Virus record (IMG/VR): IMGVR_UViG_3300035670_000143
Span: 10,950 to 74,949 of that record
DNA from: a virus
Length of the DNA stretch: 64,000 bases
Strand: one strand, 5' to 3'
This document shows positions 1-64,000 of the stretch, one piece after another. The notes below the pieces were generated by a model, which saw nothing but the letters and a program-made list of their open reading frames with translations, did not search any database and was not told where the DNA came from. How positions within the stretch are numbered: the first letter of the stretch is position 1; every line of letters begins with the position of its first letter. Made by a program: the position numbers and the translations under genes.

Positions 1-3000
1 GCAACTCAAGCTAAGACTGGTAACACTAAAGCTAGATCAATGCGTAATGTCAAGAATGCTGTTGATGGAGTTACTAAAGCAGAAAAAGAAGCAGGATATA
101 CAATTAAAAAGACTACGCAAGCGACCGCTGCTTCAACAATGCCTACTGTTATATCTAAGCGTAGAACTGGTGACCGACCGGTTGGAACGGGTTATGGGTC
201 TCTTGTCTCAGAAAAAGATGTAAGAGCGCAAAGATTAATACCACCGGTTACCATTCCTGGTATCGCCAAGTTAAATCAAGAAATTGAAAAAGAATTGGAA
301 AGGATTAAGGGTCTATCTAGAAAAGGCCCACGCTCTGTAACTGCTGGCTGGGAAAGACTGTTTGGTAAGGCTGGGAAACTCGGTGTCTCCCCTCAGGATG
401 CAAGCACTGCTTTGCTTGGCTTTACTGATAGAGCAAATGCGCTAATTCAAAAACCTGGAAAGGCTGTTAGTGAGGCCGTATCAAAATCTGTCGAAACAAC
501 ATTAGATAAATTAACAGGGATGATGCCTCTTACGTCAGAAGCGATACTCTCTTCTTTCTCTCAATATAATGACAGCATTACAAAGTCTGGCGGTAAAGTT
601 AGTGATATTGTTAAGATCACCCAATCCAAGATTGCTCAAAAACTTGGCTCCGCTGGTCTCACGTTCCAGTCTGACACGTTAAAGGGAATTCTTGATGAGT
701 TTTCAAAAGGTACAGTTTTAAATGTTGGTGGGGTCATAGACACACTTGAGGCTGGTGCTACCCCCACGAAGAAACAGTTCAAAGATTTGTTTAGGGGTTT
801 TGGTCGTGGTACAAGTGCTAAATTGTTCCCATCAAATATTAAAGATGATATTCAAGCAATGATTCTTGGTGATAAAGATATTATTAAAGCCATAAAAAGA
901 GCTCCAGTGACTGCTGTTGATTACGCTGTTGAGGCAACTAAGGATTTATATGATGATTTCGAAGAAGGCACAACAATGCAATTCTTGGATCGCGTTAAGA
1001 AGCTGGAAGAGGATGCATCAGATCCAAAGTCTCGTCGTCGTATCCGTGATTTAACTAAAGGCATTTTACAAAAAACAACAGGGCCGGCGTACTATAGCGA
1101 TTATATACCTGAAAGAAAGAGAGCTCGTTTAGGGACTCTTCATTTGGAAGAAGCCTCTATAAAAGAAGCAGAATCTTTAAGAAGAAAAATTGCAGATCTT
1201 GAGGCAGCAAGAGCATCTGTGGAGAGAGCAGCAGAGCGTTCTGTTTCTGAAGCATTGAGTCAATCTTATACACCAAGAACAGTTGATGAATTTATTAATG
1301 ATGCTAAAAGAGGAGTATTTGAACCTAGAGAGGGTATGAGCAAGGCTGAGGCTACAGCGGTTAAATCTGGATTTGGTGCTGGGTATCAGAGAAGACTGAA
1401 AAAGATAGATGAAGATATTTCTAAAGCAAGAGCAAGGCTCGGTCTTGTATCTAAACAAGCCCCAGGTTTTTATGCAAGAAATATGCCTTTACCAAAAACA
1501 TTGGATGAACTTGAGGATATAGCATCTGGGATTGGGAGATTGGGCGATGCTCCTATTGTTGATGTTATTGGGGATAGAAGACCATCAGACTTTAGTTATG
1601 AGGCACTACAGTCGGTCAGGGGGGCGAGAATTGAAAGAGAAATGGGGATGCCTTTCAGACAAGTTGGGGAAGGCGGAATCATACGCTCAAGAGGTAGAAA
1701 TGTAAGAGATCTTATCCTTCGCGGTAGGAAGAAGATGGCGGAGGAGGCAAGAAGAAAATTTGCTTTCATGAGCCGTAAGCAGTACCCAGGTCTTTGGGCT
1801 GCGGCTGACATGCTAAAGAAGAATACTGGGTTAATGTCAATGTTGCCTTTGGCTGCTCTTGGCCCTGCTCTGGCTGGTATGGCTGATGTTCCTGGTGGTT
1901 TGTTAGGAAAACTGTTTGGTGGTGGTGCTGCCGGTGCAGCAATGATGGCTGTTGGTGGTGGTATTGGTGGTGGTGGTCTTGAAGAAACTCTTCTTGATAA
2001 GTTACTAGCAAAAAGAGTTGGTGATCCTAAGAAGGCTAAGGATTTCAAAAAAGCTATTATTGCTAAATTAACTAGCCTTGGTGGTGAAGGCAAAAGCTAT
2101 CTTGATATATTAACTCAACCTTTGAGTGCGCTTGGTGATCAGGTTGATGATCTAGTTTCAGGTCTTCCTGATGTTGTTAGACCTAAGAAATCGGTCAGTA
2201 GAATTACTGATATTATTTCTAAAGGCCCAGAGGCAATTGCTAAAAATGTTAATCATGTTGTTGATACAGCAGCTAGATCGCTTGATCAAATAATTGGTCC
2301 AGATGGTGACATTGCTAATGTCGGTTCAAATATTGATAATATGCTTAACAGAAGTATTTCTGTTTCGCAAAAAAGAAGTGCTGCTAATATCAAGGAAAGT
2401 GTTGATGAAGTTAAAAAATCCACTAAAGAGATTCGCCCTGAGCGATATTTGCAAAATATATCTGATTCAATAACTGATCCACTTGAAAAATTAAATGCTG
2501 CTAAAGATGAAGCCGTGAAGGATATTGTTAAGCAGGCTAGAACTCGCTCTACAGAAAGAAAGCCGCGCATTGATGCTTTGAGAAGAATTGGTCAAGATCT
2601 TGGATTAAGTGACGAAGCAATTGATGGAGTGCTCAAGTCATTTAGTGATGATATTGCTACAGTTAATAAGTCACTAGGCAGAACTCCTTCTGGTGCAAAA
2701 ATACAGGGCGAGGGCAGAAAGAGCGTTCAGGCTGTAGAAGAGAAAGTAACCAAGACTCGTAAAAAGGCTAGTGAAACTGTCAAAACAGCCATTACTAAAG
2801 ATATATGGGATGCGGCAGAAGAGGCAAAAGATGCTGCTATAGCAGCATCAAGAGTACCTGTTCCTTCAGCGGGTCAATTAATTTATGAAAGAGGAATGGC
2901 TCAGATTGAAGAGGCTAAGGCGAAAGCCAAGGCTGTTGTTGCTAAAGATATTTGGGATGATGTTGCTGAGACTGCGGATGAGGCTGCTGCAGCAGTTGTT

Positions 3001-6000
3001 GTTGGAACACAAACAACTAGCACACCGACACCTCCACCTCCGACTCGTCAGACCAGGCATGTAAAGAGAACCAGGCGCGTTGTTGGGGCTACGGTCGCTA
3101 AGGCGGGCTATGATTATGTTCAGATGATGCATGATGCTGCTATGGCTCATGCTCTTGCATCAATGGGTATGAGCATGGCTGGTGCTGGCGCAATTGCTGG
3201 CGCTGCTACTGGTGCTGCGCGAGGTCGTGTTGCTACTGCGATAGGTAGAGGTTTAACTACTCCGTTTACTAAACTTGGCAATAGTGTTTCTTATGCAACT
3301 ATAGCATTTGGCAGGTTCTCTTCTGTGTTCCTTGGGTTCATCCCGATTTTTGGCAAGATGATTAGTCAAGGTCTTGTGCGTTCTGGTGTTGGTGCTTTAA
3401 ATGCATCACGGGGTGTAAGCGGTGGGCTTAGGTCTCGTGTTGATGCTACAGAGTGGGGTAAAGTTGGCAAAACATTTGGTAAAATTGGTGCTGATTTTAC
3501 TGGCATGCTTGTTGGTTTTGCAAGACTTCTCAACCCACTCGGTGTGATTGCTGGATTAGTTAAGTCTATAGTAACCGGTTTAAAAATTGCTCTAATGGCT
3601 TCTGGTATCGGAATTCTTATTGGATTATTAGTTGCAGCAGTTATAGCAGTTAAGTCATCGATTCAAAATTTTGAGCCTATTATTGCTAAACTAAAAGAAG
3701 CATGGGGTTACATTAAAGAAGCACTCCAGATAATTGCAAAGCCTTTGATGGACATGATTCTTGCTTTCGCTGGCGCTTCCGCTTCTGCTAAGAATACTGG
3801 TGATTCATTGGAGGATTCAGCGAATTCCTCTAGGTCTGCATTTTCAGCAATTGTTATCGGCATTAATTTTATTGCTAAGAAATTTAGGGAAAATGCAGAT
3901 AAAATTGCAAAGTTTGTAAAGGAAAAAGTTGTTCCTGTTCTTGTATCTATTGTTAATACAGTTATTTCAATCGGTAAAGTAATCTACTTTGTGTTCACAG
4001 GTCAATTTGATAAGGCTGGCGATGCTGGTGCTGAGATGTTTATGCGTATTGGGCATGCTTTCTTAAGTCTTGTGAAGACTGTTGTTCCTATATTAAAGAG
4101 TTTACTACAAGCTGCAATTGTTGGATTTGGTAAACTAGCAGATTTCATATTTACTGCAATTACAAAAGCAATATCTGCAGCTCTTGAATGGGGTACATCT
4201 AAATTAGGTGGATGGATAGTAGGCGCTGGGAAGTGGATAGCCAATTCAATATTCTTAACACCTGGTACATTTGATAATTCATTCTGGTCTTGGGGTGGAA
4301 GTCTTCTTGAAAAGGGTTGGGATGGTCTATGGGGTAAAGTATTTGGTGACGACAAAGCAGAAAACGCTGGTCGTCAGGCGGGTCAAGATCTTGCAAATGG
4401 AATGTGGGAAGAGTATTATAATTCACGAATAGAAGCAGGTATGGCTGATGAATTCACTAGTCGTCTTATGGATCAAGATGTTAATTTAGGAGACTGGCTT
4501 CTTGAGAAACTTGATTTTGATCAAGGATGGATTGAATCTATTGTCGGTGGTCTTCTTGATGGTGTTGATTGGCTAGCCAATGGTTTGATTGGTGCTATCG
4601 ATAGCGCATTAGAAAGTATTGCTGAATCATTTAAAAAGAAGTTTGGTAGAGAAATTGATGTTCCTATTTCACTAACTCCAGATGGAGAAAAGAGTGAATT
4701 ACAAAAAGAAATTGATGAACTTGTATCGGAGATTTCTGGTGCTCTTGAAGGAACTGGTGAGGAAATTGGTAACGCTGTCGGTGGTGCGGTCAAGGATGCG
4801 TTGAAAGATTTACAGCAGAGATTTGTCGATCTTGTTGTTGACTATCTTGGTGATAGAGTTTCTAAGTATAAGTCTCAACTTACTGAACTTCTTGAAGAAC
4901 AAAAAGAGAAGCAGTTGCAGTATTTTGATGATCAACTTGCTGCATTAGATGCTCTTGAAAAGGCAGAAGAAGAATTAACAGAAACTAAAGATTATGAGAC
5001 TGGTCGTCGTCGTATGATTGAGGATCGTGATCTCCAGAGAGCGAAGTATCAACGTGAAAGAGCTCTTGCTATTTACGAGGGTCGTGTTGATGATGCTCGT
5101 ACTCTTGATCTTGAAGAGGAAAAGAATACTAAGTCTTTTAGAGATGAACTTGATCAGTATGATGGTGATAGAGCTAAGCAACTTCAGAGCCGACAGAGAG
5201 AAACTGTAAAGCAGATTTTAGAACAGCAGAAGAAAGATGCTGAAAAGGCTTTCGATGAGATCATTAAGAATTACGAAAAGTTTGTTGAAGACATCGGTAA
5301 GTATGGCACATATAATCAAGAAGAACTCGCAAAGCAGTTTGAGGAAATAAGAGGAAAAGCAGCAGAGGCCACTGCTGCAATGCAGACATCGTTTAGAGAG
5401 TATTATCTTGAGATACCGAAGATTATTCAGCAGTATACTGATCCAACTGTCGGTTTCTTTTCTGAGCCTTTAGATAAATTAATTTCGATTGCTAAGACTA
5501 AGTTTGGTCTTGGTGCTGATTCCGGCGCTTCTGCTGATTCTATTCTTGGCAATACTGCTGCTTTGATGCGTGAGATCGGCCAGACATTTATTGACATGGG
5601 GCCAACGGCGGGTCAGTCGTTTGAAACAGCATTCTCTGCTGTTATCGACAATTACATCACACCTATTGTCGATAAGATGCAAGAAGCATTCTTTGGATTT
5701 GACATTGCAGCAATTTTCCAAGAAGCAATTGACAATGCCAACATGGTTCTGATCAGGGAACAGCAGAAACTTATTGATGGCATGGGTTCTTTGGTTAAGG
5801 ATATGATTAGTTTATTGGATCCTGCTATTGCTAAATGGTATGCGTTACAGGCTGCAATTGAGGCAGCAGCGGGTGCTGCTAAGTCTTCTGGTGGAAGCAC
5901 TGGTGGCGGTGGGTTCGACCCAGGAGATGGCGCTCCTGTGGTTAATATATCACAATCGATTACATCATTCTTTAATAAACTATTCCCAAGATCTGCTTTT

Positions 6001-6615
6001 GAATCTGGCAGTGAGGGTACAATAGCCAGAAATACAGTATTGACTAAACTTATGTCAACACTGCCAGCGTTTATTAGTGATGTTAGCACTGGTAAATATA
6101 CGATTAGTGCTTTATTGAATTATCTTGCTCCGAATACAGGGATAAATATGTATTTAAGGAAGTTCTTGCAAGATTCTGGCTTCCTTAGTGCTGTTGGGGT
6201 GTCTAGATATTTTGGTGGTGTAATACCAAGCTTTGGTTATGGCGGTAAGATGAAGAAGTATGGTCTCGGTGGATTCGCAGTCCCAGGTTTTGCTTCTACT
6301 GCTGTGCCGGCATTATTACATGGCGGTGAATATGTTGTAAATGCTAAGGCTGTTCAGGCAATAGGAATGTCTACACTACAGAATCTTAATAATATGAGGT
6401 TCACTTCACCAGGAAGAATGCAGTCTCCGCAAGTTACAACAATTAACGAAACTAAGAATGTTAATATTTATGTTGATAACTTTATTGGTGAACAGCAGTG
6501 GTTTGAGTCGATGATGAAGGAGTACAATGTCAAAGTGGCTCCCAGGAATCAGAAGTCGGCTGGTCTTGAGGTGAGAACTGTGAGTTCTTACTCTGGTTTG
6601 AATAGGGGTCTGTGA
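1..6615 (+). CDS. Tape measure protein (5'-truncated; frame open from base 1)
   Basis: >2190 aa, Ala/Gly/Lys-rich helical sequence, hydrophobic stretches, coiled coil, C-terminal LLHGGEYVVNAKAV motif typical of TMP ends; followed by tail genes. Confidence 0.9.
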   Translation, partial: ATQAKTGNTKARSMRNVKNAVDGVTKAEKEAGYTIKKTTQATAASTMPTVISKRRTGDRPVGTGYGSLVSEKDVRAQRLIPPVTIPGIAKLNQEIEKELERIKGLSRKGPRSVTAGWERLFGKAGKLGVSPQDASTALLGFTDRANALIQKPGKAVSEAVSKSVETTLDKLTGMMPLTSEAILSSFSQYNDSITKSGGKVSDIVKITQSKIAQKLGSAGLTFQSDTLKGILDEFSKGTVLNVGGVIDTLEAGATPTKKQFKDLFRGFGRGTSAKLFPSNIKDDIQAMILGDKDIIKAIKRAPVTAVDYAVEATKDLYDDFEEGTTMQFLDRVKKLEEDASDPKSRRRIRDLTKGILQKTTGPAYYSDYIPERKRARLGTLHLEEASIKEAESLRRKIADLEAARASVERAAERSVSEALSQSYTPRTVDEFINDAKRGVFEPREGMSKAEATAVKSGFGAGYQRRLKKIDEDISKARARLGLVSKQAPGFYARNMPLPKTLDELEDIASGIGRLGDAPIVDVIGDRRPSDFSYEALQSVRGARIEREMGMPFRQVGEGGIIRSRGRNVRDLILRGRKKMAEEARRKFAFMSRKQYPGLWAAADMLKKNTGLMSMLPLAALGPALAGMADVPGGLLGKLFGGGAAGAAMMAVGGGIGGGGLEETLLDKLLAKRVGDPKKAKDFKKAIIAKLTSLGGEGKSYLDILTQPLSALGDQVDDLVSGLPDVVRPKKSVSRITDIISKGPEAIAKNVNHVVDTAARSLDQIIGPDGDIANVGSNIDNMLNRSISVSQKRSAANIKESVDEVKKSTKEIRPERYLQNISDSITDPLEKLNAAKDEAVKDIVKQARTRSTERKPRIDALRRIGQDLGLSDEAIDGVLKSFSDDIATVNKSLGRTPSGAKIQGEGRKSVQAVEEKVTKTRKKASETVKTAITKDIWDAAEEAKDAAIAASRVPVPSAGQLIYERGMAQIEEAKAKAKAVVAKDIWDDVAETADEAAAAVVVGTQTTSTPTPPPPTRQTRHVKRTRRVVGATVAKAGYDYVQMMHDAAMAHALASMGMSMAGAGAIAGAATGAARGRVATAIGRGLTTPFTKLGNSVSYATIAFGRFSSVFLGFIPIFGKMISQGLVRSGVGALNASRGVSGGLRSRVDATEWGKVGKTFGKIGADFTGMLVGFARLLNPLGVIAGLVKSIVTGLKIALMASGIGILIGLLVAAVIAVKSSIQNFEPIIAKLKEAWGYIKEALQIIAKPLMDMILAFAGASASAKNTGDSLEDSANSSRSAFSAIVIGINFIAKKFRENADKIAKFVKEKVVPVLVSIVNTVISIGKVIYFVFTGQFDKAGDAGAEMFMRIGHAFLSLVKTVVPILKSLLQAAIVGFGKLADFIFTAITKAISAALEWGTSKLGGWIVGAGKWIANSIFLTPGTFDNSFWSWGGSLLEKGWDGLWGKVFGDDKAENAGRQAGQDLANGMWEEYYNSRIEAGMADEFTSRLMDQDVNLGDWLLEKLDFDQGWIESIVGGLLDGVDWLANGLIGAIDSALESIAESFKKKFGREIDVPISLTPDGEKSELQKEIDELVSEISGALEGTGEEIGNAVGGAVKDALKDLQQRFVDLVVDYLGDRVSKYKSQLTELLEEQKEKQLQYFDDQLAALDALEKAEEELTETKDYETGRRRMIEDRDLQRAKYQRERALAIYEGRVDDARTLDLEEEKNTKSFRDELDQYDGDRAKQLQSRQRETVKQILEQQKKDAEKAFDEIIKNYEKFVEDIGKYGTYNQEELAKQFEEIRGKAAEATAAMQTSFREYYLEIPKIIQQYTDPTVGFFSEPLDKLISIAKTKFGLGADSGASADSILGNTAALMREIGQTFIDMGPTAGQSFETAFSAVIDNYITPIVDKMQEAFFGFDIAAIFQEAIDNANMVLIREQQKLIDGMGSLVKDMISLLDPAIAKWYALQAAIEAAAGAAKSSGGSTGGGGFDPGDGAPVVNISQSITSFFNKLFPRSAFESGSEGTIARNTVLTKLMSTLPAFISDVSTGKYTISALLNYLAPNTGINMYLRKFLQDSGFLSAVGVSRYFGGVIPSFGYGGKMKKYGLGGFAVPGFASTAVPALLHGGEYVVNAKAVQAIGMSTLQNLNNMRFTSPGRMQSPQVTTINETKNVNIYVDNFIGEQQWFESMMKEYNVKVAPRNQKSAGLEVRTVSSYSGLNRGL

Positions 6616-7010
6616 TGTCTATTATTTCTTTTTTTTCTCTTAATGGAACAGAGATAACTGAGCATAATAGAAAGTATGACTCAGGACAGTATCAGCAACT
6701 TTCTGATGTTGAGACCGCATCGGGCCGTCTAAAAAGATTTTATAAGAACAATAAAAAGGTGATGAAGTTTCAGTTTTCATATTTGCCATCTTTGTCTAGC
6801 AAGACTGTGGACGGTCGTGCGGGGAGAGATTTTCTTCATAATTTGGCGCTCAACAATCCTAATGTAACAGTCCAATATCAGGATGAGCCGTCAGCTCCGG
6901 TTCGACAGATCCAGGGGTTTATTTCTAACTATAGCGAGTCAATTGTGAGAAGGGATCTCCAGACTCAATGTACTTATTATGATATTGATTTTGTAATAGA
7001 GGAAAGGTAA
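6615..7010 (+). CDS. Distal tail / tail-tip protein
   Basis: Directly after TMP with TGATG overlap; similar to the C-terminal domain of 10436..12490 (TEHNR, TVD..GRD, YSE..VRRD). Confidence 0.6.
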   Translation: MSIISFFSLNGTEITEHNRKYDSGQYQQLSDVETASGRLKRFYKNNKKVMKFQFSYLPSLSSKTVDGRAGRDFLHNLALNNPNVTVQYQDEPSAPVRQIQGFISNYSESIVRRDLQTQCTYYDIDFVIEER

Positions 7011-7060
7011 GATGGGCGTTTTTATAGATAAATATGATATAATTTTCATAAGGAGTCATT

Positions 7061-7288
7061 ATGGCAATTAATTTTCCGGTGTCTTTAGATACCTTAACCA
7101 ACCCGCTTGGTAGTGATTCGATGGTCGCTGTCCCTCACGCTGATCAGCATGCTGATGCTAATGATGCGATTGAGGCTTTGCAGGTAAAGGTTGGAATAGA
7201 TGGCTCAGAAGATGTGAATTCTTTAGACTATAAAGTTCGTAATCTATCATCTGATGTTATTGCTTTAATCGTTGCTTTAGGAGGATAA
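7061..7288 (+). CDS. Short virion adaptor / tail-fibre N-terminal module
   Basis: FPxSLD..NP..HA.QHA..NDA.EALQ.KVG.D.S...SLDYKV, also at the N-terminus of 8875..9531; AAGGAG RBS. Confidence 0.6.
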   Translation: MAINFPVSLDTLTNPLGSDSMVAVPHADQHADANDAIEALQVKVGIDGSEDVNSLDYKVRNLSSDVIALIVALGG

Positions 7289-7289
7289 A

Positions 7290-7610
7290 ATGGCAAATAC
7301 TTTTAAGGTTTATCGTGCTGCTCTTGGCGGATCGGCGGGTGTTGTTTATACCACTCCGTCTGCTACTACTACTGTTGTTCTCATGATTCAAGCCGCCAAT
7401 GTTGATAATACCGGAGTTGTGCCTGTAACTGCAACATGGAATGACGGAACTAACGATACACACTTAGTTAAGGGATTAGAAATTCCCAGCAAGGCTGCCG
7501 TGAATCTGATCTCAGGGAAACTTGTGCTTGAGGCAGGTGACACACTCAGTGCAAACAGTGACGCTACCAATAAAGTTGAAATTACTGTTTCACTATTGGA
7601 GATTAGTTAA
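7290..7610 (+). CDS. Small beta-rich virion structural protein
   Basis: GGAGG RBS, beta-strand pattern, tail-gene context. Confidence 0.55.
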   Translation: MANTFKVYRAALGGSAGVVYTTPSATTTVVLMIQAANVDNTGVVPVTATWNDGTNDTHLVKGLEIPSKAAVNLISGKLVLEAGDTLSANSDATNKVEITVSLLEIS

Positions 7611-8281
7611 TGAGCGAGCCTTTTGTTGGTCCTATTCCAGTTGTATCTTCTAGTTCTGCTAGTGGAATATGGGGCGTGGGCGATGTCTATCAATATCGGT
7701 CAAAGGGTTCTTGGCCTCTTTATATATCTAACTCAGAAAGCAATCCAGCTAATTCACCGACTGATCTAAAGGCCGCAGGACCGCCTCCTAATGGTTTTTA
7801 TTGGTATCAAAGCGGATCTATGACTGCTGCAGTTAGTTTATATACAGATTTTGACCTAGTAGACAGCAAGGCATGGGTTCGTGTTTTTAGTTCTCCATAT
7901 AATAGCACTGCGACAGTTAATGAAGTTGGCAAAAGCATACCTTGGAATGGTTTCCTCATACAGAGAAATGATGCTGGTTTACGTGGTTATACATATTTTG
8001 GTTCGAATCAGTTGTTTAATACAAGAAGTTCTACTGATACTTCGACAGGGGGTAATCGCAGCGGGATGCGTGTTTTTATAGGGGCTGCTGGCGGTCATGG
8101 AATTTATTCAACTGCACAAAATCCATGCAATTGGCCAGATGGCGTGAATGCAATAGGTGCTGGCTGGAATGGAAGCACTTGCGGAAGCTTCCCAGACGGT
8201 CTGCTCTGGGGAACGGGTCAAAGTGGTAACCCTGTATATTTAAATGCAAGTGGTACTTGGGAAACATGGATAACTTGGTAA
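7610..8281 (+). CDS. Putative receptor-binding / lectin-like virion protein
   Basis: N-terminal SASGIW...GSWP peptide, then a Trp/Gly-rich globular domain (PANSP..L...NGFYW resembles a fibrinogen-like start). Confidence 0.5.
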   Translation: MSEPFVGPIPVVSSSSASGIWGVGDVYQYRSKGSWPLYISNSESNPANSPTDLKAAGPPPNGFYWYQSGSMTAAVSLYTDFDLVDSKAWVRVFSSPYNSTATVNEVGKSIPWNGFLIQRNDAGLRGYTYFGSNQLFNTRSSTDTSTGGNRSGMRVFIGAAGGHGIYSTAQNPCNWPDGVNAIGAGWNGSTCGSFPDGLLWGTGQSGNPVYLNASGTWETWITW

Positions 8282-8448
8282 CCTCCATTCTAGGCAAAAA
8301 TGTTTCGGATCTGGCTATGAAAAGATTTAATATTTGCCTTAAATGTCCATATATATCTGAATATAGATGTTCATTCAAAAATTGTGGGTGCTTCGTGTCA
8401 GTTATTGTCCAAGATATCAATAAAAAATGCCCAGATGGTAATTGGTAA
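8266..8448 (+). CDS. Small Cys-rich protein (DUF6171-like)
   Basis: R..IC..CP....RC...CGCFV......KCP.G.W pattern. Confidence 0.55.
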   Translation: MDNLVTSILGKNVSDLAMKRFNICLKCPYISEYRCSFKNCGCFVSVIVQDINKKCPDGNW

Positions 8449-8497
8449 TTTTGATTTATACATTTTTTAATGGTATTATATGTATGTGAGGTAAGCA

Positions 8498-8866
8498 ATG
8501 TCAATTTCAAATTATGCTGAAAATAAAATTTTAGACCATCTAGCAGGTGTTACGTCATGGACTATGCCTTCTGCTCTATATATCCAACTGCATACTGGTG
8601 ATCCTGGTGAAAATGGCACTTCATCTGCTGCTGTAGAAAACAGTCGTAAATCAGTGTCTTGGGGCAGTGCTTCGGGGGGAAGTATATCTGCTAGTGCTGC
8701 AATTTCTTGGGTTAATGTCGCTGCTGAGGAAACTTATACTCATTGGAGTATTTGGGATGCCTCTACTAGTGGCAACTGTTTGTGGACTGGAGCTCTTTCT
8801 TCAAGTGCATCGATGTTGGTAGGTGAGTCTTTTCAAATAACCTCTCTGTCTTTAACGCTTGATTAG
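8498..8866 (+). CDS. Minor tail / fibre-associated protein
   Basis: SNYAENKILDH..LYIQLHTGDPGE.GT..THWSIWDASTSGN.L pattern common in phage tail modules. Confidence 0.65.
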   Translation: MSISNYAENKILDHLAGVTSWTMPSALYIQLHTGDPGENGTSSAAVENSRKSVSWGSASGGSISASAAISWVNVAAEETYTHWSIWDASTSGNCLWTGALSSSASMLVGESFQITSLSLTLD

Positions 8867-8874
8867 GAGGTTGC

Positions 8875-9531
8875 ATGACAACTTCGTTTCCTTCTTCGTT
8901 AGATTCTTTTAGCAATCCAACATCTATAGATAGTTTAAGCAATCCTTCACATGCTGGACAGCACGCTAATGTTAATGATGCCGTAGAAGCTTTGCAGGCG
9001 AAAGTTGGTGTGGACAGCTCGGCTGTTGCGACTAGTCTTGACTATAAAGTTTCTCAACTTGAAACGAATAGTGTTACTTTATCTGGGTCTGCAACCTTAA
9101 CAAATAAAACTTTATCTGCTCCTATTATCAATGACGCAGTTCTGAAAAGCACAAAAGAGTCGTGGTCAATTTCAAATACAGCTATATCTGGTACTGTGAA
9201 TTTGAATGTTCTTACATCTAGTGCCTGGATTTATACGAATGGGGCATCAAACAATTGGACTTTAAATATAAGCGATGGAAACAATACGTTTGGTAATTCT
9301 CTATCTGTCGGTGACTCTATGACCGTAGTTCTTGCAGTTACTCTGGGCGGTGTTGGCTATTATTGTGATGAAGTTAGAATTGATGATCTTATAGTATATC
9401 CAGAATGGCAGGGGGATGTTACTCCATCTTCTGGTAATGCAAACTCAACTGACGTTTATATATTCACTATTATTAAAACAAACTCTGCACCGTCATATAC
9501 AATTCTTGCTTCGCAGACACAGTTTGCGTGA
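8875..9531 (+). CDS. Tail fibre / adaptor protein
   Basis: N-terminal module as in 7061; TLTNKTL motif; C-terminal beta domain ending YTILASQTQFA. Confidence 0.65.
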   Translation: MTTSFPSSLDSFSNPTSIDSLSNPSHAGQHANVNDAVEALQAKVGVDSSAVATSLDYKVSQLETNSVTLSGSATLTNKTLSAPIINDAVLKSTKESWSISNTAISGTVNLNVLTSSAWIYTNGASNNWTLNISDGNNTFGNSLSVGDSMTVVLAVTLGGVGYYCDEVRIDDLIVYPEWQGDVTPSSGNANSTDVYIFTIIKTNSAPSYTILASQTQFA

Positions 9532-9540
9532 GGTTAATGT

Positions 9541-10380
9541 ATGCCATTAATTACCACATTTGCATCTTCAAGCATTAGTGGATTAGGGTTCTCTGGCTCT
9601 AGGTCAGAAATCTTATTAATTGATTATTTCATTGTTGGTGGCGGTGGTGGTGGTCAAGGTGATCGTGGCGGTGGAGGCGGTGGAGGCTATACGACCTATG
9701 GAAGTGTTGTAGTTGAACCACTTGTCGATTACACAGTTGTTGTAGGTGCTGGAGGCGCTGGAGGCACTGGAGGTTTTAATATTTCCAATCCTGGCTCTAA
9801 CGGTGGAACATCTCAGTTTTCTACTTTTACTTCGGCTGGTGGTGTTGGTGGTGGAAATGCCGGCGGCAAGTCTGGCGGCAATGGTGGATCTGGTGGTGGT
9901 TCTGGCAATGGTACGAATAGCGCACTGGATTTATCTGGTGGTTCTAATGGTGGCAATGGGTCTAATAGCGGTGGCACTGGCCAGGGGACAACAACGCAAT
10001 CATTTGGCAATCCTCCGTTTATAAGAAATAATATTGTTTATTATGGTGCAGGTGGTGGTGGTGGTTCATATGACAGTTCTTCGATTATTACCGGTGGGGA
10101 AAGTTTTGGTGGTAATGGCGGTAGAAGATTGAATACATTAAACCCTACAAATGGTGGACCTAACTCTGGTGGTGGAGGGGGCGGTGGAATGGAGCAGGGT
10201 AATGGCGCAAGTGGTGGATCGGGGACTGTTTGGCTTAGGCATCCGTCTGCGTATAATGGAGAATTTATTACCAGCCCAGGTTTAGTTTATAATACACAAT
10301 TAACAGATGGTTATATTTATTACTTTTTTGAAGCAGGCTCTGGTACTGTATCGTGGGCGCGCTCACTCAGCCTTTTCTGA
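9541..10380 (+). CDS. Glycine-rich virion protein
   Basis: VGGGGGG...VVVGAGGAGG...GGSGTV pattern of the phage glycine-rich domain family. Confidence 0.75.
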   Translation: MPLITTFASSSISGLGFSGSRSEILLIDYFIVGGGGGGQGDRGGGGGGGYTTYGSVVVEPLVDYTVVVGAGGAGGTGGFNISNPGSNGGTSQFSTFTSAGGVGGGNAGGKSGGNGGSGGGSGNGTNSALDLSGGSNGGNGSNSGGTGQGTTTQSFGNPPFIRNNIVYYGAGGGGGSYDSSSIITGGESFGGNGGRRLNTLNPTNGGPNSGGGGGGGMEQGNGASGGSGTVWLRHPSAYNGEFITSPGLVYNTQLTDGYIYYFFEAGSGTVSWARSLSLF

Positions 10381-10420
10381 TTAAGCGGGTTTTGCAGGAA
10401 TTATTTAGAACACATTATAA

Positions 10421-10436
10421 GGTATAATAGTATGTA
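10421..10436 (+). promoter_or_regulatory. -10 element for a leaderless transcript
   Basis: GGTATAAT; TATAAT at 10423-10428, 7 nt before the ATG, no SD. Confidence 0.6.
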
Positions 10437-12490
10437 TGACTGCCAATTATAATGAATCTCAGCAGTATAATAATGCTAATTATTCTTATAGTGGCACAGA
10501 CCTAGTTTGGGATAATTCTTCCATATCATACGACAGCATCACGTTGTCTTATGATGATTATCCATTAAGAACGGCTTCGGGATCGGCTGTTGGATCCTCA
10601 ACTTCTTCTGGTGATAAGATCTACACCCAGAGAACAGCGACTTCTTCTGGGTCTGGATCTTCATCAAGCCAATTTGCTTATCTAAAAACCTCTAGCGTAT
10701 CGGGTTCTGCTTCTGGCTCTGCTTCTTCAACCGAATCTGTGTTGATTCCAAGGGGAGCCACCGGTAGCGCTACAGGTGGTTCAAATACTGTTTATGATAA
10801 GACAAATCGACTTGAGAGGCAAGTTGTCGGTACGGGCAATGGTAGTCATGGAATTAATAGCAACAGCTTTGTTCCATCAGTGTTGCCTTGGAATGATTCA
10901 TATTATTCGATAACATTTAATAGTAATGGATATAAGTTCTATGGTTTAGATGTTGAGCCGAGCATTGCTGCAGCCGGTCTGTTTGTTGAGTCTAACCTTA
11001 CTGTCTCCGCTTATGAGATTCAGTATGCTTCGGCATCCATTTCTTCAAACACAGAAACATTTGTTTCTGCTATAGAGATACAGTATGCTCTGATCTCGGT
11101 CAGCGGCCTTTCTGTTTCTGTTGTTTTGGCTCTTGAAGAGCAACGAGCAAGAATTGCTATTGATATCGAATCTAATGCTGTAATTGACACGATGAAGGAT
11201 GCTTATGCAAGAGCATCTCTTAGTGGTGATCTTACTGCTGTTTCTTCGCCAATTGAAATCCAGTATGCAAGTTCTAGTGTTTCATTTGATGCTGAATGCA
11301 CCCCAACTGCTATTGAGATTCTGTATGCGGATCCGGTGGACCAATCCATTGAATCTGAATTTACATCTAATGCAACAAGAGTACGGGTCGTTAGTTGTAG
11401 TTTGTCCATTGAAGCCAGCGTAAATGTTGGAGCGTATAAGTTTGCTAGGGCATTGATTGATAACATAATTGACGCTCAGTTGACAGCGACTGCTTATAAG
11501 GAAACATGGATGACATCATCAATGAGTGCTGATGGTGATGTTACTCCGAGAGCGATTGAAATTCAGTATGCATACCCAGATCCTATGGTATCTGAACTTG
11601 ATGCAACTATAAGAGCCATTGAAATTCTTTTGACCGGATCAGTTGTTTCATTTGAGTCTGATGCAACAGTCACGGCATATGAAATTCAGCTTGGCAAAGC
11701 AGATCTTTCTATTGAAGGTTACACATTAACTGTAGCCCAGGAAATTCTCTATCCAGAAATTGCTATTGATATAACTTCCGATGCTCAGGTCACGGCGTAC
11801 AAGATTGCATACTCAGAGTGTAGTCTGTCAATTGAATCTGACATGTCCGTAACAGCATATGAGATTCAGTATGCTCGTCAGGATATAAATGTTGAGTCTG
11901 AACTTGTTGCTGATGGTACAAAGATTGCTTATGCCGCCGCTGATCTTTCCGTTGAAGGATACACGGTAACTGTTGGTAAGGAAATACTGTTTGCCAGGAT
12001 TTCTGTAGCATTTAGCACTAATGTCCTGTTCGTTACTCCTCTCAGGTTCAGCGATAATATTGTTGAAGATACACAGGTTATTAGGACACTCCTGTTGCTT
12101 GATGATAAACCGCTGACCGAGCACAATAGAACATTTGCTAGTTCAATAAATCCTTCATTTATTGAGACAACTAACTGGAAAAATTCAAGAAACAGGTACT
12201 ACAAGAAATCAAGCGGAAGAAAAACTTTTTCAATAACTTGGTCATATGTTCCAAACAATAGAGAGAATACAGTTGATTTAAAGTTTGGAAGGGATATGAT
12301 TAATAGAATAGCAAACGATCCAGATATACATACATTGAGATACTTAAACATCGACTCTGATGGGACGAATCCGTACTCAGAGGAGCAGTTGGATGTTGTT
12401 GTTAAGAGCTATTCAGAAAAATTAGTGAGAAGAGACATTGACAATGATGTATACTTTTGGGACTGCGCTTTGGAGTTAGAGGAAGTATAA
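10436..12490 (+). CDS. Tail fibre with ~17 x 20-aa repeats and a C-terminal distal-tail-like domain
   Basis: Periodic EIQYA-type repeats; C-terminus paralogous to 6615..7010. Confidence 0.65.
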   Translation: MTANYNESQQYNNANYSYSGTDLVWDNSSISYDSITLSYDDYPLRTASGSAVGSSTSSGDKIYTQRTATSSGSGSSSSQFAYLKTSSVSGSASGSASSTESVLIPRGATGSATGGSNTVYDKTNRLERQVVGTGNGSHGINSNSFVPSVLPWNDSYYSITFNSNGYKFYGLDVEPSIAAAGLFVESNLTVSAYEIQYASASISSNTETFVSAIEIQYALISVSGLSVSVVLALEEQRARIAIDIESNAVIDTMKDAYARASLSGDLTAVSSPIEIQYASSSVSFDAECTPTAIEILYADPVDQSIESEFTSNATRVRVVSCSLSIEASVNVGAYKFARALIDNIIDAQLTATAYKETWMTSSMSADGDVTPRAIEIQYAYPDPMVSELDATIRAIEILLTGSVVSFESDATVTAYEIQLGKADLSIEGYTLTVAQEILYPEIAIDITSDAQVTAYKIAYSECSLSIESDMSVTAYEIQYARQDINVESELVADGTKIAYAAADLSVEGYTVTVGKEILFARISVAFSTNVLFVTPLRFSDNIVEDTQVIRTLLLLDDKPLTEHNRTFASSINPSFIETTNWKNSRNRYYKKSSGRKTFSITWSYVPNNRENTVDLKFGRDMINRIANDPDIHTLRYLNIDSDGTNPYSEEQLDVVVKSYSEKLVRRDIDNDVYFWDCALELEEV

Positions 12491-12491
12491 A

Positions 12492-15400
12492 ATGATTAAT
12501 GTTGATATATACAACAAGCAATTAAGTACTCAATTTAATTCTAAAATTGTATCGTCTTCGCAAAGAATTAAACCAAAAGTTTTAATTGACTGGCTAGATA
12601 CTAGACATTGTAGTAATTTATCTGTATCAACTAATGATGTATACTCTGAAACTGGCGCTGGCACATTTGCTTATTATTTTGATCCAAAGCAAGCGTTTAA
12701 TGGGTTTGAAAGACAGTCGTTTACGTGGGCTGTCTGTAACTCAAAAGATATAAATGGTAAGACTATTACCGCTGATGGGACATGGCATGCTGTACCTAAA
12801 GATATTTCTGGTAACTATGAGTTTGGGTGGTGGTCATCTTATAAATCTAGCAATACTGCTCATGTTACATATGATGGATATGGGTTCACAACGAACCCCG
12901 TTATTACAGCCTCTTTTGACAATAGAAAATGCAACCTGATAAGAGTCTTTACTTCAGAGTATTCTGGGCAAATAGATACATATAGAATAACAATTCGCAG
13001 TAATGACTCTGGTGTTCCTAATCCGCTTTTCTCAGAAGTGGTTAGAATATTAGATGGTAGATATTACTTCGATCACTTCCTCCCTGAATCAGTCGGTCAT
13101 TCAACAATTTATCAAGTAGAGATTGAAATCTTAACTGTAAAAAACCCATCTGACCGAGCTAGGATTCAGGAGATAAACATTATCTATCAGGAGGATATGT
13201 CAGATTACGTTATTTCATATACCTCTGATAAAGCAAGAGATGTTCATGAATCTAGCTTACCTATCGCTGGCTCTTCTTCGGGTACTGTCAAAATTGATTT
13301 TGATAATACAAATAAAGATTTTAATATTTTCGGAACATCTTCACAATTTGGTCAATACATGAAAAAAGATATCAAGATGCAAGTAACATCTGGATGGCAA
13401 ATCTTTAAGCATGATGATGATGAGGTAGAGAAAATACTTCTACAAACAATTTCAAGTTCTGATTTATCAATGTCTATTAATAATACAGATGAACTTCCTG
13501 ATGGCGGTGCTGGTAATTATTTTATCTTATGCATAGATCCAGATAAGTATAGTAAAGAGTATGTGCTGTGTTCAGCAAAATCCGGTACTTATGATATAAC
13601 TATTGTTGAAAGAGGATATGCTAATACGATTGCAAGATCTCATCAAATCGGCTCCAAAGTAATATTTGAAACATTTGAGTACCCAGCTTACGCTGAGGTG
13701 TATGTTGATGAGTGGTCATCAAGCACAGATAGCATGTCTGTTAACGCAACTGCAACTGACTGGTCTAAATTTTTAAATGAAAAGATTATTACTGACGGGT
13801 TCTTTTTGGAAAAAGATACCGTGACATCAGCAGTGGAAAAGTTGTTGATGACTTGTAATTTCCCTAAAAAGAAAATTCAAAGTTTAAATAGATTTGATGT
13901 AGATGCAAGAAATATGAAGGCTATTCTTCATTTTGATTTTAATGAGTCTGCCATAGATAGATCAGGTAATTCTATCTCTGTAGACAATGGATTGCGATCA
14001 AGATTCTTTGCGCTACCTTCGGGGTCTTACAACAAGGTAAAGGATATAACCGCCGATGCTTTGGACAGGAATCTAACACAATTAGAGAAGGCTCTAGGAG
14101 AGACTTCCTTCGTTTCTCCTAGTTATGTTGCTAATTCAAAAGATATCTCCACTAATTCGCTGTGTCTGGAACTGGGGGCTTCTTCGGGCTTCTCGTTCAC
14201 AGCAAATAACGGTGATAGCGTTTCTGAATACTTTAACTGTGTTTTTGATGGATTCTATATTCCAACTGAGACTGGGGAGCAGTACATTGTTGTTGATATC
14301 GCCAATGGCGGGGTTAGAGTATATCTTGATGATAATTTAATTCTTAATGAGTGGAGACTACATCCGGTTTCTGCTGGTTCGTATTTTACTGTTGAGTCTG
14401 GTGCTCTTGATTTGACGGCAGGTAAGCCATACAAGATAAGAGTTGAGGCATTTCATTATTCTGGTGACTTCGCTATCACGCTTAAATATGCAGTTGGGCT
14501 GTCACCCTCAGAAGATATAACTCCATCTATGACAAAAACTATTGCAGCCATAGATTCAATTGGGTCTAGAAATGCTAGCTTTATTCCTGGTGACCCAGAT
14601 AGAAATAAACAGTGTAACTACGGTTTATATCTTGGTGGAGGGAATATTGGCCTCACGGGTGGAATGGAGTCTTCTGAAGAGAATAGGGCTGTCCTGTTCG
14701 GCTCTAGTAAATATTTAAGATTGCCATATGACATATCATGGGACTTAACTAATTCCTCTAGTGAAAATTATACAGGTGATTTTACAATAGAAATCTTAGT
14801 TAAGCCTACGGAAGCTTTTTCTAACAATGGTGAGTATCTAAGTACATGGGTAGATTCTGGTTCGTCGTCTGATGGTTTTGAATTTTATAGTAACGCATCA
14901 TCTCATGGCTTTAAGATATTTACAACAGGCGGGTATCAGTCAGTATCATCCAATGTGGCTCTGTCTACGTCTGACTGGTCACATCTATGCGTTACGTATT
15001 CGTCAGGATCTTCTAGTCTTAAGTATTACGTTAATGGGGAAATAAGTAATAGTCTTGTATTGTCAAACTCTTTATCTTCCTGGTCTAATCTAGATCTGAC
15101 TTTTGCCGGGAGAGGGGCATATTATGACGAGCTCTCTTTTTCAGAAGTCGCCCCATCAGATATTAGAGATATATATTTTGATGAATTTGTTCTGTACAAT
15201 ACAGAACTATCTAGTTCACATATTAAAAATAGATATACAGAAATTAATATGAAAGAGCTAACAATTTATCCATTTTTATATGGAAGCGAAAACTCTGTGC
15301 GCCAAATAATTGATGAGATATCTTTAGCAGATTTGGGTAGGTTCTATATCGATGAATTAAATAATGCTAGATATGAACATTATTATAAGTTATTTGAAGA

Positions 15401-16379
15401 AACAATAGATCAGCATGCTAATGTTCAATCATCAATTAACGATGACAATTCAATCATTAGCGCTGATTACAATGTACAGTTGCAAGCAAATAAAGTAGTT
15501 GTAAAGATATCTGGCATTTCATCTAATCTAGTTGGTGTTCAACCTTTATGGCGTGCTCCTGACCCAACAACTCTTGCTGTTGTTAATTTAGATTCGTCAC
15601 TTACTGCTGCAGATACTTCAATGTATGTATCGACAACGACAGATCCGCCTTTTTCTAAAGCTGGATATTTAGTTATTGATGATGAAATTATTAAATATAA
15701 CGACACAACACCAAACTCTTTTTTAAACTTAGAAAGAGGATACTTTAATACAAGTGCTACAACTCATACGGCAAATACAAAGGTGAGAGAAGTTAGATAT
15801 TGGGATCTTAAATATGACAAAGCACCAGCCTTCCAAGTTAAGAATCCCTTTATTACAGGGATACTATTTGAGTCACCAGACGAGATTCAATTAATAAGAT
15901 TCATACCGTCTGCTTATGGTGCAGAATTGATTATAGCTGCTAGTGAGAATGTAGATAAAGGTGAATTTGTATTTGCGGAAGGAACAAATCCATTAACTGA
16001 AAAGGTTTCTTTTACATCTATAGCAGGCATCCCTGTTGTTGTTACAGAACAAAATAGCCAGATCAAAGAACAAGTAGCTGACTTAGAAGACAATATTAGA
16101 TTATACGGTCTTAAAGAAGTTGTAATAGAAAATAGATTCATTACAGACTTTAATCACGGACAAAAAATAGCGGATTTTATAATTAGTAAAATGAGTGCTC
16201 CAGTTCCTATACTTAATATTACTACAATACCTACACCAAAAATTCAAGTTGGTGATAGAATTAGAATTACTGAACTTGATGCTTTTGATATAATTAATGG
16301 TGATTATTGGGTCATGAGTAAAAGTTATAGTTATAGCTCTAGTCCAACACAATCAATGGTGCTTAGGAAGGTGGTGTAG
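12492..16379 (+). CDS. Baseplate hub / central tail protein with PA14 and LamG (ConA-like) domains
   Basis: PA14-like GVRVYLDDNLILNEW...LTAGKPYKIRVE; LamG-like FTIE..VKP, WSHLCVTY, YYVNG, DEFVLYN; hub-like C-terminal QVGDRIRI. Confidence 0.75.
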   Translation: MINVDIYNKQLSTQFNSKIVSSSQRIKPKVLIDWLDTRHCSNLSVSTNDVYSETGAGTFAYYFDPKQAFNGFERQSFTWAVCNSKDINGKTITADGTWHAVPKDISGNYEFGWWSSYKSSNTAHVTYDGYGFTTNPVITASFDNRKCNLIRVFTSEYSGQIDTYRITIRSNDSGVPNPLFSEVVRILDGRYYFDHFLPESVGHSTIYQVEIEILTVKNPSDRARIQEINIIYQEDMSDYVISYTSDKARDVHESSLPIAGSSSGTVKIDFDNTNKDFNIFGTSSQFGQYMKKDIKMQVTSGWQIFKHDDDEVEKILLQTISSSDLSMSINNTDELPDGGAGNYFILCIDPDKYSKEYVLCSAKSGTYDITIVERGYANTIARSHQIGSKVIFETFEYPAYAEVYVDEWSSSTDSMSVNATATDWSKFLNEKIITDGFFLEKDTVTSAVEKLLMTCNFPKKKIQSLNRFDVDARNMKAILHFDFNESAIDRSGNSISVDNGLRSRFFALPSGSYNKVKDITADALDRNLTQLEKALGETSFVSPSYVANSKDISTNSLCLELGASSGFSFTANNGDSVSEYFNCVFDGFYIPTETGEQYIVVDIANGGVRVYLDDNLILNEWRLHPVSAGSYFTVESGALDLTAGKPYKIRVEAFHYSGDFAITLKYAVGLSPSEDITPSMTKTIAAIDSIGSRNASFIPGDPDRNKQCNYGLYLGGGNIGLTGGMESSEENRAVLFGSSKYLRLPYDISWDLTNSSSENYTGDFTIEILVKPTEAFSNNGEYLSTWVDSGSSSDGFEFYSNASSHGFKIFTTGGYQSVSSNVALSTSDWSHLCVTYSSGSSSLKYYVNGEISNSLVLSNSLSSWSNLDLTFAGRGAYYDELSFSEVAPSDIRDIYFDEFVLYNTELSSSHIKNRYTEINMKELTIYPFLYGSENSVRQIIDEISLADLGRFYIDELNNARYEHYYKLFEETIDQHANVQSSINDDNSIISADYNVQLQANKVVVKISGISSNLVGVQPLWRAPDPTTLAVVNLDSSLTAADTSMYVSTTTDPPFSKAGYLVIDDEIIKYNDTTPNSFLNLERGYFNTSATTHTANTKVREVRYWDLKYDKAPAFQVKNPFITGILFESPDEIQLIRFIPSAYGAELIIAASENVDKGEFVFAEGTNPLTEKVSFTSIAGIPVVVTEQNSQIKEQVADLEDNIRLYGLKEVVIENRFITDFNHGQKIADFIISKMSAPVPILNITTIPTPKIQVGDRIRITELDAFDIINGDYWVMSKSYSYSSSPTQSMVLRKVV

Positions 16380-16381
16380 CA

Positions 16382-17518
16382 ATGAGGGCTAGATCTAGTG
16401 CAATATCTGAAAGTGGTGTTGTCTATTTTTCTGCTGGCGGCCATAGCCATGATGGTGTCGGGTCATCTATCATAGATACAAGTAAATACTCTATTTTTGA
16501 TTTTGGATTTGGGCTAGTCGGAACTAATAACGATAGAATTAATAAACAAACTATTAATGAAACTGCATTTAAAAACTTTATTATTAAAACAATAAACGAA
16601 TCAGTGTTAGAGCCGGCAGGGATCGTCCTTCAGGAAAACATAATTAATTCTAGGAATATTATTTCTGGTTCTATCACCGGTGTGGAAATTGCTGCTAATA
16701 CAATTACTGGTAATAATATTGCCGCTGGAACAATTACGGCTGATCTAATTGATGCTAATGCATTAATTGTTAGTTCTGTTCTACTTAATAATGGTGACTA
16801 TTGGAATGATGATTTTGGATTTCAATTGGGTGGTGCTAATGGAATTATTTATTCTGGAAATACTATAACAATTGGAACTAATGTAAATATTACTGCTGAA
16901 CTTGCTGCCGACAGTATCACGGTTGGTGCTGGTGGTAATATCTTAGAGATTGATGATGATCTTCAATCTGGTACAAAAGCAGGTCTTGAGATCGGTGGTG
17001 GTGCTTATAATTACTGGTACACGGATGGAACATTCCGTGTTGGTGGAGCATTCTCTTTCATGGAGTGGGACGGTACAACCTTTAGAATTAGAGGTGGATT
17101 TGACTCAGGTGGAGAAGATTCTATTGAATTAGAAGGTCTTGTTATTTCAAGTAGACCATTGGATGATCCTAGTTTTTTAACCTATGGCGCTGTTGTCTTA
17201 GCTCCCGCTGAGTATTCCAGTACTGGTGGTAATGATGCCATCAGATTTTACTCTGGTAGTAGTAGCGAGAACTCTAATAATACAGCCTCTATTCGCGCTT
17301 TAGACGGTGGTGATCTTCGTATATCTGGGTCTGCCGCTTCACAGTCTATATCGCTAAGTTCTGTTTCTAATGGTGTTTCGTTTGGCGGTCCAGCTTATGC
17401 GACATCTTACTCAAACACTTCTGTTAATGAAGGTGCATATTTTAGAAATATATCATATGGTAATGCGACGGTTAAAAATAATCTTGTACCTATTATTGGA
17501 GATATACATTTTAGTTGA
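16382..17518 (+). CDS. Minor tail protein / spike
   Basis: HSHDG motif and repeated GxIT/IAAxTIT beta-helix motifs; follows the hub gene. Confidence 0.6.
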   Translation: MRARSSAISESGVVYFSAGGHSHDGVGSSIIDTSKYSIFDFGFGLVGTNNDRINKQTINETAFKNFIIKTINESVLEPAGIVLQENIINSRNIISGSITGVEIAANTITGNNIAAGTITADLIDANALIVSSVLLNNGDYWNDDFGFQLGGANGIIYSGNTITIGTNVNITAELAADSITVGAGGNILEIDDDLQSGTKAGLEIGGGAYNYWYTDGTFRVGGAFSFMEWDGTTFRIRGGFDSGGEDSIELEGLVISSRPLDDPSFLTYGAVVLAPAEYSSTGGNDAIRFYSGSSSENSNNTASIRALDGGDLRISGSAASQSISLSSVSNGVSFGGPAYATSYSNTSVNEGAYFRNISYGNATVKNNLVPIIGDIHFS

Positions 17519-17524
17519 GGCTTT

Positions 17525-19408
17525 ATGGGCATTGAAGTATATACAAACTCTGGATGGCAGAACTATTATGATCCTGAAATATACACCGCATCAGGATGGC
17601 AGGATATTTTATTTGGCGAGGTATACACAGGTACTGGCCCTAATAATGGTTGGGATTATTTTTATGTAAGAATTAATGTTGTTGATCCTGAAATAACAGA
17701 GGTTTCTAAAACTCAAACATCGATTACAGTAAATGTTAGTCATACCAACCCAGACTCTGACCTTGTTCGTGTTTATATATATCGTCTTGATGGTAATGGT
17801 AATCCTATTAATGGTCAGTACTTTCCAAGCCAGGCTGGTACAACTGGTACAATTAATCAAAACTATACACAATCAAGTCTTCAGTTAGGTACTACTTATA
17901 CATTCCGTGCTTATGCCGAATATTTAGATGCCAATGGTAATGTTATGATTACTAGCGGTATTGACCAACTGTCTGTTACTACTGATGTCTATAATCTCTA
18001 TACGCCAACAAATTTATCACTTGTTAAAGATGGGTATGATCTATCAGGTAGTGTGTATACAGGGAGATTGACTGCTACAGCAAGTTCTAATCCCCTGTAT
18101 TCTCAGAATGGTAGCGTAGCATATATTAGGTTTGAGTTGACTGATGGATTTACTACATATACATTAAATAGTTCTAATCTTTTTAATACCGATTCATTGC
18201 AATCAAAAAGTGTTACATTTACTGGTTTAAATTTAGGTACACAATGGATTTGTCGTGCTAGAACTATTTATACAACTATAGGTGAACAGAGTAGTTGGAC
18301 TGGGTATTCTGCGCCAGCAACAACTGTTAACTGGACTAGAGTATACGTTCCATCCCAGAATACGTATGCTCATATGCAGAATTCATCTTATTTTATATCT
18401 TTTGCATCATCTGGTACTAGTAATAAGTCAGGGAATCCAACATCCCAAGCATCAGATGGTAATATATCAACACAATGGGTGTCTGACCCATACACAACTC
18501 AAACGACAACAACTCAGGAATCTAGGAATATATCAACAACATCATATGATGATTTTCTTGGTATCATAACACATGATACTTCTGGTACTCATAATATAAC
18601 AGCGGATGGTGTCTCTGGTACTACACAAGTAAACAGTCTTACTTTTGGACTAGCCGGTGCTGTCTTTACTGACGCATCATCTATTACATTTGAAGTTTCT
18701 GATGCCTATTCAATTATTCGTGGTAGTGGAACTATTAACGGTAGTGGTTTAGCAAATGTTGACGGCGTTCCTAGAACAATACTAACAGTTCAGCCAGTGA
18801 CAAGTGGCGTGCGACAGGTTCGTTTTGCTAGGCCGTCAAATGTTGCTGAGGGTCTAAAAGCCGAACAGGGAACTCTTTTTATAGGAAGCCAAAGCACAGT
18901 GAATGGTAACTCAGTATCTAGTCTTGGTGGGTCAAGTACTGTATTTAGAGTTGATAGCAATACTTTTAATCGATTTGAAAGTAGTAATCCAGGTTCAATG
19001 CCGACAACTAGCACATCTGGCACAGTAACATACAATGTTCAAACTGAAACCCAAGTTCCCAAGGGAGCCGGGTCGGAAACTTTAACATTGTTTGCTGCGC
19101 CTGCTAACATGTCCTCTCCTAGAAGAGATGTGCAATTGGAGGCTGTAAGTTATAGGCATGGCACATTAGGAAGTTCTAGTGCAAGCATAATAATAAATGG
19201 TAATAGTATAGGAAGTTATACTCCTAGTGCAAACTCTACATTTCTATCATCAACACCAGAATTGGCTCCCAATTATACATCTATTGGTGGGACAGGGGGG
19301 ACAGGTTGGTATGTAACATGCACTGTCGCAAGAGCTTTAAGTGGTAGTTTGTATTATTCAACAACAAGCGAGGTACAATTGAGGTATAGTTATGAGGTAT
19401 TACAATGA
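17525..19408 (+). CDS. Virion protein with FN3/Ig-like domains
   Basis: LQLGTTYTFRAYA and FTGLNLGTQWICRAR FN3-type motifs; Ser/Thr-rich. Confidence 0.6.
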   Translation: MGIEVYTNSGWQNYYDPEIYTASGWQDILFGEVYTGTGPNNGWDYFYVRINVVDPEITEVSKTQTSITVNVSHTNPDSDLVRVYIYRLDGNGNPINGQYFPSQAGTTGTINQNYTQSSLQLGTTYTFRAYAEYLDANGNVMITSGIDQLSVTTDVYNLYTPTNLSLVKDGYDLSGSVYTGRLTATASSNPLYSQNGSVAYIRFELTDGFTTYTLNSSNLFNTDSLQSKSVTFTGLNLGTQWICRARTIYTTIGEQSSWTGYSAPATTVNWTRVYVPSQNTYAHMQNSSYFISFASSGTSNKSGNPTSQASDGNISTQWVSDPYTTQTTTTQESRNISTTSYDDFLGIITHDTSGTHNITADGVSGTTQVNSLTFGLAGAVFTDASSITFEVSDAYSIIRGSGTINGSGLANVDGVPRTILTVQPVTSGVRQVRFARPSNVAEGLKAEQGTLFIGSQSTVNGNSVSSLGGSSTVFRVDSNTFNRFESSNPGSMPTTSTSGTVTYNVQTETQVPKGAGSETLTLFAAPANMSSPRRDVQLEAVSYRHGTLGSSSASIIINGNSIGSYTPSANSTFLSSTPELAPNYTSIGGTGGTGWYVTCTVARALSGSLYYSTTSEVQLRYSYEVLQ

Positions 19409-20541
19409 ATAATTTTATTTTATTAAAAAGAAATTTAGATTTTGACTATAATGATTATTTTCCCAACACAATTTTTGTATGCGATCTCCCTGGTGTTCTG
19501 TCTAATTTAACTCTATTGAAACCCAATGATGAATTTGATATTGAAGATATATCTGATTTAGCAATTAATTTATTTGATGCAAAGATTGGTAATATTCTTC
19601 TTATGAAAGAATATATTGAAAATAATAGTAATTTAACTGTTGAGTACCCATTAGATATTGACGTAGATGATATTGAAATATTTAGTGTTGTAATTCCTCC
19701 ATTTGATGAACTAACCGGCCATGTAGATAAATACACTCAACCATATAATTCATGGGTGTGGGATAAAGATGCTGGACATTGGAAACCACCAGTGCAAAAG
19801 CCAAATTTAGATCTTTCTATGAGGTTGAAATGGGATGAGTCATGGACTGATTGGAAAGTTAGTTTTGGATCACAAAATATTGATCGTAAAAAAAGAGCCT
19901 TTCAACTATGGCTGTCTGCTGAAGCAGACGGATCAAGTATGTTTTTAAACGCTTGCTCAACAAGAGATTACATGATTAAACCATTTGAAAATATAACTCA
20001 TGGGACTAGAGATATTGAAAACTTAATAAAAAAATATAATGATCTAGTAGCAGAAAATTCAGATTATGTGAGGCCGTATATGTCAATACGTAGTCATATA
20101 GTTGTTATAGATCTATCGCCAATTGCTATAATCACATATTCCGAATGCCATGATGATGCAGTAGATATGTTTAATGAGTTGTATTCAATGCACCCTCAGT
20201 TTTTTGCTAGAACCTCGCAGGAACTATTCAGGCTTATTATTGAATGGGCATATTCTCATACACATCTTAATAATCAAGAACTGACAGCAGTTAGTTGTTT
20301 TAATATTTTAAAGGCAGTCCAGATGCCAAAAACAATTCGAGATGGGTTAATTGCAATGCAACCGCAGCAAGTCGGAAAGTTTTTAGAGGGTTCTGATTTA
20401 GCCCTTGTTGAGGAAGATGAAGATCCTGAATCACCAGCCGGGTTTGATAGATGGATCAATAAACTTTATCAGCATTACTGCCATCTCAAACCAGGTCAGG
20501 AAAGTCATATTGATATCCTGCCTGATAGTTATCCTATGTGA
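19405..20541 (+). CDS. Hypothetical protein (possible tail assembly factor)
   Basis: 378-aa ORF coupled by an ATGA overlap; PYNSWVWD...WKPPV.KP motif. Confidence 0.5.
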   Translation: MNNFILLKRNLDFDYNDYFPNTIFVCDLPGVLSNLTLLKPNDEFDIEDISDLAINLFDAKIGNILLMKEYIENNSNLTVEYPLDIDVDDIEIFSVVIPPFDELTGHVDKYTQPYNSWVWDKDAGHWKPPVQKPNLDLSMRLKWDESWTDWKVSFGSQNIDRKKRAFQLWLSAEADGSSMFLNACSTRDYMIKPFENITHGTRDIENLIKKYNDLVAENSDYVRPYMSIRSHIVVIDLSPIAIITYSECHDDAVDMFNELYSMHPQFFARTSQELFRLIIEWAYSHTHLNNQELTAVSCFNILKAVQMPKTIRDGLIAMQPQQVGKFLEGSDLALVEEDEDPESPAGFDRWINKLYQHYCHLKPGQESHIDILPDSYPM

Positions 20542-20555
20542 TATAATATTATCCT

Positions 20556-20729
20556 ATGGAAGAATTAGATATACAGTTATTAATATCATGTTACAACGAT
20601 AAAATGGGTAAATTGATAAATGAACTCGTTGTCAAAGAAGCGGTTATTAAACAACTTGAGAGAAAAGTACAAGCTCTCATGGCTGCAAGTAAGCCTCATA
20701 AATTAGCGGCTGAAGATTTAGAAGAATAA
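20556..20729 (+). CDS. Small coiled-coil protein (57 aa, not in the ORF track)
   Basis: MEELDIQLL...AAEDLEE fills the gap; TGATATAAT just upstream. Confidence 0.6.
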   Translation: MEELDIQLLISCYNDKMGKLINELVVKEAVIKQLERKVQALMAASKPHKLAAEDLEE

Positions 20730-20747
20730 TTGAGGTATAATAGTTAA

Positions 20748-21404
20748 ATGGCTTACGAAAACTATAGGTTTATTTCTTGGACTGACGGAACACCGATATC
20801 CAGTGACAGACTCTCACAGATGTCAACAAATATTGAGCAAGTCAAAGATGCAACAGATGATAGGCCGCAGGGTCTAATTCAAATTAATCAGACAACTTCT
20901 GATATCCCTAGTTCTGTCGGATATTCTGATTTTTCAGAGTATGAATTAATTGCTTTAAAATTTGATTCGCCCTCTGATAGGCGTGTGAGTATAGATGGTA
21001 ATAGGTATTACAGAGTTAATCTCACATTTCCTGGTTTTGTTATTAAAGGTCGTGGTGCTGAGGATTCGACATTCTTGATTAAGATATATCAGGGGATCTT
21101 TGGGTCAGCTTCGACATTACTTCATACGTGGAAAATAACGCCGCACGTGTTCTCTTTCTATGATGTTAGTTCAGGAAGTGGAACAACTACTGTTAGTCCA
21201 AAGGCTAATGGTTATCCCACCATTATTGGAGCTGGTTCTTATTCAACTGTTTTGACAACCACATCATCTGGTCTTTCATCTGAGTCTTTCTATGTTTCTT
21301 TCAAGAGAGATCAAGGAGCCAGCACAGCAAATGCCCCAGCCTATTACATACCAGGTAGTTACAGCACTATACAGTTATATATTGAAGATATTGGCGGTAT
21401 TTAA
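20748..21404 (+). CDS. Minor tail / baseplate protein
   Basis: N-terminal WTDGTPISSDRLSQM..NIE motif of baseplate/fibre anchors; leaderless (TATAAT at 20736-20741). Confidence 0.55.
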   Translation: MAYENYRFISWTDGTPISSDRLSQMSTNIEQVKDATDDRPQGLIQINQTTSDIPSSVGYSDFSEYELIALKFDSPSDRRVSIDGNRYYRVNLTFPGFVIKGRGAEDSTFLIKIYQGIFGSASTLLHTWKITPHVFSFYDVSSGSGTTTVSPKANGYPTIIGAGSYSTVLTTTSSGLSSESFYVSFKRDQGASTANAPAYYIPGSYSTIQLYIEDIGGI

Positions 21405-21847
21405 TGTCTGATGGAGGTCTTGCCTCACAAAGAAAGGATGTTAAATGGGTTGAGTCATCAACAATGGGTGAACTTAATCCTAATTACTCAGGCGGTAAAT
21501 ATATAGACGATAAAGGATATGTTCGTGTCCTGGCTCCTGAGCATCCGTCTAGCATTAGAGGCTATATATATGAGCATAGGGCTGTCATGGAAGAATATGT
21601 TGGTCGTTTTTTAAAACCCTGGGAAAGCGTCCATCATATTAATGAAGTAAAATGTGATAATAGAGTGGAAAATTTATTTTTGTGTACAGCGGGTGAGCAT
21701 AGCGCTATTCATCGTGAAGGCAAAAAGCCTAGCGAAAGCCATAAAGAAAAACTTCGCGCCAATATGAGACAGAGAAATAAATTAATGAAGAAGGATTTGC
21801 CCAGGTTACAGGGGCAAATTCAAAAAAAAGGTGCAAAAGACCCGTGA
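21404..21847 (+). CDS. HNH endonuclease
   Basis: YEHRAVME...VHHINEVKCDNRVENL...HSAIH. Confidence 0.9.
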   Translation: MSDGGLASQRKDVKWVESSTMGELNPNYSGGKYIDDKGYVRVLAPEHPSSIRGYIYEHRAVMEEYVGRFLKPWESVHHINEVKCDNRVENLFLCTAGEHSAIHREGKKPSESHKEKLRANMRQRNKLMKKDLPRLQGQIQKKGAKDP

Positions 21848-21877
21848 TCCTGAAAAAGGTCGGGTATAATAGACCTT

Positions 21878-23056
21878 ATGAATATTTGTGGAGCCGAAGG
21901 TTGCTCAGTTGAATTTGAACCTAATTCTTCAAATCAAAAGTACGCAGACCCTTCTTGTAGAAAAACACTAGACTCTTTAGGTCTGTGCAGATATAGAAAA
22001 GAAAATAACCTGGTAGATATGCCAGTCGATATAGAAACGGGTAAAAAAGTGGAATCCGATGCAGAATTAAGAGTTGCTTACTCTAAATTGCTTCAAGAAT
22101 ACGACAAGCTTAAAACTAAAAGCACTGATCTTTCGACAGCTGTATACCAGGCTGTCGTTGACACAGTAAAAACGCAAGAGCCAATTGCTTTGTCGCCAAC
22201 ATTTAATATTGTTAAATCAAAAAAAGATTCTAAGAATAAAGAGGTCGCTGTAGCAATTTTGGCAGATTGGCAGTTGGCAAAAGTAACACCAGATTATAAC
22301 TCGTCAGTGTGTGAAAAAAGAATTGAAACTTTTGCAAACAAAGTCATTGATTTAACGAATATTCAGCGTGCCGATCACCCTGTTGATGAAATAAGAATCT
22401 GGGCGTTAGGTGATATTGTTGAGGGGGAATTAATATTCCCAGGCCAGAGTTTCCTGGTTGATGGTGGTTTATATCGACAAGTAACTGTCGATGGTCCAAG
22501 AATCATGCGTAAATTTATTAACACAATGCTTGAAAACTTTAAAAAAGTTACATTTGTTGGTGTTATTGGAAATCATGGTGCTATTGGTGGTAGATCAAGA
22601 AGAGATCACGATCCAGAGACAAATGCTGATCGAATGCTTTATCGTATAGTTGAACTCATGTATGAAAAAGAGAAGAGAATTTCATTCAATATACCAGATG
22701 GTTATGGTGAAAGAAATTGGTATGCCATAGATAAGATCGGCAATTACAGTTCTTTACTACTTCATGGCGATCAGTTCAGCGGTCTTTCTACGATGTACTC
22801 GTTCCAGAAAAAAGTATATGGTTGGAAAGTTGGGGCTATAAAAGAACATTTTGATGATGTCTATTGTGGTCATTTCCACACGCCTACAAAGATGACATTC
22901 AATACGGTTCAGTTTAGAATCTCAGGTAGCCCAGAATCTACAAACACCTATGCTATGGAGAGTTTGGCCGCTATTGGTCACCCTTCACAGGATTTGATGT
23001 TTGTTCACCCTGATAAGGGTATTGTCACAGCCGAATACACATGTTGGCTTGACTAG
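21878..23056 (+). CDS. Calcineurin-like metallophosphoesterase with an N-terminal Cys finger and coiled coil
   Basis: ADWQ, LGDIVEG, GNHG, LHGD, GHFH motifs. Confidence 0.85.
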   Translation: MNICGAEGCSVEFEPNSSNQKYADPSCRKTLDSLGLCRYRKENNLVDMPVDIETGKKVESDAELRVAYSKLLQEYDKLKTKSTDLSTAVYQAVVDTVKTQEPIALSPTFNIVKSKKDSKNKEVAVAILADWQLAKVTPDYNSSVCEKRIETFANKVIDLTNIQRADHPVDEIRIWALGDIVEGELIFPGQSFLVDGGLYRQVTVDGPRIMRKFINTMLENFKKVTFVGVIGNHGAIGGRSRRDHDPETNADRMLYRIVELMYEKEKRISFNIPDGYGERNWYAIDKIGNYSSLLLHGDQFSGLSTMYSFQKKVYGWKVGAIKEHFDDVYCGHFHTPTKMTFNTVQFRISGSPESTNTYAMESLAAIGHPSQDLMFVHPDKGIVTAEYTCWLD

Positions 23057-23064
23057 GAGGAAAT

Positions 23065-23262
23065 ATGAATAAGTTATATAAAGATATTTTAGAACGAGCA
23101 ATTTGGACAGCAGCGCAAGCTTTTATTGCTGTTTATACCGTTGGTGGTATTGACGAATTAAAGTCTGCATTAACTGCAGCAGTTGCTGCTGGTATTAGCG
23201 TTGTTAAGGGATTTGCCGCTACCAAGATTGGCGACAAGGAAACTGCTGCTACATTGAAATGA
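23065..23262 (+). CDS. Holin (r1t-like)
   Basis: DILERAIWTAAQAFIA plus a second hydrophobic helix; AGGAGG RBS. Confidence 0.75.
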   Translation: MNKLYKDILERAIWTAAQAFIAVYTVGGIDELKSALTAAVAAGISVVKGFAATKIGDKETAATLK

Positions 23263-23459
23263 AAGTTATATCTAGTCTCTCTTTTAAATGTTCTCATTGC
23301 AAAGGCTACAAATACATTGGTGATGAATATTACGCAATGTCAAAATGGCACGTTGATTTAACGTGTATTAATTGTGGTCATTCAAAAGACATTGAGGTGA
23401 TGGATCTGTATAAATTGTGTTTAAAACTTGGTGATCAAAGTGCAAGAATTATTGAATAA
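23259..23459 (+). CDS. Zinc-ribbon protein
   Basis: CSHC...CINCG. Confidence 0.6.
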   Translation: MKVISSLSFKCSHCKGYKYIGDEYYAMSKWHVDLTCINCGHSKDIEVMDLYKLCLKLGDQSARIIE

Positions 23460-23889
23460 TAAATTTATACCAAATAAATTATATAAATTTGGTAATAAAA
23501 TTGTAAAACTTAAAAAAGTTCAAAAAACTAAAAAAATAATAATTGCATTTGATGTTGAAACAAATGAAGAAATATCCTTTCATACAGATAATGCAGACCT
23601 GGTTCTTCATCGCCTTTATACAATTGGCGAAATATCGAAAATTGTAGAAAGAAGACCTGATACTATACGCAAGTACGAAAAACGAGGGCTTTTGCCGAAA
23701 CCTGAATCCTTCGAGGGGTCGGGATCGTATAAAAACTGGAGGCTATATAGCGCTTCCAACGTCTACGAGATGGTAGAATTCTTCAGCAATAGAACTTCCG
23801 GCAGACCAGCGCAGACCAGCAATGGTCTGCCGGATAGAATAAAAACCCTTAATCAAAAAGTAAAATTAATCAACAAGAACCTCAAGTAA
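23428..23889 (+). CDS. MerR-like HTH DNA-binding protein
   Basis: LYTIGEISKIVERRPDTIRKYEKRGLLPKP...WRLYS; exact start uncertain. Confidence 0.8.
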   Translation: MVIKVQELLNNKFIPNKLYKFGNKIVKLKKVQKTKKIIIAFDVETNEEISFHTDNADLVLHRLYTIGEISKIVERRPDTIRKYEKRGLLPKPESFEGSGSYKNWRLYSASNVYEMVEFFSNRTSGRPAQTSNGLPDRIKTLNQKVKLINKNLK

Positions 23890-23898
23890 GGAGTTATT

Positions 23899-24090
23899 AT
23901 GTTAAATGACAAGGCAGAAATCTGGGCTTCAATCGGTATCACCAAAAACCTTGGCAACTATGAATCACTTAGGCTAGATGCTGGTGGAAAGATTCTTGCT
24001 GATGATCTTAATGATCCCGATGCCTGGCAGAAACTTTGGAATTCTTTGGACGAACAGATTGAGTCCAAACTTAGAGAACTAGACAAGTGA
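23899..24090 (+). CDS. Conserved phage protein
   Basis: TKNLGNYESLRLD motif; AAGGAG RBS. Confidence 0.7.
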   Translation: MLNDKAEIWASIGITKNLGNYESLRLDAGGKILADDLNDPDAWQKLWNSLDEQIESKLRELDK

Positions 24091-24338
24091 GTGATTGGCT
24101 TAAGAAAGCAGTTTGTAAAAACGACAAACACCCTGAATACTGGGTATCATATAATTTGGAAAAAATTGACTATGCAAAAAATGGGTGCGATAAATGCACA
24201 GTTCATATTGAATGCTTTACAAACAGTATTTCTATTGACGATGAACCTGTTGGTGTTATTGCAGGGTTATCAGAGTTTGAGCGCTTACTTGCTCGCTGGG
24301 GGGAGGTGACTGATATAAATGGCTCTAATTGGGAATGA
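24087..24338 (+). CDS. whiB: WhiB-family Fe-S regulator (divergent)
   Basis: W...AVC...AK..CDKCTV..EC...GVIAGLSE.ER. Confidence 0.7.
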   Translation: MSDWLKKAVCKNDKHPEYWVSYNLEKIDYAKNGCDKCTVHIECFTNSISIDDEPVGVIAGLSEFERLLARWGEVTDINGSNWE

Positions 24339-24630
24339 TGTTATAGAAGTCTTTAAGATTTATTGTAAAGAATATAGCAAGTTATTTATACCTGACTCTC
24401 CCCGTCAGGATGAAGTTGCAAATAGTCTTGCTCAACACTATGATAGCGACACACTACTTGATGCTATCAAGTGGTATATTGAAAAAGAAGATGGCCCTAT
24501 TCTCATTTTTGACTTTGCTCTGAAATCCAGGGATTATGTTGAAAAGGTTAAAAAAGAAAAGGCATCAGTGGATAGATTTAAACAGACCGTTGCGGAGACT
24601 AGAAAGCTTATAGAAAATAATGAATTATGA
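24319..24630 (+). CDS. Hypothetical protein (possible helicase loader/initiator)
   Basis: Overlaps the dnaB start; function inferred from position only. Confidence 0.5.
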   Translation: MALIGNDVIEVFKIYCKEYSKLFIPDSPRQDEVANSLAQHYDSDTLLDAIKWYIEKEDGPILIFDFALKSRDYVEKVKKEKASVDRFKQTVAETRKLIENNEL

Positions 24631-25840
24631 AATGCGCTTAATTAATTCGATTGTTGAAACCGGTGATATGGTGACAGCAGTCAATCAAGGCGTTGATGGT
24701 GTATTCTCTGAATATAGAGATATTTGGAACTTTGTTCTTAGTCATTATGATAAGCATAATAAAGCACCATCAAAAGATACCATCAAGTCACATTTTTCTG
24801 ATTTTGAATTTATTAATGCAACTGAGCCTATTGAATATTATATAGATCAAGCAAAAAAGGAATCGTTATCAATACAGACTCGTCGTATTGTTGCTCAGGC
24901 GCATTCTTTACTTGGTGAAATGGGACCAAAAGAGGCACTATCTTTTTTGATGGAAAATACGTCAAAGCTCTATAAATATTCTAGCAATCTTAAAGATACA
25001 GATCTTGTCAGTGAATGGCGTGATCGCTTCGAAGATTTGAAAGAAAGAGCTAGTAATCCAGATAAAAATACTCTAGGTATTCCTAGCGGTGTGTCTGTAA
25101 TTGATAAGGTATTTGGTGGTTGGCAGCCGGGTGATTTTATTGTCTTATTAGGTTGGACCGGTGTTGGCAAATCGTTTATTGCTAGACTATTCGCTGTAAA
25201 TGCCTGGCGTGCTGGATATCGCCCAATGATTATCTCATTAGAGATGAATAAACAGCAAGAGGGGCAGAGACTTGATACCTTACTAAACAATGGTGAGGGT
25301 AACTTTACTAACACAGATTTAGTAAAAGCAAATCCAGGCATTGTTGATCGATATGGTCAATGGGCGGAAGTTACGTTTGAAGGTAAACAACCTATTTATT
25401 TGATTACATCTGAAGGTCTTGAAACAGCCGACCAGAATATGGTTCAGGCAAAAATTGATCAGTATCAACCAGATATGGTTATTCTTGATTATCATGGGCT
25501 GTTTGATGACTCAACTGGTGCTAAGAACGAAACAGAAAAAGCTAAGAATTTGTCTAAAGCTTTTAAAAGAATAGCAGTTAAAAACAATGTGCCAATTATT
25601 GACGTTGCTGCTGTAACTATGTCTGATGGTCATAGTGAAAGACCACCTGAACTTGAAGAAGTTGCTTGGTCAAAGCAGTTGGCTTATGATGCTGATCTTG
25701 TTCTTGCTATTCATAGAGAATATAACTCTGATGTTTTTCAAGTTGTGTCTAGAAAAGTAAGAAGAGCTACGCATTTTGGTTTTTATTTGAAATGGAACCT
25801 TGAAACAGGTAAATGGAATGAGGAATGGGATCTTACATGA
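24620..25840 (+). CDS. dnaB: Replicative DNA helicase (DnaB-like)
   Basis: Walker A GWTGVGKS, SLEM, VILDY, YDADLVL. Confidence 0.92.
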   Translation: MNYEMRLINSIVETGDMVTAVNQGVDGVFSEYRDIWNFVLSHYDKHNKAPSKDTIKSHFSDFEFINATEPIEYYIDQAKKESLSIQTRRIVAQAHSLLGEMGPKEALSFLMENTSKLYKYSSNLKDTDLVSEWRDRFEDLKERASNPDKNTLGIPSGVSVIDKVFGGWQPGDFIVLLGWTGVGKSFIARLFAVNAWRAGYRPMIISLEMNKQQEGQRLDTLLNNGEGNFTNTDLVKANPGIVDRYGQWAEVTFEGKQPIYLITSEGLETADQNMVQAKIDQYQPDMVILDYHGLFDDSTGAKNETEKAKNLSKAFKRIAVKNNVPIIDVAAVTMSDGHSERPPELEEVAWSKQLAYDADLVLAIHREYNSDVFQVVSRKVRRATHFGFYLKWNLETGKWNEEWDLT

Positions 25841-26034
25841 AAGTCAAATTAGATGAAAATGTTATCTATGTTCTAAATGGTATTAGTCGTGATGTAGAAA
25901 CTATTGCACGGCTAAGACCCTGGATTGAAGATGAAATAAGAAATACATTTGGTGATTTTTCTTTTACAAAATTATATACTGATTATAAACCAAATAATGA
26001 AACATTCGAATACAAAATTGTCTTCTACAAGTAG
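25837..26034 (+). CDS. Hypothetical protein
   Basis: ATGA coupling to the helicase stop. Confidence 0.55.
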   Translation: MKVKLDENVIYVLNGISRDVETIARLRPWIEDEIRNTFGDFSFTKLYTDYKPNNETFEYKIVFYK

Positions 26035-26932
26035 TCTCGAATCGGAAATAAAAAAACTCTTCTCTGAATATAATGTTATTATACAAACAGAGAGTGGTAA
26101 AGAGGCAACTATATACTGCCCTTTTCACAAGAACACGCATAGCCCTGCTTTCTATATAAATTTAAAAACAGGTTTATGGCAGTGCTTTAATCCATCTTGT
26201 GATAAAAGAGGTAACTTTAGACAACTGTATAAACATTTTACAGGTAGATCTTTTGGTTATCAAAAAGCTCTAGACCCAGTAAATCTTCAACGTGAATTAG
26301 AATTAGGTCTTTCTAAAAAAGTTGAAGATAATTTAGACATTGACTCTATTGAGATTGATTATCATAGCGATGATATTAAAATGCTGGAGTCATTAATTGA
26401 AAGAGGGTTCTCCACAGAGACTCTTCAATATCTTGATATAGGTTTTTCCAAGGTAAAAGATAGAGTCGTCATACCAGTTAGAGATGTCAATTTTAAAGTT
26501 GTAGGTCTAATTGGTAGAGCTATACATGATTGGCAAGATCCTAGATACTTGTATAACAAAGGTTTTAAACGAGCCGATGTTTTGTTCAATATACAGAATG
26601 CAAAAAAGTATGATGAGTGTATAGTTGTAGAAGGCAGTCTAGACTGCGCCAAGGTAGTGCAGTCTGGGTTTAAAAATTGTGTAGCAACTCTTGGAGCTAA
26701 AATATCAGAAAATCAATCATCGATGCTCAGAAAATGGTTTGATAGAATAATCATATTTTCTGACAATGATGAGGCTGGTCTCGCCATGAGGGATGCTATA
26801 ATAAAGTCTTGCGAGGGCAAAGACATATACATTATGTCAATACCTGACGGTCTTAAAGACCCAGGCGAAATGTCTGAGCAGGAAATACAACAATCATATA
26901 ATAAAAAAATTTCCATTATTGGAGGAAGGTAG
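25997..26932 (+). CDS. dnaG: DNA primase (CHC2 zinc finger + TOPRIM)
   Basis: CPFH...WQCFNPSC; VVEGSLD; FSDNDEAG; KDPGE. Confidence 0.92.
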   Translation: MKHSNTKLSSTSSLESEIKKLFSEYNVIIQTESGKEATIYCPFHKNTHSPAFYINLKTGLWQCFNPSCDKRGNFRQLYKHFTGRSFGYQKALDPVNLQRELELGLSKKVEDNLDIDSIEIDYHSDDIKMLESLIERGFSTETLQYLDIGFSKVKDRVVIPVRDVNFKVVGLIGRAIHDWQDPRYLYNKGFKRADVLFNIQNAKKYDECIVVEGSLDCAKVVQSGFKNCVATLGAKISENQSSMLRKWFDRIIIFSDNDEAGLAMRDAIIKSCEGKDIYIMSIPDGLKDPGEMSEQEIQQSYNKKISIIGGR

Positions 26933-26937
26933 GATAC

Positions 26938-27579
26938 ATGTTTGATTCATTAAAAACACTAAAAGATTTGGAAAAGAATATTCCAACAAAGGCCGGGGGG
27001 GCAGGAGTTAAGAAGTTCTTCTCCATATCTTCCGGTGAAACATTTAAAATTAGATTCCGTCAGGAATTAACTGAGGATTCTAAGAATTTTGACGAAGATA
27101 TGGGTACAGCAATTACTGTTCCTGTTGTTACTTCGCCTATCAATTGGAAGTGGCGTGCTGCTTCTACTGCGGGGCTTGAGAAGTTCAATTATCGTTGTTG
27201 GGCAAGTGAGCAGATTTCCAAGGATACTCGTTGGAAGCCGAAGCCTCATTTGTTGATTAATGTTGCTGTTGAAACTGAGCCTGGTACTTGGGAGCCTCGT
27301 ATCATTGATACTACGTTTAATCAGCGGCATATTGGTTTAACACTCATTGAATATGCTAAGGAGTTTGGAACGATTACTGATCGTTATTACAAGTACAGCC
27401 GTACTGGTTCTGGCGCTCAGGATACTAACTACACGCTTATTCCTCTGGACCAATCACCAATGCCAGACAATATTAGATCATTGCCTACGCATGATCTTAA
27501 TACTGTTTACATGACGCTTCCTTATGCGAAGCAAGAATCTTTCTTTACCACTGGCGAGTTGTCGAAAGACGAGTGGTGA
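26938..27579 (+). CDS. Single-stranded DNA-binding protein
   Basis: KIRFRQE, YKYSRTGSGAQDTNYTL, acidic/aromatic tail ending DEW; replication-module position. Confidence 0.7.
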   Translation: MFDSLKTLKDLEKNIPTKAGGAGVKKFFSISSGETFKIRFRQELTEDSKNFDEDMGTAITVPVVTSPINWKWRAASTAGLEKFNYRCWASEQISKDTRWKPKPHLLINVAVETEPGTWEPRIIDTTFNQRHIGLTLIEYAKEFGTITDRYYKYSRTGSGAQDTNYTLIPLDQSPMPDNIRSLPTHDLNTVYMTLPYAKQESFFTTGELSKDEW

Positions 27580-27589
27580 GAAACTGCGT

Positions 27590-27620
27590 TGCCGGCAGGG
27601 AGAGATCCCTGCCGGCAGGG
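27590..27620. terminator. GC-rich hairpin after ssb (terminator or stabiliser)
   Basis: TGCCGGCAGGGA-GAGA-TCCCTGCCGGCA perfect 12-bp stem; no U-tract. Confidence 0.55.
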
Positions 27621-27628
27621 GCATTACC

Positions 27629-28168
27629 ATGAATAAAAATATATGTCTTGATCTTGATGGTGTTATTACTGACATTGGTGCAAGTTTAAAATCTTGTGCT
27701 GAAAAAGATCTTATTGACTTTGATGCCTCACATATAGGTGAAGCTTTGCTAACACCAGATGGTGTTGATTATCTTGAGTTTATATTTGAAGATCCTCTTT
27801 TTTGGAGGAATCTTAAGCCAATTCAAAGTTCATGGCATGCAATCAATGATTGGTTCATGTCAGGCTATGACATCATATTTGTAACAGCCAGACGTTCCGA
27901 AGCATCTATTGGAGAAATAACTCCTTGGCTAGATGGTTGGCGTGTCATGTATTCTGATATTATTGTGTGCGATATGGGATATAAGTACGAGCATTTAGTT
28001 AAATTAAATCCTATTTTTTACATAGATGACAACCCTTCTGAAATTAAAACCATAAACAAAAAGACTAGTATCAATTCATTTGTTATTAAACATTGGTATA
28101 ATGAACATTTACTTGATAAGTCTACTAACTGGATTAACGACATTTCTCACATACAGGTTCAAAAATAG
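27629..28168 (+). CDS. HAD-family 5'(3')-deoxyribonucleotidase-like phosphatase
   Basis: ICLDLDGV, FVTAR, YIDDNP. Confidence 0.85.
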   Translation: MNKNICLDLDGVITDIGASLKSCAEKDLIDFDASHIGEALLTPDGVDYLEFIFEDPLFWRNLKPIQSSWHAINDWFMSGYDIIFVTARRSEASIGEITPWLDGWRVMYSDIIVCDMGYKYEHLVKLNPIFYIDDNPSEIKTINKKTSINSFVIKHWYNEHLLDKSTNWINDISHIQVQK

Positions 28169-31100
28169 TGACTGATTTTGTTCACCTACACTGCCATTCT
28201 GAGTATTCACTTTTGGATGGTATGTCTACTCCACTTGATATAGCAACTATTGCATCTACTAATGGTCAATATGCTGCTTCTATCACAGATCACGGTACAA
28301 TGGGGGGTGTATTAAAGTTTCAAAATGCCTGTAAAAATACGGGTGTAAAGCCAATATTTGGTATTGAAGCATACTTTGTTGACTCTGTTGATAGAGATGG
28401 TGATGGTCGCCATGAGCGTTTTCATTTAATTTTGCTTGCTAAAAACAATGAGGGGCTACAAAAGTTATTCAAAGCAAGCCAGGTCGGTTGGACAAATAAT
28501 TTTTATTATAAGCCTCGCATGGATTTTAATCTACTAGAAGATCTAGTAGACAATGATATTGTTGCACTATCTGGTTGTCTTGGTGGTGCTATTTGTAAGG
28601 CAATTGAGGCCGGTAATACGGCGAGGGCAGAACAATTGTCTGAGCGTTTCATCAAGATTTTCGGTGATGATTTTTATTATGAAGTCCAAGCCTGGAATCC
28701 TGCTCATATAAACAAAGGTTTATTTGATTTAGCAGCTTCGTTTGGTAAGAAACCGGTCGCTACTGCTGATTGTCACTTCCCAACTTATGAAGATCATGGC
28801 CATGAAGAAGTTCTACTAATGATCTCTCAGTATCCTTCTCTTAATGCTGGTGATCTTCGTAAGGCTAGGGAGAATATTCGTCATGATGGTAGCATCATCG
28901 ACAAAATGAATTCTATGTACCCTGATCGCTTTCTGCGATTTGATGAGATTAATCCTTATATTGCTTCTGCTTCTGAGATTCAGTCTTGGTTTCAGGAGGT
29001 TGGGGTTGATAGGATTGACATCCTCGAAAATACTATGGAAGTGGCTGAGAAGTGTAGTGCGGAGATTCCGACTAAGCAGAGGCTTCTTCCTAAGTTTATG
29101 AAGTCGCTTGATTCGGATGAGTATTTGAGGGAGGTTGCTACTTTTGAGTTGAAACAGCGTGGCCTCGGTCAAGACTATGCAGATCGTTTGGATGAGGAGT
29201 TGGGGATTATTTCTCGTCTTGGTTTTAGTGACTATTTTTTGATGGTGTGGGATTTGGTGAAGTGGGCTGACAATAATCATGTTGGTCGTGGGCCTGGTCG
29301 TGGTTCTGTTGGTGGTAGTTTGTTGGCGTTTTTGTTGGATATTTCTAAGGTTGATCCGATCAAGTATGGTTTGTTGTTTTCTCGGTTTTTGAATCCTGAG
29401 AGAAATGACTATCCTGATATTGATTTGGATTTTGAAGATAAGCAACGTGATCGTGTTAAAGAGTATTTAAAGGAGAGGTGGGGTAGTGACAATGTTGCGG
29501 CGATTTCGATTTATGGTACGTTTAAGGCCAAGAGTGTGGTCAAGGACATATCCCGTGTATATCAAGTACCGTTCGAGGAAATCAATAATATTACGCCGTT
29601 TTTTGAAACGCTAGATGAACTTGAGCAGTCGCCTAAGGGTAAGGTTTTTAATTCTAAGTATCCTGATGTTTTGCCGATTGCTCGTAAGTTGGAGAATCGT
29701 ATTCGTACTGCTGGTATTCATGCTGCTGGTATGGTTGTTTCTTCTGTGCCTTTGAGTGATGTTTGTCCGGTGGAGAGTCGTAAGAATTCTGGTGGTGATG
29801 CTAGGGCGCTTGTTACGGCTTTTGATATGGAGGACGCTGAGGCTGTTGGGTTGATTAAGGTTGATGTTCTTGGTCTTCGTATGGTTTCTGTGGTTAAGGA
29901 TTGTTTGCAAAAGATTCGTGAGCGCCACGGTGTTGATGTAACGGATTTGTCTCTTCAACTTGATGATGAGGTTGTGTTCAAGAACTTTAATGACGGTAAT
30001 ACGGTCGGTATTTTTCAGGTTGATGCTGCTGCTTATCGTAATTTGATTGAGCGTATGGGTATTTCTGATTTTAATGATCTTGCTGTGAGTAATGCTCTTG
30101 TTCGTCCGGGTGCTTTGCTTTCTCAGGGTCAGCGTTATATTGATTGTAAGAAGGGTGTGGAGAAGCCTAAGTATCCTCATCCGTCTGTTGAGGGTATTTT
30201 AAAGGAAACTTATGGCACGGTGATCTTTCAGGAGCAGTTGATGCAAATGGCTGTGAGTATTTCTGGTTTCTCTTGGGCTGATGCTGACAAGCTTCGTAAG
30301 ATTATTGGTAAGAAGCGTGATGCTGCTGAGTTTGAGCAGTTCAAGGATAAGTTTATTAATAATGCTATTATTGATAAGTCTGCTGCTAAGAAGATGTGGG
30401 CTGAGTTTGAGTTAGCGGCTTTGTATATGTTTAATAAGTCGCATGCTGTCGCTTATTCTATGTTGTCTTATCAGACAATGTGGTTGAAGGTTCATTATCC
30501 GATGGAGTTCATATGGTCGTTATTGTATAACGAAGAAGCTCAGGATCGTATTACTGCTTATCTTATGGAAGCGAATAGACTTGGAATTGTAGTTAATCCG
30601 CCAGATGTTAATTTGTCTGATGAGTCTTTTTCTATTGATGACGATGGTATTCGTTTTGGTCTGAGGAATGTTGCTAATTGTGGTACGAGTGCCATCACTG
30701 AGATTATGGCGAAGCGTCCTTTTAGTTCCTTTGAAGAGTTTTCTGCTAAATGTAGTAAAAGAGCTATCAACTCTAAGTTGAGGGATAACCTTGATAAGGT
30801 TGGTGCTTATAGTAGTATGAATTATGTTTCTTCTTATGATCATGAGAAGTATTATCTTCCTGTTCTTGGTTTTGCTATTAATCTTAATCAAGAGGAGAAT
30901 GAGATTGATAAGTATGTTCAGCCTTTAGCCGGTTTCCACGAGATCAATTCTCCTTTGACGTTTGTGAAGGCCGTGGTGCGTTCTACGAAGAAAACACCAC
31001 AATATCTCCGTGTGGAAATAGAAGACCAATCTGGATCTACCACGATCTTTTGTGATCGCAATGCTGAAATTGCTAACCGTGATCTCATTTATGCTCTGAT

Positions 31101-31539
31101 TGGAGACAGAACATTACATATGTTCTGTAATGCATATGAATATGCTTCGTCTGAGATCATTGATTTGATTGACTTGATGGATAAAGGCAGGGACCATGAC
31201 TATTCATGGTTGTATGAAGAAGAACTTGGTACGTCTGAGTCAGACAAGAGCCTTGTCTACATTTTCAGTATTAGATCATTTGTTACATCTAAAGGCAAGA
31301 ATATGTCTAATATTTATGCTTGGGATGGTGAAAAGATTATTAAGATCGTTGTCTTCCCAGCAGTTCACAGTAAAGTAAAGCCAATTATTAAAGAAAATCA
31401 GTGGTTTGCTGTTAAGATGTCAAAAATCATTGAAAAAGAGTCGCTTACACGGCTTGATTCATATAAACTTGCTAGTGACACCTCAATTATATCTATTGAG
31501 AATTACATTGAAAGAAAGGGTTTGACGGTCCCAGCGTAA
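28168..31539 (+). CDS. dnaE: DNA polymerase III alpha subunit (family C)
   Basis: PHP FVHLHCHSEYSLLDG, TDHG; GRGSVGGSL; PDIDLDF; HAAG; FNKSHAVAY. Confidence 0.97.
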   Translation: MTDFVHLHCHSEYSLLDGMSTPLDIATIASTNGQYAASITDHGTMGGVLKFQNACKNTGVKPIFGIEAYFVDSVDRDGDGRHERFHLILLAKNNEGLQKLFKASQVGWTNNFYYKPRMDFNLLEDLVDNDIVALSGCLGGAICKAIEAGNTARAEQLSERFIKIFGDDFYYEVQAWNPAHINKGLFDLAASFGKKPVATADCHFPTYEDHGHEEVLLMISQYPSLNAGDLRKARENIRHDGSIIDKMNSMYPDRFLRFDEINPYIASASEIQSWFQEVGVDRIDILENTMEVAEKCSAEIPTKQRLLPKFMKSLDSDEYLREVATFELKQRGLGQDYADRLDEELGIISRLGFSDYFLMVWDLVKWADNNHVGRGPGRGSVGGSLLAFLLDISKVDPIKYGLLFSRFLNPERNDYPDIDLDFEDKQRDRVKEYLKERWGSDNVAAISIYGTFKAKSVVKDISRVYQVPFEEINNITPFFETLDELEQSPKGKVFNSKYPDVLPIARKLENRIRTAGIHAAGMVVSSVPLSDVCPVESRKNSGGDARALVTAFDMEDAEAVGLIKVDVLGLRMVSVVKDCLQKIRERHGVDVTDLSLQLDDEVVFKNFNDGNTVGIFQVDAAAYRNLIERMGISDFNDLAVSNALVRPGALLSQGQRYIDCKKGVEKPKYPHPSVEGILKETYGTVIFQEQLMQMAVSISGFSWADADKLRKIIGKKRDAAEFEQFKDKFINNAIIDKSAAKKMWAEFELAALYMFNKSHAVAYSMLSYQTMWLKVHYPMEFIWSLLYNEEAQDRITAYLMEANRLGIVVNPPDVNLSDESFSIDDDGIRFGLRNVANCGTSAITEIMAKRPFSSFEEFSAKCSKRAINSKLRDNLDKVGAYSSMNYVSSYDHEKYYLPVLGFAINLNQEENEIDKYVQPLAGFHEINSPLTFVKAVVRSTKKTPQYLRVEIEDQSGSTTIFCDRNAEIANRDLIYALIGDRTLHMFCNAYEYASSEIIDLIDLMDKGRDHDYSWLYEEELGTSESDKSLVYIFSIRSFVTSKGKNMSNIYAWDGEKIIKIVVFPAVHSKVKPIIKENQWFAVKMSKIIEKESLTRLDSYKLASDTSIISIENYIERKGLTVPA

Positions 31540-32237
31540 TGTATATAGATGCTTATAGTGAGTACGGTGTAGTAAGATACTATAATAATGATGAGCATAT
31601 GATTGAACAGGCGTTCAATCAAAAAATATTCGAAGAAGAATATATTATTGATCACCTAACTCAGTATGTAGTTAAATCTAAATTTATACTTGATATTGGC
31701 GCTCATGTTGGTTCACACTCTGTTATATATAAAAATCTAAATCCAGATGCTATCGTTTTTTCGTTTGAACCACAAAAGCATCTATATAAACTATTAACAT
31801 ATAATATTTCTACTAATAATCTTGATAGAATATATTCTTATAACTGTGCTATAAGTAACTATGTAGGAAGATCAAATATGATGCCTTATGCATCTGACGG
31901 TAGAAATGCTGGGAAGCCAGTTCAGTATGGTGGAGACCATGTATTTAACTTGGCCGGCCTGTCTTTAGGCGAAGGAGGAGAGTCTGTTCAAGTTGTTTCT
32001 GTTGACTCTCTAAAATTTTCAGGGTGTGATTTTATTAAGATAGATGTTGAGGGATATGAGCCTCATGTTCTTGTCGGTGCTCTTTCAACAATCTCGTCGT
32101 TCAGACCCGTTATTAGTTTTGAATTCAATGAAAAAATGAATTATGATCTTGGAATGTCTTCGTTTGATGTCTTAGATAAGTTAGGATATACATACTATAA
32201 CGCATGGCAAGATAACTGGATAGCTTACAAAAGATAG
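31539..32237 (+). CDS. FkbM-family SAM methyltransferase
   Basis: LDIGAHVG, FSFEP, FIKIDVEGYE. Confidence 0.9.
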   Translation: MYIDAYSEYGVVRYYNNDEHMIEQAFNQKIFEEEYIIDHLTQYVVKSKFILDIGAHVGSHSVIYKNLNPDAIVFSFEPQKHLYKLLTYNISTNNLDRIYSYNCAISNYVGRSNMMPYASDGRNAGKPVQYGGDHVFNLAGLSLGEGGESVQVVSVDSLKFSGCDFIKIDVEGYEPHVLVGALSTISSFRPVISFEFNEKMNYDLGMSSFDVLDKLGYTYYNAWQDNWIAYKR

Positions 32238-32245
32238 GAGATTAA

Positions 32246-33163
32246 ATGCTATTTGTAGATAAAAGAAAGGGAGATAGGATGCCTACGCATCAGATTATCC
32301 CGACACCAAGTTTGGGTTTGAATAAAGCTCTTGGTGGTGGTTTGAATACTGGGGCAACACACTTATTCTGGGGTACACCATCTGTTGGTAAAACAACGAT
32401 GTGCTTCAGAATTCTTGCTGAAGCCCAAAAGATGGGATTCAGGCCCATCATTATTGATTCAGAATATTCATATTCTGATGAGTATGCCAGGAAGTGTGGT
32501 ATTGATACTGACGACATTGTTGTTGTACAATCAACAATTGTTGAGGATATTTTAAAGCATCTTATTGGATATCTGAATCATCCTGATGAGAAGCACATCT
32601 TCTTGTTTGATAGTTTATCAAATATTATCAAGGAAGAGTTTTATGATAAACCTGATGGTGGTAAGGCAATGGGGCTTCAAGCAAGGTCGCAAGGGTATTT
32701 TCTTCAGAAATTAGTTAACCACCTTCATAAGGAAAAGAATATCATGCTCTTTATTGCTCATCAGACTATTGACTTAAGCGGCATGTACGCTGTTACTAAG
32801 GCTAAAATGGGTAATACAGTGCATCACAATATGCATAATATTGTAAAATTATTTTTATCTATGTCACAAAAAGAAATGGAGAGAGATGAGAGTAGTAGGA
32901 TTACTAGTCAGAGAGCGACATGGACAATCGAAAAGACCAAACAACTCCCGACAATTGGAACAACAGGATATTACTATGTCCTGCCAGAAGTTGGATCGAT
33001 TGATCAGAGTAGAGAACTCATTGACATGGCTATTGAAAGTAGCATTATTGAGCGTCGTGGTGCTTGGTATAATTACGGTGATAGTAAGTGGAATGGGCTG
33101 AGCGCCATCGATCTGACAGAAGATCAGCAAGAAGAAATTTATAAACTAATCATGGAAAAATAA
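32246..33163 (+). CDS. recA: RecA/UvsX-like recombinase
   Basis: PTPSLGLNKALGGG, GTPSVGKT, IDSE, FDS, ERRGAWY. Confidence 0.9.
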   Translation: MLFVDKRKGDRMPTHQIIPTPSLGLNKALGGGLNTGATHLFWGTPSVGKTTMCFRILAEAQKMGFRPIIIDSEYSYSDEYARKCGIDTDDIVVVQSTIVEDILKHLIGYLNHPDEKHIFLFDSLSNIIKEEFYDKPDGGKAMGLQARSQGYFLQKLVNHLHKEKNIMLFIAHQTIDLSGMYAVTKAKMGNTVHHNMHNIVKLFLSMSQKEMERDESSRITSQRATWTIEKTKQLPTIGTTGYYYVLPEVGSIDQSRELIDMAIESSIIERRGAWYNYGDSKWNGLSAIDLTEDQQEEIYKLIMEK

Positions 33164-33230
33164 CTTCTTTTCACCCAATCTTTACGAGATCTCATGCTAT
33201 GCTCAGATCAATTCAAGCATAGGAGGGTTC

Positions 33231-33635
33231 ATGCAAACATTTTTACCGCTACCTGATTTCAAGCAATCTATTGAAGTTCTGGATTATCGCAGGCTAGGCA
33301 AGCAGCGTGTTGAGACTTACCAGGTTCTCAATATTCTCCTTGGTCGCACAGATACTAAAGGCTGGGTTAATCATCCTGTCACTAGGATGTGGAGAGGTTT
33401 TGAAGAGGCGTTAAAGATCTATCAGAATTTCACCATTGGTGAGTGGGTTCGTCGTGGTTACAATAATAATATGGCTTTTGAAGATGTAGATGAGTCTAAT
33501 ATTGTCATGCCGTTCTGGTTCGGTGATGATAGAATACATAGATCACACAGATCTAATCTGCTTCGCAAAGATTTCGGTTACTATTCACAGTACTTCGATG
33601 AGCCAACAGATTTAGAATATTATTGGGCGGTTTAA
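33231..33635 (+). CDS. Pyrimidine-dimer DNA glycosylase-like protein (MSMEG_6728 family)
   Basis: MQTFLP...LDYRRLGKQRVE...NHP..RMW...HRSHRSNLLRKD. Confidence 0.85.
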   Translation: MQTFLPLPDFKQSIEVLDYRRLGKQRVETYQVLNILLGRTDTKGWVNHPVTRMWRGFEEALKIYQNFTIGEWVRRGYNNNMAFEDVDESNIVMPFWFGDDRIHRSHRSNLLRKDFGYYSQYFDEPTDLEYYWAV

Positions 33636-33934
33636 TGAAAAGAGATGAAAAACAAGAAGCAAAACGTGATGGGGCTAAGACAGTTAAAAACTCTGGTCGT
33701 GGTCTTAAGAAGGGTGATGCAACTTTGAATAAGTTTTTGCTTGATTATAAACATAATGCATCAACATTTACTTTATCTAATGATGCTTGGGTTAAGATGA
33801 GAAAGGACGCATGGCGATCCAATTACAGGTATCCATGTATATCTGTTGTTCTAGGTGAGAACTCAGAAAACAAAGTAGCCATTATTGACTGGGATGTTTT
33901 CAAGGATCTCATCGAAGGTTCAGATTATGAGTAA
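33635..33934 (+). CDS. Holliday-junction resolvase-like PD-(D/E)XK nuclease
   Basis: NSGRG..KGDA....LLDYK pattern. Confidence 0.65.
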   Translation: MKRDEKQEAKRDGAKTVKNSGRGLKKGDATLNKFLLDYKHNASTFTLSNDAWVKMRKDAWRSNYRYPCISVVLGENSENKVAIIDWDVFKDLIEGSDYE

Positions 33935-34043
33935 TTTTATTATTATTGTAGCAACATTCTATGTTGTATTTATTGTTGCATCTAGAATGATACTGAAATC
34001 AATTAAAGAAATAGACGAAAAGGATCCTTTTGATGAAACCTAG
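33927..34043 (+). CDS. Small membrane peptide (38 aa)
   Basis: MSNFIIIVATFYVVFIVASRM..., one TM helix, bridges the neighbouring genes. Confidence 0.45.
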   Translation: MSNFIIIVATFYVVFIVASRMILKSIKEIDEKDPFDET

Positions 34044-35121
34044 TTTTGGTTCTTTATTTGCTGGTGCTGGTGGTTTTGACATTGGTTTTGAGCAAGCCGG
34101 ATGGGAGTGCTCATGGCAGGTTGAATGGGATAAAAATTGTCAAAAAGTTTTATCTCATAAATGGCCGGATGTCCCGAAATATCTTGATGTTCAGACGGTT
34201 AGTGGATATCAGTTGACACCAGTAGACACGATCATATTTGGTTCACCATGCCAAGATCTATCAGTAGCAGGTCGCCGTGCTGGTCTAATTGGTGAGAAAT
34301 CATCAATGTTTTTTGAAGCAACAAGAATTATCAAGGAGATGAGAAATGCAACAGGAAATCAATACCCAAGAGTCGCTGTTTGGGAAAACGTCCCAGGCTC
34401 CCTCACAAGTAATAAAGGAGCAGACTTTGCAGCAGTCCTTGACGAAATGGCCAACATCGGGGCATTGGCAATCGAATGGCATGTGCTGGACGCACAATGG
34501 TTCGGAGTCCCCCAGCGTAGAAGAAGAGTCTTCCTCATCGCTTCTTTCGATCCTGCAATCGTCAGAAGAAGTGGACAACAAATACTTCCTATCGCAGAAA
34601 ACAGCGCAGGGGATATTAAGAAGATCAGGGCGAAAAGAGGGGTTGATTCCACCTCTTTTGAAGAAGGCTCTCGTGATAGCCTCAGAGAGTTAGATGTTTT
34701 TGTAAAAGCAAGAAGAGCTCAAAGTTCAGAGGATTATGAAACATGGGAATCTGGGAGGCCATCGCCTACATTGAATGCTTTTGATAATGCTAGTGAATCA
34801 AGGGCTACTGTTTTAATCGTTGACGGAACCAGAACTAACGATTTTCGAGTGTATGATGATGGTACGGTTCCAACATTAAAGGCTAGAATGGGTACTGGGG
34901 GAGGACAAGTTCCACTGGTCTCACGGTCAGATCAGGGCTACCGACTCAGGAGGTTAACGCCCTTGGAGTGTGAAAGACTTATGGGTTTCCCTGATGACCA
35001 TACAAAATATGGCAATGATGGTAAGGTTATATCTGACACTAATAGATATAAAATGATAGGAAATGCTGTTGCTGTGCCTGTTTCTAAATGGGTAGCAAAT
35101 AATCTAAAACAATTAATCTAA
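34033..35121 (+). CDS. C5 cytosine DNA methyltransferase (main/alpha frame)
   Basis: Motif I SLFAGAGG, IV GSPCQ, VI ENV, VIII QRRRRVF, IX RRLTPLECERLMGFP, X GNAV. Confidence 0.95.
   Translation: MKPSFGSLFAGAGGFDIGFEQAGWECSWQVEWDKNCQKVLSHKWPDVPKYLDVQTVSGYQLTPVDTIIFGSPCQDLSVAGRRAGLIGEKSSMFFEATRIIKEMRNATGNQYPRVAVWENVPGSLTSNKGADFAAVLDEMANIGALAIEWHVLDAQWFGVPQRRRRVFLIASFDPAIVRRSGQQILPIAENSAGDIKKIRAKRGVDSTSFEEGSRDSLRELDVFVKARRAQSSEDYETWESGRPSPTLNAFDNASESRATVLIVDGTRTNDFRVYDDGTVPTLKARMGTGGGQVPLVSRSDQGYRLRRLTPLECERLMGFPDDHTKYGNDGKVISDTNRYKMIGNAVAVPVSKWVANNLKQLI
34346..34693 (+). CDS. Overprinted +1-frame gene; putative methyltransferase beta polypeptide
   Basis: AAGGAG at 34333-34338, 7 nt before the ATG; W.TSG...G.CW..N.SESPSVEEE...LSILQ...VDNKYFLS...GILRR. 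Confidence 0.65.
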   Translation: MQQEINTQESLFGKTSQAPSQVIKEQTLQQSLTKWPTSGHWQSNGMCWTHNGSESPSVEEESSSSLLSILQSSEEVDNKYFLSQKTAQGILRRSGRKEGLIPPLLKKALVIASES

Positions 35122-35147
35122 TATGATATTATATACAAGGCGGTTTT

Positions 35148-35465
35148 ATGGCTGATATTATTGTTGACCCAGACTGGCTGGCTGAGCAGATGGGTGATAA
35201 GGCAACAGAATTTCTTGAATGCATGAGAATTGTTCAAGATATTATTGAGAACCCTGACTCTTATGTTGGTATTCAGGCATTAAAATATGCCAATGTTTTG
35301 GCTGCATATAGAACTCAAATGATCATTAAATCACAAGCATATAAAAGAAGATCGCAGATCATGTCAGAAAATGATAAACTTACAAACGATATTTGGAAAA
35401 CAATGTATGAATCGTTAGTAGAGAATATCAATGTTCTTAAGTTAATAGGAAGAGGTGTTCATTGA
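35148..35465 (+). CDS. Hypothetical helical protein
   Basis: 105-aa ORF upstream of the Cas4-like gene. Confidence 0.6.
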   Translation: MADIIVDPDWLAEQMGDKATEFLECMRIVQDIIENPDSYVGIQALKYANVLAAYRTQMIIKSQAYKRRSQIMSENDKLTNDIWKTMYESLVENINVLKLIGRGVH

Positions 35466-36208
35466 TGAAAGCGCTAAACTACCTAAAAAAGGGTCCAGAC
35501 ATAAAGCAGGCTGTTGTTGAAGATGAGATGACGAATGCTGATATTGAGAATGAACTTATTGAAAAAATAGATAAGTCTTTCGTAGTGAGAAATGACAAGC
35601 AGTTTAAAAAAGTAGGGGGCTTTCATCCTAGTTATACAAACCAATGCTCCAGATTTTGGTTTTATCTATTTGAAGGAGTAGAAATGGAAACAAGTTTCTC
35701 CCCTCAAACATATAGGATTTTTGACAACGGTCATGCTGTGCATGAAAGAATTTACGGGTACTTCCGTGACATGGGTATCCTCGTAGCAGAAGAAATACCT
35801 GTGACTTATTCCGACCCCCCGATTGAGGGTACTGCCGACGGTATCATTGATTTTCATGGCAATAAACTTATTGAACTAAAATCAATATCCAATGAAGGCT
35901 TTGAGTACAGAAGAATATATAAGAAGCCGAAAGACGATCACTTTAGACAGGCTCAAATATATATGAGATGCCTTGATCTTGATCAAGCATTTGTTATTTA
36001 TGAAAATAAAAATAATCAACAAATACTTCCTCTGTTGATCGACAGAGATGATGCATTTATTGACAAGTTGTTTGTTAAATATCGTAAGTTTTATAAAAAC
36101 TTTACCGACAATACTATCCCAGCTCGTCCATATAAAATGACATCTAAAAATTGTAGCAATTGTGATCTTGCTTCAATGTGTTGGAACGATGAAAGAAGTG
36201 GTGAATAA
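35465..36208 (+). CDS. Cas4-like / RecB-family exonuclease with Fe-S cysteines
   Basis: N-terminal Cys (NQCSR), GHAVH, ADG...IELKS, QAQIY, C-terminal CSNCDLASMC. Confidence 0.85.
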   Translation: MKALNYLKKGPDIKQAVVEDEMTNADIENELIEKIDKSFVVRNDKQFKKVGGFHPSYTNQCSRFWFYLFEGVEMETSFSPQTYRIFDNGHAVHERIYGYFRDMGILVAEEIPVTYSDPPIEGTADGIIDFHGNKLIELKSISNEGFEYRRIYKKPKDDHFRQAQIYMRCLDLDQAFVIYENKNNQQILPLLIDRDDAFIDKLFVKYRKFYKNFTDNTIPARPYKMTSKNCSNCDLASMCWNDERSGE

Positions 36209-36512
36209 TTTTGAAAAGATTATATGCAAAAATGAAGAGTGTAATCGCCTCTTTGAACCAAAGACTTATAACTCTATATATTGCAGCGCAGAATGTAGAA
36301 AAAAAGTAACCAATAAAAGATTACTTGATAAATATCATTCTAACAAAATAAACTCTAAATTAAAAAGAGTATGCAAAACTAAGAGTTGCGACACCATTCT
36401 ATCTAGATATAATAAAGAAAATATTTGTGAAAAGTGTAAAGAAGAAAGGTTGGTGAAAAGACTACTCCAGTGGGGTTGGAGTGAGGAGAGAGCCAGAGGC
36501 AGTGAGTATTAA
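36189..36512 (+). CDS. Cys-rich zinc-finger protein
   Basis: CKNEEC..FEP......YCSAEC; CKTKSC; CEKC. Confidence 0.65.
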   Translation: MKEVVNNFEKIICKNEECNRLFEPKTYNSIYCSAECRKKVTNKRLLDKYHSNKINSKLKRVCKTKSCDTILSRYNKENICEKCKEERLVKRLLQWGWSEERARGSEY

Positions 36513-37074
36513 AAAACTTGTAGGTTATAAAAACTGTATATCAATTGACCCTTCATCAAATTCTTTGGCCTGGGCAGTCATAAATTATGACAATAAACTT
36601 ATCGGGACAGGAAAAATATCTCTTGGTAAAGGGTCTTCAATGTCAGCAAAGTTACAGTCTATAAATGATCAACTACCTGAAATATTAAGCAAATATAAAG
36701 TTGATAGAGCTGTTATTGAGCAGTCAGTTTATATTCAAAACTTTCAATCAAGTAGGATATTATCTTATATAATTGGCCATACTTTTGGTGAGATAATAAG
36801 ATGTAACATTCAATGTGAAGATGTTTCTCCTTTATCTTGGAAGCCTGGCATTGGATATAAAAATCTTTCAAAAAGAGAAGTTGAAGAACTAAAAAAACAA
36901 GGAATTGATTTAAGCAATCAAGCTAAACTTAAGACCGAAAGAAAAGATCGTGTTAGAAGAATTATTATGATGGCTTATGGGAAAGATATAGAAAATATTG
37001 AAGATGATGATATTGTAGACGCAATTGGTATTGGTTTATGGTATCATCTAAAGTATGCCGCTAGAGCCATATAA
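36502..37074 (+). CDS. ruvC: RuvC-like resolvase
   Basis: ISIDPS, AVIEQ, PLSWK, DDIVDAIGIG. Confidence 0.85.
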   Translation: MSIKKLVGYKNCISIDPSSNSLAWAVINYDNKLIGTGKISLGKGSSMSAKLQSINDQLPEILSKYKVDRAVIEQSVYIQNFQSSRILSYIIGHTFGEIIRCNIQCEDVSPLSWKPGIGYKNLSKREVEELKKQGIDLSNQAKLKTERKDRVRRIIMMAYGKDIENIEDDDIVDAIGIGLWYHLKYAARAI

Positions 37075-37351
37075 AGATAAGTCCTGGCTGTATGAACACT
37101 ATGTCAAAAAGAGAATGAATCTTACTGACATATGTAAATTACTAAAGCAGAGTTATAACATTACTGTTACACCTCAGGCAGTCTATAACTGGGCTAAGAA
37201 GTTTGATTTGCTAAAGTATCGTGGTAAGGGTCGCAATCTCTCTAGTACCGCCATGCGCAGACCAAAATCGCCAATGCAGGAGCGTGTTGAAAAACAAAGA
37301 AGAGAGATGCAAAAAAGGAACAAAATGAGAAGAAAGAAGATGGGACGATGA
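37055..37351 (+). CDS. HTH DNA-binding protein
   Basis: YKDKSWLYEHYV...IC......VTPQAVYNW; basic tail. Confidence 0.65.
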   Translation: MPLEPYKDKSWLYEHYVKKRMNLTDICKLLKQSYNITVTPQAVYNWAKKFDLLKYRGKGRNLSSTAMRRPKSPMQERVEKQRREMQKRNKMRRKKMGR

Positions 37352-38130
37352 GAAGAAGTGTGACAAAAAAAGATATATCAACATTTGCTCATCTTGATAT
37401 GATATATAATCATATTAGAGTGTTAGAAGCTCAGCAAAATACTACTAAGTTTAAATGTCTTGGGTCTGGCGAGTGTTGCAAAATAGGTTTGGTTATACCA
37501 ATGGCTGAATGTGCTCATATTGCATTCAGATTAAACAAAGAGTATTATCTTAAACTTGAAGATCTTGGGGAGAATGCTGCAAATGAATGGCTGAACTCTG
37601 TAATCCAGTCTCTGAAAGAGGCGATGTTTGATGAAGACTGGCAGGAGGGCGGGGAAACAACTCGCCATTGCGCCTTCTACAAGGGTGGATGTACTATCTA
37701 TGGATTTAGGCCGATGGTGTGTCGTACATTTGGAACTATTACGAATGTAGATAACTACTGCCCTAGAATTCGTAATGCTGAGAATGGCATTGATTTTTAC
37801 GGTGGTGAGCCAGTCCAGGCAATCATTAAAGAATATCAGAGTCTTCTAAAAGAATATGCTTCTGACAAAGACCATAACTATGACATGACAGTGTATATGG
37901 CAACTGGTGTTTTAAGCTTCATGCTTCCTATTGAAGAATTGCAGGAACTCCACGAAAAGACCCCCGAAAAATTCTGGAAGGGGGTCAAGGGGTGGTACAA
38001 TTACCGTGTGGAATTTACCAGACTTCACGGCTATGATTACAATCATTTGCTTGCTTGCTCCGAAGAGGACGGCATCCCGTTGGTCTTTCCAGATTCTGCA
38101 CCACTATCTTTTAATGAAAGCGAGGGTTAA
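37348..38130 (+). CDS. YkgJ/FliB-like cysteine-cluster protein
   Basis: FKCLGSGECC...CAFY..GCTIY..RPMVCRTF...C. Confidence 0.8.
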   Translation: MRRSVTKKDISTFAHLDMIYNHIRVLEAQQNTTKFKCLGSGECCKIGLVIPMAECAHIAFRLNKEYYLKLEDLGENAANEWLNSVIQSLKEAMFDEDWQEGGETTRHCAFYKGGCTIYGFRPMVCRTFGTITNVDNYCPRIRNAENGIDFYGGEPVQAIIKEYQSLLKEYASDKDHNYDMTVYMATGVLSFMLPIEELQELHEKTPEKFWKGVKGWYNYRVEFTRLHGYDYNHLLACSEEDGIPLVFPDSAPLSFNESEG

Positions 38131-38225
38131 TGGTAATTAAAGAAGTTCGAGAAGTTAGAAATAAGATTTTTGACAATGGGAAGATCAGAATCTTTGAAAT
38201 AACTTCTGAAAAGTTAGCAAAGTAG

Positions 38226-38258
38226 TCAAACAGGGAGGGATTTTCCCTCCCTGTTTGA
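38226..38258. terminator. 15-bp perfect hairpin, probable terminator
   Basis: TCAAACAGGGAGGGA-TTT-TCCCTCCCTGTTTGA. Confidence 0.7.
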
Positions 38259-38270
38259 TATAATTTGTAT

Positions 38271-39311
38271 GTGAAAAAACTGGTGTGGTTGACCCACTCT
38301 CATTTAAAATTGGGTGATGGCTATGGATACGCTGCCGATAACATACTTAGTAGGCTAAAAAAAACATTCACGTTTGCGTACCCACCTAGCTCCCCATCTG
38401 ACTTAGAATTACCTCCTGGCGTTGGCTATTCTGTTGAGTGTAAATGCCCAGAAAGCATAACATTTCAGAATGGTCTGCCCCCATATTTTAATAATCATGG
38501 TAAATATAATGTAGGTTTTTGTTATTGGGAAACAGATAAAGTGCCAGATGGATGGATTCCTCATATGCAAAGAATGGACGAAATTTGGACTACATCTGAT
38601 TTTGTATATAACGTATTCAAATCTTGCAATGTAAATGAAAATATTTATAAATTCAATCTCGGATTTGATAATAATGTTTTTACAAAAACAGAGTCTACTC
38701 CCAATGGCCCGTTTACGTTCTTGTCTATCGGATCCCCCTCAACCAGGAAGAATAGTCAGATTGCTGTTGATGCTTTTGTAAAAGTCAAAAGCAAGTACAA
38801 AGATATTAGATTAATATATAAGTCCAGTGGCCCCCCTGACGCTCGTTTATATCATGGCAATATGAGGCAAGCTTTGTATAACGTGCCATATATAAATGTT
38901 ATTGACACAATTCTTTCTGAGCAAGAATATGCTGATATGTATAGAAAGGCTCATTGTCTTATATATCCAACAAGTGGTGAAGGCTGGGGTATGATACCAT
39001 TTCAAGCTATTGCTATGGGTATTCCTACAATATGTACAAATGCTACTTCATGCACTGAGTATTCTGATTTGTCTATTCCTTTAAATTTTGAATGGTCACC
39101 TGTGCAAATGGGTGGTGTGTATAGTAATACAGGGAATTGGGCTATGCCGAGCTTAGATGACTTATGTGATAAAATGATATATGCAATTGAAAATTATGAA
39201 TATGAAAAAGATAGAGCTTTGTCTGCCGCAGATTTTCTACATGAAAATTACACTTGGGACATAGTTTCAAAGGACTATAAAGATAGAATATGGGAAATAT
39301 TGAAAAAGTAG
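38271..39311 (+). CDS. GT-B (GT4-like) glycosyltransferase
   Basis: GDGYG, YWETD, DEIW..S, RKN, YPTSGEGWGM.P..A.AMG.P.I; leaderless GTG start. Confidence 0.88.
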   Translation: MKKLVWLTHSHLKLGDGYGYAADNILSRLKKTFTFAYPPSSPSDLELPPGVGYSVECKCPESITFQNGLPPYFNNHGKYNVGFCYWETDKVPDGWIPHMQRMDEIWTTSDFVYNVFKSCNVNENIYKFNLGFDNNVFTKTESTPNGPFTFLSIGSPSTRKNSQIAVDAFVKVKSKYKDIRLIYKSSGPPDARLYHGNMRQALYNVPYINVIDTILSEQEYADMYRKAHCLIYPTSGEGWGMIPFQAIAMGIPTICTNATSCTEYSDLSIPLNFEWSPVQMGGVYSNTGNWAMPSLDDLCDKMIYAIENYEYEKDRALSAADFLHENYTWDIVSKDYKDRIWEILKK

Positions 39312-39844
39312 AAGAAAAAAGCATTTTTGATAAATTAAAAGATATTGAAAATGTCGGTTTGCTACATGTAAAAGGCTACTCCAATTCGGAAATTGGATCT
39401 TTGATGGCTCTTAAACCTGCTGATGTAAAAGATTATATCGCTGAGTACAAGAAGATACTGCAACAGCAAGTTGATTCTGATCCGTACTTCTTGGAGAGAG
39501 TCCAGTTCAATACTGTTAAGTCACTTCAGGAGTTTGATGAATTATCAAAGGAAGCATGGGAAACTATATCCATTGCTACCGAGCACGGCATGGTTGCTGC
39601 AAGGATCCAGGCTATTAAGTTAGCCGGCGAGATTGCTTCTAAAAAGGCTCAACTTCATAAACTACTAGGTGCTTCCACCACCGACACAGAATTTGTTGCT
39701 CGAATGCAAAAGGCAGAAAGCGTGAACCAGATTCTGTCAAGAGTCCTCAGAGATGTAATTGGCCGCTACCCAGAAATCGCTGATGAGGTAAGAAAAGAAC
39801 TTGAAATAGCATTTGAAATAATGAGTTCTTCAAATGCCTCATAA
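39290..39844 (+). CDS. Probable terminase small subunit
   Basis: N-terminal HTH (KGYSNSEIG), helical, immediately upstream of terL. Confidence 0.55.
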   Translation: MGNIEKVEEKSIFDKLKDIENVGLLHVKGYSNSEIGSLMALKPADVKDYIAEYKKILQQQVDSDPYFLERVQFNTVKSLQEFDELSKEAWETISIATEHGMVAARIQAIKLAGEIASKKAQLHKLLGASTTDTEFVARMQKAESVNQILSRVLRDVIGRYPEIADEVRKELEIAFEIMSSSNAS

Positions 39845-39951
39845 CAAGGAACGGAAAAAAATCGCATTATATATGAAAAAATCATTATACCAAGTAAGTA
39901 CAAGGAGGCCCATTTACATGTATGTTTTTGGTGACACAAAGGTAATTACCC

Positions 39952-41688
39952 ATGTCTGACTATCTCGGCCTAAATCTAGAATACAAAGATTTTGATCGTC
40001 TTCTTCGTCAAGAAGAACTTGTCGAAGAACCGGTGTCTATTCAAACCTTTGTTCAGGACAAGAAGTACTTGGGGCTTCCACCATTATCCCCTATCCAGCT
40101 CGAAATTGTACGTCATTCTACACAAATCTTTAAAAAACATACGTTAATTAAGTTAATGGGTGAACAAGAAGGTGAGGAGTGGTATAACAAGTATACAGAT
40201 AATGAAGTTATTTGCATGTTAGGAAAAGGTAGTGGTAAAGACCATTGTGCAAGAATATCCGTAGCTTATACAGCGTATCTTCTTCACTGCTTAAGAGATC
40301 CGTTAAATTACTATGGCAAAGCTACTGGTGTTTATGTTGATCTTCTTAACCTAGCCGTCAACGCTCAGCAAGCTCAAAGAGTGTTCTTTGAGCCTTTAAA
40401 AAACTTGCTTCTTTCTTCTCCATATTTTAATGAAGTAGGTTTTGAGCCGAGAGTGTCTGAAATCTTTTTCTTTTCTAGACCAGTTAGATGTTTCTCTGGT
40501 CACTCTGAGAGTGAAGGATGGGAAGGTTATGAAGTGCTTACTATCATTCTTGACGAGATCTCTGCTTTTAAAACCGACGCTGAACTTCGTGGTGAAACAA
40601 GAGCCAAAGGTTCAGCTTCTGCAATTTATAACATGAGTAAGTTATCTGTTATGTCTCGTTTCCCTGAGGTTGGCAAAGTCATCCTTCTATCATTCCCTAG
40701 ATATAAGGGCGACTTTATTCAGCAAAGATATTTCTCTGCTAATGATAAGATGGAACCAAAAACCTGGACGGTTAAAGCGGCAACATGGGAAGTTAATCCA
40801 ACAATTAAAAGAGAAGATCTTGAGTCAGAGTTTATTAGAAATCCTATTGAAGCAAGAGCTCGTTTTGAATGTGAGCCTCCCAACATGGAAGATGCTTTCT
40901 TTAGAGATCCAGATCTTGTAAGAGCAGCATTTTCTTATGCTGATGATCCTCTTAATGAGGATGGCACTTACAAAAAATGGTTCAATAATCAGGACAACCA
41001 TGTTCGTTTTATTCATGTCGATCTTGGTTTGAAGAGGGACCGCGCTGCTTTAGCCATGTCTCACTGCTCTGGATTTACAGAAGTTAAGACGGGGATTGGT
41101 GTTGAAACATTGCCAATTATTAATGTTGATTTTGTAACGTCATGGGAAGCAGCTCACGGTCAAGAAATTAACTTTGCTTCAATTAGAAGTATGATCGTAG
41201 AACTGTGTAGAAAATTTGATGTTGGACTAGTAACTTTTGACAGGTGGCAGTCTGTAGAAATGATACAGTCGCTTAGATCTCAAAATATTAATGCAGACTT
41301 TAGATCTGTTAAGAAGTCAGACTACGACAGCTTAATGACTGCTATTTACGATAGACGATTGAGAGGTTATTGGAATGAGTTACTTGTTGAAGAGGAACTG
41401 TTAAAGCTCAGGCTTTTTGCTAATAATAAGATTGATCACCCGGCTGAGGGTTCAAAGGATCTTGCTGACGCTGTTGCTGGATCTGTTGCTTGTTGTATCG
41501 ATAACATCGCTATCGAATCGGAAATGGATATTGAAATCTTGCGTCCTGGTATTGATTGGGAGAATGACGAAGAAGAACTCGGCTACGGCACGGTTAGAAT
41601 TTATGATGGTAATGTCAATGAGTTTATCCCTGGTTACAGCAAATCCTCTCCGCAAGGCTTGGAAGACTTGTGGTTGGAAAACTTATAG
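39952..41688 (+). CDS. terL: Terminase large subunit
   Basis: Walker A LGKGSGKD, Walker B IILDE, nuclease HVDLG, TFDRW, IDHP..GSKDLADA. Confidence 0.93.
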   Translation: MSDYLGLNLEYKDFDRLLRQEELVEEPVSIQTFVQDKKYLGLPPLSPIQLEIVRHSTQIFKKHTLIKLMGEQEGEEWYNKYTDNEVICMLGKGSGKDHCARISVAYTAYLLHCLRDPLNYYGKATGVYVDLLNLAVNAQQAQRVFFEPLKNLLLSSPYFNEVGFEPRVSEIFFFSRPVRCFSGHSESEGWEGYEVLTIILDEISAFKTDAELRGETRAKGSASAIYNMSKLSVMSRFPEVGKVILLSFPRYKGDFIQQRYFSANDKMEPKTWTVKAATWEVNPTIKREDLESEFIRNPIEARARFECEPPNMEDAFFRDPDLVRAAFSYADDPLNEDGTYKKWFNNQDNHVRFIHVDLGLKRDRAALAMSHCSGFTEVKTGIGVETLPIINVDFVTSWEAAHGQEINFASIRSMIVELCRKFDVGLVTFDRWQSVEMIQSLRSQNINADFRSVKKSDYDSLMTAIYDRRLRGYWNELLVEEELLKLRLFANNKIDHPAEGSKDLADAVAGSVACCIDNIAIESEMDIEILRPGIDWENDEEELGYGTVRIYDGNVNEFIPGYSKSSPQGLEDLWLENL

Positions 41689-41813
41689 GCTTTTCCGCTA
41701 CAACAAATTTTTTTTTAAAAAAGTCGTTTTTCTGTAGCAAGGCCCCGTTGGGCGAGATACTATGTCTTTCGACAACGGGGCGACCGACCCCACCACACAG
41801 ATAGGAAATACAA

Positions 41814-42131
41814 ATGCTTTCAATCAAGGAAACAGAAAACTTTCCGGCAATCACTCGCAGTGGCCGTGTCTCGGCTGAATTGCAAATGATTATCGACTGC
41901 CTTATTGAGTCATCGAATACCGACAAGTCCTATGTTATCGAAGGAGTTGATCATGGTAATTCGTATAACTCAATGCAGCAGAGAATCCGCACTCAGGCTA
42001 AGAAGTTAGGCTTGACTGTTAAGATCTCTCATGATCGTAACAATAGCGAGCTTTATTTCAAGGCTTCTCGTCCGGTTGATTCTGTTGTTAGCACAAAGAG
42101 CAAGTCGAAGAAGTCTTCGGACACAATCTAA
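41814..42131 (+). CDS. Small basic protein in its own transcription unit (candidate DNA-binding protein)
   Basis: Own upstream region and terminator; QRIRTQAKKLG helix; Lys-rich tail. Confidence 0.65.
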   Translation: MLSIKETENFPAITRSGRVSAELQMIIDCLIESSNTDKSYVIEGVDHGNSYNSMQQRIRTQAKKLGLTVKISHDRNNSELYFKASRPVDSVVSTKSKSKKSSDTI

Positions 42132-42145
42132 TTTTAAACAATTAC

Positions 42146-42186
42146 AAAAAAGCGCCGGCTCGCAATGAGCCGGCGCTTTTTTTTTT
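42146..42186 (+). terminator. Rho-independent terminator (possibly bidirectional)
   Basis: A-tract, GCGCCGGCTC-GCAAT-GAGCCGGCGC, T10. Confidence 0.9.
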
Positions 42187-42200
42187 GCTATAATGCTTGT

Positions 42201-43037
42201 ATGCTTTCTACTGAAGAAATTAAAATTGAAATTGATAAAGATCAAATTAACACATGGTATCCGATGTTTGCTTTGCCATGTTATGACCGTCAAATTACTG
42301 AGCCGTTCTTTATGTCTATGATGAGAACTGCTATGAGATTTAGAGAACTTGGCTTGAGATTTGCTGTTAGTACAATCAGTGATTCTCTAATAAATAGAGG
42401 TAGAAATCAACTTGTTGCTAAATTTATGGCTAATCCTGATTTCACACACCTAATGTTTATTGATGTTGATCTTGGATTTGATGCTGATGATATCCTAAAG
42501 CTCCTTTGGCATGATAAGGATATTATGACTGGTGCTTATCCGATTAAAGAAATTAATTGGGAAAAAGTCAAAGAGAAGGCTGCATACTTAGAGCCGGATC
42601 AATTGATGGAAACATCTCTTAGATACGTGGTTAATCCTGCTTATCACGGTGAGAATCGTGTAAAGGTTAATAATGGTGCTCTCTCTATTTATGATGCTGG
42701 CACTGGCTTTATGTTGATTAAAAGGTCTGTATTTGAAAAAATGTTTGAGCATTATCCTGAACTGAAGTACCGTGATGATACGGGTTCTTTGAAGGGTGAA
42801 GAACTGAATAACTCATATGCTCTGTTTAATAGTTATGTCGATGAAACTGGCCGCTTCCTGTCAGAAGATTATGGCTTTGGCCGCTACTGGCAAAAAATAG
42901 GTGGTGAGGTATGGGTGGATCCATCTATTAAACTAACTCATCTCGGCAGAATGGAATACACAGGAACTCTTGTTAACTGGCTGGTTGAAAATGCTAGAGC
43001 TAATCCTGTTAAGTCCTCAGACCCAGAGACAGAGTAG
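42201..43037 (+). CDS. GT-A fold glycosyltransferase-like protein
   Basis: SLINRGRN, THLMFIDVD (DxD), GTGFMLIKR, LSEDY; leaderless (TGCTATAAT 6 nt upstream). Confidence 0.8.
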   Translation: MLSTEEIKIEIDKDQINTWYPMFALPCYDRQITEPFFMSMMRTAMRFRELGLRFAVSTISDSLINRGRNQLVAKFMANPDFTHLMFIDVDLGFDADDILKLLWHDKDIMTGAYPIKEINWEKVKEKAAYLEPDQLMETSLRYVVNPAYHGENRVKVNNGALSIYDAGTGFMLIKRSVFEKMFEHYPELKYRDDTGSLKGEELNNSYALFNSYVDETGRFLSEDYGFGRYWQKIGGEVWVDPSIKLTHLGRMEYTGTLVNWLVENARANPVKSSDPETE

Positions 43038-43374
43038 CCCCTATTACATATAGCATTACTGGTCTCCTAAAAATTTGAAAATGATCTGGGAACCGACTCG
43101 TCCTGTATTTCGTCGTATGCGCCAAAAATTTGTACTAAAATTTGCAAAAAACATTTACAAACACAGCCCCGTTCGCAAAGTCTTTTGTTTTGAGTTTGCC
43201 AATGTGTTTCGTGCTTAGCTTTGTGCTAAATCTCGAGCTTGATTGTAAAACCATTGCGGCCTGACATTTACAAACTGCGGCGAAGCTCTGGCGTGTGAGA
43301 TGATCTAACTCTTTCGCAAACTCTTAACGATTCATTGCGGAATTAAATTTTTCTAGACTTTGTTGAGTTACGAC

Positions 43375-43403
43375 TTGACAGCGGAATTTCCATGACCTAA
43401 ACT
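43375..43403 (+). promoter_or_regulatory. Sigma70/SigA-type promoter heading the early gene block
   Basis: TTGACA-17 nt-TAAACT. Confidence 0.75.
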
Positions 43404-43501
43404 TGCGGTATGTTATCAGATTTCTCTCAAAGACCAGCGGAAATCTTATGCTTATTTCTTTGCCCAAACTTTATCCAAATACAAAGCGAAAGGTAATGGT
43501 A

Positions 43502-43792
43502 ATGTCAAATCCCGATGTTATTCGTCTATCTTCTGTGGACTCTCAGCGCAGATCAAATCGTAAGCGCAAGCCAAAGTATTCCACTAAGCCCTGGGAATAC
43601 AAAGACGAAGAGGGTCGTATTGCTTATGTCTCAGCCCTTGTTCGTTCAAACATTCGTCGTCAAGAAAGGCTAAACGGGGCTTACAACCCAGACAAAGATC
43701 CTTTCCTTCCTTTGCTCAATACTGACGACATTTACAAACTTCAACTCAATGCCATTCTTCCTCTCAACTATCAAGGAGATACCAATGTCTGA
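43502..43792 (+). CDS. Early hypothetical protein (basic)
   Basis: GAAAGG RBS; first ORF after the promoter. Confidence 0.6.
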   Translation: MSNPDVIRLSSVDSQRRSNRKRKPKYSTKPWEYKDEEGRIAYVSALVRSNIRRQERLNGAYNPDKDPFLPLLNTDDIYKLQLNAILPLNYQGDTNV

Positions 43793-44162
43793 TCATCTGC
43801 CGCAGAAAATACAAAACCTTATCGGTGTCGAAGTGTGTGACGGTGACAAAGATTATGGCACTGTTGTTGATGCTGTTGCTGTTGTTAGTGGTGGTAATAC
43901 GAGCTGGGAAGTTGTAACTAATCGTGGTTACAGTATTTCAGCAAATCAGTTGCTCAATCTTCTTGCTCAGATCAACTATCTCGAAAAGTTAGAGCAAGTC
44001 GATGAGTATGCTCAACATCAAGTTCTGCCCCCTGTTCTTCCTTATTCGCAAGACAAAAAGTTTAGCTGGGGTGGTGCTAAGCCTTATAGCAATGGTGGTA
44101 TTAGTAATGTTGCCATTGTGAATGGTGAGCGTATCAACATTTCAAATCGTTTCGAAAAATAA
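43785..44162 (+). CDS. Hypothetical protein
   Basis: AAGGAG RBS. Confidence 0.65.
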   Translation: MSDHLPQKIQNLIGVEVCDGDKDYGTVVDAVAVVSGGNTSWEVVTNRGYSISANQLLNLLAQINYLEKLEQVDEYAQHQVLPPVLPYSQDKKFSWGGAKPYSNGGISNVAIVNGERINISNRFEK

Positions 44163-44181
44163 CAACTGAAAGGATAAGTCA

Positions 44182-44577
44182 ATGAATGAGTCTCAACTTG
44201 AAAAAGTAAGGCATGAGCTTTACGAACTCAAAATGTGTCACATGAAATTACAAAATGCCATCCTTCATGCTCATAGAAATATTGAAGCTGTTGGTAGTAT
44301 CTTGAAAAACTGTGGTATTGATGAAAAAGTAATTCAAGATATGAGTAGCATTTTGTCTAATGAATGCGAAGTAATTGAAATGGAACTTGGTGAAATGGGA
44401 ATTCGTAGATTTGGTGTTTATGGAAACATCATGACTGACGCACCTGGTTGGTTTCAAACTAATGCTCCATTTATGGTTCTTGAACCTGCTTGGGTTTATG
44501 ATAAGAATGGTGAATGTGAGTTACTCATGTTTGGTGTTGGTATACATGCCAATAGTCAGAAAGGTGTTAATCTGTAA
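44182..44577 (+). CDS. Hypothetical protein
   Basis: GAAAGGA RBS. Confidence 0.65.
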   Translation: MNESQLEKVRHELYELKMCHMKLQNAILHAHRNIEAVGSILKNCGIDEKVIQDMSSILSNECEVIEMELGEMGIRRFGVYGNIMTDAPGWFQTNAPFMVLEPAWVYDKNGECELLMFGVGIHANSQKGVNL

Positions 44578-44789
44578 TGATTAGCGAACTTCATTTTTAT
44601 ACAGATGGCAGTTTCTTTGCCAAAGATATAAGCGGTTCAAAGACTGCTATTCAAGTTCTTCATTGTGGTTGTGAGATAAATACTCATCAACCAATGAGGT
44701 TATTCAGAGTAGAGAAAGGCTCTACGACTCCATGCCCAAATGGTCATGGTAATCAAAAGACAAAGCAAGTTATGTCGAAAGGTTTCTAG
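44577..44789 (+). CDS. Small Cys/His protein
   Basis: HCGC...CPNGH; TAATG coupling. Confidence 0.55.
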   Translation: MISELHFYTDGSFFAKDISGSKTAIQVLHCGCEINTHQPMRLFRVEKGSTTPCPNGHGNQKTKQVMSKGF

Positions 44790-44792
44790 TCT

Positions 44793-44981
44793 ATGAGAAA
44801 AAAAAGAAAGTGCTCAGATAAATCTCAATGGTCAGATGATTTCTTCTCTGCTTTTGTGAATGAGTCTTTTTCTATCGGTACTGGTAATAACTGGCAAGCA
44901 TTTGAAAATGCAAAAAGAAAAGTTGGTGACAACTTGTCACCAGAATCAAATCCGTATGATCAATGGTGGAAAGGAAAGTAA
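44793..44981 (+). CDS. Hypothetical protein
   Basis: Tight packing, RBS. Confidence 0.5.
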   Translation: MRKKRKCSDKSQWSDDFFSAFVNESFSIGTGNNWQAFENAKRKVGDNLSPESNPYDQWWKGK

Positions 44982-45208
44982 TGAAAGATTTCGATTGTTT
45001 CTTCATTGAAACTCTGAGTGAATACATCTCAGAAAAGCCAGCAAATACTCCATTTGGAAAGTTCTTGTTTGTTCAAATCAATCAGAATAATCCAGATTGT
45101 GCTGCTGACATTATTGCTACTGAAAACGATCCGTATTATTGTGCTGGTTCGATTTCACAAGAATTGTACGATGGTATGAAGAAAGCGTGGGTTGCTAATG
45201 CATCGTGA
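44981..45208 (+). CDS. Hypothetical protein
   Basis: TAATG coupling, AAGGA RBS. Confidence 0.55.
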   Translation: MKDFDCFFIETLSEYISEKPANTPFGKFLFVQINQNNPDCAADIIATENDPYYCAGSISQELYDGMKKAWVANAS

Positions 45209-45368
45209 ACTTCTTATTCTTAGAGCTATGAATCAGTTTGGCTGGACAAAGCCATTTGCTACAGAATATATCATGGAAAGAACATACAATGGTCTTTCTC
45301 ATGCCTCAGCTTACTCTGCTGCAATGAATTCAACTTACGTTTCTCAAAAAGATAAGCCGAGGGGGTGA
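45198..45368 (+). CDS. Hypothetical protein (56 aa, not in track)
   Basis: MHRELLILRAM... fills the gap. Confidence 0.45.
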   Translation: MHRELLILRAMNQFGWTKPFATEYIMERTYNGLSHASAYSAAMNSTYVSQKDKPRG

Positions 45369-45371
45369 GTT

Positions 45372-45542
45372 ATGTTTGATGATGAATTTGTTCATGATTA
45401 CATGGAAAGACTTAAAGAAGCAATGAATGATATTAAAAGCATCTCTGAGATTCAGTTTTGTCAATCCATCATGAAATCAGATGATGGGTGGTTTATCTAT
45501 GTATTAGATGAAAATGGAGAGGCTAACTGGGAAGGATTCTAG
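45372..45542 (+). CDS. Hypothetical acidic protein (56 aa, not in track)
   Basis: MFDDEFVHDY... with G-rich RBS. Confidence 0.5.
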   Translation: MFDDEFVHDYMERLKEAMNDIKSISEIQFCQSIMKSDDGWFIYVLDENGEANWEGF

Positions 45543-45545
45543 ATT

Positions 45546-45776
45546 ATGGCAACTTGTGTCTATTGCCTGTCAGATTATTCTGATGAGCGATCAGAACTTG
45601 GTTATGACTATTGTTTAGAAAAAGAATGTCAACATAAAGGATTAGGAAAGAGCAGGAGTGAGTTCTTAGATGAATACACCCCTGCTCTTTTGCATAAGTG
45701 CAACTATTTCTGGGTCAAGAAATCTGAGCTCAAGCAAGTTAATACAAGATCAGATCTTGACTCATTCGAATACTAG
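45546..45776 (+). CDS. Zinc-finger protein (DksA/TraR-like spacing)
   Basis: CVYC......R..LGY.YC...EC. Confidence 0.55.
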   Translation: MATCVYCLSDYSDERSELGYDYCLEKECQHKGLGKSRSEFLDEYTPALLHKCNYFWVKKSELKQVNTRSDLDSFEY

Positions 45777-45787
45777 AAAGATTGATT

Positions 45788-45961
45788 ATGAATTACACTA
45801 ATATTAAAAAGGGGGCTATTGTAAGAAACTTATCTTCACCTGAGCAGATCCTTCTTGTTTTACAGGAAGCAGATGAGTTTGGTAATTTCAAAGCCCTTAT
45901 TGTTGGAACAGATACTGTTATTGAAGAAAGTATTGAACAAAAAGAACTCGTTCTTGTTTGA
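45788..45961 (+). CDS. Small beta-barrel-like protein (57 aa, not in track)
   Basis: IKKGAIVR... pattern; fills the gap. Confidence 0.45.
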   Translation: MNYTNIKKGAIVRNLSSPEQILLVLQEADEFGNFKALIVGTDTVIEESIEQKELVLV

Positions 45962-45973
45962 TGAAAGGATTGT

Positions 45974-46249
45974 ATGCCTAATAAATTTAAACCTGGCGAC
46001 TATGTAAAGTCGAAGCGTTTTAGTGGTATTGCTATGTATATTTATCGCAATACAACTATTCATCGTGATCTTGATGATGACGGATTTCTTGAAGAAATTG
46101 TTGCTGATGACTGTTACGATTGTGTAATGGTTGGTGATGACATGATTCATAAGATTGATGAAGAAGATTTGGAGTTGCTTCCCATAAGTGACTTCTGTTA
46201 TGAGTGTGGTCAAATTGGTTGTAAACACAGTGTTATGGAGGAAGAATGA
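45974..46249 (+). CDS. Hypothetical protein
   Basis: FKPGDYV N-terminus, MVGDD, FCYECGQIGC. Confidence 0.65.
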   Translation: MPNKFKPGDYVKSKRFSGIAMYIYRNTTIHRDLDDDGFLEEIVADDCYDCVMVGDDMIHKIDEEDLELLPISDFCYECGQIGCKHSVMEEE

Positions 46250-46755
46250 ATAAGCAAAAGATGCTGGAATTGGCTGACTTTATTGAAAATCTTGACCGTT
46301 GGAGATTCAATATTGGATTCTGGGCCTCAGACTTTAGTAAAGGATATTACACCCCAACATCTAATCTTGACGTTAACATTTGCAATACAGCAGGATGTAT
46401 TGCTGGCTGGGCTATGGCGATGGAGAATGGTGGGGAAGTAACTATGCCTACTATTATTAGTCCAGAAATGGCTAACTACAACGTCTTTAGTGGGGCAAGG
46501 ATTCTTGGTCTAACATTTGCTCAGGCTTCTCGTTTGTTTTATGTTGATCCTGATTCTATTTGGGTTCAATATTGGGAGATGTATAAGCATCTGATTGATG
46601 TTGAAGATATTGAAGAAATTGAAGCATTCTCTGACTACCACGGCAGTATTGATTCAGAGAAGCTTGGTGAAAAAATTACAAATAGTGTAGCAGCTTTTAT
46701 GCTGCGTCAGATTGCTAATGGTGAGTTTGATCTTTCTAATGAATGGAGGCCGTGA
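46246..46755 (+). CDS. Hypothetical protein, CxTAGCIAGWA family copy 1
   Basis: CNTAGCIAGWA...ILGLT..QA..LF. Confidence 0.75.
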   Translation: MNKQKMLELADFIENLDRWRFNIGFWASDFSKGYYTPTSNLDVNICNTAGCIAGWAMAMENGGEVTMPTIISPEMANYNVFSGARILGLTFAQASRLFYVDPDSIWVQYWEMYKHLIDVEDIEEIEAFSDYHGSIDSEKLGEKITNSVAAFMLRQIANGEFDLSNEWRP

Positions 46756-46756
46756 A

Positions 46757-47275
46757 ATGATTAATCGTGAAAATATGATGAAGCTTGCTCTTCATCTTGA
46801 AGATATTGATAAGAGTCGTTTTAATATGAACTATTGGGTTAGCTCATATCAAGATGAGTATCAAGAACACATGGAGGGTGAGCGTTTAGATATTAATGAT
46901 TGTGGTACTGCTGGTTGTATTGCTGGTTGGGCTGTTGCTTTGGCAAATAATGGAAAATTCAATGCCATTGATGCTGATGAATATGAAGGATTAGAATTAG
47001 ACGACGAAGAACTTCTTCTGGGTGATGTTAGGCATTATGCCGCTGAATGGCTTGGCCTTTCTATGAGTCAAGCAGATCAGTTGTTTTATTTCGGTGAAGA
47101 TTCTGTTTGGAATCGGTATATCAATGACTACGGTTTTGATAGCCATAAAACTCTTGGTAATCCGAATAAAAAGAAAATTGATGCCGATAGTATTCACCCT
47201 AAGCATGCTGCTGACATGCTTTATCGTATTCTTAGCGGTGAAGATGTGTTTGTACAATATGGGAAGTTCTTGTGA
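46757..47275 (+). CDS. Hypothetical protein, CxTAGCIAGWA family copy 2
   Basis: CGTAGCIAGWA...WLGLS..QA..LF; GGAGG RBS. Confidence 0.75.
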   Translation: MINRENMMKLALHLEDIDKSRFNMNYWVSSYQDEYQEHMEGERLDINDCGTAGCIAGWAVALANNGKFNAIDADEYEGLELDDEELLLGDVRHYAAEWLGLSMSQADQLFYFGEDSVWNRYINDYGFDSHKTLGNPNKKKIDADSIHPKHAADMLYRILSGEDVFVQYGKFL

Positions 47276-47403
47276 CTTCTTATATTTGTAGAAGTTGCGG
47301 TTCTGAATATCCTGAGCAACCTGAAGATAATTTTTGTAGAGTTTGCCATGAGAATGAGGTATTTCCCTCAGATGAATATTCCTATTACGATTGGGAGGAT
47401 TAA
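47272..47403 (+). CDS. Zinc-ribbon microprotein (43 aa)
   Basis: CRSCG...FCRVC; GTGA coupling. Confidence 0.5.
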   Translation: MTSYICRSCGSEYPEQPEDNFCRVCHENEVFPSDEYSYYDWED

Positions 47404-47405
47404 AT

Positions 47406-47807
47406 ATGAATCACATAATTAAAATGAATCCAAAAGTTAAAGCCATGTGGATTGAAGCTCTTCTTTCTGGTGATTACCAGCAGGGTCAACATTATCTTTG
47501 TCAAGATAATAATGATGGCTCTAAGTCATGGTGTTGTCTAGGTGTTCTTACAGATCTTGCCATGAAAAATGGTGTCGATATTGATATGGAAAGATCCCTG
47601 TCTGAATCTAATGTATACGCCTTTGATAATGAATCAGAAACAGTTCCTGCTACTGTAAAAAGTTGGGCTGGTTTGGAAACGGCTTCTGGTGGATACTCTT
47701 GTCCTAATATTGATGACGGAGATGAGTTGACTTGTTCACTTGCTGAAGATAATGATAATGGTCTCACGTTTGAAGAACTTGTAGACATAATTAGAGAGTA
47801 TTTCTGA
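47406..47807 (+). CDS. Hypothetical protein (CCLGV family)
   Basis: W..AL.SG.Y.QG..YL...CCLGVL...ND.GLTF.E. Confidence 0.7.
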   Translation: MNHIIKMNPKVKAMWIEALLSGDYQQGQHYLCQDNNDGSKSWCCLGVLTDLAMKNGVDIDMERSLSESNVYAFDNESETVPATVKSWAGLETASGGYSCPNIDDGDELTCSLAEDNDNGLTFEELVDIIREYF

Positions 47808-47822
47808 AAATAAGGAGGAATC

Positions 47823-48158
47823 ATGTTTGACGATTATCTAAATATTGGGCCTACTCCGCCTGAGGAAGATTGTGTTCAGGTTGGTAGCGAGGATTACCTT
47901 AGGAAAACAAAGATCGAAGTCAATGCTTTTATCAATCAGCTTGAGCGTGAGTTTTCTCTTTGGGTGGAAAATGATTGGGTTCTTTTTGATAAGAAGTGGT
48001 TCAATCATGATTTTGGTCGATACTGTGAAGTAGTTGTGTATTACAAAACTGATGATGAAACATCTAGGGGTTGTGCTCTTTCTGTTGAGCGTTCTCATTA
48101 TCATTATTGGGATGAAGAAGCCAGAAAGGAACTAAAGGAGGCTGGGTATTGGGTATGA
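47823..48158 (+). CDS. Conserved phage hypothetical protein
   Basis: GPTP.EE.C.QVG...HDFG.Y.EV; AGGAGG RBS. Confidence 0.7.
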   Translation: MFDDYLNIGPTPPEEDCVQVGSEDYLRKTKIEVNAFINQLEREFSLWVENDWVLFDKKWFNHDFGRYCEVVVYYKTDDETSRGCALSVERSHYHYWDEEARKELKEAGYWV

Positions 48159-48907
48159 GTGATGTTTTGTATAAAGGCTTAACTCTTGTTGAACTTGCTC
48201 AGCAAGCTTTACAAAAGCCTGAAGATTTCGGCTGGTGGGGTAGTGATGAAATGTTTGATACTTGGGGTTGGTCAGGTATTGATGTTCACAATGCTTCTGA
48301 TTCTGTTCAGATCGTCAATTTCGATCTGATTAAAAAAGATTTGATGGAGAAGTTTCCTGACGATTTTGAAGTTGTTGGTTTGAGGCATTGGGCTGTAGGT
48401 CATGTTGATAGATTGACTTGCCGTATTCTCAAAGATAGTATCAGTCATGATAGTATCACTGATGATAGTATTACTGATGCTTTTAAAGCTGCTATGGATT
48501 GGCTTGTTCAATTGGATGACTATCCTATTGTTGATGATGATGCTCTTTATGAGTATTGTTATAATCAGGAATTGGAGTGGATTACTCAAGAGTTGCCGGC
48601 TGAAATTTATGTTGCTAATTCGAAAGAAGAAACGGCAGCCTTAATTCTTGAAGAACTTAGTCAACTTGATGATTATGATGTTGTTGGTTACAACCTTGAC
48701 GGTGCTTCTGTTACTGAACATCTTATGCGTTATGCTGCTTATGATCTAAGTTTGTGCGATGCCAGATATCGTGAGTTTTGGGATGAGTGGGTAGAAGAAG
48801 AAGGTTTGCCCATTATCTTCTGGGGTGACAACTTTGGTGCGCCGGCAAATGTTGTGCATAAGTTAGATGGTCAATTGAATCTTTTTGATGAGGAGAATGA
48901 TGCCTGA
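48155..48907 (+). CDS. Acidic hypothetical protein
   Basis: HWAVGHV, L.DYPIVDDD motifs. Confidence 0.7.
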   Translation: MSDVLYKGLTLVELAQQALQKPEDFGWWGSDEMFDTWGWSGIDVHNASDSVQIVNFDLIKKDLMEKFPDDFEVVGLRHWAVGHVDRLTCRILKDSISHDSITDDSITDAFKAAMDWLVQLDDYPIVDDDALYEYCYNQELEWITQELPAEIYVANSKEETAALILEELSQLDDYDVVGYNLDGASVTEHLMRYAAYDLSLCDARYREFWDEWVEEEGLPIIFWGDNFGAPANVVHKLDGQLNLFDEENDA

Positions 48908-49112
48908 AGTTAATGAGTTTAAGATTACAAATCCGAGAGCACCTTTCTTTATTCTTCAGGAACTTCTTGAGCATACAGATGTTCCTATCAATAAGCGTGG
49001 TGATTTGAAATGGATTAAGGACAATCTTGATTCCGTTTCTGTTCCAGAAGATGTCATTATTGAACTGACTAATGTTGTTAATGATCTTTGTTTTGTAAAG
49101 GATGGTGAGTAA
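48897..49112 (+). CDS. Hypothetical protein
   Basis: GAGGAG RBS. Confidence 0.55.
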   Translation: MMPEVNEFKITNPRAPFFILQELLEHTDVPINKRGDLKWIKDNLDSVSVPEDVIIELTNVVNDLCFVKDGE

Positions 49113-49438
49113 TGAGTTTTGATAAAGAAGCTCTTGATCGTTGGCTTACGGAAGAACCTGATTGGAGAAGCGGTCCAATTTTTCATTCGTATGAATTAAT
49201 TAAAGAAGCTGTAAGTTATGCTACATACGATGAACCGTATCCGCCTTATGATCTGGCTTTTAATAATTTTGATGAACTGAGATGCCGTGATTGTAAAAAG
49301 CCTGTCGGATTTCTTTTACATGATGATCACATTCCTGCTACGGATTCAATTACCGAATTTTGGCAAATTGATGAAGATGGTGAAGAACTTCTTTGTGAAG
49401 GTTGTTACGAAAAAATCATTGAAGAGATTGGAGAATGA
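49112..49438 (+). CDS. Zinc-binding hypothetical protein
   Basis: CRDC...LCEGC. Confidence 0.6.
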   Translation: MSFDKEALDRWLTEEPDWRSGPIFHSYELIKEAVSYATYDEPYPPYDLAFNNFDELRCRDCKKPVGFLLHDDHIPATDSITEFWQIDEDGEELLCEGCYEKIIEEIGE

Positions 49439-49803
49439 TGGCTGATTATTGGATGAAATTGATTGGACATGTAGCAGTTGATAGTGGTCAGCTTATGCTT
49501 TGTGATCCCTGCTACATTAAGTCTAAGGATTGGGAAGATGGTCCATTTGAAAGAGCAAAACCTGATAACTCTGGTTATTATCCGTTTAATTATAACGGTG
49601 TCTGTGGTGCTACTCTTTCTAATTCGCAAGCTGGAAGCATGGCTTTTGAATCTGGATTTGAAGGTGTAGCGGTTGCTTTTAGTTCTGGATTCGGTGATGG
49701 TTTCTATCCCGTTTATGCTACTTATGTAGATGATCCAGACTTTGGTACGAGGATTGCCAAAGTTGAAGTTGTAATGATTGATATTGACGAGGAGGAAGAA
49801 TAA
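49435..49803 (+). CDS. DUF4241-like protein
   Basis: VAVDSGQLMLCDPCY...SSGFGDGFYPVY. Confidence 0.7.
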   Translation: MMADYWMKLIGHVAVDSGQLMLCDPCYIKSKDWEDGPFERAKPDNSGYYPFNYNGVCGATLSNSQAGSMAFESGFEGVAVAFSSGFGDGFYPVYATYVDDPDFGTRIAKVEVVMIDIDEEEE

Positions 49804-49804
49804 A

Positions 49805-50359
49805 ATGCCTAATTGGTGTGAAAATGAGTTTGCTATTGCGGCAAAGAAAGATAATACTAATATTGATACCCTGTCTCAGTATCTTGATGCTGATGATGGT
49901 TTCTTTGAGAAGTTAATTCCAACTCCGAAAGAACTTTTGGATCTTGGTTCTCCTAATCTTAATGAAGCACAAAAACTTGAGATGATGTCTAAGTATGGGT
50001 CTGCTGATTGGTACTGGTGGAGAGTGAATAACTGGGGTACTAAGTGGGATCTTCATGATATTAATAATCTTCAAATAACGATTGAGGGTGAGTATAAGAT
50101 TATTACTTTCACTTGTGATACTGCTTGGTCGCCTCCTGAAGAAGGTTTCCAAAGAATCTCTGCTATGCCTGAGTTTAGGAATGTTTATTTCTATGCGCAG
50201 TACCATGAGCCTGGTATGGGGTTTGAAGGTTTCTTTTCATTTGTGAATGGTGAAAGCCGTGGTGCTGAATGTGTTCAATCTTATGTCAAGCTCGATGACA
50301 TTCTTGCTGATGTTGAGTTTTATCTTGGAGAAATTGAGCAATTAGATGACAGTATCTAA
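49805..50359 (+). CDS. DUF1281/YubB ferredoxin-like domain protein
   Basis: MPNWCEN...WYWWRVNNWGTKW...DTAWSPP...EPGMGF.G. Confidence 0.8.
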   Translation: MPNWCENEFAIAAKKDNTNIDTLSQYLDADDGFFEKLIPTPKELLDLGSPNLNEAQKLEMMSKYGSADWYWWRVNNWGTKWDLHDINNLQITIEGEYKIITFTCDTAWSPPEEGFQRISAMPEFRNVYFYAQYHEPGMGFEGFFSFVNGESRGAECVQSYVKLDDILADVEFYLGEIEQLDDSI

Positions 50360-50621
50360 CAATGAAACCCCCTGGTATGAACGAGGTGCGTGTAAAGATA
50401 AAAGTGAATACTTTTTTACTGAGCATCTTCCTCTTCGTGAATCAAGAAAACTTGACACGATAGCAAAGTCAATATGCGCTTCTTGCTCTGTCTCTGGTGA
50501 GTGTTTACAGTATGCCATTGATAACAATGAAGAGTATGGAATTTGGGGTGGTATTAAAGCAAAAGATTTGAAGAAGATGTCGATCAGCATTAAGAGAATG
50601 GATGAAAATGTCAAGCACTGA
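50346..50621 (+). CDS. whiB: WhiB-family regulator
   Basis: W...GAC...FF...AKSICASCSV..ECLQYA.....YGIWGG. Confidence 0.9.
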   Translation: MTVSNNETPWYERGACKDKSEYFFTEHLPLRESRKLDTIAKSICASCSVSGECLQYAIDNNEEYGIWGGIKAKDLKKMSISIKRMDENVKH

Positions 50622-50952
50622 AGATATTGAACAACTAATTAAGACTGAGATGATTGCATCATATATTGACAAATATTATGAATATGCTGATCAAGAGGAT
50701 TTTAGCAAACAGTTTATAGATAACTTTTTTTATATTCTTCACGAAATGCTAGGTGATGTTGACTCATTGGATTTTGAAGGTCTTTTGACTAAGACAGTCG
50801 ATATTACAGTCAGCATGATGTTTAATCTAGCCGTGATGATTAAGACAATTAATAAATTTAATCACGATGTTCTTAACGAATCTATGGAATTTATTAGAGA
50901 CAATGTTATTGAGAGTATACGGGAATCGATCAAACGAGGTGCAGATGAGTAA
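50602..50952 (+). CDS. Helical hypothetical protein
   Basis: ORF between the two whiB genes. Confidence 0.6.
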   Translation: MKMSSTEDIEQLIKTEMIASYIDKYYEYADQEDFSKQFIDNFFYILHEMLGDVDSLDFEGLLTKTVDITVSMMFNLAVMIKTINKFNHDVLNESMEFIRDNVIESIRESIKRGADE

Positions 50953-51277
50953 TGAATTTCTGACGATTTTTTCTAAACCAGAGTGGCAGTCTTCTGCCAA
51001 CTGTAAAGGTCAGACAGAAATTTTGTATGCTATTCATACACCCTCTGCTCGCAGAGGCAAAAGAAAGATTTTGATTAAGATTGCCAACATGTGTGAGAAA
51101 TGCCCTGTATCAACAGAGTGTTTACTTTACGCCTGTGAGACAAATCAAGAGTTTGGTGTGTGGGCTTCCTTTACACCAGATCAAATCAAAAAACTTTCTT
51201 CAACCCTTATTGATGTTTCCAAAGTGGAGGCATTAATTGTTCACAATATTCAACAACTCAAGGAGGTTGTTTCATGA
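50945..51277 (+). CDS. whiB: WhiB-family regulator
   Basis: WQSSANCKG...CEKCPVSTECLLYA.....FGVWA. Confidence 0.8.
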   Translation: MSNEFLTIFSKPEWQSSANCKGQTEILYAIHTPSARRGKRKILIKIANMCEKCPVSTECLLYACETNQEFGVWASFTPDQIKKLSSTLIDVSKVEALIVHNIQQLKEVVS

Positions 51278-52218
51278 GCAAGGAAACCGGGAAATTAGAT
51301 CTTGGTTTTGACGAAGTTACTTCTCTTAGAGAACTTCGTAATAGAGGTATTGGCGTACCAATGGTCACAGCAAGCTTTTCTCCTGATATTGTCAAGATTG
51401 CTAGTCCTTCTAAGCATGCTCTTACTTCAGTTGTAAAAGTTAGTGATCTTTTAATAGACTACTCTTACCAGAGACAGCAGAGTAAGGCAAAAGTCGCAAA
51501 AATTGCGAGAAATTTCAACTATGATGCTCTTGGAGTTATCATTGTTTCTATTCGTGAGTCTGGTGATATGTTCATTCTTGACGGTGGACATAGAGTTGCT
51601 GCAATGAATCTTCTTGGCAAGGGTGATGAAAATATCAATGCTCTTGTCTATTTTGATTTGACACTGAAGCAAGAAGCATCTTTGTTCATTTCATTGAATG
51701 AAGAAAGAACAAAGCCGAAGCGTTTCGACATTCATACAGCATCTTCTTCCGCTGGAGAGACAACTGCTGTTGAGATGGATTTACTTCTTGAGAATAACAA
51801 CCTTAGATTCTCTGATGTGAATGGATATGGTTGTGTTCGTGCGGTAGGAACTGTGCGAAAGATGATTGAGAAGATTGGATCAAACAAACTTGATCGTGTT
51901 ATTAAGGTTCTTATCCTTGCTAACGGTAATCATTCAAAGTTTTTGTGTAGTGAATACATCATTGCTTGCTCTGCGATCATCTGTCAGTACCCAAACATCA
52001 AAGATGACAGGCTTGCAAAAGCATTCAATTCGCTAGGTGAACCTTCAATTGCTGTGATGAAGTCAAACGCTATGTCTTCTGGTAAGTCAGCCTTCTCAAA
52101 GGTTCAGTCTCTTTGTTCTGTTATCGTTGATAATTACAACTACAAGATGACAAAGAACCGTCTTGATAAGAACATCATTCTTTTGAGTGATGCAAGAACT
52201 TGCTTTTACAAGGGGTGA
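51274..52218 (+). CDS. ParB/Srx-like N-terminal domain protein (DUF6551-like)
   Basis: IDYSYQR...IARNF...GVIIVS.R...ILDGGHRVAA...EA.LF..LN. Confidence 0.8.
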   Translation: MSKETGKLDLGFDEVTSLRELRNRGIGVPMVTASFSPDIVKIASPSKHALTSVVKVSDLLIDYSYQRQQSKAKVAKIARNFNYDALGVIIVSIRESGDMFILDGGHRVAAMNLLGKGDENINALVYFDLTLKQEASLFISLNEERTKPKRFDIHTASSSAGETTAVEMDLLLENNNLRFSDVNGYGCVRAVGTVRKMIEKIGSNKLDRVIKVLILANGNHSKFLCSEYIIACSAIICQYPNIKDDRLAKAFNSLGEPSIAVMKSNAMSSGKSAFSKVQSLCSVIVDNYNYKMTKNRLDKNIILLSDARTCFYKG

Positions 52219-52219
52219 T

Positions 52220-52432
52220 TTGAAGTTGGGTAAAAAGAAAGCAAGATCTTCTGAAAAGTACTGGTTTGCCACCGGATACTATTGCGGAATGACTGATAAC
52301 TATGATCCACCTAGTAGACAACTACATGATATTGCAATGGAAAGCATTGGATTGGATATCACTAAAGAGTGGGAAGATGGTTGGGAAACCGGAGTTCATG
52401 ATAGAGAAATAGGAGGTTATAGTGACAACTGA
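52220..52432 (+). CDS. Hypothetical protein
   Basis: GYYCG...WEDGWETG..D repeat-like pattern; start uncertain. Confidence 0.5.
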   Translation: MKLGKKKARSSEKYWFATGYYCGMTDNYDPPSRQLHDIAMESIGLDITKEWEDGWETGVHDREIGGYSDN

Positions 52433-52784
52433 AGAAAAGAAGACATGCGAACAAAGAATTTATGATCATCTTAGAAGTCGTGAAGCAAGTATTGCGGAAA
52501 TTTTTGAGGCTTGTGATACAGATTCGCCTGTTGATGGTTATCATGATCCTTATGAAGCTCTGAATAACTTTGCGCTCGGCTATACAGAATGGAAGACTGC
52601 TAAGATTGATCTTTCATGGGGTGGTCCTGCTGATTACCTTACAGCTCTTATTGACCATGAGAATGGCAATAAGATTGTCAGACTTGACTATCACTTTGCT
52701 GATTGGTTTGATCATGCTCAAAAGCCAGTTGATAGAGATACACCTTTGTTTCGTTATGCTGAATACGTTATTGGTACATACTAA
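52422..52784 (+). CDS. Conserved phage hypothetical protein
   Basis: LSWGGPAD...YHFADWFD.A. Confidence 0.7.
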   Translation: MTTEEKKTCEQRIYDHLRSREASIAEIFEACDTDSPVDGYHDPYEALNNFALGYTEWKTAKIDLSWGGPADYLTALIDHENGNKIVRLDYHFADWFDHAQKPVDRDTPLFRYAEYVIGTY

Positions 52785-52798
52785 AAGGGAGAATAATA

Positions 52799-53464
52799 AT
52801 GCAGGAATACATTACACTACGTTTGCCAACTGACCAGTTGGATGAAATGATTGATGAACTTAAGGCTAATCTTTCTGATGAAGTATCTGAGAACATCAAG
52901 AATGACATTATTGAAGAAATTCAGAAGGATATCGAAAAAAATATTGATGATTATATCGACTTAGACGATATCGCTGATACTCTTCATAGAGACTACCTTG
53001 ATTATGATCAAATCGCTAGTGAGATTGAAAATCGTAATGAATCCTTTTCTAGCCAAATTGAATCACTAATTGGTGAGTTCAATCCTGGTGCTCATTGTGG
53101 TCTTGGTCGTGCTGTTGAAGGCTTGATTGAGGATAGCATTGTTTATTCAATGTTTAATAACGATGAGTTTGCTAAGAAGCTCGGTAGTTTTATTGACAAC
53201 TGGTTGTATAAGCCAACTCCTGAGCCTGAAGTTACAGAATCAATCATGAGTGGTGTTACTGAGCGTCTTGGTTTCCCTGAGACAAAGCCAGCAGAGCCGA
53301 CTATTTCTTTGACTGTCAGTCAGCTCAATGAAATTATTCATCGTAGCTTGACTGTCGGTCTTGTGAATACAGTTAACAATAATGTTTCTGATCTTGTTGA
53401 TATCGCAGTTAATCAATTTGATGGAGACATTCAGTCGTTTATCAATACAGAATTGCCGTACTAA
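52799..53464 (+). CDS. Acidic helical protein
   Basis: Very Asp/Glu-rich N-terminal half. Confidence 0.65.
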   Translation: MQEYITLRLPTDQLDEMIDELKANLSDEVSENIKNDIIEEIQKDIEKNIDDYIDLDDIADTLHRDYLDYDQIASEIENRNESFSSQIESLIGEFNPGAHCGLGRAVEGLIEDSIVYSMFNNDEFAKKLGSFIDNWLYKPTPEPEVTESIMSGVTERLGFPETKPAEPTISLTVSQLNEIIHRSLTVGLVNTVNNNVSDLVDIAVNQFDGDIQSFINTELPY

Positions 53465-53476
53465 GGAGGAAAAGTA

Positions 53477-53929
53477 ATGCCTTTGACTTGGAATGTTAGT
53501 GAAGTAGACTTCTACAAAGATGATCTGGATTCTATCTGGATGAAACGAGATGATGGTTGGGGAGAATATGATGATGTTGTTCCCGAATTGAAAGCTCTTA
53601 TCTTTGGTTCAGCAGCAGTTGCTATTGGTCATCTCACAGAGAAAACAGCACCTGATTTCTATGCTAGGTGGAAGTTTTTGGAGAAGGTTGATGGTTTGTA
53701 TGTGACTGCTCATCTGGGTGAAGATGGGTTGTGGAATAACCAGTACATCACTCCTTATATTGTTAAGAAGCACATTGGTCTTTCTACGAATGTTTCTACT
53801 CGTAGCAATGCTGAGTGGGTGAAGAACATTCTTAGGAATGATAAGTCAATTAAGTATTCGTCGCCTGAGGTTAAGGCTATGCTTACTGTTTCTGCTCTAG
53901 AATACAAAGAAAGTATGAGTGACCAATGA
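53477..53929 (+). CDS. Conserved phage hypothetical protein
   Basis: MPLTWN...IG.LTEK...FYAR...HIGLSTNV; AGGAGG RBS. Confidence 0.7.
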   Translation: MPLTWNVSEVDFYKDDLDSIWMKRDDGWGEYDDVVPELKALIFGSAAVAIGHLTEKTAPDFYARWKFLEKVDGLYVTAHLGEDGLWNNQYITPYIVKKHIGLSTNVSTRSNAEWVKNILRNDKSIKYSSPEVKAMLTVSALEYKESMSDQ

Positions 53930-54051
53930 GGAACATTGTGACAAGTGTTATTTGCCCAGAGTGTGATCGTGTTTTCGATCTGCTTGATGAGGATGATGCT
54001 AATGAGTGGTCTTATGGCCATGATTGTGAAGTAACTGAAGAAAACGACTGA
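53926..54051 (+). CDS. Zinc-binding microprotein (41 aa)
   Basis: CPECDRVFDLLDEDDANEWSYGHDCE. Confidence 0.65.
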   Translation: MRNIVTSVICPECDRVFDLLDEDDANEWSYGHDCEVTEEND

Positions 54052-54062
54052 GGGGATAAATA

Positions 54063-55691
54063 ATGGCAAGTAAGTATCTCAAGATTACAAATAAGACTGG
54101 CTTTGTGCCTCGTATCAACTTGGAGAAACTTGGTCTTTCGACTAAGCGAAATGATCCTGGTACTATCGGTCAATTTGGTTCAGGTATTAAGTTTGCTCCT
54201 ATTGCTGCTTTGCGTAATGGTTGGGAATGGTGGTTTGTTGGTACTGATTCTTTGGGTCAGTATAAGTTGCGCTATACAAAAGTAGTTGAAGATGGTGTCG
54301 AATGTGTTGCCTATGATTATGGCGATTACCAGAAGTCTTCTTCTTTTACTATTGATGCTGGTTGCTTGTCTTGGGTTACTCCTTTTCAAATTTATCGTGA
54401 AGCAGTTGCTAACGCTTTCGATGATGGTAATTGGTCAATTGACGTTGTTGATTCTTCTGAACTGACTGTCGTTGATGGTGAGTTTTCTGTGTTTATCTCA
54501 GCAGCACCAGATTTGATCGAAGTTCATAACAACTTTCATAAGTACTTTGCTAATGATCGTGAGGTTCTATATGAAACACGAAGCGTCAAGTTTCTTGAGA
54601 AAGTTGATCACAAACTGAGAATCTACTGTCACAATGTTCTTGTTCATGAGTCTGATCAGTATGAGTCCATTTATGATTTCAATATTGATGACGTTCGTCT
54701 TAATGAAGAGCGTAATCTCGCTTCTCTTTGGGAAGCTGAGTGGACTATTACAGGCAAGATTCCAATGATGGATGATGTCAAGCAGATTGAAAAGATTATC
54801 AGGTATGAGCGAGATAACTTTGAGCCTTTTGAACTTTCAAAGATTTCTGGGGCCAAGTCTTTAGAAGAACATAATGTTTCTAATAAGTGGTACGATGGCT
54901 TTGTGAATGTGTACGGTAAAAACTCTGCTATTTATGATGAAGTTGGTGCTGCTTATAATGTTCAGGATTCGATTAAACTTAGAGGCTTCAATCCTGTACT
55001 GATCTCTAGCGATAACCTTTATTGCATTCTCAAGGCAGCAGGGGTTACAAATTATATTGATGTACTCGGTGAAGAATACAATTTGAACACAGATTTTGAT
55101 CTGTCGCCGGCAAAGTATCCTAACGTAGTTAAGGCAATTGAAGTTGCATCTTCGTTTATCCCAGAAATTAAAGATCTTGTTGTCAGTCAGAAACTTGGTG
55201 TCTTCACCTCTGATCTTGAGCGCAATCTCGGTGTTACTATCAATGCGACAAAGGATCGTTCTGAGCGCATGATGTTTATCAACAAGAATCATGTTCAGGA
55301 TAGCGTCGAAAGTATTGTAGCAACTATTGTTCATGAGTACGATCATCTTGATACAGGCTATGCAGATAGCGATTATCGTTTCTTTAGAGATGTTGCTGAT
55401 CGTCGTATTGCTTCACTAATGATGAAATTTTATGATGCTAAGTTCTACGAACTGGATCAAGATGTGATAGTGTTCCCGATGGACAAGTCATCTCATCTTG
55501 GCTCAAATATGCTTTACACGATTACTCAAAATGCTAACATATCAATCATAACTGTTGGTGATCGGGTATTCATTACCAACCCTGACATTCGCTTTAGTGA
55601 AAACTCAGGTGTTCTTAAAGTAAGCACTAATGGAGTGAATTTCTTGATTCCTGGTTTGTGCAATGTAAACAATGTTACATGTGTGAAGTGA
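54063..55691 (+). CDS. GHKL/HSP90-like ATPase domain + HExxH zincin-like domain protein
   Basis: LGLSTKR...IGQFGSG; REAVANAFD; TIVHEYDH. Confidence 0.75.
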   Translation: MASKYLKITNKTGFVPRINLEKLGLSTKRNDPGTIGQFGSGIKFAPIAALRNGWEWWFVGTDSLGQYKLRYTKVVEDGVECVAYDYGDYQKSSSFTIDAGCLSWVTPFQIYREAVANAFDDGNWSIDVVDSSELTVVDGEFSVFISAAPDLIEVHNNFHKYFANDREVLYETRSVKFLEKVDHKLRIYCHNVLVHESDQYESIYDFNIDDVRLNEERNLASLWEAEWTITGKIPMMDDVKQIEKIIRYERDNFEPFELSKISGAKSLEEHNVSNKWYDGFVNVYGKNSAIYDEVGAAYNVQDSIKLRGFNPVLISSDNLYCILKAAGVTNYIDVLGEEYNLNTDFDLSPAKYPNVVKAIEVASSFIPEIKDLVVSQKLGVFTSDLERNLGVTINATKDRSERMMFINKNHVQDSVESIVATIVHEYDHLDTGYADSDYRFFRDVADRRIASLMMKFYDAKFYELDQDVIVFPMDKSSHLGSNMLYTITQNANISIITVGDRVFITNPDIRFSENSGVLKVSTNGVNFLIPGLCNVNNVTCVK

Positions 55692-55698
55692 GGTCAAT

Positions 55699-55875
55699 AT
55701 GTCATTGAAAAAATGGTTTGAAGAAAGATATAGTGTTGAAGATTTCTTCATCGGTCTATGGCAGCTTTTTTTTATGGGTGCTGTTTTTACTTTTGCTATA
55801 GGTGTTACAATTGTTATTGCACCAATAGTAGCGTTTTTTATGTTATTTTTTCTTTTTGCATTTCTATTTATATGA
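55699..55875 (+). CDS. Small membrane protein (58 aa)
   Basis: Long hydrophobic C-terminal half; GAGG RBS. Confidence 0.5.
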   Translation: MSLKKWFEERYSVEDFFIGLWQLFFMGAVFTFAIGVTIVIAPIVAFFMLFFLFAFLFI

Positions 55876-55881
55876 GGACAG

Positions 55882-56265
55882 ATGCCTAAATTTGACAAGT
55901 ACTACGTTGTAGAGTACAGATTTCCAGTTTTGATTGAGCAAACCGAGACTCCGATTGAGGCTGTTTCAAAAGCCAGTCGTATTTGTGAAAGAACATTTGG
56001 TTTTAAACCAGATAACTGGAACGCTAGAGTGTTTGAATATACTACTGGTGAAAAGATTTCTGGGCCAGTTAAGGAATACTTTTATAATCCAAACTCATCT
56101 TCTGTTCGTGAGATCGAAAAGAATATTGGATACTTCAATGATTTGATATCCAAAGGTGTCACTCCCGATGATCTTATGTCACCAGAAGATGTTGCAAAAA
56201 AAATAGAAAGGAAGGGTGATGGGGTCTCTAAGAAGGCAAAAAAAACTAGAAAAGAGGTGGAATAG
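55882..56265 (+). CDS. Hypothetical protein
   Basis: GAGGA RBS. Confidence 0.6.
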   Translation: MPKFDKYYVVEYRFPVLIEQTETPIEAVSKASRICERTFGFKPDNWNARVFEYTTGEKISGPVKEYFYNPNSSSVREIEKNIGYFNDLISKGVTPDDLMSPEDVAKKIERKGDGVSKKAKKTRKEVE

Positions 56266-56470
56266 TGTATTTGATGAATCGGGTGATGACCTGGAGTTTG
56301 CTCAGAAATGGGTAAGGGAACTCTACACTGCTCTTGTAACGCATAGGCATGATAGGGAATTCAAAGAAGATGTTCTTGAGTCGGCGGTTTCTTTCTGGGA
56401 GTCTAAAATGAATGATCATCAGAAGACGGACGTTTTCATATATCTTCTAGGTTTTCTTGCGAGAAAATAA
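56219..56470 (+). CDS. Hypothetical protein
   Basis: ORF ending just before tRNA-Leu. Confidence 0.5.
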   Translation: MGSLRRQKKLEKRWNSVFDESGDDLEFAQKWVRELYTALVTHRHDREFKEDVLESAVSFWESKMNDHQKTDVFIYLLGFLARK

Positions 56471-56476
56471 AATACT

Positions 56477-56549
56477 GCCTGTGTAGCCCAATGGCAGAGG
56501 CAGAGGACTTAAAATCCTTAAAGTGTGGGTTCGAGTCCCACCACAGGCA
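56477..56549 (+). tRNA. tRNA-Leu(UAA), short variable loop
   Basis: Acceptor GCCTGTG/CACAGGC, anticodon arm GAGGA-CTTAAAA-TCCTT, T arm GTGGG-TTCGAGT-CCCAC; no encoded CCA. Confidence 0.93.
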
Positions 56550-56570
56550 CATCTGGTGTATAATATTATT

Positions 56571-56915
56571 ATGGCAAATGAAGATAAAGTTCTGTACACA
56601 GATGTAATGCTGCAGTTGTTATCTGCCTATAATACTTCTAACGAACACCGTTTTGAAAATGTTGCTATGGTTATCGAATCCTTAACGGAAGAAGGTGATA
56701 TACAAGGTCCAGGTTTATTGTCAGGACTGATATTTGCTTCAGTTCTTCATATGACTATGCTATTGCAAGTCGTTTCTGAGCAGTGCTCTGTTAGTAAGGA
56801 AGATGCTTTGAAGATGTATGCTCTGACTTATTCTACATTTAGACATGAGTTAGCTCAGTTACCTCAGCTTAACCCAGATATTGTAAATGCATTGATGAAA
56901 AAATTCTACGAGTAG
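56571..56915 (+). CDS. Helical hypothetical protein (leaderless)
   Basis: TATAAT at 56559-56564, ATG 6 nt later. Confidence 0.65.
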   Translation: MANEDKVLYTDVMLQLLSAYNTSNEHRFENVAMVIESLTEEGDIQGPGLLSGLIFASVLHMTMLLQVVSEQCSVSKEDALKMYALTYSTFRHELAQLPQLNPDIVNALMKKFYE

Positions 56916-56926
56916 AAAGGCCCGTG

Positions 56927-57439
56927 ATGGGTACATATATTAATATTCATGGTTATCTTGATATCAAAAAAGATAATATTGAAAAAGCAGTTCAAGCTGT
57001 TCGTGATTTAAATCAGCACAATGAATTGAAGCGTGGTGGTACTGTATCACAAGGTGAAAGACAGTACTGGTTCTCTTGGATTCCACCAGAATATGAGGAT
57101 AGTATTCATTCTATTCCAGACATTATTGAAGGTTTACATGGCTGGGATATTATGGAAGAAAGTCTTGATGATGATACATTGAGATACTGGTTCTCATATG
57201 GAGATAAGTGGGGTCAGCATGAAGTTTTCTTTGTTGCTATGGCTCCGTATCTTGAATACTTTGAAGTCAATCATCAGTGTGATGAACTTGATTTTGAAGA
57301 AAGCAAATGGCGGCTTACTATGAATGCTGTGACTAAGACAGTCCATAGCCTTGACGCAGAAATTTTAGTTCATTACCCAGGTCTTGATGATAGCAATGAA
57401 GTTACGCTTGATACTTATAGCATGAGCCATATTCTTTAG
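56927..57439 (+). CDS. Hypothetical protein
   Basis: GAAAGG RBS; LKRGG...WFSW. Confidence 0.65.
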   Translation: MGTYINIHGYLDIKKDNIEKAVQAVRDLNQHNELKRGGTVSQGERQYWFSWIPPEYEDSIHSIPDIIEGLHGWDIMEESLDDDTLRYWFSYGDKWGQHEVFFVAMAPYLEYFEVNHQCDELDFEESKWRLTMNAVTKTVHSLDAEILVHYPGLDDSNEVTLDTYSMSHIL

Positions 57440-57446
57440 GAGCTTT

Positions 57447-57650
57447 ATGCATAACGAAATGAACGACGATGTTCGACAGCAGGTTGTGACAGAAATCTCG
57501 TTGTTGATTGAGGCAGGAAGTTTGTATGATTACAAAGATTTCATGAATCACCTCAAGGCGCAGGATAAAAGATTTCTTCGTGGTCATATGATGTTGAATA
57601 AATTTTTGTACGGTTCTCTTGTGAAAGAAGCGAAGTCTTCTCTTTCATAA
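57447..57650 (+). CDS. Hypothetical protein
   Basis: AGGAG RBS. Confidence 0.55.
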   Translation: MHNEMNDDVRQQVVTEISLLIEAGSLYDYKDFMNHLKAQDKRFLRGHMMLNKFLYGSLVKEAKSSLS

Positions 57651-57658
57651 TAGAATAA

Positions 57659-57730
57659 ACCCCTGTCGTTCACTGGTTAGGACGAGACTCTTATAAAGTC
57701 TTAAAGGTGGTTCGATTCCACCCAGGGGTA
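57659..57730 (+). tRNA. tRNA-Ile(UAU)
   Basis: Acceptor ACCCCTG/CAGGGGT, D arm GTTC/GGAC, anticodon arm AGACT-CTTATAA-AGTCT, T arm GGTGG-TTCGATT-CCACC, A73. Confidence 0.88.
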
Positions 57731-57901
57731 CAAACTACACAGTTTATACACAATAATGTATAATAGATAGATGCCCACTCGGAGGTGGTATTTATTGTTT
57801 AAACCTACTAGTAAAGCGATTTGTTTGTAGGCTCTTCGTTTTGCTACTGAAAATGCGATGCCGAAACGGTTTTCGTTTAGACACACATCTAAGGAGCAAA
57901 T

Positions 57902-58516
57902 ATGAAAATTATAACTTTAATAGCAGCGCTTACTATTAGCGCTCTAATTGCTGGTCCTGTTGTTGTTTCGCAAACAATGGATGATCAGCCTGTGGTAACA
58001 ACAACTACTACTATCAATTATCAACCTGAGGAGAATGCTGATAGACTGGCACAAGAAAGAATCGAATATGTCACAACTACGACGATTTCGCCATTTGCTA
58101 GTGTTGATTGGGTTGGCCTTGATCTTCTTTTAAAGGAAATCAAGAAAGAACAAGACATTCAGAAATACGGAAAGTGCGGTCAATGGTACGATCTAGCAAT
58201 TTCTGTTGGTTGGCCGGCAGAAGAATGGTCAACTATGTCTTATGTATTACATCGTGAAAGTCGGTGTAATATTGGAAGTCATAACAAAACTGATCCTTCG
58301 TCAGGTAGTCGTGGACTAATGCAGATTAATGGTTACTGGTGTAGACCTAGTAAGTGGTCTGAAAAAGGTTGGTTGCAAGATAGAGGCATTTTGAATACTT
58401 GTGACGATCTTTTTGATCCAGAGATTAATCTTCGTGCTGGCTTGGCTATTTGGCAATATGGAGAAGAGAAACATGGTTGCGGTTGGCGTGGTCCTTGGGC
58501 AACGCCTTGTAAGTAA
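57902..58516 (+). CDS. Secreted/membrane-anchored lytic transglycosylase (SLT-like)
   Basis: N-terminal signal/TM, Thr-rich linker, RESRC, SRGLMQIN, LFDPEINL, W..W. Confidence 0.85.
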   Translation: MKIITLIAALTISALIAGPVVVSQTMDDQPVVTTTTTINYQPEENADRLAQERIEYVTTTTISPFASVDWVGLDLLLKEIKKEQDIQKYGKCGQWYDLAISVGWPAEEWSTMSYVLHRESRCNIGSHNKTDPSSGSRGLMQINGYWCRPSKWSEKGWLQDRGILNTCDDLFDPEINLRAGLAIWQYGEEKHGCGWRGPWATPCK

Positions 58517-58525
58517 CTAAAGGTC

Positions 58526-58650
58526 TGAGATAGGCTAGCCTCTATCCTTTCAGGTGAAGGGAAACCTGCAAATCTATTACAATCGAGTGTAATAATTTGT
58601 TAAGTCCGTTTTCTGGTACATTGCGCGGTTAAGGTTTCCCGCCTATCTCA
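58526..58650 (+). ncRNA. Candidate structured RNA A (ends 4 nt before tRNA-Lys)
   Basis: TGAGATAGGC/GCCTATCTCA (10 bp) and GGGAAACCT/AGGTTTCCC (9 bp) enclosing the hairpin GCAAAT..ATTACA/TGTAAT..ATTTGT. Confidence 0.55.
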
Positions 58651-58654
58651 ATTT

Positions 58655-58726
58655 GACTCAGTAGCTCAATGGTAGAGCAGTAGACTTTTAATCTATTGGT
58701 TGTAGGTTCGAGTCCTACCTGGGTCA
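58655..58726 (+). tRNA. tRNA-Lys(UUU)
   Basis: Cloverleaf GACTCAG/CTGGGTC, anticodon loop CTTTTAA, TTCGAGT T loop. Confidence 0.95.
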
Positions 58727-58800
58727 CTTTGTTCATGGGGTCAAGAATAGACTGTATCTCTCTATTCGGGAATATTGGGGCATCCCCTGCCGTAAAACAA

Positions 58801-58829
58801 ACAACCTGAGTATGTTGTAAAAGTGCTCA
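58801..58829 (+). ncRNA. H-type pseudoknot in the tRNA spacer
   Basis: S1 ACAAC/GTTGT, L1 C, S2 TGAGTAT/GTGCTCA, L3 AAAA. Confidence 0.5.
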
Positions 58830-58833
58830 CAAT

Positions 58834-58906
<73 letters not shown>

Positions 58907-58908
58907 CT

Positions 58909-59039
58909 GAATCAGGCAATACGTTTGTTTCATACAGTACATTTTTATTATCAACAAAAAATGGAATTGAATATCGGCAAGTTAGTTCGCTTACTTGTTC
59001 GTGCTGTATGGATTGTTCACCAAACGTATTGCCTGATTC
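58909..59039 (+). ncRNA. Candidate structured RNA B (starts 2 nt after tRNA-Arg)
   Basis: Perfect 19-bp inverted repeat GAATCAGGCAATACGTTTG, inner 12-bp stem, two apical hairpins, T-rich tail. Confidence 0.6.
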
Positions 59040-59068
59040 TTTATTTTATTGTCAAGTTAGGAGGAAGT

Positions 59069-59737
59069 ATGACAGCATTAAATGAATTAAATAAAATCAA
59101 TATTCAGAATGATCATCAGGCGTATCTTGTGATCAGCAATCATTTGCTGACTCAAAATGATCGTGCTCTTGGTGATGACTCTGATACTTGTTCTTATCGT
59201 GGTATGACTGAATCAATTTATGACGACGATGGTTATGCTATTGATCTTGGTTATCCAACTGGTCTTTCTTGCGCTGTTGGTTGTTTGATTAAGGATGCTT
59301 ATTATGATCCTTATATTGAGGGCAACGGCGTTCAGAATGATAAGGTTCTTTATACTCTTGTTAAAAGCCATCCTGATTGGGAAATTAATGGCAAGACAGT
59401 TTTGATGCTTGCTTGTCTTCAAAGAATTCATGACAGATACAAGCCTAAAGATTGGCCTTATATGCTTGTTGCTGTTGATACTATTTTTTCTACTATTGAT
59501 GCCGATAGATATAATCTATCTAATGTGATTAAAGTAGATGACGAAGGCGGTTTGAATATTGATTATGATAGCTCGCAGTCTCCTGTTGGTAAAATTCTAG
59601 AGGAGACAATTCTAAAATTGAAAGCAGAGTCTTTTGATGTAATGACTGGTAGTTCTGCCGCGATTTGTGCAGACATTATTGATAGACAATACAATCGCAT
59701 CAAGGATAACTTGGTTTACAATGAAAAAGGAGAATAG
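59069..59737 (+). CDS. Hypothetical protein (CAVGCLI family)
   Basis: HLLTQ...CSYRG...CAVGCLI.D..YDP.IEG...LQRIHD; AGGAGG RBS. Confidence 0.75.
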   Translation: MTALNELNKINIQNDHQAYLVISNHLLTQNDRALGDDSDTCSYRGMTESIYDDDGYAIDLGYPTGLSCAVGCLIKDAYYDPYIEGNGVQNDKVLYTLVKSHPDWEINGKTVLMLACLQRIHDRYKPKDWPYMLVAVDTIFSTIDADRYNLSNVIKVDDEGGLNIDYDSSQSPVGKILEETILKLKAESFDVMTGSSAAICADIIDRQYNRIKDNLVYNEKGE

Positions 59738-59740
59738 AAA

Positions 59741-59941
59741 ATGGCATCTAAAAAGCCCGCAAAAGTTGCTTCTTCACAGAAGACTGTTAATACACTTATT
59801 GGCTCTTCCGTTTTATATTTTGGGAATGTTGATAAGCCTTTCACTTGTGCTAGTTGTGGTCGGGTTTTTATCAAGGGTTTCTTTTTTGAAAAGGACGGCA
59901 AAGCTGGCTGCACAAGAGTTTGCCTTGCAGAACAAGTATAA
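59741..59941 (+). CDS. Zinc-binding small protein
   Basis: CASC...CTRVC; AAGGAG RBS. Confidence 0.6.
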   Translation: MASKKPAKVASSQKTVNTLIGSSVLYFGNVDKPFTCASCGRVFIKGFFFEKDGKAGCTRVCLAEQV

Positions 59942-59960
59942 ATATATGTGGGAGTAGCTA

Positions 59961-60164
59961 ATGAGACAGTATCTATGTGTTGATTGTTTGATTACAATTG
60001 ATGACAATGATATAGAAGCAGGTGCTATGTATACCGGCCCTAGATGTAAAATTTGTAGGGAAGAGTATTGGGATGCCTGCTGTTTTCATTGTGGTGCTCT
60101 CCCATTAGAAGAACACAACGAAGGATGTACAGATCCAGAAAGGTTCAGGTTATACAATGAATGA
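59961..60164 (+). CDS. Cys-rich small protein
   Basis: CVDC..CKIC..CFHC..H...C. Confidence 0.6.
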   Translation: MRQYLCVDCLITIDDNDIEAGAMYTGPRCKICREEYWDACCFHCGALPLEEHNEGCTDPERFRLYNE

Positions 60165-60402
60165 CGAGGAGCGCAGTAGTCTCCCAAAATATATCATAGC
60201 AACTAGAACTGTTACTTATCATGTAGATGAAATTATTGATTCATACAAAGACCAGATGGGTCAAGAGCCTGAACTTGATGATCTTATTGACATGATTCGC
60301 CAATGGGCTGCTGAAGACTTTGCTTGTGGTTGGGGTCATACAATTGATCCAGATGTGATTAAGTTTACTGATAGTAACGGAGAGGAGTTGGGTTACATAT
60401 AA
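60157..60402 (+). CDS. Hypothetical protein
   Basis: Coupled ORF. Confidence 0.6.
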   Translation: MNDEERSSLPKYIIATRTVTYHVDEIIDSYKDQMGQEPELDDLIDMIRQWAAEDFACGWGHTIDPDVIKFTDSNGEELGYI

Positions 60403-60791
60403 TGAGTAATTTATTTGAGTTTGACTGGAAAGATCGGTACGATCATCTAGCCAAGAGTGATGTATTTTACTGCTTAGGGACTACTCACAGTCCTGTAGTT
60501 TATATCAGATACAATAATAGAATTGTTCAAATCTCCTGTGATGGGGAGATGGATTTTTGGTATAACGATGTCAGAATTAGATCATACGAGGGTCTGATCA
60601 AAGCCGGCATTCTTACAGACACAGACTGGTTGAAGGCCAGGGAAGAAATTCATGATGGTTCTTTTCCTTGGTTTGATGCTTACATGGAAGATCCAGAAAC
60701 ATATAACCTTGAACATCTAGACATGGTTCATGGTGATTTAGACGACATTATTCTAGAAGTACAAAAATACCTGATGGAGGTTGCAAAATGA
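60402..60791 (+). CDS. Hypothetical protein
   Basis: CDGEM...GI.TD...PWFD motif; TAATG coupling. Confidence 0.65.
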   Translation: MSNLFEFDWKDRYDHLAKSDVFYCLGTTHSPVVYIRYNNRIVQISCDGEMDFWYNDVRIRSYEGLIKAGILTDTDWLKAREEIHDGSFPWFDAYMEDPETYNLEHLDMVHGDLDDIILEVQKYLMEVAK

Positions 60792-61021
60792 CAAACAAAT
60801 TATTGCTACAAGAAGCTGAACATTACACGAAGTATTACTCTCAACTCATTGGAGCAACTATTGATGGGGTTGAGATGGTTATTCAGGACACAGGCTACAG
60901 CGAAGAAGTTTGGCCTACGTTTTATGTAACTCTAAAAGATGGGGGCAAGTTAACTCTTGAGCTATCTCAGGATCCTGAGGGTAACGGTCCTGGTTTTATG
61001 TTCGGTCTTTATAATGTGTAG
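60788..61021 (+). CDS. Conserved phage small protein
   Basis: YSQLIGATI...SQDPEGNGPGF. Confidence 0.7.
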   Translation: MTNKLLLQEAEHYTKYYSQLIGATIDGVEMVIQDTGYSEEVWPTFYVTLKDGGKLTLELSQDPEGNGPGFMFGLYNV

Positions 61022-61090
61022 AGAGGAGATTTGTGAATTGGGTTATGTACTTGCTTGTTGTAACAGCAATCGTTTTGATAGTTGGGAGTT

Positions 61091-61342
61091 ATGCTGATGA
61101 CTGATGGTATTTATACTTGGCGGGCTGAGGTAACTTTTATCTTAGCTTACATGACAGTTAGTACAACGATTATGACAGAGAGCAACGAGATATTAAGTCC
61201 TGGTGATGCTTCTGATGAGATGATTGAGAATGCATCTAAGTTAATTAATGATTACTATGGGTTTAGTCCAGTGGAGATGGCTCAGGACTTCTTTGTTGAA
61301 TGGTTGGATACACCGGAAGGGTTTGATGGTGGAGAAGCCTGA
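61091..61342 (+). CDS. Hypothetical protein
   Basis: GGGAG RBS. Confidence 0.55.
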   Translation: MLMTDGIYTWRAEVTFILAYMTVSTTIMTESNEILSPGDASDEMIENASKLINDYYGFSPVEMAQDFFVEWLDTPEGFDGGEA

Positions 61343-61616
61343 GATTACTGTTCTTAACTTCCCTGAGGGGAAGTTTGAACTTGTTTGGTGTCTTATCGCC
61401 CAAACTGATGGTGATGAAATTATCAGCACATTTGAGTCTTTTATTGCTGTTAATTATCCTGAGGTTGACTTTGCTGGTGAGGTATCAGAAAAGCTTAGAT
61501 TGTTTGATGAGAATAGAGTCTACGCTTATGTCTGGGGCTTAGAACAGTTTGAGGACATAGTGTTGAATGGTGGTTGGGATTTTAAGATACTTGACTATGG
61601 GAAGGAGAATGTCTAA
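61326..61616 (+). CDS. Hypothetical protein
   Basis: Coupled ORF; start reassigned to the internal ATG. Confidence 0.55.
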   Translation: MVEKPEITVLNFPEGKFELVWCLIAQTDGDEIISTFESFIAVNYPEVDFAGEVSEKLRLFDENRVYAYVWGLEQFEDIVLNGGWDFKILDYGKENV

Positions 61617-61810
61617 TGCTTACGCCTGAGGCTATAGCTAGGTATGTAAAGCATCCTTATAATTGCCCTTATTGCCAAAGTGAAAATATTGGCATAATTG
61701 ATCGTGACTCTGAGTTGGATTTTATCTCTCAGAAGTGTAAGTGTCAGGATTGTAGCAAAGTTTGGGTTGAGATTTATCAATTGACAGATATTGAGGAGGG
61801 TTTTACCTGA
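61616..61810 (+). CDS. Zinc-ribbon protein (paralog of 63463..63699)
   Basis: HPYNCPYCQSENI...Q.C.CQDC...W.E.Y.L.D.E. Confidence 0.7.
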   Translation: MLTPEAIARYVKHPYNCPYCQSENIGIIDRDSELDFISQKCKCQDCSKVWVEIYQLTDIEEGFT

Positions 61811-61962
61811 TGTTCTGTGAGGATTGTACTAGGCGTGATGTGATCCTTTTAGATGACGCAAGAGAAAATAATGTTGACCCTTATTGGATACAGATTGAGT
61901 GTTTAGACTGCGAAACCAACTGGATGCAGTCTTGGCCTGAGGAGGTAAATGAAGTATTGTAG
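61810..61962 (+). CDS. Zinc-ribbon microprotein (50 aa)
   Basis: FCEDC...ECLDC...W; TGATG coupling, GAGGAGG RBS. Confidence 0.55.
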   Translation: MFCEDCTRRDVILLDDARENNVDPYWIQIECLDCETNWMQSWPEEVNEVL

Positions 61963-62038
61963 ACGCTATATCAAAAAAGTTGTTGAGAATGTAATTGATG
62001 TTGATTTTAAGACAGCCAGTAATGAAAGGAGCTCTAAC

Positions 62039-62233
62039 ATGGCTTACGAAGATGATGATATTGATATGAAAGCCTATCTCAAGGCTTGTGGTTACAAGAG
62101 TGTTGAGGAATGGGCTTTGGATTCAGATTTCGAATATGATGATGATCAGGATATTTGGTTTAATGATGAAGGAAATCCGGTCGATATTGAAGAACAGTTG
62201 TATTACGTTATTGATTCGTTGACGGAGGAATGA
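62039..62233 (+). CDS. Acidic small protein
   Basis: GAAAGGAG RBS before ATG 62039. Confidence 0.6.
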   Translation: MAYEDDDIDMKAYLKACGYKSVEEWALDSDFEYDDDQDIWFNDEGNPVDIEEQLYYVIDSLTEE

Positions 62234-62601
62234 TGACTGTAGATTTGGGTGCTCACTATCCGATCATTTGGGAGGATTTCTATCATAATTCTAATTATCA
62301 GCCTGATCGTTGGGTTTATGAGAATATTAGGAAGAATCCCGATAAGAATTTGGATGAGTTTTTGACGGTGGTTAACTATTATCCTGGTCGTCGGGAAGGT
62401 CGGGTGGAATTTAATTATCAAACTTGTGGGAATGGGTTTATGCATTGGCATAGCTTTAGGTTCCAACCTAAGGTTCTGGTTGATCCTAGGGTTCCTACCA
62501 GGCAGGAATTAGCTTACGAGGCGGATAAAATTATCCAGTTATATCTATGCAAGGATCAAGAGGCCAAAATATTAATCGAACAGTATAAGGGGGCAATGTG
62601 A
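62230..62601 (+). CDS. Hypothetical protein
   Basis: GGAGG RBS, ATGA coupling. Confidence 0.6.
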   Translation: MMTVDLGAHYPIIWEDFYHNSNYQPDRWVYENIRKNPDKNLDEFLTVVNYYPGRREGRVEFNYQTCGNGFMHWHSFRFQPKVLVDPRVPTRQELAYEADKIIQLYLCKDQEAKILIEQYKGAM

Positions 62602-62795
62602 AGGTTTCTATTCCTAAAGATATTGTTGCTAACAAGCCTATCAATTTTGTGCTTGAGATTGATGGTAATCCCATCGTATCAATTACTTTGATCAATGATC
62701 ATGATAGCTTGTATTATCGCATTTATGATGAGGCAGATCTAGATGAGGTTTACATGGTCGAAGGTCATCTACCTGAGTATTTCACAAAGGAGTAA
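62598..62795 (+). CDS. Hypothetical protein
   Basis: GTGA coupling. Confidence 0.55.
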   Translation: MKVSIPKDIVANKPINFVLEIDGNPIVSITLINDHDSLYYRIYDEADLDEVYMVEGHLPEYFTKE

Positions 62796-62798
62796 AGT

Positions 62799-62972
62799 AT
62801 GTATCTGTCTTTAGAGCACACACAGGTTCTTTCGGAGATTCTAGAGAGTAAAGATTGGGATCAACTTGAAGACTTAATTCTTACTCATGGCTATGATGAA
62901 TCCCAGGAGCCAAATACAAGTTATGAGTGGATTAGTGTCAGGTACTCTCACAGGAGGATTTATCACCCATGA
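62799..62972 (+). CDS. Hypothetical protein (57 aa, not in track)
   Basis: AAGGAG RBS; ATGA coupling to the next gene. Confidence 0.5.
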   Translation: MYLSLEHTQVLSEILESKDWDQLEDLILTHGYDESQEPNTSYEWISVRYSHRRIYHP

Positions 62973-63283
62973 GTGATTTTGAACAAATGGATCCTGATGA
63001 TCCTGAGTCAGTTATTGAGTTTATGGAGGGTGGTTGGAAGCAGGATTTTGAGCTTCTTGTCCTTTCTAAGTTGCTGCTTCAGGAAGCTGTTGGCTATCTA
63101 AATGATGAGTGGTTTAAGACTGTTCATTACGATAGAATGGTTGAGTTTTTCACTTTATTCAATGCTCTTCACCCTGAGGCTATGAGTGAGGATGGGGATA
63201 ATGTTATGTGTAAGAGTGTTGATGGTGAGTGGGTGACTATGGAAGAACATCTTGATAGAGTCAGGTATTTGTTCGAAGATTAG
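62969..63283 (+). CDS. Hypothetical acidic protein
   Basis: AGGAGG RBS. Confidence 0.6.
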   Translation: MSDFEQMDPDDPESVIEFMEGGWKQDFELLVLSKLLLQEAVGYLNDEWFKTVHYDRMVEFFTLFNALHPEAMSEDGDNVMCKSVDGEWVTMEEHLDRVRYLFED

Positions 63284-63462
63284 TCGAAAGAATTGTCCTA
63301 ACCTATCAAATTAATTATCCTATGGATAATGTATTTATATTTGGGGGGATGGTGGATTATTCGTTTTGATAGTTAGAACCTCTCAGAAGCCCTTGTGGGG
63401 GCCAATGTGGGCGGAAATAAATAACTATATCCGGTGCTATGTTTTGATTTTGGAGGTTTTGT

Positions 63463-63699
63463 ATGAGGTTCACTGATCATGTTTTTGATGATGAGGTGAA
63501 GAGTAAGTATTTGGGGCATCCTTATTTTTGTCCTTGGTGTGGTTGTGAGAATATTTCGGCGGGTCAGTTAACATCGGAGTTTAATTATGCATGGCAAAAT
63601 ATTATCTGTTTGGAATGTCGGGGAGAATGGAGTGATGTATTTGAGTTGGTTGACGTTGAAGCAAGCATCGAACCAGAGAACAAGCCTGGACAAGGATAA
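63463..63699 (+). CDS. Zinc-ribbon protein (paralog of 61616..61810)
   Basis: HPYFCPWCGCENI...QNIICLEC...W.D.F.L.D.E; GGAGG RBS. Confidence 0.7.
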   Translation: MRFTDHVFDDEVKSKYLGHPYFCPWCGCENISAGQLTSEFNYAWQNIICLECRGEWSDVFELVDVEASIEPENKPGQG

Positions 63700-63814
63700 G
63701 ACTGAAGATAATCCCCAAATACTGGCGGGAAAGAAATAAATAATAGAGATAGAGTATTCTTCAGAGATGAAAGATCAAAGATAGATAGAACATAGAAGGA
63801 TACGTCAACGCAAA

Positions 63815-63875
63815 GATAAACAATACAGGAATGATAAACAATACAAGATAGATAATACAAGTAGAGCTACTTGTA
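63815..63875. repeat. Tandem GATAAACAATACA repeats plus a 20-bp near-palindrome
   Basis: Exact copies at 63815 and 63833, degenerate copy at 63847; TACAAGTAG-AG-CTACTTGTA at 63856-63875. Confidence 0.7.
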
Positions 63876-64000
63876 TACGTACATACGTCTATAGATCATG
63901 TGTGTTGTGTGCTCCATTTACCTAGAATATATTCCATTCTTGTTGTTGTTCTGTTTGTGTGCAGATTTATGGGTTTAGGTGGTCTTTTGTGGTCGCCTAA

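Follow-up and report, generated by a model that had tools for sequence, protein, structure and literature searches.

The question raised by the locus described here is whether a viral DNA methyltransferase gene that appears complete in one reading frame carries a second, overlapping gene in another, and what such a gene could contribute to the enzyme. The window, i.e., the whole stretch of 64,000 nucleotides that was analysed, derives from a 74.9-kb IMG/VR virus record and contains on its plus strand a C5 cytosine DNA methyltransferase (C5-MTase) gene that encloses an open reading frame (ORF) in the +1 frame (34346-34693), named ALT in the following.

Layout of the methyltransferase gene and the nested reading frame

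The features of the locus are as follows.

34033-35121, plus strand: C5 cytosine DNA methyltransferase, main frame, 362 aa from ATG 34033 (PF00145, TIGR00675 and motifs)
34057-34074, plus strand: motif I, FAGAGG, main frame
34243-34254, plus strand: motif IV, SPCQ, main frame
34333-34338, plus strand: Shine-Dalgarno (SD)-like AAGGAG for ALT, 7-nt spacer to the ATG, identical with the main-frame Lys-Glu codons of IIKEMR
34346-34693, plus strand: ALT, putative nested gene, 115 aa and TAG (34691-34693), +1 relative to the MTase frame, ATG 34346
34346-34528, plus strand: ALT leader, codons 1-61, overprinting main-frame motifs VI-VIII, a passenger that is kept open
34384-34398, plus strand: motif VI, ENVPG, main frame
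34513-34527, plus strand: motif VIII, QRRRR, main frame
34529-34684, plus strand: ALT C-terminal module, codons 62-113, SSSSLLSILQ..VDNKYFLS..GILRR..IPPLLKKAL, apparently selected in the +1 frame
34546-34701, plus strand: main-frame linker, residues 173-224, the out-of-frame reading of the ALT module, unconserved
34948-35001, plus strand: motif IX, RRLTPLECERLMGFPDDH, main frame
35059-35082, plus strand: motif X, GNAVAVPV, main frame

The main frame matched Pfam family PF00145 (1.6e-59, 202 bits, cut-off 22) and TIGR00675 (6.7e-59, 200 bits, cut-off 100.65). With a TTG start the MTase ORF would extend over 34030-35121, but the ATG at 34033, which lies behind AAAGGA, is the likelier start. Motifs I, IV, VI, VIII, IX, and X are all located in frame 0 and were invariant in an alignment of 39 relatives. 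The main frame is continuous through motif X, and the separate chain would be limited to the 115 aa of ALT.

ALT lies wholly within the MTase ORF, one base ahead of its frame. A first-pass annotation of this DNA, made from the letters alone, had described the 115-aa ORF behind an AAGGAG with a 7-nt spacer, a shift in base composition over the overlap, and a motif IX that stays in the main frame, unlike in M.EcoHK31I. The ORF and its SD were confirmed, and motif IX was located downstream of the end of ALT at 34693. The shift in composition is real, with a G+C content of 0.50-0.52 over 34350-34600 compared with 0.41-0.44 in the flanks of the gene and approximately 0.30-0.36 in neighbouring genes, but a second rise over motif IX shows that it is not specific to the overlap.

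Logan contigs from four runs of one study reproduced the stretch with no indels and no base differences, a single contig of 1102 nt covering 33911-35012, and the two-frame layout is therefore not an assembly frameshift or artefact. No RNA run was among those listed for the stretch. In the phage database only short matches to this virus were obtained and no close relative. ALT matched no family in Pfam or NCBIfam. It is matched at 3e-10 by PHROG 16143, a family named "DNA methyltransferase" that was evidently built from alternative-frame calls of such genes.

Stop codon depletion and switch of selection between the frames

As a check on its proposal that annotation had missed a second polypeptide, the first-pass annotation had suggested looking for depletion of +1 stop codons across homologous phage MTases. 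Synonymous codons were permuted such that the main protein and the codon usage of the gene were kept. The +1 interval of the window gene was open in none of 1000 such shuffles; approximately five stops were expected and none is present. In a set of 24 non-redundant genes, for which 3-6 stops were expected, the probability of an open frame was at most 0.02 in 21 (range 0-0.11), where it has to be considered that the loci share ancestry, so that these per-sequence probabilities are not independent and cannot simply be multiplied. For the 60-codon leader alone the median probability was 0.046, yet the leader was free of stops in all 52 sequences of the sample (less than 80% identical in ALT).

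The frame in which the DNA is conserved changes within ALT. Among divergent pairs, the fraction of identical residues encoded by identical codons was 0.36 upstream of ALT, 0.48 in the leader, 0.67 in the module, and 0.31 downstream. Over ALT columns 13-62, which belong to the leader, identity was 0.62 in the main frame versus 0.41 in ALT, and the wobble base of the main frame was the most variable. Over columns 63-110, the module, ALT reached an identity of 0.55, whereas the main frame, at 0.29, stayed at the level of the unused frame (0.26); here the third position of ALT codons varied the most. The same reversal was observed in 62 independent close pairs: 61% of the differences in the leader were synonymous in the main frame and 28% in ALT, whereas 60% of those in the module were synonymous in ALT and 20% in the main frame, with a chance level of approximately 22-26% in either frame. 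Purifying selection in the +1 frame is confined to the C-terminal module of ALT.

Since main-frame identity over the module equals that of the unused frame while ALT is conserved, and since differences that are synonymous in the +1 frame are in excess there, selection switches frames at the module. Over approximately 48 module codons it is the +1 frame, judging from these codon patterns, on which selection acts as the coding one, and nothing but an open frame is required of the main frame. By the same comparisons, the conservation of ALT is not due to chance. The proposal of a second, overlooked +1 polypeptide is thus borne out by stop depletion, by the switch of selection, and by a maintained start codon (see below), and the comparative data strongly support the +1 ORF as a real overlapping gene.

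Distribution of the nested reading frame

A tblastn search of phage records with ALT matched 113 records, in all cases within methyltransferase genes. In the four records that were checked (Caulobacter BL94, Mycobacterium Lucky2013, Streptococcus Javan261, and Curvibacter PCA1), the match lay in the +1 frame of the annotated gene. We then considered 294 related loci from IMG/VR phages, mycobacteriophages, Streptococcus and Caulobacter phages, E. coli phage-plasmids, and prophages of several bacterial phyla, in which ALT was found in the +1 frame as follows.

First set (L001-L004 and IMG/VR relatives of the MTase): 77 of 84
IMG/VR loci found via ALT-containing database proteins: 85 of 87
Bacterial genomes (Alpha-, Beta-, and Gammaproteobacteria, Acidobacteria, and others): 39 of 40
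More distant IMG/VR set: 74 of 81
E. coli phage-plasmid (1095-aa gene annotated as Dam family) and Deinococcus plasmid: both

ALT or its C-terminal module was present in approximately 275 of the 294 loci and always in the +1 frame relative to motifs VI-VIII, and in no case was the module found in frame 0 or outside a methyltransferase gene. One locus (L082) was scored as lacking ALT; a divergent copy is visible there by eye.

An exhaustive profile search of 1.84 billion cluster representatives gave 5199 matches at E ≤ 1e-3, 3479 of them at E ≤ 1e-10; the matched representatives were unnamed, mislabelled, or called "hypothetical protein". Stand-alone "hypothetical proteins" of 150-180 aa (P0059, P0184) were rejected as independent genes, as they are also nested in MTase genes. 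Word-index searches revealed no longer in-frame forms containing the whole of ALT. A search of database proteins with a profile of the module yielded 4743 matches: in none of the eight that were read was the module in frame with motif VIII, and among the best 120-150 no canonical relative with a frame-0 module beside motif VIII was found.

Probable identity of the displaced module

Among the relatives, the module has the consensus SLS.ILQ..V..KYYLS.KA..GILRRA.KRGK.LP..L..AL. The first-pass annotation had regarded the main frame after motif VIII as a featureless linker and the +1 frame as resembling the segment that normally follows this motif, and both statements agree with our results, the +1 frame reading SLLSILQ..VDNKYFLS..GILRR. 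In phmmer comparisons of the main frame with M.HhaI and M.HaeIII, homology stops at residue 171 (RRRRVFLIA) and resumes near motif IX. The segment after motif VIII that begins the small domain is absent from the main frame, the corresponding module is found in the +1 frame, and the break in homology coincides exactly with the switch of selection between the frames. The linker is not only unconserved but also modelled as disordered: AlphaFold predicted the main chain confidently for residues 1-190 and 310-363 and poorly in between, with pLDDT values below 50 for residues 192-226. In this model the target-recognition domain (TRD) is poorly predicted as well, so that a disordered linker is not specific evidence.

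For the module, we modelled the database protein P0014, which consists of ALT followed in frame by the C-terminal half of the enzyme; it is a singleton and may be a frameshift artefact. AlphaFold predicted the module in this protein with a pLDDT of 91-95 as one short and two long helices and the leader as disordered (pLDDT approximately 50), with a pTM of 0.50 for the model. P0014 could be superimposed on C5-MTases with 2.4-2.7 Å over 78-86 residues, starting at the first residues of the module, at VIA Z scores of 5.3-6.9, which are below the confidence level of the tool itself. Examples are as follows.

M.HhaI: P0014 model 61-235 on chain 187-306, 2.4 Å over 78 residues
Shigella Dcm (3lx6): P0014 model 64-234 on chain 308-437, 2.4 Å over 82 residues
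EhMeth: P0014 model 64-235 on chain 189-304, 2.5 Å over 83 residues

With hhalign, the only hit placed ALT 65-96 on residues 309-338 of E. coli Dcm (TLAQLLDP..VEAKYILTP...), with an E value of 0.011-0.022 and a probability of 2-4%. The ALT profile did not match any PDB sequence at E values up to 10. The structural fit and the hhalign result are each weak alone, but they are consistent with each other and with the homology break of the main frame. Judging from these alignments and models, what has apparently been displaced into another frame is the segment with which the small domain normally begins after motif VIII.

Split and fused forms of the enzyme

A close relative of the window gene shows the two frames in another arrangement. 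In this form (L217/L218), the main frame ends after motif VIII, while the +1 ORF starts at the same AAGGAG-N7-ATG and reads through the module into the TRD and motifs IX and X, which results in an overlap of the two ORFs of approximately 110 codons. Two viral contigs, each from another metagenome, contain the form with 99-100% identity, and it is also represented by a cluster of 13 members (P0066/P0271) that includes NCBI, ENA, and Logan assemblies. Since no single chain has all motifs in L217/L218, the internal start must be used there if the enzyme is active, as the persistence of the form suggests. It is the strongest natural evidence for internal initiation.

The C-terminal half is encoded as a separate ORF in about one in ten loci, for example in the Omega-like mycobacteriophages, where gene 113 is annotated as "DNA methylase" and gene 114 as "hypothetical protein". 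These separate halves show that the MTase family tolerates being in pieces, as predicted from fragment complementation of C5-MTases (PMC3404938).

Database proteins in which ALT is fused to the TRD and motifs IX and X were also considered as evidence of an ancestral beta subunit. This idea was dropped because nine of the ten that were checked are singletons, which may be frameshift errors; one of the nine was seen on three contigs. Only the P0066/P0271 cluster, i.e., the L217/L218 form, was reproducible among the fusions checked.

A probable two-chain methyltransferase

The reading that we consider probable, with considerable room for doubt, is that of an enzyme built from two chains, the nested gene being translated from its own start site and contributing the displaced module in trans. 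In this phage and prophage C5-MTase family, the module of approximately 50 residues after motif VIII would no longer be part of the main frame of the enzyme. The displaced piece would be the start of the small, target-recognition domain (SLS.ILE..V..KYYLS and two helices), now one base out of phase, and the main frame would cross its DNA as an unconstrained, disordered linker before rejoining the TRD and motifs IX and X. Ribosomes would initiate at the internal ATG behind the SD made from the Lys-Glu codons of IIKEMR, read approximately 60 passenger codons over motifs VI-VIII, then the module, and then stop. The small chain would dock on the main chain where the module sits in single-chain enzymes, and the active enzyme would consist of two chains. 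We thus infer that ALT is translated, assembles with the main chain, and is required for activity.

Alternatively, ALT could be translated without being a structural subunit. It might regulate how much, when, or with what specificity DNA is methylated, or it might be a competitor or decoy that goes back to the MTase module. The evidence of selection applies equally to such a role, as it is silent on what ALT does; moreover, no catalytic motif has been lost from the main frame, and ALT ends with a stop of its own even at loci where the C-terminal part of the enzyme lies in the same frame (L003, L057-60, L085). On the other hand, the place to which the module maps is a canonical one in the enzyme structure, the homology of the main frame breaks exactly at the module, the module of L217/L218 is covalently joined to the TRD and motifs IX and X, and ALT never occurs apart from an MTase gene in the 294 loci. 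We therefore regard a separate role of ALT as rather unlikely.

Probable initiation of the nested gene

The two-chain reading requires that ALT is translated from its own start. In 45 of the 52 sequences, compared with 23 expected from the shuffles, an ATG lies upstream of the same aligned point at a distance of at most 16 codons, and it occupies one of two alternative positions among the relatives. Conservation of the SD had also been proposed as a check: AGGAG-N7-ATG occurs at the same aligned place in 19 of the 52 non-redundant relatives, and 33 have an SD that is four or more bases long. The amino acids of the leader are not conserved, and the frame is nevertheless kept open. In the alignment of relatives, no block of invariant nucleotides was detected at the junction after motif VIII, and the tail after the module is unconserved, with approximately 5 to 25 residues or more before a stop that varies in position. 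The maintained start, the open leader, the lack of an invariant junction, and the variable stop favour independent initiation over frameshifting.

A +1 ribosomal frameshift after motif VIII would leave the upstream ATG unused and yield a truncated product of motifs I-VIII and the module beside the full-length chain. Both frames do overlap on one mRNA, and the proteins P0033, P0243, and P0219 join N-terminal MTase parts to ALT in one frame. However, neither a start codon nor a +1 frame that is open for at least 60 codons upstream of the module, as found in 52 of 52 sequences, would be needed for such a shift, and the junction is not marked by a run of invariant nucleotides. The in-frame joins occur at differing points and look sporadic; those listed have one member each, and the fusions of ALT to the C-terminal part are mostly singletons. 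Frameshifting at this site thus appears improbable.

It could further be argued that the +1 ORF is untranslated and that its openness and conservation are by-products of the main-frame motifs or of an RNA or DNA element. Much of the conservation in the leader (GKTS, CWT.N.SE.P) is indeed a by-product of main-frame ENVPG and VLDAQ.FGVPQ. Over the module, however, conservation of the main frame is no higher than that of the unused frame, whereas codon periodicity is seen in the +1 frame and +1-synonymous changes are in threefold excess; this switch of frames is seen across genomes of 40-68% G+C. In addition, shuffles that preserve the main protein predict stops, and E. coli dcm has stops in the corresponding +1 stretch over motifs VI-VIII. 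A non-coding origin of the pattern is accordingly very improbable.

Finally, ribosomes could make a single canonical chain by shifting twice in a programmed manner, by +1 behind motif VIII and by -1 ahead of the stop of ALT, and the product would have the colinear order of ordinary C5-MTases. This is very improbable, as the tail after the module is unconserved and of variable length, the stop varies in position, no conserved slippery sites were seen, and the open leader and maintained start would be left unexplained. Frameshifting, the double shift, and non-coding constraint all fit the data poorly.

Comparison with known systems

The closest precedent for the two-chain reading is M.EcoHK31I, a C5-MTase of two polypeptides in which the alpha gene contains the whole coding sequence of the beta chain in a different frame; its internal starts are used, and silent removal of the beta start codons abolishes activity (PMC2836561). 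The small chain provides motif IX and the alpha chain motifs I-VIII, the TRD, and motif X (PMC2836561; PMC3404938). Like the beta ORF, ALT lies entirely within the MTase gene in an alternative frame, and its passenger leader may be compared with the N-terminal part of beta, which is partly removable (PMC2836561). Any resemblance of the ALT leader to M.EcoHK31I beta would be expected anyway, since both read motif VIII out of frame. The systems differ in the displaced piece, which is motif IX in M.EcoHK31I and the module after motif VIII here, and in their distribution, as the arrangement described here is conserved in thousands of protein clusters and over several bacterial phyla.

The alpha and beta genes of M.AquI overlap in different frames. 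Its alpha chain contains motifs I-VIII together with some of the variable region, and its beta chain the remaining variable region and motifs IX and X (PMC3404938). This split likewise falls inside the variable region after motif VIII, and L217/L218 has the same layout, whereas the MTase of the window keeps motifs I-VIII and IX-X in one continuous frame.

E. coli Dcm and M.HhaI share the same ten motifs with the family, and the ALT module agrees with Dcm 309-338 and with M.HhaI from residue 187 in position and, weakly, in sequence and structure. In these enzymes, however, the module is in frame with the rest of the chain, and the +1 frame of dcm has stops.

ALT resembles overprinted genes of viruses in being nested on the same strand and in the constraint on synonymous sites of its host gene. 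In contrast to those, it did not arise de novo: the part under selection resembles an ancestral segment of the host enzyme that has been shifted out of frame, and the novel passengers would be the ALT leader and the main-frame linker.

No description of this nested gene was found in the literature searched, most subscription journals and REBASE being outside its scope. Taken together, the arrangement represents a design that is known but rare, with M.EcoHK31I as its precedent, in a variant that is new and widespread.

Implications for the methyltransferase family

We see an about even chance that a broad family of C5-MTases of phages, prophages, and phage-plasmids consists of obligate two-chain enzymes, with the start of the TRD on an uncalled nested +1 gene. 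If so, the family would comprise thousands of clusters at 50% identity with hosts among Actinobacteria, Firmicutes, Proteobacteria, Acidobacteria, and Deinococcus, and many "single-gene" methyltransferases may be two-chain enzymes. Among long genes nested on the same strand in bacterial viruses, the present one would be one of the best supported and most widespread, and M.EcoHK31I, so far a curiosity, would be the first case to have been described of a design that is common.

As regards annotation, approximately 5000 clusters of "hypothetical proteins" represent the alternative frame, and their host genes carry the annotation of complete single-chain enzymes. Synthetic, codon-optimised or otherwise recoded MTase copies, as they serve in epigenetic tools, in restriction evasion for phage engineering, and in methylome studies, would destroy the nested gene and silently lose activity. 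For the phage itself, self-methylation would have a hidden control point in the ratio between the two chains.

With regard to evolution, an ancestral segment of an enzyme could survive a move out of frame by becoming a separate subunit, and the sister forms of the family (nested, alpha/beta, and three ORFs) would provide a natural series in which such out-of-frame displacement can be studied.

Genomic context and strain variation of the methyltransferase gene

In the window, the C5 cytosine methyltransferase (MTase) gene (34033-35121, +) sits within a replication and recombination module, as judged from the following neighbouring genes, which were read by eye only.

Neighbours of the MTase gene in the window
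32246-33163, upstream: RecA-like gene
35462-36208, downstream: Cas4/RecB-like nuclease, cysteine cluster at the C terminus
36481-37074, downstream: RuvC-like resolvase

Sequencing runs X1 and X3 both contain a second contig of 313 nt that spans exactly 34680-34992 of the window, at about one-twentieth of the depth. It differs from the window at 31 positions (about 10%); the flanks are identical. The variation, at the level of strains, is restricted to the target-recognition region (TRD), and the variable stretch begins right where the nested +1-frame gene (34346-34693) ends.

Split and fused relatives

A true alpha/beta split was found in a close relative of the window MTase gene (L217:2146-3175 and L218), in which the dual-coding overlap comprises ~110 codons. 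L217/L218 seem to have lost the segment that in the window lies between the C-terminal module of the nested gene and IVDGTR, a loss that would have brought the TRD into the +1 frame. The MTase is also in pieces in Omega-like mycobacteriophages, exemplified by Mycobacterium phage Lucky2013 (L003:1152-2352, genes 113-114).

MTase ORFs of Lucky2013 (L003)
Gene 113: annotated 'DNA methylase'; motifs I-VIII
1321-1797: nested ORF; its own stop lies between genes 113 and 114
Gene 114: annotated 'hypothetical protein'; TRD-IX-X half, +1 frame

The same three-ORF layout was observed in L057-60, L085, L092, L135, L161, and L220.

Profile searches of protein databases turned up about 5000 cluster representatives that correspond to ORFs in an alternative frame of MTase genes; many are singletons on short contigs. 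PHROG 16143 seems to have been built from such ORF calls. Some entries (P0033, P0243, P0219, P0156) are chimeras of MTase N-terminal parts and the +1 frame; the join point differs among them, and such chimeras probably reflect frameshift errors or the decay of prophage genes.

A C5-MTase part is also contained in a 1095-aa 'Dam family' methyltransferase of the E. coli plasmid NZ_CP015997.1 (L172:811-4098), where it carries a nested +1 ORF of 163 codons and is interrupted at the PCQ motif by an insertion resembling an intein (main frame ..VVHN|CQAFS..). This gene is found on about 238 non-mobilizable E. coli plasmids of ~90-100 kb. E. coli carrying such a plasmid would offer a tractable model host in which to test the nested gene.
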